Positions 1 through 24,046 of a stretch of 24,046 nt of DNA are shown here, one piece after another. This DNA comes from an uncultured Fidelibacterota bacterium. GTDB lineage: Bacteria > Fidelibacterota > Marinisomatia > Marinisomatales > UBA1611. Position numbers and translations under genes: made by a program. How positions within the stretch are numbered: the first letter of the stretch is position 1; every line of letters starts with the position of its first letter. The notes beneath the pieces are model-generated. The model saw only the letters and a list, made by a program, of their open reading frames with translations, was not told where the DNA came from and ran no database searches. The stretch spans positions 1 through 24,046 of the forward strand of contig CAJWHW010000028.1 in NCBI GenBank assembly GCA_913040915.1. Reading direction: 5' to 3'.

Positions 1-180
1 GCCATCTGCCCAGAAAATGCTGCTGTTTTATCCATTAATCAGTCACCAGTTCATTTAACGGAATATCATATTAATGAAAATGAGATTAAACTGCATGGTC
101 ATTCAGTCATGATGGGTTATTTGGATCATGTCATGAATAAAAAGCAGTTCCGTGACGGAGGATTTTTTTTAAATATTTAA
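1..180 (+). CDS. 3' end of a gene entering from the left; AMP-binding (ANL/acyl-CoA synthetase)-like fragment
   Basis: Frame 1 is open from base 1 to TAA at 178-180: AICPENAAVLSINQSPVHLTEYHINENEIKLHGHSVMMGYLDHVMNKKQFRDGGFFLNI*. EIKLHGHSVMMGY...F.DGGF resembles the ANL segment GEI.vrGp.VM.GY...F..DGWF. Only 59 residues are visible. Confidence 0.5.
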   Translation, partial: AICPENAAVLSINQSPVHLTEYHINENEIKLHGHSVMMGYLDHVMNKKQFRDGGFFLNI

Positions 181-193
181 ACACAGATAATAC

Positions 194-219
194 AAAAAAA
201 CTCTAAGCCAATTAGGAGT
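194..219 (-). terminator. possible weak intrinsic terminator downstream of bcp
   Basis: Minus strand ACTCCTAA-TTGGC-TTAGAGT-TTTTTT forms a 7-bp stem with one bulge followed by a U-run, about 87 nt past the bcp stop in a convergent intergenic gap. Confidence 0.3.
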
Positions 220-306
220 GATGGATTTATTGCATATTGTGTTTCTAATTCTATATTAGGCCAAGACTCTAGTTAAAACACTTTTTGATTTTGGTGCACT
301 CTTCGT

Positions 307-762
307 TTAAGAAATATCTGCTAAGACTTCTGCAGCATGTTCTTTTGGCTTAACCTTTTCATAAGCTTTTTTTACCATCCCATTTTCATCAATGAGGTAA
401 GAATACCGAAAAATGCCTTCATATTCTCTACCATACATTTTTTTTGTTCCCCAGGCTTTATAAGCTTTAATTGTGGACTTTTCAGGATCAGATAGAAGTT
501 GAAACGGAAACTCCTGTTTATTGCAAAAATTCTTTTGTGCTTTTACAGAATCAGCACTCATACCAATAATAGCTGTATTCTTCTTTTCAAAATTTTGAAA
601 CTCATCCCGGAGCTTCTGGCCTTCATTCGTTCATCCCGGTGTGCTGGCTTTGGGATAAAACCAGAGCAGTACTTTTTTCCCTTTAAAATCTGACAGGCTC
701 ACAGAATTTCCATCCTGATCTTCCAATGTGAAATCCGGTGCTTTCGTTCCTTCCTTTAACAT
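307..762 (-). CDS. bcp: BCP/PrxQ peroxiredoxin, probable selenoprotein (in-frame TGA at codon 44)
   Basis: From ATG at 762 (RBS AGGAG at 772-768, 5-nt spacer): [69 protein letters not shown]. This joins in frame to the listed 84-aa ORF ([15 protein letters not shown]...[13 protein letters not shown]), giving 151 aa. TGA (633-631) sits at the peroxidatic Cys of the BCP motif FYPKxxTPGCT. Confidence 0.93.
597..616 (-). promoter_or_regulatory. candidate bacterial SECIS hairpin
   Basis: Minus strand GAAGCTC-CGGGAT-GAGTTTC: 7-bp stem (one G-U pair) and a 6-nt loop with G at position 2. The loop begins 21 nt after the UGA. Confidence 0.7.
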
Positions 763-804
763 GTTTTCTCCTGATCCTTTTTTTATAGTGCAGAGAATAT
801 TTTT

Positions 805-1296
805 TTACTTCCCTGCGTTCTCAGTGTCATTTGAATTTAAAATTATTTCTGACCATCTCATGCGGTCATCATTGGCAAGGACCATACCATTTACTGCGGT
901 AATGCCTTTCTTTTGTCCGTTCCAAACTAATGTTTGAAGGGCAATTTCATAATCTGTCCATTGATATTCACAATGTTCATCAGAAAGAGTTACATCTTCC
1001 TGATCTACTTCTATGCCAAAAACGGGTACCAAATTAATACGGTCATCGTGTTTTTCATAAAATCGACTCACATGATCTGCAACAAAGATCCTTAATGGAT
1101 CGAAACCCGTTTCTTCTTTTAGCTCCCGAACAGCTGTCTGCCAGGCTTCTTCCCCGTCTTCGATCTTTCCTGCAACACCTTGCCAAAGATGTTCATATAG
1201 TTTTGTCCTGGCACGCTTCATTAACAGGAATTTTATTTTGCTTTCTTTTCTGTGGTATACGTAAGCATCTACCACCCTGACTTTTACATCCGGCAT
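805..1296 (-). CDS. Nudix hydrolase (NudB/Ap4A-hydrolase-like)
   Basis: Nudix box GKIEDGEEAWQTAVRELKEETG, plus WQGVAG before the box and LSDEHCEYQW after it. Start placed at Met17 of the listed ORF (1296), which overlaps the tgt stop as TAATG. Confidence 0.88.
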   Translation of the reverse strand: MPDVKVRVVDAYVYHRKESKIKFLLMKRARTKLYEHLWQGVAGKIEDGEEAWQTAVRELKEETGFDPLRIFVADHVSRFYEKHDDRINLVPVFGIEVDQEDVTLSDEHCEYQWTDYEIALQTLVWNGQKKGITAVNGMVLANDDRMRWSEIILNSNDTENAGK

Positions 1297-2429
1297 TACA
1301 TACCTTTTTGATCTTTCATAATATTCAGTGAATTTTTTGACCATTTATCAAAATCACCTAATTGAATTTTTTCTCTCATTTTTTTCATCAGATTTAGATA
1401 AAATGCCAAATTCAGTGTAGAAGCAATTCGTAGGCCAAGGACTTCATTAATATTGAATAAATGTCTTACATAGGATCTGGAAAAAACATTACCCCACTTA
1501 TGGGAACTTTCAGGATCTACAGGAGAATGATCGTCCTTGTATTTTTCATTTTTAATATTAATCACACCTTTAGTTGTGAAAATGTGTCCATTCCGACCAT
1601 TTCGTGTCGGCATTACACAATCGAACATATCTACACCGCGTTGTACGGCCTGAATAAGGTCTGAAGGCTTTCCAACGCCCATTAAATATCGAGGTTGATC
1701 TTTAGGCAAAATGGAATCACAAAATTCTAATGTGTCTAGCATGGCATTTTTTTCTTCTCCCACAGCCAAACCACCGATAGCCATTCCACAGGTAGAAAAT
1801 GGAATAAGCTCTTCAGCACTTATTTGTCTTAAATCATGACTCACTGCTCCCTGTATGATGGGGAAAAGCGTTTGCCTGTAATGATAGAGTCTAGAATTAT
1901 CTCCCAGCCAATCTGTACATCGTTTCATCCACCGCGTTGTTCTATTTACTGCATCTAGTACATTTTTTTCATCTGCATCACCAGGCGGACATTCATCAAA
2001 AGCCATGATAATATCTGCGCCCAGATTACGTTGAATTTCCATAGAAAATTCTGGGGTAAACATGTGGCGGCTGCCATCTATATGAGATTGGAATTCAACA
2101 CCATCATCGGTAATTTTATTTAACCGCGCCAGAGAAAAGACTTGAAAACCTCCGCTGTCTGTCAGAATTGGTTTATCCCAGGTATTGAATTTGTGTAACC
2201 CTCCCGCTTCATAAATGATTTTCATCCCGGGGCGCAAATACAAATGGTACGTATTTCCCAAAATAATTTGAGAGTCAACATCTATTAAATCATCTGGTGA
2301 CATTGTTTTTACCGCACCAACTGTACCTACAGGCATAAAAACCGGAGTCTCAATGGCACCATGATCTGTTTGCAAAAGACCAGTTCTGGCAGATGTATTT
2401 GGATCAGTTTGGTGTATATTAAAATTCAC
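1296..2429 (-). CDS. tgt: tRNA-guanine transglycosylase (queuine tRNA-ribosyltransferase)
   Basis: Motifs TPVFMPVGT, ILGNTYHLYLRPG, TDSGGFQVFSL, DIIMAFDECPP, GGLAVGE, PRYLMGVG and DMFDCVMPTRNGRNG. GTG start. Confidence 0.97.
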   Translation of the reverse strand: MNFNIHQTDPNTSARTGLLQTDHGAIETPVFMPVGTVGAVKTMSPDDLIDVDSQIILGNTYHLYLRPGMKIIYEAGGLHKFNTWDKPILTDSGGFQVFSLARLNKITDDGVEFQSHIDGSRHMFTPEFSMEIQRNLGADIIMAFDECPPGDADEKNVLDAVNRTTRWMKRCTDWLGDNSRLYHYRQTLFPIIQGAVSHDLRQISAEELIPFSTCGMAIGGLAVGEEKNAMLDTLEFCDSILPKDQPRYLMGVGKPSDLIQAVQRGVDMFDCVMPTRNGRNGHIFTTKGVINIKNEKYKDDHSPVDPESSHKWGNVFSRSYVRHLFNINEVLGLRIASTLNLAFYLNLMKKMREKIQLGDFDKWSKNSLNIMKDQKGM

Positions 2430-2470
2430 GAGTTAACTCAATCTCTTGTAAACCAGTTTAGAAGGAAATA

Positions 2471-3820
2471 TTAAAATAAAATTTGAAAAACATCTTTCAC
2501 GAATTTGACAGGTTGAATATCACATTTAATTTTTTTCAATTTTTTATTGAAGCTACCTGATGGAATAATGGCTGTTTTAAATCCTAATACAGCCGCTTCT
2601 GAAAGCCGGTGCTCTAATTTACTGATGGATCTGATTTCGCCTGCTAAACCCACTTCACCCAGCAATACTGTATTTTCTTCAATAGGTTTATCCATTGCGC
2701 TGGAAGCAATAGATGAAATGATAGACAAATCTGCCGCAGGGTCATCCACTCGCAGTCCGCCAACCAGATTCACAAAGACATCTTTCATTCCCATAGATAA
2801 ACCCATTCGCTTTTCTAATACAGCAATAAGCATCCCCAGTCTTTTATAGTCAAAACCATTCACATTTCGCTGCGGCGTGCCAAAATTTGAACTAGAGACT
2901 AAAGCCTGGACTTCAACCAAAATTGGTCGCGTCCCTTCCAGAGATGGATAAATACTAGTTCCAGGAATACTGACGCTTCTTTCTGCTAAAAACATTTCGG
3001 ATGGGTTCTCAATTTCTTTTAGGCCACCGGAGTCCATATGAAAAATGCCAACTTCATGCGTAGTTCCAAATCTGTTTTTCGCTGATCTCAATATACGATG
3101 ATCATACCGGTCGTCTCCTTCCATATACAAGACTGTATCTACCATATGCTCTAACATTTTTGGCCCGGCAATGGATCCGTCTTTCGTAACATGACCAACA
3201 ATCAGAATAGTTACATCCTTTTGTTTAGAAATCTCAAGCAATCGTTGTCCGCAATCTCTGATCTGGCTGGGTGAACCAGGCAAAGAATCGAGCTCTCCGT
3301 TCATGATGGTCTGAATTGAATCCACAATGACTAATTCTGGCTGAATTCTATCAATATGCGATATGATTCCATCCAATTGATTTTCACCCGATAAGAATAA
3401 TTGCTCCGAACTAACACCCAATCTTCTTGCTCGAAGAGCAACCTGTTCTTCACTTTCTTCTGCAGAAATATAGAGCGCTTTTTGGGTTGATCCTGAACAT
3501 ATATGCAATGCCAGAGTTGACTTCCCAACACCTGGATTTCCGCCCAGAAGTACCAGTGACCCTGGCAAAAGACCACCGCCCAAAACACGGTCTGCTTCAC
3601 CTAAACCTGTGTGAATTCGGTCTTTTTGTTCAATCCTTAATATATCAGATAAGTTTTTGGAATCTCGCAGTACGGCAGTACGGCCATTTTTCTTCGCCGA
3701 CACTTTAAATTCTGATAGAGTGCTCCATTCTTTACAGGATGGACATTGGCCGTACCACTTGGGAAAATCATCTCCGCATGCGGAACATAAAAATGCTGTT
3801 TTGGTTTTGAGTTTAGCCAT
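2471..3820 (-). CDS. radA: DNA repair protein RadA/Sms
   Basis: N-terminal C4 zinc finger (CSAC...CPSC), Walker A GNPGVGKST, VDSIQT, GHVTKDGSIAGPKMLEHMVD, KNRFG motif and a Lon-like C-terminal domain. Confidence 0.98.
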   Translation of the reverse strand: MAKLKTKTAFLCSACGDDFPKWYGQCPSCKEWSTLSEFKVSAKKNGRTAVLRDSKNLSDILRIEQKDRIHTGLGEADRVLGGGLLPGSLVLLGGNPGVGKSTLALHICSGSTQKALYISAEESEEQVALRARRLGVSSEQLFLSGENQLDGIISHIDRIQPELVIVDSIQTIMNGELDSLPGSPSQIRDCGQRLLEISKQKDVTILIVGHVTKDGSIAGPKMLEHMVDTVLYMEGDDRYDHRILRSAKNRFGTTHEVGIFHMDSGGLKEIENPSEMFLAERSVSIPGTSIYPSLEGTRPILVEVQALVSSSNFGTPQRNVNGFDYKRLGMLIAVLEKRMGLSMGMKDVFVNLVGGLRVDDPAADLSIISSIASSAMDKPIEENTVLLGEVGLAGEIRSISKLEHRLSEAAVLGFKTAIIPSGSFNKKLKKIKCDIQPVKFVKDVFQILF

Positions 3821-3867
3821 GACGGGGTAGGAAATTGCTCATCATAGCAAAAGAATTCAAGAGCGGT

Positions 3868-6800
3868 TTACCAATCAGGACCTAAGGAAAAATACCATTG
3901 TGGCTTAGAATAGCCATTTGGGTTTTTATCCCATGCTGTTTCAATTCTAAGTAGGAAGTAGCCCAAATTGATTTTGGTCCCCAAGCCAACGGTTGTTACC
4001 CATGGCGAAAAATCGGATAGCTGGCTAGTCCCGTATCTATCAGGCCAGTTTGTTGTTGAAAATTCATTAACATCATCCCACGCTGCTCCTATATCCATGA
4101 AGGCATGGCCTCTTATATTTCCCAGAATCATTTTAAGAGGAAATCCTAAAGCGAGATAATTAATAAACGGGAATCGAGCTTCAAAGTTAAAGAGGGCGGC
4201 GTTGGTTCCAAATCTTTCTGCAAACCTCGCACCTCGAAGAGGGAAGGCATATTCTGTGAAATAAATATCATGGATAAGGGAAGCATTAGAGGTGTCTAGG
4301 ATCACATCCCTAAATTGACTTTGATCTTCAACACCATTCGTTTCGCCTCCACCTCCAAGTAGGTAGGGAATTCCGCCTAAGAAAAATTTTTGTTTATTCG
4401 GCCCCAAACTTATACCCCCAAAACCTCTTACCGCCAAGGTATAATCCTTGCCTATTCGCCAATATTTCCGCGCATCTAATTTAGCTGTCTGAAACTTTAG
4501 TTTGTTTGAACCATAACCGGGACTTAGAGTTATGGATAGGTTATGCCTAAATCCATCAATAGGGCCAGTAAACCCAAAGACAGAATTATCATAAATCCAG
4601 CTAAATCTGGGAAGTACGGTAGAATAGGATGAAGATTGACTTATTTCATAACGGATCTGACCGAACCCATCTATACGCTGTTGCAATAAGGAGTAACTGA
4701 TATTATGCCAAGACAAACCATAGTCTAATCTTTGGAAACGACTTAGAGGCTGAGAAACAAGCCCTTGTAACCCCCAGTGTCTTAACCTGCCCAATGAATA
4801 ATAATCAATGTTAAAAAAGTCCGCATTCTGGAATGCAACAAAATAATAATCAATGTTATTTTTCAGATAACCATATGAGAAAAAATAGTCACTGTTTTCC
4901 AATGTCAGAACCATTTCTGTCCCAAATGCAATTTGATGGTCTCCTAAAATATCGCTGAATGCAAAATAAGTCATTCCACTGGTGCCAAATACATTACTTA
5001 TCTGGAGATTTCCACTAATAATATCCAATGTAAATCGGGTCTTATAAGATTTTGGAATGTAGTTTCCGTCAATTTTTGTTGAATCAACGGAAACTAATTC
5101 AGCATCGTCTCGTTCTTCCATTGATGAATTAAAATGATCATATCCTCTGGCGAATATCCAGTTGGAATAGCCTTCTGAAAACCCTTTTCCTCGCTGGCTG
5201 GATTTATGGCGACGCAGATCAGCTATTTTTTCATTGTTTTCTTCTTCACTAACTATAAATTGAGTTGGATTGACATTTTTTTCTTTTAACCTGAGTGGGT
5301 TTGCAATGCTGTATAGATCCCATCCAATCCCTCCATAACCTGCAAAAATAAGTAAATCATCATTGCCAGATAAAGTAGGCTGCTGCAGACCTGTCAACAC
5401 ATTGGTCACTGGATAAGCTTCCGCATTGCCATTCATTTCTCCTGTCTCAGAATTATAGTTATCTTTTAAAGGATGGATAAACAGATTCCATACACCATTG
5501 TAATCTGCAGTATAAAAAATCGCATCTTTAGTATTGGCCCATACTGGATGTGATTCATTATAATCGGTGGCAGTTATACGTTCGATTTTTTTACTTGCTA
5601 CATCTACAGTATAGATATCAGTCTGCCTATAGTTATGATCCACCATTAGCCCACCATACTCACCGGAAACATAGTCGCCGCGATCAGAAACAAAAATGAC
5701 TTTTGTGCCTGTCGGATCCCATGTCGGGTAAGCATCGGAAAAAATATCATCAGTTATTTTTCTGGTAGCCTTTTCATCCATATCATAGATATATATATCA
5801 CTGGAAATTCCCATTTGCCCTACAAAAGCAATTTCATTCCCACGAGGACTCCATGCAGCGGAAAAAACACCTTCCATTTCCATTTCAATTTTTTGGCTTT
5901 TTCGTGATTTTACATCCACAATATGGAGTACATCACCCTTACCTGCCTTGGCTGCCAAAACAATCTTTTTGCTATCTGGAGACCACGAAAGCCCCGGCTG
6001 CAACCATTTCAATTCTTCGAAATCAACAGACCGGTTTCCTTTTACCAGTTTTTTAATTTGCTTGCCAGTCATGGCATCAAGAATGTGGATATCAAAATAA
6101 CCGGATTGATCCGATAATACTGCGACCATACTACCGTCCGGTGAAAGCGCAGGGCTTACATTATAAAAATTGCGTGCTTTTTTATGATCTGTAAGTTTTT
6201 CTGACATATCTTCCAATGCATCACGATCCTTTACATCTGCCCAATATTCTTTCTTCAAATATTTGTGCCATTGGGTGGTAAGTTCATTAAAATTCATGCC
6301 CAACGCCCGTTCATAACCGCGTTCCGCATTCTGGGTAAATTTCATTGAACGAAAGACATCCCCAATTTTTTCTCTGCCGTATTTCCCTGCAATGAAACGC
6401 CATAAAGACTGACCACCCTTGTAAGCCATAAAATAGTTCAACTCTTTTACAGATGGCATTCTTTCATGGATTGCAATATCCCTTAGTACCATGTCTGCCT
6501 TGGTATCCCAATTTAAACTCAGATATTCAGCCAAACCTTCATTAGACCAGAGCGGTACCCTTATTTTTGTGCGGCTGGAGATTATGTGCTGCATACTGCC
6601 GCCATAAACCATATCATTAATTACAGCATGCACCAGCTCATGGTGAATCACATGTCGGAATTGCTCATAATTTCCTTCAAAGGGAAAAACAACTCGATTT
6701 TTGAAAAGCTCAGTGACACCACCTACTCCTTCCCGCATGTAGGGTCCAACCACATTTGTTTGCTGAAATTCATTATGTGAATTATAAACCATAATTGACA

Positions 6801-7032
6801 CTCGGCGCTTTAGATCCCAGCGAAGATGCAATGAAATTTGTTCATAAGCTTCTTCTGCAACTTCAGCTGTGAATTCAGCTAATCCCTGTTTACCACCGTA
6901 ATAATATATATCAAAATGAGGTGTTTGAATGAAACTCCATTCGAAATTCCTATACTGAACTTTATTTTGACCGAACGATTGGGCTTGGACGATCGTTAAC
7001 AGGAAAACAATAAATGTTAAAATATATCTCAT
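3868..7032 (-). CDS. Omp85/BamA-family outer-membrane protein with N-terminal zincin peptidase-like domain and PD40/TolB-like beta-propeller
   Basis: Signal peptide (cleavage near VQA-Q); HELVH (aa 131-135) plus NEGLAEY; PD40 repeats (PALSPDG, LSWSPDS, AAWSPRG, PTWDPTG, PVWANT); barrel hallmarks FPLRG (VRGF-like), AFMDIG (FxDxG) and C-terminal WYFSLGPDW. Confidence 0.85.
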   Translation of the reverse strand: MRYILTFIVFLLTIVQAQSFGQNKVQYRNFEWSFIQTPHFDIYYYGGKQGLAEFTAEVAEEAYEQISLHLRWDLKRRVSIMVYNSHNEFQQTNVVGPYMREGVGGVTELFKNRVVFPFEGNYEQFRHVIHHELVHAVINDMVYGGSMQHIISSRTKIRVPLWSNEGLAEYLSLNWDTKADMVLRDIAIHERMPSVKELNYFMAYKGGQSLWRFIAGKYGREKIGDVFRSMKFTQNAERGYERALGMNFNELTTQWHKYLKKEYWADVKDRDALEDMSEKLTDHKKARNFYNVSPALSPDGSMVAVLSDQSGYFDIHILDAMTGKQIKKLVKGNRSVDFEELKWLQPGLSWSPDSKKIVLAAKAGKGDVLHIVDVKSRKSQKIEMEMEGVFSAAWSPRGNEIAFVGQMGISSDIYIYDMDEKATRKITDDIFSDAYPTWDPTGTKVIFVSDRGDYVSGEYGGLMVDHNYRQTDIYTVDVASKKIERITATDYNESHPVWANTKDAIFYTADYNGVWNLFIHPLKDNYNSETGEMNGNAEAYPVTNVLTGLQQPTLSGNDDLLIFAGYGGIGWDLYSIANPLRLKEKNVNPTQFIVSEEENNEKIADLRRHKSSQRGKGFSEGYSNWIFARGYDHFNSSMEERDDAELVSVDSTKIDGNYIPKSYKTRFTLDIISGNLQISNVFGTSGMTYFAFSDILGDHQIAFGTEMVLTLENSDYFFSYGYLKNNIDYYFVAFQNADFFNIDYYSLGRLRHWGLQGLVSQPLSRFQRLDYGLSWHNISYSLLQQRIDGFGQIRYEISQSSSYSTVLPRFSWIYDNSVFGFTGPIDGFRHNLSITLSPGYGSNKLKFQTAKLDARKYWRIGKDYTLAVRGFGGISLGPNKQKFFLGGIPYLLGGGGETNGVEDQSQFRDVILDTSNASLIHDIYFTEYAFPLRGARFAERFGTNAALFNFEARFPFINYLALGFPLKMILGNIRGHAFMDIGAAWDDVNEFSTTNWPDRYGTSQLSDFSPWVTTVGLGTKINLGYFLLRIETAWDKNPNGYSKPQWYFSLGPDW

Positions 7033-7138
7033 GAGCTCTAAATCTACGTCTATTTCCGACGTTGGTTCCTCTATCTTAGGTATAAATATGTATAGAATTC
7101 AACACTTCTAGTGATAGATTTATTCATTACCTCGAGTC

Positions 7139-7167
7139 TTGATCTATGAAAATTGGCAAGTTAAGTT
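7139..7167 (+). promoter_or_regulatory. putative sigma70-type promoter very close to the lpxH-like start
   Basis: TTGATC (7139-7144), 17 nt, TAAGTT (7162-7167), 9 nt, then ATG at 7177. No Shine-Dalgarno sequence. Confidence 0.4.
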
Positions 7168-7176
7168 TCGCCCGTC

Positions 7177-7917
7177 ATGAAGACACCCCTCTATTTTATT
7201 TCTGACATTCATTTAAAAATACGAACTTCCCCTGAAGAGATAACTCGTCGGGAAAATTTGTATCGACTGCTGGATCAAGTCCGGGAAACCGGTGGCACTT
7301 GTTTTTTTGTAGGTGATTTATTTGATTTTTATTTCGAATACCCTGACCTTGTGCCCAAATCATATACTGATTTTTACCAAAAAGCCATGGCTATGAAGGA
7401 AGATGGCATAGCATTACATTTTATTTTGGGAAACCATGATTACTGGGTGCAAGAATTCATCACTGAAGAGATTATGGATAAAGTTTATTTTGATGATGCA
7501 GTTATTACTGTAAATGATAAAAAGTTTTTTATTACTCATGGTGACGGTATTTTAAGCTGGGATCATGGATACCGGTTATTAAAAAAAATAATTCGGTCTA
7601 AATTTTTTATTTGGGCTTTCCGATGGCTACACCCCACTATTGCTTATAAATTCGCAAATCTAATATCCAGAAGTGGAAGACATGATATGCATTCGGAAAA
7701 ATTCAATGAAAATGTGCGTATTGAAATCCAAAAGATGGCTAAAATGAAGTTTGATAATGGCTTTGACTTCATGATCTGTGGGCATTATCATTTAGGTGAA
7801 ATGTTTAGCGTGAATGAAAGAAAACTGGCCGTTTTAGGAGATTGGTTTTATCGTCCGTCCTATGCGGTATATGATGGGAAGGATCTAAGTCTCCATCAAT
7901 GGGAGAACAATGATTAA
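7177..7917 (+). CDS. lpxH: UDP-2,3-diacylglucosamine diphosphatase-like metallophosphoesterase (LpxH family)
   Basis: Calcineurin-like motifs SDIH, GDLFD, GNHD, THGD, GHYH and C-terminal LGDW; 246 aa is typical of the LpxH family. Confidence 0.8.
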   Translation: MKTPLYFISDIHLKIRTSPEEITRRENLYRLLDQVRETGGTCFFVGDLFDFYFEYPDLVPKSYTDFYQKAMAMKEDGIALHFILGNHDYWVQEFITEEIMDKVYFDDAVITVNDKKFFITHGDGILSWDHGYRLLKKIIRSKFFIWAFRWLHPTIAYKFANLISRSGRHDMHSEKFNENVRIEIQKMAKMKFDNGFDFMICGHYHLGEMFSVNERKLAVLGDWFYRPSYAVYDGKDLSLHQWENND

Positions 7918-9043
7918 GTTTATTATAACAGGAATTTGTACAATTTTTTTATTGAATGGTTGTTCAACGATCAAAAATCTGTTTGGCAAAAGAGGTATTG
8001 GAGACCCTAATGACTCGGATTATTTGAATAATATACAAACCTTGAAAAGTGCCTATCGAGATGGAAATATTCTAGCGCTGGATGAATTGATCCAAATTTA
8101 TGAAGATCCCGAACAAAGCCTGAAAGCCCGAGTTACCGCTGGCAAAACACTAGCCCAGACTCAACATCCAAATGCCCTTACTTCTATTGGTAAAATGGTT
8201 GGCACTACAACAGCTGTGGATTATACACTTTTAAGTGAATCCATTAATATGCTGGGAATGTTTGATGAGAATCCAAAAGCAGCGGAATCATTGGTCCAGG
8301 CGATGCATAAACTGGAAGAGCGAACAAATGAAGTTCATATTTCCCTAGTGAAAAACCTAAACCGTGTTCGTACCAAAGATCAAATATTAGCCTTGCTCGA
8401 TCTCTATGAAGTAGCCAAAGGGAATATGTCTCGCACGGAACGACTATTAACTGAAACTTTGGGAGCTTTTGGGAATGACCAGGTGATCCCCATTTTAACT
8501 AATATTGCCAAGGATCCAAATGCCAATATTGGCGTCAGGAATAATGCGGTCGAAATTCTAGGTAAAAAGAACCCTAACGATGTAGCAATTGCGTTTGCAG
8601 AATTATTGGGTGATCCAAAAACAAATTTAGAAGTTCGAGAATTTGCTCTTAATACCATGAAAGGTGTAAAAGAAGAAAATCTTGTTATTGCTTTGTTGAA
8701 CACTTACAACACAGGCAAATCTCAATACTACAGTCTACTTAATACCATGTTAGCTGCCTTGGGAGAATTCAACGATCCGGAAGTCAAAAAAGCTGTTATT
8801 GAAATCTCTATGAGTAAAGATTACCCCATGGATATTCGTAAAAAAGCAATTGACAACCTTGCCGGATTTAAAGACCCTTCAGTTATAGATGGACTGCTGC
8901 CCATGCTAGAAAAAAAGGAGAACTATATTTATTATGATAATATAATCAATCTTGTTTATTCACTTGGCGAAGAAAAAAAGAATGCAGAAGCAGTCAGGCG
9001 TATGGCCTTCAGGGCACATTATTCAAAGAGGGAACATGAATAA
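7910..9043 (+). CDS. HEAT/PBS-lyase-repeat lipoprotein
   Basis: Lipobox LLNG-C18; helical repeats (ARVTAGKTLAQ, VRNNAVEILGK, VREFALNTM, IRKKAIDNLAG); 8-nt overlap with the upstream gene. Confidence 0.75.
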   Translation: MIKFIITGICTIFLLNGCSTIKNLFGKRGIGDPNDSDYLNNIQTLKSAYRDGNILALDELIQIYEDPEQSLKARVTAGKTLAQTQHPNALTSIGKMVGTTTAVDYTLLSESINMLGMFDENPKAAESLVQAMHKLEERTNEVHISLVKNLNRVRTKDQILALLDLYEVAKGNMSRTERLLTETLGAFGNDQVIPILTNIAKDPNANIGVRNNAVEILGKKNPNDVAIAFAELLGDPKTNLEVREFALNTMKGVKEENLVIALLNTYNTGKSQYYSLLNTMLAALGEFNDPEVKKAVIEISMSKDYPMDIRKKAIDNLAGFKDPSVIDGLLPMLEKKENYIYYDNIINLVYSLGEEKKNAEAVRRMAFRAHYSKREHE

Positions 9044-10097
9044 TTGGCTCCTGAAAAGTATTCTGTTTTTAAGTCTTTTATCGGCAAAAGATAAATTTAC
9101 TGTATCCGGTGTAGTCCGGAACGCAGCAGGTAAAGGAATCAAAAAAGTTGAATTATCCATATTTGATATGGAAGGTGAAGAAGTAAAGACTACCAAATCA
9201 AAAGGTGGAGGCGAATTTAAATTTAAAAAAATTGAGCCCGGAGAATATTCCCTCTATGGATCTCATAAAAAACAGGGAACCGGTGAAATAGACTTTAGAA
9301 TTAAAGATACCCATGTTGAAGTGGAGCTTACAATTGAGCTAGAATCTGAAAAAGAACAGAATTCTAAGGAAGAATTAATAGAGACACCAGTTGATGAATT
9401 TCCAGAAGAGCCTACCAAAAAGTCTGTTTTATTACCTCAGCAAAGAACCCAGCCTACCAAAGCACAATTAAAGTTTGAGGACACATTTTTTGAATATGAG
9501 TCCAACCTTAAAGCATTGAAATCAGAAATTGATTCTTTAAAGAGTGTGGTAAAGGGCTATGAAAAAAAACAGACCATGCCTAATCTGGATCGGAAGATTT
9601 TAGATCTCATTACTATACCAACATTTCAGCACAGGATAGAACTTCAAAATGGAACCGTCGTTTCAGGTGATATACTAGAAGAATCAGATTCTACATTGAT
9701 TCTGCAAACACAGATCGGTAAACTAGTTTTGAAAAAGGAAATGGTGGTCCGAATGGATGAATTTGAACGGCCAGCACCAAAAGTAATCTTTCTGGGCGAT
9801 CCATTTATTGACTATTATCCTGACCGCCAAATCTTTTCAGGACGGATCAAAAATGTAGGCGAAATTCGCGCTGATTTCGTCCGCGTGATTGGGAATTTAT
9901 TTGACCAAACTACAACAAATTCTGGTACGGACTCTGTTTTTGTAAAAGGCACCAGAATTGTTTATGAGACAAATGTAGTAGCTGATACAGCCCTCGAGCC
10001 TGGACAGACTGCAAGTTATACATTGACTATCCCAATAAAAAAAGGACGAAAAGTTCAATATCATACCATGGATATACATTGGGATGAAACACAGTAA
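9036..10097 (+). CDS. exported multidomain protein (carboxypeptidase-regulatory-like Ig domain, coiled coil, small beta domain, FxLYD-like domain)
   Basis: Start moved to Met29 of the listed ORF (AGAGGG upstream, signal peptide MNNWLLKSILFLSLLSA, 8-nt overlap with the previous gene). Segments: VSGVVRNAAGKGIKKVEL...GEFKFKKIEPGEYSL; heptad LKALKSEIDSLKSVV; GRIKNVGEIRADFVRVIGNLFD...LEPGQTASY. Confidence 0.65.
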   Translation: MNNWLLKSILFLSLLSAKDKFTVSGVVRNAAGKGIKKVELSIFDMEGEEVKTTKSKGGGEFKFKKIEPGEYSLYGSHKKQGTGEIDFRIKDTHVEVELTIELESEKEQNSKEELIETPVDEFPEEPTKKSVLLPQQRTQPTKAQLKFEDTFFEYESNLKALKSEIDSLKSVVKGYEKKQTMPNLDRKILDLITIPTFQHRIELQNGTVVSGDILEESDSTLILQTQIGKLVLKKEMVVRMDEFERPAPKVIFLGDPFIDYYPDRQIFSGRIKNVGEIRADFVRVIGNLFDQTTTNSGTDSVFVKGTRIVYETNVVADTALEPGQTASYTLTIPIKKGRKVQYHTMDIHWDETQ

Positions 10098-10242
10098 AAT
10101 AATGAAAGATGCTTTATCTTTTTCTTTTCATTTTATTTCATCAATATTTTTTATTCATGGCCGAAATGACCACTCTATAGATTTTTCTGACATCTCCGGA
10201 TTCAAGACTCTCATCTGATTTTATAATCTATTTCAATGGAAA

Positions 10243-12738
10243 ATGAAGGAATCCAAAAATAAAATTGTCCTGGCTGTTTATTATTTTTGCCTGATGCAAA
10301 CTGTATTGGCTAAAGGAAACAACCAAAATATTGTTACAGGAACTGTACTCGATTCCACAACCAATAAACCTATTGAATATGCATCCATATCTCTTATAGA
10401 AACATCCACAGGCATTATTACCACCGGAGGAATTACGAATCCACAAGGTAGATTCTTTATTGATAAAATACCAGACGGACAATATTCAGCTATTGTAGAA
10501 TATATTGGCTATAAAAAATATAAAATAGATTCAATCATCTTTCAGAAAGAGACCCAAAAAGATCTAAACACTATTTATCTTTCAATTGCCAACATTCAGA
10601 TGGATGAAGTAGCTGCGTTTGGTGAACGGCCACAAATAATTCAAACCATGGAAAAAAAAGTTTTCAATATAGATGAAAGCCTCACACTCATTGGCGGGTC
10701 AGCAACTGATGCTTTGAAAAAAGTTCCATCTGTAGATGTAGACATTGACGGCAATATAAGTCTCCGTGGTGATCCAAATGTGACGTTACTCATTAATGGA
10801 AAACTCAGTGGTTTTACACAGGGAGATAGAAGAGTCACAGTAGATAATTTACCTGCAGCTATGATTGAAAGAATTGAAGTGATTACAAATCCTTCTGCCA
10901 AGTATGATCCGGATGGTATGGGCGGTATTGTAAATTTAATTTTAAAGCGAGGAAAATTTGAAGGTCTCAATGGCAATGCATTAATGTCCGCAGGACAATA
11001 TGATAAATACAATATTTCTGGAATGGTGAATTACCGTCGTTCAATTATCAATCTATATACCAATACAAGTTTAAGGCTTGATAATCAATTAGGGATGGGC
11101 AAAAGAACATTTACCTATAAATATCCTAACTATATAACATCAATCTATCAGGAAACGATTCGAGGGAAAAAACCAATTACAGGGGTAATAAAAATCGGTA
11201 GCGATTTTTTCTTATCGGATCAAAAAACACTTTCTTTCAGTTCAATCTACAGCCAGTATGAGCACCAAACGAATGATACAATCCTTACAACCGGTTATGT
11301 GGATTTTGAACAATATTCTGAAAAAAGGAGTAATGGGTTTAATCTAAGTTTTAACGGAGGATATACCCAGAATTTTGACCATCCTATCCGTAGAATGAGT
11401 ATGGAAGCTTCCTATTCACATGCTGGTGATGGATCAGACTCTTATTTTGGTAGAAATAATTCTGCTGCAATATCTGGTTTAGGCGGCAGTAGCTGGGAAG
11501 ATGAAAATATCGATAATACAGTGTTAACTTTTGATTACACTTTCCCAATCCAAGATAAGATAATTATTGAAAGTGGAATAAAAAATACTGTCAGTCGTTT
11601 TAGATCCGTATTGGATTATGTCCATAACCCCTACCGCTACCACTATAATGAAGATCTATTTTCAGGTTATATTACGATGGCTCATGAACACTCTAAACGT
11701 ATTGGGTTTAAAACGGGATTGCGTATGGAGCAGGTTTACACAGATGCAAAAGTAGAAGAGATTCCTCATGTCCATGACCACGATGATTCTACAAATGTAT
11801 TTACTGTTGTGATCGATTCAACAGTTGCAAAATCACCTTTTAAAAATCCATACTTTAAAATTTATCCTAGTGCTTATTTTCTTTATTCATTGGATGAGTC
11901 ATCCCAAATACAAATTGGCTACAGCAAGAGGGTTAACAGACCGCGACGCGAATCATTAAATCCATTTCCAAAAAACACATTTGACATCTACCATGTTCGA
12001 AATGGAAATCCGTATTTAATGCCTGAATTCATTGACATCATGGAATTGAACTATTCAAAAATTTCGGATCGTTTTTCTTTCAATACTGGTTTTTATTATA
12101 AGCATGTTGTGTCCCTCATCCAATGGTATGACCATGATTTTGTAACTGTCGGAGATCTGAAGTATGAACTAATCACTTCTGACAATGCAGGTGAGGCGGA
12201 TTCTTACGGAATGGAGTTTCTCATAAATTATCGACCGATAAATAATTTGAGTATGATGCTCAATTTAAATTCCTGGCACTCTAACGCATACGGAGCTGGC
12301 GAGCCTGACCTGAATGGAAAAACAATTGGTTATTTTTCTTACGGACTGGTATCCTATTCAATACCGGGTGTTGCAAAAATTGAATTATCCGGTAGGTACC
12401 GCGGCCCGATGACTATCACCACTGGGAAGATTAAAAGTTCATTTTATTGTGACCTAGCCATTCAAAAATCATTATTAAATAATCAGTTAGGTTTAACTCT
12501 AAATATTAAGGATCTCTTTGATAGTGGTATTTTTAATATTAAAACAAGTCAAATGATTTATAATCCAACATCAAGTGTAACTTATGAACAGATTATGTCT
12601 GCCGAACGCCGCAGAGATCGAAGAAGTATTTTAATTTCATTAAATTATAATTTTGGAAAGTTAGAAAAATCTCAAACAAAGATAAGTCCAAAAAAGATAA
12701 ACCATCATGATGGGAATGAAATTGAAATGATTTATTAA
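10243..12738 (+). CDS. TonB-dependent receptor-like outer-membrane beta-barrel (OMP_b-brl_3 type), paralog 1
   Basis: N-terminal CarboxypepD_reg-like domain (VTGTVLDSTTNKPIEYASISL); plug motifs VPSVDVDIDGNISLRG and IERIEVITNPSAKYDPDG.GGIVN; barrel motifs YSKRVNRP, GNPYLMPE and LNYNFGK. Confidence 0.9.
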   Translation: MKESKNKIVLAVYYFCLMQTVLAKGNNQNIVTGTVLDSTTNKPIEYASISLIETSTGIITTGGITNPQGRFFIDKIPDGQYSAIVEYIGYKKYKIDSIIFQKETQKDLNTIYLSIANIQMDEVAAFGERPQIIQTMEKKVFNIDESLTLIGGSATDALKKVPSVDVDIDGNISLRGDPNVTLLINGKLSGFTQGDRRVTVDNLPAAMIERIEVITNPSAKYDPDGMGGIVNLILKRGKFEGLNGNALMSAGQYDKYNISGMVNYRRSIINLYTNTSLRLDNQLGMGKRTFTYKYPNYITSIYQETIRGKKPITGVIKIGSDFFLSDQKTLSFSSIYSQYEHQTNDTILTTGYVDFEQYSEKRSNGFNLSFNGGYTQNFDHPIRRMSMEASYSHAGDGSDSYFGRNNSAAISGLGGSSWEDENIDNTVLTFDYTFPIQDKIIIESGIKNTVSRFRSVLDYVHNPYRYHYNEDLFSGYITMAHEHSKRIGFKTGLRMEQVYTDAKVEEIPHVHDHDDSTNVFTVVIDSTVAKSPFKNPYFKIYPSAYFLYSLDESSQIQIGYSKRVNRPRRESLNPFPKNTFDIYHVRNGNPYLMPEFIDIMELNYSKISDRFSFNTGFYYKHVVSLIQWYDHDFVTVGDLKYELITSDNAGEADSYGMEFLINYRPINNLSMMLNLNSWHSNAYGAGEPDLNGKTIGYFSYGLVSYSIPGVAKIELSGRYRGPMTITTGKIKSSFYCDLAIQKSLLNNQLGLTLNIKDLFDSGIFNIKTSQMIYNPTSSVTYEQIMSAERRRDRRSILISLNYNFGKLEKSQTKISPKKINHHDGNEIEMIY

Positions 12739-12865
12739 ATATTATTATTAATGATTTAACTTTTAAGCGTGAAATAAGTCTAATGCGTTTAGTTAGATAA
12801 AACATCCATCATATTTTTTTCTATTATTTCAAACATAATTAATTCACAATAAATAGGATTCTAAA

Positions 12866-15445
12866 TTGTTAAAACAAATTTTACCAGGTTTACTCTGTCT
12901 ATACCTGTTCCCGTCTGCATTTGCACATAAAGATCATTCTCATAAACCCAAAATGCCTGCCATAGGTATAGTTCAAGGTACCATTATTGATTCAGTCACT
13001 TCGGAGCCCATAGAATATGCTTCAGTTTCATTAGTCAATTTAGAGCATAATGAATTGGTAACTGGCGGGCTCACTAATAAAAATGGTCGGCTGAATATTA
13101 CTGAAATTCCACTAGGCAGATATGTCGCGGTCATTGAGTTCATTGGCTACGGTAAAAAAGAAGTTAGTCCTATAAACCTATTTCCGGGAGAAGGCGGCGG
13201 AATAAGGCATAATCTTGGGATAGTTAAGCTAAGTGTTTCTGCTGTGAATATGGAAGCAGTTGAAGTTGTTGGTGAAGAAAGCGTATTTGTTCAAACAATC
13301 GATAAAAAAATATTCAATGTCGGACGGGATTTATCATCTTCAGGAGGAACTGGTTCAGATGTCCTAAGAAAAATTCCTTCTGTGGATGTAGATATTGATG
13401 GGGTTGTTTCCATTGCGGGTGATGCAAATGTGACCATTCTTGTGGATGGGAAAAGAAGTGGCAGAACTGGTAGCGGCAGACGTGGTGAAGTTGAAAATAT
13501 CCCTGCATCAATGATTGAAAAAGTTGAAGTAATTACCAACCCTTCTGCGAAGTATGATCCGGACGGTGTGGGTGGGATCATCAATATTGTCTTGAAACGC
13601 GGTGCTTTGGATGGCTTCAACGGTAATGTCTCTGCTATGGGAGGCCAATACAACCAACAGAATATAAACAGTAATGTAAATTTTCGTACAGATAAATTGA
13701 ATCTGTTTACCAGTGCCAATTTCAGGACTGGAGACAGAGTCGGAGACGGTATAAGACAATTCCAATATGTTTATAGCGATGAAAATGGAATGATAACAGA
13801 AATAGATTCTTTATTTCAGGAAACAAGTCGCACACGAACGCCGGATAATCTGGGCTTTAGAATTGGCGGAGATTATTACCCATCCGAGTCCAGTACGCTG
13901 GGTTATACCTTTGACATCTCTGAACATAAGGAATTAGAAATAGAGCAATTTGATTACGAAGCTAATACGTTTAATCCGGAAATGGTTGGCCGCACATTTC
14001 GTACAGAAGAGAACGATAATGGGAACCATATGGATCATGTATTGTCTTATGAAAACAAATTTGATTCCCAGGAACAATTATTAAAAGCTTATGTAAGCTA
14101 TTCCCATGAGATAGACGATGTCCATGAGCAAGGCAATGGTGGTTCCAGTTCTTATTCAGTAGATAATAAAGCATCCACTGCAAAAGAAAAAAATGACAAT
14201 CTCACACTATCAATTGATTATGAAGATGAGTTTGGAGACAATTTAGGGATCGAAGTCGGAGCAAAAGCAACGTTAAGAGACTTTGGAACAGATCTTAATT
14301 ATTTGGATGAAGACTACATCAATAAATATGATGAAGATATTTATGCAGCCTACCTCGTAACCAGATATGACCTTACGGACCGTTTTGGCCTGAAAATAGG
14401 AGCAAGATATGAAAAGGTTAATACCTTTGCAGAACTAACCGGCTCCACTGAACATGACTCAAGCAACATCATAACAACAATTTTTGATAATGCTATTCAA
14501 GAATCACCGTTCGATAATCCATATAATAAAGTTTACCCAAGCGCATTCCTTCTATACAAATTGAATGAAAAACAAAATTTACAATTCGGATATTCGAAGA
14601 AGGTTAATCGACCAAATAGGCGTACGCTAAGTCCATTCCCCAGAAGTACTCAGGATATAACCAGACTTAGAAATGGAAACCCATTCCTTAAGCCGGAATA
14701 TAGTGACGTAATGGAACTGACCTTTTCTAGTAACTCTAGAAAAATAAATTTGAATCTAACTGGTTCCTATAAGAATACAACCGATGTGATTATGTGGTGG
14801 GACCGAGACTATATAGAATTTATTGATACTGCTAGAGTAGGTGGGCCAGATACAACTACATATGAAATCCTCACCGCTGGCAATGCTGAAAATTCTAAAA
14901 GTATGAATATAAATGGAAATATCATGTACAGGCCTATGCCGTTGGTCAGTCTTATGGTCTGGGGTTATGGCTGGGATTCTGAAACAAAGGATTCTGATAA
15001 GAATGAATCAGACTTCAATGGCACTTCAAGAGGTATGGGCCTAGGAGGGAGATTAACTTTGAATATTCCAACAGTCGCCCGTATTGAACTTTCAGGAAAT
15101 GGCCGTGGTAATATGAAAATAACAACCGGGACGATACCGGCAAACTTTCGCTGCAATCTAGCCATCCAAAAATCATTTCTACAAAATCGATTAACTATCA
15201 CTGCTAAGTTCAATGATATTTTTGATTCTGGTAAATTTATTATCGATACCGAGAATGAAGTCACAAACAGCAGAACTAAGGAAACCTATATTCAGAGAAT
15301 GTATGCAGAACGCCAGAGGCAGAAACGAAATTACTCTCTTGTATTAAATTATAATTTTGGGAAACAGCAAAGAAAAAAATGGAACAGGAGTAATTTTAGT
15401 GGTCGCTCAGGTGGTATGGGCGGCGGTATGGATATGGATTATTAA
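12866..15445 (+). CDS. TonB-dependent receptor-like outer-membrane beta-barrel (OMP_b-brl_3 type), paralog 2
   Basis: TTG start after AGGA; signal peptide ending AFA; same plug and barrel motifs as paralog 1 (IEKVEVITNPSAKYDPDG, YSKKVNRP, GNPFLKPE, LNYNFGK). Confidence 0.9.
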   Translation: MLKQILPGLLCLYLFPSAFAHKDHSHKPKMPAIGIVQGTIIDSVTSEPIEYASVSLVNLEHNELVTGGLTNKNGRLNITEIPLGRYVAVIEFIGYGKKEVSPINLFPGEGGGIRHNLGIVKLSVSAVNMEAVEVVGEESVFVQTIDKKIFNVGRDLSSSGGTGSDVLRKIPSVDVDIDGVVSIAGDANVTILVDGKRSGRTGSGRRGEVENIPASMIEKVEVITNPSAKYDPDGVGGIINIVLKRGALDGFNGNVSAMGGQYNQQNINSNVNFRTDKLNLFTSANFRTGDRVGDGIRQFQYVYSDENGMITEIDSLFQETSRTRTPDNLGFRIGGDYYPSESSTLGYTFDISEHKELEIEQFDYEANTFNPEMVGRTFRTEENDNGNHMDHVLSYENKFDSQEQLLKAYVSYSHEIDDVHEQGNGGSSSYSVDNKASTAKEKNDNLTLSIDYEDEFGDNLGIEVGAKATLRDFGTDLNYLDEDYINKYDEDIYAAYLVTRYDLTDRFGLKIGARYEKVNTFAELTGSTEHDSSNIITTIFDNAIQESPFDNPYNKVYPSAFLLYKLNEKQNLQFGYSKKVNRPNRRTLSPFPRSTQDITRLRNGNPFLKPEYSDVMELTFSSNSRKINLNLTGSYKNTTDVIMWWDRDYIEFIDTARVGGPDTTTYEILTAGNAENSKSMNINGNIMYRPMPLVSLMVWGYGWDSETKDSDKNESDFNGTSRGMGLGGRLTLNIPTVARIELSGNGRGNMKITTGTIPANFRCNLAIQKSFLQNRLTITAKFNDIFDSGKFIIDTENEVTNSRTKETYIQRMYAERQRQKRNYSLVLNYNFGKQQRKKWNRSNFSGRSGGMGGGMDMDY

Positions 15446-15446
15446 T

Positions 15447-17147
15447 CTATGGTAGTCTGATACGCTCTACCATATCCCGGATATCATTTGGAATTTGCGG
15501 ACTTCGTTTTGAAACCAAGTGAGCAACAATAAAATTTACTACTGCACCCACAGCACCAAATGCATTGGGTTCAATACCGAAAAACCAGTTCGCCTCCATT
15601 CCTCCTAAAAACGATGTTGACTGAATAAACATTATTCCTTTATGCTGGAACACATATAATAATGTGACTCCAATCCCTGCTAACATGCCCGCTATTGCAC
15701 CTTCTTTATTCATTGTAATAGAAAAAATGCCCATCATCAACGCTGGGAATATGGATGAGGCTGCCAGTCCAAAAGCTAAAGCAACAGTTCCGGCTGCAAA
15801 ATCAGGCGGATTAAACCCAAAATAGCCTGCAACTGCGATTGATGCTGCCATTGCAATTCTACTCGCTCTTAGTTCATCCTTCTCTGATATATCTGGCCTA
15901 AATACACCTTTTAATAGATCATGAGATATAGAAGAAGAAATAGCCAGCAATAATCCTGCTGCAGTTGATAGGGCTGCCGCAAGTCCTCCTGCAGCAACCA
16001 AAGCAATCACCCAATTTGGCAAACCAGCAATCTCAGGATTTGCTAAAACCATAATGTCTCGGTCTACTTTTACCATTTCATTTGAATCTGTGCCGGTATA
16101 CTCAATTAGACCATCATTATTTTTATCTTCAAACTTCAATAATCCAGTTTTTTCCCAGTTTCTAAACCAGGGAGGACGGTCACTATAAGCCAGATTATTT
16201 TCTTTCGTGGGTTGATCAATCGTGGTCATCAAGTTTAGCCGAGCCATGGCTGCCACAGCAGGTGCTGTTGTATATAGGATTGCAATAAACACCAGAGCCC
16301 ATCCAGCGGATGACCTAGCCGCTTTAACCGATGGAACTGTGAAAAATCTCATAATCACATGAGGCAGTCCCGCAGTACCAATCATTAAAGATAGAGTATA
16401 AAAAAACATATTAAATAAACTTAGGCGTTTACTGGTAGTATATTCCTTGAATCCAAGCTCGGTGACAATCTGGTCCAGTTTATCCAATAAATATGATCCG
16501 TCTTCTAAGGTGCTTCCTAACCCAAGCTGAGGAATTAGATTACCTGTCAACATGAACGAAATAAAGATAGCTGGTATCGTATAGGCAATGATCATAATGA
16601 CATATTGAGCAATCTGCGTGTATGTAATACCCTTCATCCCTCCCATAACAGCATAAATAAAAACAATCACCATTCCCACTGTTAAACCTTGATCATAATC
16701 CACTTCTAAAAATCTAGAGAATGCAACACCTATACCTTTCATTTGTCCAATCACATAGGTTACAGAAGCAATGATAAGACAGACAACTGCCACAACTCGT
16801 GCAGTCTTGGAATAATAACGATCACTTATAAATTCAGGGACGGTAAAAGTGCCGTGTTTCCGAAGATAGGGAGCTATCAAGAGTGCCAGTAGTACGTAAC
16901 CACCGGTCCAGCCCATTAAAAATACTGAACCTCCATATCCAAAAAAGGAAATTAAACCCGCCATAGAAATAAAAGATGCTGCTGACATCCAATCAGCTGC
17001 TGTAGCCATACCGTTTGCAACCGGATGGATATCACCTCCTGCTACATAGAATTCATTTGTGCTGCGGGCTCTCGCCCAGAATGCAATACCTATGTAGATT
17101 GCAAATGTAATTCCAACAATGATAAAAGTAAGGATTTTCAGGGACAT
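15447..17147 (-). CDS. actP: sodium:solute symporter, ActP-like cation/acetate permease
   Basis: Motifs NGMATAADWMSAASFIS, GWTGGYVLLALLIAPYLRK, GGMKGITYTQ, GTAGLPHVIMRFFTV and AAALSTAAGLLL; polytopic; lies downstream of a DUF4212 gene. Substrate inferred from the family only. Confidence 0.85.
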   Translation of the reverse strand: MSLKILTFIIVGITFAIYIGIAFWARARSTNEFYVAGGDIHPVANGMATAADWMSAASFISMAGLISFFGYGGSVFLMGWTGGYVLLALLIAPYLRKHGTFTVPEFISDRYYSKTARVVAVVCLIIASVTYVIGQMKGIGVAFSRFLEVDYDQGLTVGMVIVFIYAVMGGMKGITYTQIAQYVIMIIAYTIPAIFISFMLTGNLIPQLGLGSTLEDGSYLLDKLDQIVTELGFKEYTTSKRLSLFNMFFYTLSLMIGTAGLPHVIMRFFTVPSVKAARSSAGWALVFIAILYTTAPAVAAMARLNLMTTIDQPTKENNLAYSDRPPWFRNWEKTGLLKFEDKNNDGLIEYTGTDSNEMVKVDRDIMVLANPEIAGLPNWVIALVAAGGLAAALSTAAGLLLAISSSISHDLLKGVFRPDISEKDELRASRIAMAASIAVAGYFGFNPPDFAAGTVALAFGLAASSIFPALMMGIFSITMNKEGAIAGMLAGIGVTLLYVFQHKGIMFIQSTSFLGGMEANWFFGIEPNAFGAVGAVVNFIVAHLVSKRSPQIPNDIRDMVERIRLP

Positions 17148-17165
17148 CTTTTAATATTTGGGTTC

Positions 17166-17417
17166 TTAAGTTTCAGGCGGTTTATATTTTTTATCAATCT
17201 CTCCTATCTTAAATGCATAATAAAAAATAAGAAGGACAAAAACATAGATAGAACCTTGCTGCGCAAACCAAAAGCCCAGTTTATATCCTGCTATTCTGAT
17301 TGAATTCAACTGATCAACCATTACAATACTGAATATATAGGAAATGATAAACCAGATAGACAGGCACCGTATAATTAGGGTTAAATTTTCTTTCCAGTAC
17401 CTTTGGTCTTTAGACAT
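17166..17417 (-). CDS. DUF4212 small membrane partner of the SSS transporter
   Basis: YWKENL...LSIWF...GYKLGFWFAQQGSIYVFVLLIFYYA is the DUF4212 signature, in its usual position directly upstream of the ActP-like gene. Confidence 0.9.
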   Translation of the reverse strand: MSKDQRYWKENLTLIIRCLSIWFIISYIFSIVMVDQLNSIRIAGYKLGFWFAQQGSIYVFVLLIFYYAFKIGEIDKKYKPPET

Positions 17418-17434
17418 GAATATTTATACTTTTA

Positions 17435-17575
17435 TTAAAATTGAAAAGATTTCTTGAGTAAGTAACTTACAAAAGATAGGATCACTGCAGCAGAAACGTC
17501 AGCAATCGGGTGTGCTCCGGGAAAACCAAAGTTCCAAAGAATTACCCCCAATAGCCAAATCAAATAAACTTTCAA
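17435..17575 (-). CDS. small two-helix membrane protein (46 aa), not in the ORF track
   Basis: TTG start: MKVYLIWLLGVILWNFGFPGAHPIADVSAAVILSFVSYLLKKSFQF*. Helix-loop-helix with a basic C-terminus, co-oriented with its neighbours, stop 17 nt before the DUF4212 ATG. Confidence 0.7.
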   Translation of the reverse strand: MKVYLIWLLGVILWNFGFPGAHPIADVSAAVILSFVSYLLKKSFQF

Positions 17576-17625
17576 ATCAGGGTAATATTACAAAATAATT
17601 TCAGAAGGTGAACTTTTTAAATTCT

Positions 17626-18210
17626 TTATGCTTCCGGCTTTTGGCCATTTTGGGGAGAAATTTCTTTTTCCAAAATACGTTGAAATATTTTATTGATGAA
17701 TAAAAGGCGTTCAGATTCTTCATTGATCTCTAAGATATCTTTTTTGATGGGGACAGGCAGCTCTAAGCCCTGAAGAAATTCATAGGAAATCTTTTTATTC
17801 ATGTGCACTTCCAGATCTGTATCGACTCCAAACCTGAGTAGTACTTTTAAATATGTGTCCTGTAATTCTTGGATATGAATCTCATTTGTGTCGGCCCCTA
17901 TAGCTAGGTACTCAACTTCACCAATCATCGTATCACCATCCATTTCTGTGCTTATCACATCAAACAGATCTGTACCCTTCACTAAAATATCATATTCTCC
18001 GTTTTGGTATTCTTTGAACACTTTTGTTACAATGACCCTGCATCCTTTATCGAAAATCTGTCCTCCTTGCTTAAGAATAATGCCGAAAGGTTTATCATCA
18101 TCGAGGAATCTTTTTACCATTTTTTTATATCTGGGTTCAAAGATATGTAATGGTAAACTTTCATATGGAAGCAGGACTAATTCTAAGGGGAAAAGTGGAA
18201 GTCTAGACAT
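17626..18210 (-). CDS. Lon protease N-terminal substrate-binding domain protein (standalone)
   Basis: LPLFPLELVLLPYESLPLHIFEPRYKKMV signature; 194 aa with no AAA+ or protease domain. Confidence 0.9.
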   Translation of the reverse strand: MSRLPLFPLELVLLPYESLPLHIFEPRYKKMVKRFLDDDKPFGIILKQGGQIFDKGCRVIVTKVFKEYQNGEYDILVKGTDLFDVISTEMDGDTMIGEVEYLAIGADTNEIHIQELQDTYLKVLLRFGVDTDLEVHMNKKISYEFLQGLELPVPIKKDILEINEESERLLFINKIFQRILEKEISPQNGQKPEA

Positions 18211-18335
18211 AATCAGTTTGTACTTTTATAAAAGTTTAGTATTATAATTTTTCTTCATCTATTGATTATTGATTCAAAGCTTACGCATCTCTTGCCCTAT
18301 CTTTCCAACAGATTTTTATTTAAGATTTCTGAACA

Positions 18336-18467
18336 ATGAAATTCTACAAAGAAATTAAATCAGGCGGGTTATATTTTTTCATCACATTTTTAAAATGGAT
18401 GGTACCCATTTTAATTATCATCCTTTTACTACTCTTAACTAATTTTCTCATTTCTGTTTTAACATAA
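18336..18467 (+). CDS. possible small single-pass membrane peptide (43 aa) upstream of the MFS gene
   Basis: MKFYKEIKSGGLYFFITFLKWMVPILIIILLLLLTNFLISVLT*; stop 2 nt before the MFS ATG; no SD. T-rich DNA can give hydrophobic ORFs by chance. Confidence 0.35.
   Translation: MKFYKEIKSGGLYFFITFLKWMVPILIIILLLLLTNFLISVLT
18390..18414. repeat. perfect 9-bp inverted repeat (operator or hairpin candidate)
   Basis: TTAAAATGG-ATGGTAC-CCATTTTAA, ending 55 nt upstream of the MFS start. Confidence 0.5.
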
Positions 18468-18469
18468 AC

Positions 18470-19696
18470 ATGCTCAAACTTTTAAAAAACAAAATATTTA
18501 TACTTTTTTTCATGGGAAACATCATTTCCCTTATTGGCTTTGGGTTTAATATGATTGCAGTAAGTTGGATGGTACTAGAAGAAACTGGTTCCGAGTTTAC
18601 TCTTGGAAAAATAATGGCCACTGCAACCATTCCAGGTCTGTTCCTTGCCATTTTTGCTGGCGTAATTATCGATAAAGTAAATCGTAAATGGCTTATGGTT
18701 AATCTGGATATTTTCAGAATGTTAATTGTATCTGGTTTTCTGGTGATGTTAAATTATTACGAATTCCAACTTTGGTTCATTTATCCAGTTGCTATTTTAA
18801 TGGGGCTTGGGAATTCCCTTTTTTGGCCCACCGCACAAGCATTTGTACAGGAACTTGTTTCTGAAAAAGATTATTTCAATGCAAATAAACTGCTCTCAGC
18901 AAGTTACCAGGTTGGTTCAATCATTGGTGCTGGCCTAGGTGGGTTTGTAGTTCATTTTTATAACCCTATAACTGCACTTTGGATCAATGTATTTTGTTAC
19001 ATTGTTTCTGGTATCCTTATTACCCTAGCACCGTTTAAGCAAACAAGACCAAAACCAGAAAAAGAAAACTTGATTACTTCACTATCAAAGGGATTTTCAT
19101 TCCTTAAAAATAAATTTGATATTTTAACTCTGGGTCTGACAACAATACTTTCCGATGTGGCCATATGGGGATCTCTCTCTGTTCTTACTATTACAATTTC
19201 AAAAGAAATATTTAATAGAGGTACCTGGGGTTACGGCATGATGGAAGGTCTGTACGGAGTTGGCGCATTACTTTCAACAATAATTGTAGGTTTTGCTGTT
19301 AAAAACATAGGCCGTAGCTACTTTCTACTTATGTGTTACTCTGTAGCAGGCTTCATGTGTTTTATTGTCCCTCATATGCTCACAATATACCATGCGACGA
19401 TCACATTTTTCTTTATGGGCTTATATAATAATTCCGCTAGGATCATTGTGCGAACCATCTTTATGGAAAATATACCGAACCAGATTATGGGCAGAGTGCA
19501 AACAATTTTCGGTGTTTACACAAGATTAATGGTTGTATTAAGTGCTCTATTGGCAGGATGGATCATAGAGAATCACAGCATCATACATGCTGTTAATTTT
19601 ACTGCATTACATTATCTGTTTGCTTTGGTAGGAATCATTGTTGTGATGTACACCTGGGAAAAATCCTACAATATACTTTCAGATAAATTAACCTGA
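18470..19696 (+). CDS. MFS transporter (DHA3/MFS_3-like)
   Basis: About 12 hydrophobic segments; motif A GVIIDKVNRKWLMV; C-terminal-half IPNQIMGRVQ. Confidence 0.9.
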   Translation: MLKLLKNKIFILFFMGNIISLIGFGFNMIAVSWMVLEETGSEFTLGKIMATATIPGLFLAIFAGVIIDKVNRKWLMVNLDIFRMLIVSGFLVMLNYYEFQLWFIYPVAILMGLGNSLFWPTAQAFVQELVSEKDYFNANKLLSASYQVGSIIGAGLGGFVVHFYNPITALWINVFCYIVSGILITLAPFKQTRPKPEKENLITSLSKGFSFLKNKFDILTLGLTTILSDVAIWGSLSVLTITISKEIFNRGTWGYGMMEGLYGVGALLSTIIVGFAVKNIGRSYFLLMCYSVAGFMCFIVPHMLTIYHATITFFFMGLYNNSARIIVRTIFMENIPNQIMGRVQTIFGVYTRLMVVLSALLAGWIIENHSIIHAVNFTALHYLFALVGIIVVMYTWEKSYNILSDKLT

Positions 19697-20514
19697 TGCC
19701 AGAATTGCCTGAAGTTCAAACTGTAGTTAATCATATCAGGGATGATCTGATTGGTGAAAAAATAAATACTATAACTCCGGTATGGCCCAAAGTTTTACAT
19801 AATTTTCTACCAGAAGATATTAATAAAAAGCTTAATGATAAAATTATCACCGATGTCTACAGGAGAGCAAAGTTCATTATTCTTCAATTTAAACATGGAA
19901 TTATTGCAATCCATCTAAGAATGACCGGTAAACTTTATATTCTTTTAGACAAACCTTATCCTAAACATTGTTCAGCCCTGATCAATCTGGCTAGCGGAAG
20001 AAAACTGATCTTCGAAGATGTAAGAAAATTCGGACGTTTCTATCTATATGATAATGTTGAGCCCATCAATAGTCGTCATGGACCCGAGCCATTAGACAAT
20101 AATTTTAGAATCGAAACATTTCAGAAAATGCTGAATAGTAGGAAAAGAAATATAAAAGCACTCCTATTAGATCAATCATTCATCTCAGGGCTTGGGAATA
20201 TATATGTGGATGAATGTTTGTGGAAAAGCAAAATCCATCCAAATTCCATCTCAAATGCCATTCCGAAAAAAAAAGCAGCTACACTCCATTTCCAAATTCG
20301 ACAAACACTTCAGGATGCAATTAAGAAACAGGGAACAACTATTATAGATTTTTCTGTTAATGGAGAATCTGGGAAATATGCCAATGAGCTGAAGATTTTT
20401 GGCAGAGCGGATTTAAATTGTCTTACCTGCAAAAATAAAATTAAAAAAGGCAGAGTGGCCGGTAGAGGAACTTATTCTTGCCAAAAATGCCAGAAAATTT
20501 ATACCGGGTATTAA
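19696..20514 (+). CDS. mutM: formamidopyrimidine-DNA glycosylase
   Basis: N-terminal MPELPEV, HLRMTG, DVRKFG, H2TH motif LLDQSFISGLGNIYVDE and zinc finger CLTC...CQKCQ; TGATG overlap with the MFS stop. Confidence 0.97.
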   Translation: MPELPEVQTVVNHIRDDLIGEKINTITPVWPKVLHNFLPEDINKKLNDKIITDVYRRAKFIILQFKHGIIAIHLRMTGKLYILLDKPYPKHCSALINLASGRKLIFEDVRKFGRFYLYDNVEPINSRHGPEPLDNNFRIETFQKMLNSRKRNIKALLLDQSFISGLGNIYVDECLWKSKIHPNSISNAIPKKKAATLHFQIRQTLQDAIKKQGTTIIDFSVNGESGKYANELKIFGRADLNCLTCKNKIKKGRVAGRGTYSCQKCQKIYTGY

Positions 20515-20697
20515 TAGTAAAATCAATCTTAATCTATAAATAATTGGATTTTTATTCACTCCATGAAAATTATTTTATTCTAAAAATGTAGATTAGGATC
20601 ATATGTTATCATCTGTGATATTTGTTACTTGATTCATACCAGTATTCTTTATTTTTTTTTAAATTTGAGAGCGGAACCATTCAATCGAGGTATTTAA

Positions 20698-23142
20698 ATG
20701 ATCATATCCATGACTATGAAACAGATTCTCATATTCATAATACTTATTATAAGCCCTGCCTTTGGAAAATCCAAAGATGTAAAAGCTGATGCAGGTAGAG
20801 ATATTCGTGTGCCAAATAAGACTACTATTTTACTGGATGCTTCGAATTCTAAACCAAAAAAGGAATTAAAACATTATGAATGGTCTTTTAAAGAGGAAAT
20901 TATCTTCAAAAGTGACTACGTGCTTCATGAAACTGACTCTGTAATATTTCATGAACCAAAGAAGGGGACGAATGATAGAGTAAGTATTAAAAAAATAATT
21001 ACCAAAAATAAATTTATTGAGCTCACTGTACCCGATTTACCGGTCGGAGAAAAATTCCCTGTGGTTCTAAAGGTCGTAGATAATAAAGGTAATGATGATT
21101 CTGACATAGCCTGGATAAAAATAATTGACCCCACAGAATTAAATGAAAATTACAATTTTACTAATGTAGTATTGGAAGAGGGTGACGGTTGGATGGAAAC
21201 CACAGCATATAAGAGACCAGACGTAAAGATCTGGCAGGAATACCTTATCAGAACCCATAAAATGTACAGAGTAAGAGTAGATGGAAAATTTGGGCCGCAA
21301 ACAGCGAAGGCAACCTGGAAAATCTTTCGACCAAATAAAACCGAAAAACAGCCGGAGATTGTAAAAGTTACTCACGACATGTTTATGCTGGCTCTTGCAG
21401 AATCATTAGAAGGTGATCGTGAACTAGATTTGTATTCCAAAATCAATCCTAATTTTATTTCTATCCAACCAATCAAAAAAAGCAGACTAAAGGCCATGGA
21501 GGTAGAAATAATAAATGCTTTTTTATACAAGGAGATTCAAAAACTAGGTATTGAAAAAGTATTAGATCCAAACCGATTCATACCTGATTCAATTCGAACA
21601 CTTAAATTAGTAGACAGAGTAATAATTAATGCAGATACATCAATTACTTCGGAAAAAAAATATAGTAAGTACGGTGAGGATCTCTCTAAACCCACTATTG
21701 TAATTCTTGATACTATCATCACGAAAGATACGGTGATAACCTATGAAGAATATGGAGCGTCAATTACTATCGACACGCTCTCATTTAGTGAAACTATTGA
21801 TACTGTTCTCTACTATAATTTTAATTGTATCACTGACTCCTGTGCGGCAGAAAATGCAATCTTGGAAGGAGTTGGGCAAGTACTTACCTGGGGTATCAAT
21901 GAATACTCCGAACTTGAGATCCATTTTTTTAAAGCATTAAATCAATTGAGAAAAAACCCACCCTGGGTTTGGACATCATCGCCAGTTACCCTGGATCCGA
22001 ATATCTTAGAAAAATTTCATTACCCTGAGGCTCTGGCAGTCACAAATGATGGAGGACTATTGGCAGTGGCAGGAAATGACCAAACCGTGTATAAATTAAA
22101 TTTAAATCAGGATGCTTCTGTTCTCTTGCAGAATAAAATTTTGGGGAAAATGTTGCTTCACCCATCAGGAATGGATGTAGGTCCCAATGGTATCTTATAT
22201 ATAACTGACAGAGATAACCACCGTATGTTTTCTAAACTGGATGATGAATATGTATCCATCTTGAGTGCTGGGAAAAATAAAATAAGAAACCTGAGTAATG
22301 ATCAGATCAGTTATCCGTCAAAAGTAGCCGTTGGCCCAACCGGAAGCATTTACGTGCTTTACGAAGGCAGTGACTGCGTTATAAAACTCAACCAAAATTA
22401 CGATATCAGTATAGTTCTGAAGCCAGGCAGGATCGATGGCATCAGAGATATAGCCGTGAGCAATAATGATACTCTTTTCATTGCAAGCCCATCCACAAAT
22501 AGAGTATACAAAGTTATAAATGATTCTACTGCAATTCCCTTTGCTGGAATAGAAGGATCGAGTGATATGGTTAAAAATAATATCCCAGCCACAGAATCGT
22601 ATCTTGGATCGCCTGTGGCGATTGATTTTGATAATGTGGGTAGATTGTATATTGCGGATAACAAATTTGGATTACTACGTAGAGTTGATAAGGAAGGAAG
22701 CATTACCACTCTCTTTGGAATAAATAATAAGATTGAAGGTATTGGAAACATGCGAGTCTCAAAAGATCCAAATCCAATTATATTTATTTCTCAACCTCTC
22801 AAACATAAAATACAGAGAATTTCATTGAACCGTGTGTACCCCTGGCGTACAGAAATAAAAATCAATAGTCCTTACCACATCATTAATAAAAGTGGGGTCT
22901 ATGGTCTGGAGCCAGAACTTCAGAGTGCGGTGGCAGCTGTATTGAGTGGAAAATTAACTTTGCCGAAGGATGAAAAAACAATAGGCCAACAACTGGCTAA
23001 AAATTACCGTTTTATATCTGACTATATGGTAAAGCACCCTCTAATATTTGCTTTACTGCTTATTCTACTAAATCAGAGTATCTCATCTAACGAGGGCGGA
23101 GTCTCGATATTTGATCTCCCACCTGATTTCCCCAACATATAA
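20698..23142 (+). CDS. exported mosaic protein: PKD-like domain, peptidoglycan-binding domain, NHL beta-propeller, C-terminal hydrophobic segment
   Basis: RBS GAGGT 6 nt upstream; signal peptide ending AFG; PKD-like ADAGRD...LDASNS...YEW...LKVVDNKGNDDSD; PG_binding_1-like DVKIWQEYL...VDGKFGPQTAKA; NHL repeats YPEALAV, HPSGMDVGPNGILYITD, YPSKVAVGPTGSIYV, SPVAIDFDNVGRLYIAD. Confidence 0.75.
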   Translation: MIISMTMKQILIFIILIISPAFGKSKDVKADAGRDIRVPNKTTILLDASNSKPKKELKHYEWSFKEEIIFKSDYVLHETDSVIFHEPKKGTNDRVSIKKIITKNKFIELTVPDLPVGEKFPVVLKVVDNKGNDDSDIAWIKIIDPTELNENYNFTNVVLEEGDGWMETTAYKRPDVKIWQEYLIRTHKMYRVRVDGKFGPQTAKATWKIFRPNKTEKQPEIVKVTHDMFMLALAESLEGDRELDLYSKINPNFISIQPIKKSRLKAMEVEIINAFLYKEIQKLGIEKVLDPNRFIPDSIRTLKLVDRVIINADTSITSEKKYSKYGEDLSKPTIVILDTIITKDTVITYEEYGASITIDTLSFSETIDTVLYYNFNCITDSCAAENAILEGVGQVLTWGINEYSELEIHFFKALNQLRKNPPWVWTSSPVTLDPNILEKFHYPEALAVTNDGGLLAVAGNDQTVYKLNLNQDASVLLQNKILGKMLLHPSGMDVGPNGILYITDRDNHRMFSKLDDEYVSILSAGKNKIRNLSNDQISYPSKVAVGPTGSIYVLYEGSDCVIKLNQNYDISIVLKPGRIDGIRDIAVSNNDTLFIASPSTNRVYKVINDSTAIPFAGIEGSSDMVKNNIPATESYLGSPVAIDFDNVGRLYIADNKFGLLRRVDKEGSITTLFGINNKIEGIGNMRVSKDPNPIIFISQPLKHKIQRISLNRVYPWRTEIKINSPYHIINKSGVYGLEPELQSAVAAVLSGKLTLPKDEKTIGQQLAKNYRFISDYMVKHPLIFALLLILLNQSISSNEGGVSIFDLPPDFPNI

Positions 23143-23196
23143 TCAGATTTTTCAAAAATTAATTATCATTCTAATAGATCACTATAGGAGTTGATC

Positions 23197-24046
23197 ATGA
23201 ATAAAATAATCTACATGCTAATTCTAATGACTGCGATAGTTACGGGGCAACATAGACGACAACTATCTAATCATACAGAAAATGTGGGACAAACTAATCA
23301 TAAATCTGAAGCCCAAGATCGAAATGTACCCAAGCTTTTATCATATCAGGGGCTTTTAACCAAAGCAAATGGGAAAGGCGTGCAGGATGGCACATACGAT
23401 ATTACTTTCAGACTGTATCAGGATTCGGATGGAGAAATTCCATTCTGGGAAGAAGCTCAAAATGTGGTGATTGCCGATGGCATTATTAGTGTGACTCTTG
23501 GTAAGAACGTTGAAATCGGTGCCATTCCAACAGATGCTTATCTTGAGATCGAGATTAATGGAACAACGTTATCACCTCGACAAGAAATGACATCGGTTTT
23601 TTATGCCATGGTTTCAGATACAGCTAAATATGCACAAAAAGGTAATTATACGGAGCTGGATAGTTTGCCTGACTTATCCCTATATGCAAAAAAAGACACA
23701 CTTGATAATTACTCAACCACATCCAGTTATGAATCTGTAGCTTTCACCGGGGATTACAATGACTTGAATAACCTGCCAAATCTGGATCTGCTCGATCAAA
23801 GCGATACACTTAATTTTTATGTAATGACCGATAGCCTCAGTGCATACACACTTACATCAGGTTTATCTGCGGTTGCCACAACTGGAGAATATAGTGATCT
23901 TTCCGGTGCACCAGATATCTCTGTATATGCTACCAATGATACTTTAGCAAGCTATACTCTTACATCTGATCTTGCTGCACAGTATCAGCCGGCAGACGCT
24001 GATCTGGACGACCTTGCAGATGGAACACTATCTGCAAGCAAAGTTG
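23197..24046 (+). CDS. 5' part of an exported tail-fibre-like/adhesin protein (runs off the window)
   Basis: RBS AGGAG (23186-23190), ATG 23197, open for 283 codons to the window end: MNKIIYMLILMTAIVTGQ...VPKLLSYQGLLTKANG...DGTYDITFRLY...WEE...DGIISVTLG...YLEIEINGTTLSPRQEMTSVFYA, then G.Y.DL...P repeats. Confidence 0.85.
   Translation, partial: MNKIIYMLILMTAIVTGQHRRQLSNHTENVGQTNHKSEAQDRNVPKLLSYQGLLTKANGKGVQDGTYDITFRLYQDSDGEIPFWEEAQNVVIADGIISVTLGKNVEIGAIPTDAYLEIEINGTTLSPRQEMTSVFYAMVSDTAKYAQKGNYTELDSLPDLSLYAKKDTLDNYSTTSSYESVAFTGDYNDLNNLPNLDLLDQSDTLNFYVMTDSLSAYTLTSGLSAVATTGEYSDLSGAPDISVYATNDTLASYTLTSDLAAQYQPADADLDDLADGTLSASKV
23641..23979 (+). repeat. degenerate protein-level repeats in the fibre-like protein
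   Basis: GNYTELDSLP (23641), GDYNDLNNLP (23749) and GEYSDLSGAP (23884), each followed by 9-aa blocks such as DLSLYAKKD/TLDNYSTTS and DISVYATND/TLASYTLTS. Confidence 0.75.

Follow-up and report, generated by a model that had tools for sequence, protein, structure and literature searches.

The minus-strand reading frame at positions 307 to 762 of the window (the whole stretch of DNA analysed, 24,046 nt) is a real selenoprotein gene, with a probability that we put at about 0.96. It encodes a BCP/PrxQ peroxiredoxin with selenocysteine (Sec, U) at position 44; the catalytic residue of the enzyme is almost certainly selenocysteine, and we infer its incorporation at codon 44. The preliminary description had proposed such a hidden gene, with UGA in place of the peroxidatic Cys codon and no other lesion. 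Translation from 762 to 307 gives 151 codons with a single internal stop, the TGA at 633-631 (codon 44), and 39 of the 48 orthologues examined carry TGA at the same codon, in agreement with that proposal. The gene and its surroundings comprise:

307 to 762, minus strand: bcp/prxQ gene, 151 aa, with a lone in-frame UGA (U44) and the terminal stop TAA at 309-307.

768 to 772, minus strand: Shine-Dalgarno-like AGGAG, 5 nt ahead of the ATG at 762, seen in the sequence.

805 to 2429, minus strand: upstream same-strand neighbours, a NUDIX-like ORF (805-1344) and a tgt-like ORF (1296-2429), named by inspection of their translations.

The AGGAG motif (772-768) is the strong ribosome binding site noted earlier, and a GGAG/AGGA-like motif is also found upstream of most of the orthologues listed. 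The NUDIX-like and tgt-like ORFs are both present at 26 of 29 orthologue loci; a functional tie between them and bcp is not evident. A promoter scan was uninformative (5 sites, 8.5 expected), and no terminator-like site was found 3′ of bcp on the minus strand.

In existing annotations the gene is broken up. The ORF lister reports for bcp the 84-aa piece at 307-561 alone, as had been stated, and the prediction that standard pipelines would split the gene holds for public protein collections, where it is stored as separate proteins of 43 and 84 aa. Some cluster members of these fragment proteins carry the label 'peroxiredoxin Q/BCP'; the look-up was of a kind that could not find a U-bearing record. 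Residues 45 to 67 fall in neither called fragment, yet they are conserved (E47, G48, R52, D53, G67), and neither fragment would include the peroxidatic residue. Two-fragment records without the catalytic residue cause the peroxide defence and the selenium use of the bacterium to be under-counted. The read-through reading corrects the annotation of an antioxidant gene.

A match to the protein occurs in 60 of the 61 genomes searched, which come from its genus, family and order. From these matches we took the 48 loci that scored highest, no more than one from any genome and none below 56% identity; lower-scoring paralogues and genomes lacking an orthologue of full length fall outside this set. 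Codon 44 is TGA in 39, TGC in 5 and TGT in 4 of these orthologues, never TAA or TAG, and no other internal stop occurs in any of the 48. Cys/TGA alternation with conservation on both sides had been named as a check. Both were found: the mean identity to the window protein is 76% upstream and 71% downstream of the TGA (38 TGA orthologues). Because the orthologues are related to one another, these counts cannot be treated as independent; the TGA forms are spread across several families of one order.

If the UGA were a genuine stop, the locus would be a pseudogene or would specify separate products of 43 and 84 aa. This is extremely improbable. Both fragments are recorded as proteins in databases, TGA ordinarily serves as a stop here (at 27% of 957 long ORFs) and selC is missing from the assembly, but a genuine stop does not fit 39 orthologues that share TGA at the catalytic codon without any other lesion, the restriction of codon 44 to TGA, TGC or TGT, or the position of the conserved residues 45 to 67 and of the peroxidatic residue outside both fragments.

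A sequencing or assembly error, with TGC or TGT as the true codon, was weighed as well, because the window belongs to a metagenome-assembled genome and a contig across the codon was obtained from just one of four runs. That contig, from run X2, spans 263-707 with 0 differing letters, including the TGA at 633-631; in runs X3, X4 and X8 no contig of the organism bridging codon 44 was found. A metagenome scan in which the third base of the codon was left open matched 5 loci, all of them TGA; one of the 5 contigs is 95% and one 100% identical to the gene, the latter perhaps not independent. As TGA is also found in 38 other genomes, we consider such an error practically negligible.

TGA terminates 27% of the 957 long ORFs of the genome, and in 7 of the 39 Sec orthologues the frame that has TGA at codon 44 also ends in TGA. 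TGA is thus not generally reassigned, as the preliminary description had also concluded, from two TGA stops elsewhere in the window. One of these, at 19694-19696, is indeed TGA and overlaps the next ATG, but the stop at 7915-7917, which overlaps the ATG of the next gene at 7910, is TAA. Among 13 gene stops in the window, a tally that leaves out the genes at 15447-17147 and 17166-17417, 12 are TAA and 1 is TGA.

The source genome (G000; 1.86 Mb, assembly 85% complete) probably belongs to a marine SAR406 bacterium, as the closest named records are of Ca. Neomarinimicrobiota/Marinimicrobia; the data sets listed as containing the DNA are marine metagenomes, with no RNA set among them. G000 was then searched for the sel genes. 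selA (492 bits), selB (324 bits) and selD (386 bits) all score above the curated cut-offs. selA and selB are adjacent on contig C16, and selD lies on C6; selA and selB have no internal stops, and selD has one in-frame TGA near its N-terminus. The remaining gene of the suggested search, selC, was not found: ARAGORN reported no tRNA-Sec among the 30 tRNA genes of G000, the best match to Rfam RF01852 (46.3 bits, cut-off 47) is a site that ARAGORN names tRNA-Ser, and an anticodon-stem pattern search of G000 returned 3 matches, none of them tRNA-like. Two other genomes, G001 of the same genus and G032, do carry a canonical tRNA-Sec (anticodon UCA). The DNA that precedes it there aligns to contig C9 of G000 down to position 7-8 from the contig end, and C9 ends about 800 nt short of the place of tRNA-Sec in the relatives. 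Because the syntenic DNA runs off the end of C9, selC of G000 most likely lies in an assembly gap. Among the 61 genomes, 55 gave a match to selA, 56 to selD and 45 to tRNA-Sec, although two of the 45 tRNA-Sec matches score just 48-49 bits and may be tRNA-Ser. One relative, G047 (1.1 Mb, 99% complete), has no match to selA, selD or tRNA-Sec and no selB above the cut-off. Its BCP has TGC at codon 44, and the hairpin described below is absent; the whole Sec trait was likely lost in this streamlined lineage.

The same evidence bears on the possibility that the UGA is decoded as Cys or Trp rather than Sec, through general reassignment or through leaky or hairpin-guided suppression. Cys at position 44 would yield an ordinary active BCP, and selC was not found in the assembly. 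Against this stand the near lack of internal stops in the sel genes (none in selA and selB, the one TGA in selD), the use of TGA as terminator in 7 of 39 Sec orthologues, the tRNA-Sec of G001 and G032 with synteny reaching the end of C9, and the TGC codon of the near-complete relative that lacks the Sec machinery. Decoding as Cys or Trp is very improbable.

Two further observations concern Sec genes elsewhere. Genome G060 has two selD matches, one with TGA and one stop-free in a 733-aa frame, which is possibly of the Ndh-SelD fusion type mentioned in the text of PMC2398784. When the whole of G000 was scanned for TGA read-through with a dicodon score, 30 candidates emerged, mostly adjacent genes or antisense frames; the scan was too noisy for counting the selenoproteome, but it recovered bcp, selD and a BCP paralogue on contig C35. 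It also listed a CxU-type candidate at C18:14715 (plus strand) and a UGTCR-type candidate at C8:67280 (minus strand), neither of which has the core of the BCP hairpin.

Incorporation of Sec at a UGA codon in bacteria involves a SECIS hairpin downstream of the codon. The candidate in the window is:

597 to 616, minus strand: bacterial SECIS candidate with a 7-bp stem and a 6-nt loop (609-604), 21 nt past the UGA, -7.8 kcal/mol.

The bSECIS model, as given in the part of a 2026 review that was available (PMC13188914), specifies a loop of 3-9 nt, a stem of 4-16 bp, a distance of 16-37 nt from the UGA and an MFE of at most -7.5, and for the loop a G at position 1-2, often followed by G or U. The hairpin agrees with the four constraints of the model. 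Position 2 of its loop is G, and the next base is G (33) or U (6).

Codons 49-56 contain the hairpin, which forces the use of rare codons there. In the 39 TGA orthologues codon 51 is CTC in 28 of 28 Leu cases and TTC in 11 of 11 Phe cases; genome-wide, CTC makes up 5.7% of Leu codons. Codon 54 (Glu) is GAG with every CTC (28) and GAA with every TTC (11), without exception, which makes a compensatory C-G/U-A swap, 28 versus 11. Arg52 is encoded by CGG (33) or CGT (6) alone in all 39, which fits the loop rule G[G|U]; Arg119, by contrast, is spelled with many codons. The stem positions pair in 90.5% of cells versus 6.6-52.7% for slid partners, and 22 cells are changed on both sides of the stem, a number reached by 0 of 500 shuffles. 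At the outermost position pairing is weak, being lost in 23 of 39. The hairpin check suggested for the relatives thus gave a clear answer: a conserved and covarying hairpin is kept in all 39 TGA orthologues.

In a second set of 80 loci, which partly overlaps the first, the hairpin was found in 13 of 13 TGA loci and in 0 of 67 Cys loci. Of these Cys loci 65 lie outside the Marinimicrobia-like group (hairpin in 0 of 65), and the outgroup Cys BCPs have another amino acid at codon 54, which makes them an imperfect control. Four Cys orthologues of the first set retain the hairpin, so the hairpin is an imperfect predictor of TGA. Just two copies of the 12-nt hairpin core exist in the genome, here and in the C35 paralogue, and both follow the TGA of their BCP gene in register. 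Compared with shuffles, the folding stability of the hairpin is unexceptional, with z of -0.32 over 54 nt and -1.43 over 31 nt. A compact SECIS with covariation support is a useful yield of the comparison. A larger lower stem predicted for 560-640 was no better than shuffles (z -0.70) and is not claimed.

With C in place of U, the read-through protein scores 168.7 bits (cut-off 140, residues 2-148) against NCBIfam NF006960 (thioredoxin-dependent thiol peroxidase, PRK09437) and 130.6 bits against Pfam AhpC-TSA; the cut-off of the Deinococcus-specific NF053650 was not reached (128.9 versus 260). Membership in the AhpC-like PrxU family was rejected: the protein scores 51.2 bits against NF040737, a model of 233 positions with a cut-off of 270. 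The active-site residues are:

631 to 633, minus strand: the UGA at codon 44, read as Sec and as the peroxidatic residue of PxxxTxxU from the alternation in 48 orthologues; its counterpart in Xanthomonas BCP/PrxQ is the Cys of TPGCT.

652 to 654, minus strand: Pro37, with which PxxxTxxU begins, the same in all 34 aligned sequences.

640 to 642, minus strand: Thr41, the threonine of PxxxTxxU, likewise unvaried in all 34.

523 to 525, minus strand: Cys80, the sole Cys and candidate resolving Cys; gap-free alignment to Cys84 (HDNFC) of Xanthomonas campestris PrxQ.

406 to 408, minus strand: Arg119, candidate catalytic arginine, unchanged in all 34 sequences; solved BCPs have the Arg of GIERST at this place in the alignment.

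We take the position of Arg119 to be that of the catalytic arginine of peroxiredoxins. The motif reads P37-K-A-S-T41-P-G-U44, in which P37, T41 and G43 are invariant and position 44 is C or U in 34 of 34 sequences; Pxxx(T/S)xx(C/U) is given as the BCP/PrxQ active-site motif in the accessible text of PMC8945050 and PMC13188914. A structure model built from the single sequence was poor (pLDDT 52) and was replaced by a model from the 34-sequence alignment (pLDDT 95.8), which shows a thioredoxin-like Prx fold. The top 10 Foldseek matches of the latter are BCP/PrxQ-type entries (TM 0.88-0.95), ranks 2-10 being Burkholderia and Xanthomonas BCP/PrxQ entries (TM 0.88-0.92). Cys80 lies in the helix that follows the active-site helix (model helix 73-83).

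The solved structures of X. campestris BCP/PrxQ (PDB 3GKK, 3GKM, 5IIZ, 5IOX, 5IPH) and Xylella fastidiosa PrxQ (3IXR) match the model with TM ~0.9. The X. campestris protein aligns without gaps over residues 11-149 (E 1e-27, ~37% identity), with U44 on Cys48 and Cys80 on Cys84; in the window protein Sec replaces the peroxidatic Cys. Like the Xanthomonas and Xylella enzymes it has no Cys at +5 and has a second Cys 36 residues downstream. The Xanthomonas type presumably corresponds to the 'alpha3 / PrxQ-beta subtype'. C48S, C84S and disulfide structures of the X. campestris enzyme are tabulated in the available text of PMC8113037; for the resolving role of Cys84 we rely on PDB titles and this review table. 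The window protein passes the NF006960 cut-off, but in contrast to E. coli Bcp and Corynebacterium PrxQ (CxxxxC type) it lacks the Cys at +5. PrxU of Eubacterium acidaminophilum (Sohling et al. 2001), represented by NF040737, is likewise a Sec-containing bacterial peroxiredoxin but belongs to a different Prx subfamily (51.2 versus 270 bits).

By the known pathway of bacterial Sec decoding, SelD would make selenophosphate, SelA would turn Ser-tRNA(Sec) into Sec-tRNA(Sec), and SelB would bind the hairpin 21 nt beyond the UGA and deliver Sec, the product being one 151-aa, presumably cytoplasmic BCP/PrxQ peroxiredoxin. The Sec44 selenolate, held by Pro37, Thr41 and Arg119, would reduce H2O2 or organic hydroperoxides and be converted to the selenenic acid. 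The match of Cys80 to Cys84 of Xanthomonas PrxQ suggests a Sec44-Cys80 selenenylsulfide cycle: Cys80 would condense with the selenenic acid, giving a selenenylsulfide within the molecule in the way that Cys84 reacts with Cys48 in the Xanthomonas enzyme, and this bond would then be reduced by thioredoxin and thioredoxin reductase. We infer by analogy what Cys80 does, which peroxides are reduced and which reductant is used. trxA and trxB score above cut-off and are adjacent on contig C31 of G000, and a thioredoxin-dependent monomeric peroxidase is the expected mode according to the accessible text of PMC5811025.

Within the Sec reading, Cys80 may have no resolving function, and the protein may be a 1-Sec peroxiredoxin that takes its electrons straight from thioredoxin or a small thiol. 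Cys80 is present in 29 of the 39 Sec orthologues, absent in 9 and unreadable in 1, and therefore cannot be universally required. Five Sec orthologues (G024, G035, G016, G028, G002) have no Cys anywhere and four have a Cys at 91 instead of 80; in the text seen of PMC8945050, most prokaryotic BCPs are said to lack a resolving Cys, and 1-Cys BCP to be reduced by Trx or GSH/Grx. What makes this alternative unlikely, though a serious contender, is the retention of Cys80 in 29 of 39 Sec orthologues, its being the only Cys of the window protein, and its +36 spacing, which equals that of Cys84 in the structurally characterised X. campestris PrxQ (C48S, C84S and intramolecular-disulfide forms). We prefer the Sec44-Cys80 cycle for the window protein.

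The Cys-free Sec orthologue loci, 1-Sec peroxiredoxins, are L022, L060, L061, L062 and L065; L068, L072, L073 and L075 lack Cys80 and have their one Cys at 91. The Sec-BCP paralogue of G000 (C35:9850-10317, minus strand) is of UxxxxC type, with a Cys five residues past the TGA, and carries the hairpin in its U-A form at an unchanged register. It is the counterpart of the CxxxxC-type E. coli Bcp and Corynebacterium PrxQ, so that the two Sec-BCPs of G000 differ in their candidate resolving cysteine.

Sec-containing peroxiredoxins had been said to be known from marine metagenomes, and the literature agrees. Zhang et al. (2005, PMC1088965) list Prx (COG1225, motif TXXU, 43 Sargasso genes) under 'known selenoproteins', Zhang and Gladyshev (2008, PMC2398784) give 253 GOS Prx sequences, and the 2026 review lists the Prx family and names PxxxTxxU as its conserved motif (PMC13188914), each in the portion of the text accessible. 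A text search of the '#Peroxiredoxin' section of GOS Dataset S1 (PMC2398784) found 53 occurrences of ASTPGU and full-length members of the same orthologous group, with EGQxLRDEF and KNFC segments. An exact-motif search of the dataset for the TNEGQ start returned 3 relatives, none identical to the window protein. bcp is therefore an additional member of a marine Sec-Prx family known since 2005, not a new one. As in that family (COG1225/pfam00578), there is one Sec in TxxU and the source is marine. The 2005 and 2008 sequences, as far as described in those texts, are unassigned reads, whereas here the gene lies in a genome with selA, selB and selD, has a covariation-supported SECIS and adjoins NUDIX-like and tgt-like genes. 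A literature search that placed most subscription journals outside its scope found no biochemical study of a Sec-containing BCP/PrxQ, and a search for Marinimicrobia and selenoproteins found, in the accessible texts, no paper on the selenoproteome of the lineage.

The Cys orthologues give a view of Sec-to-Cys switching in the lineage. Four of them, in the pairs G004/G030 and G005/G019 (TGT/TGC), have the full hairpin and are nested inside the Sec clade:

L024 (G004), L030 (G030), L025 (G019) and L026 (G005): Cys-codon orthologues with intact hairpin.

A protein tree (FastTree, site 44 masked) requires 5 changes between U and C; the tree is midpoint-rooted and several of its nodes are weak. A single clade of all 9 Cys forms was rejected (AU p 3e-5), and a single clade of the four in-family Cys forms was borderline (AU p 0.04, SH p 0.13), in tests with 5,000 replicates, fewer than the program advises. 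G004 has selA, selB, selC and selD; G005 and G019 have selA, selB and a TGA-bearing selD; in G030 (77% complete) selC and selD are present and selA and selB were unmatched. By eye, the U-bearing GOS read JCVI_READ_902944 in Dataset S1 matches the Cys protein of G005 at 148 of 151 residues, and the U-bearing JCVI_READ_1092963516479 matches that of G019 at 145 of 151, the 3 and 6 differences including the U/C site. The metagenome pattern scan (5 loci, all TGA) contained none close to G005 and has no bearing on Sec/Cys polymorphism there.

The Cys orthologues of G004, G030, G019 and G005 are probable recent Sec-to-Cys reversions. On balance we favour the broader view that the peroxidatic residue of BCP flipped from Sec to Cys more than once, very recently, in Sec-decoding bacteria with the SECIS intact. 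Table 1 of a 2006 survey (PMC1794560) records no Sec-to-Cys event for Prx, and the available text of that survey describes remnant SECIS elements behind Cys codons for other families; later surveys may already report Prx Sec-to-Cys reversion. If the reversions are real, the lineage offers near-isogenic natural pairs of Sec and Cys alleles for comparing both chemistries, and Sec forms with Cys at +5, +36, +47 or none with which the benefit of selenium in selenium-poor seawater could be tested.

Elsewhere in the window, two adjacent long ORFs of 831 and 859 aa (10243-15445, plus strand) are similar to each other. By inspection of their translations they look like TonB-dependent outer-membrane receptors.
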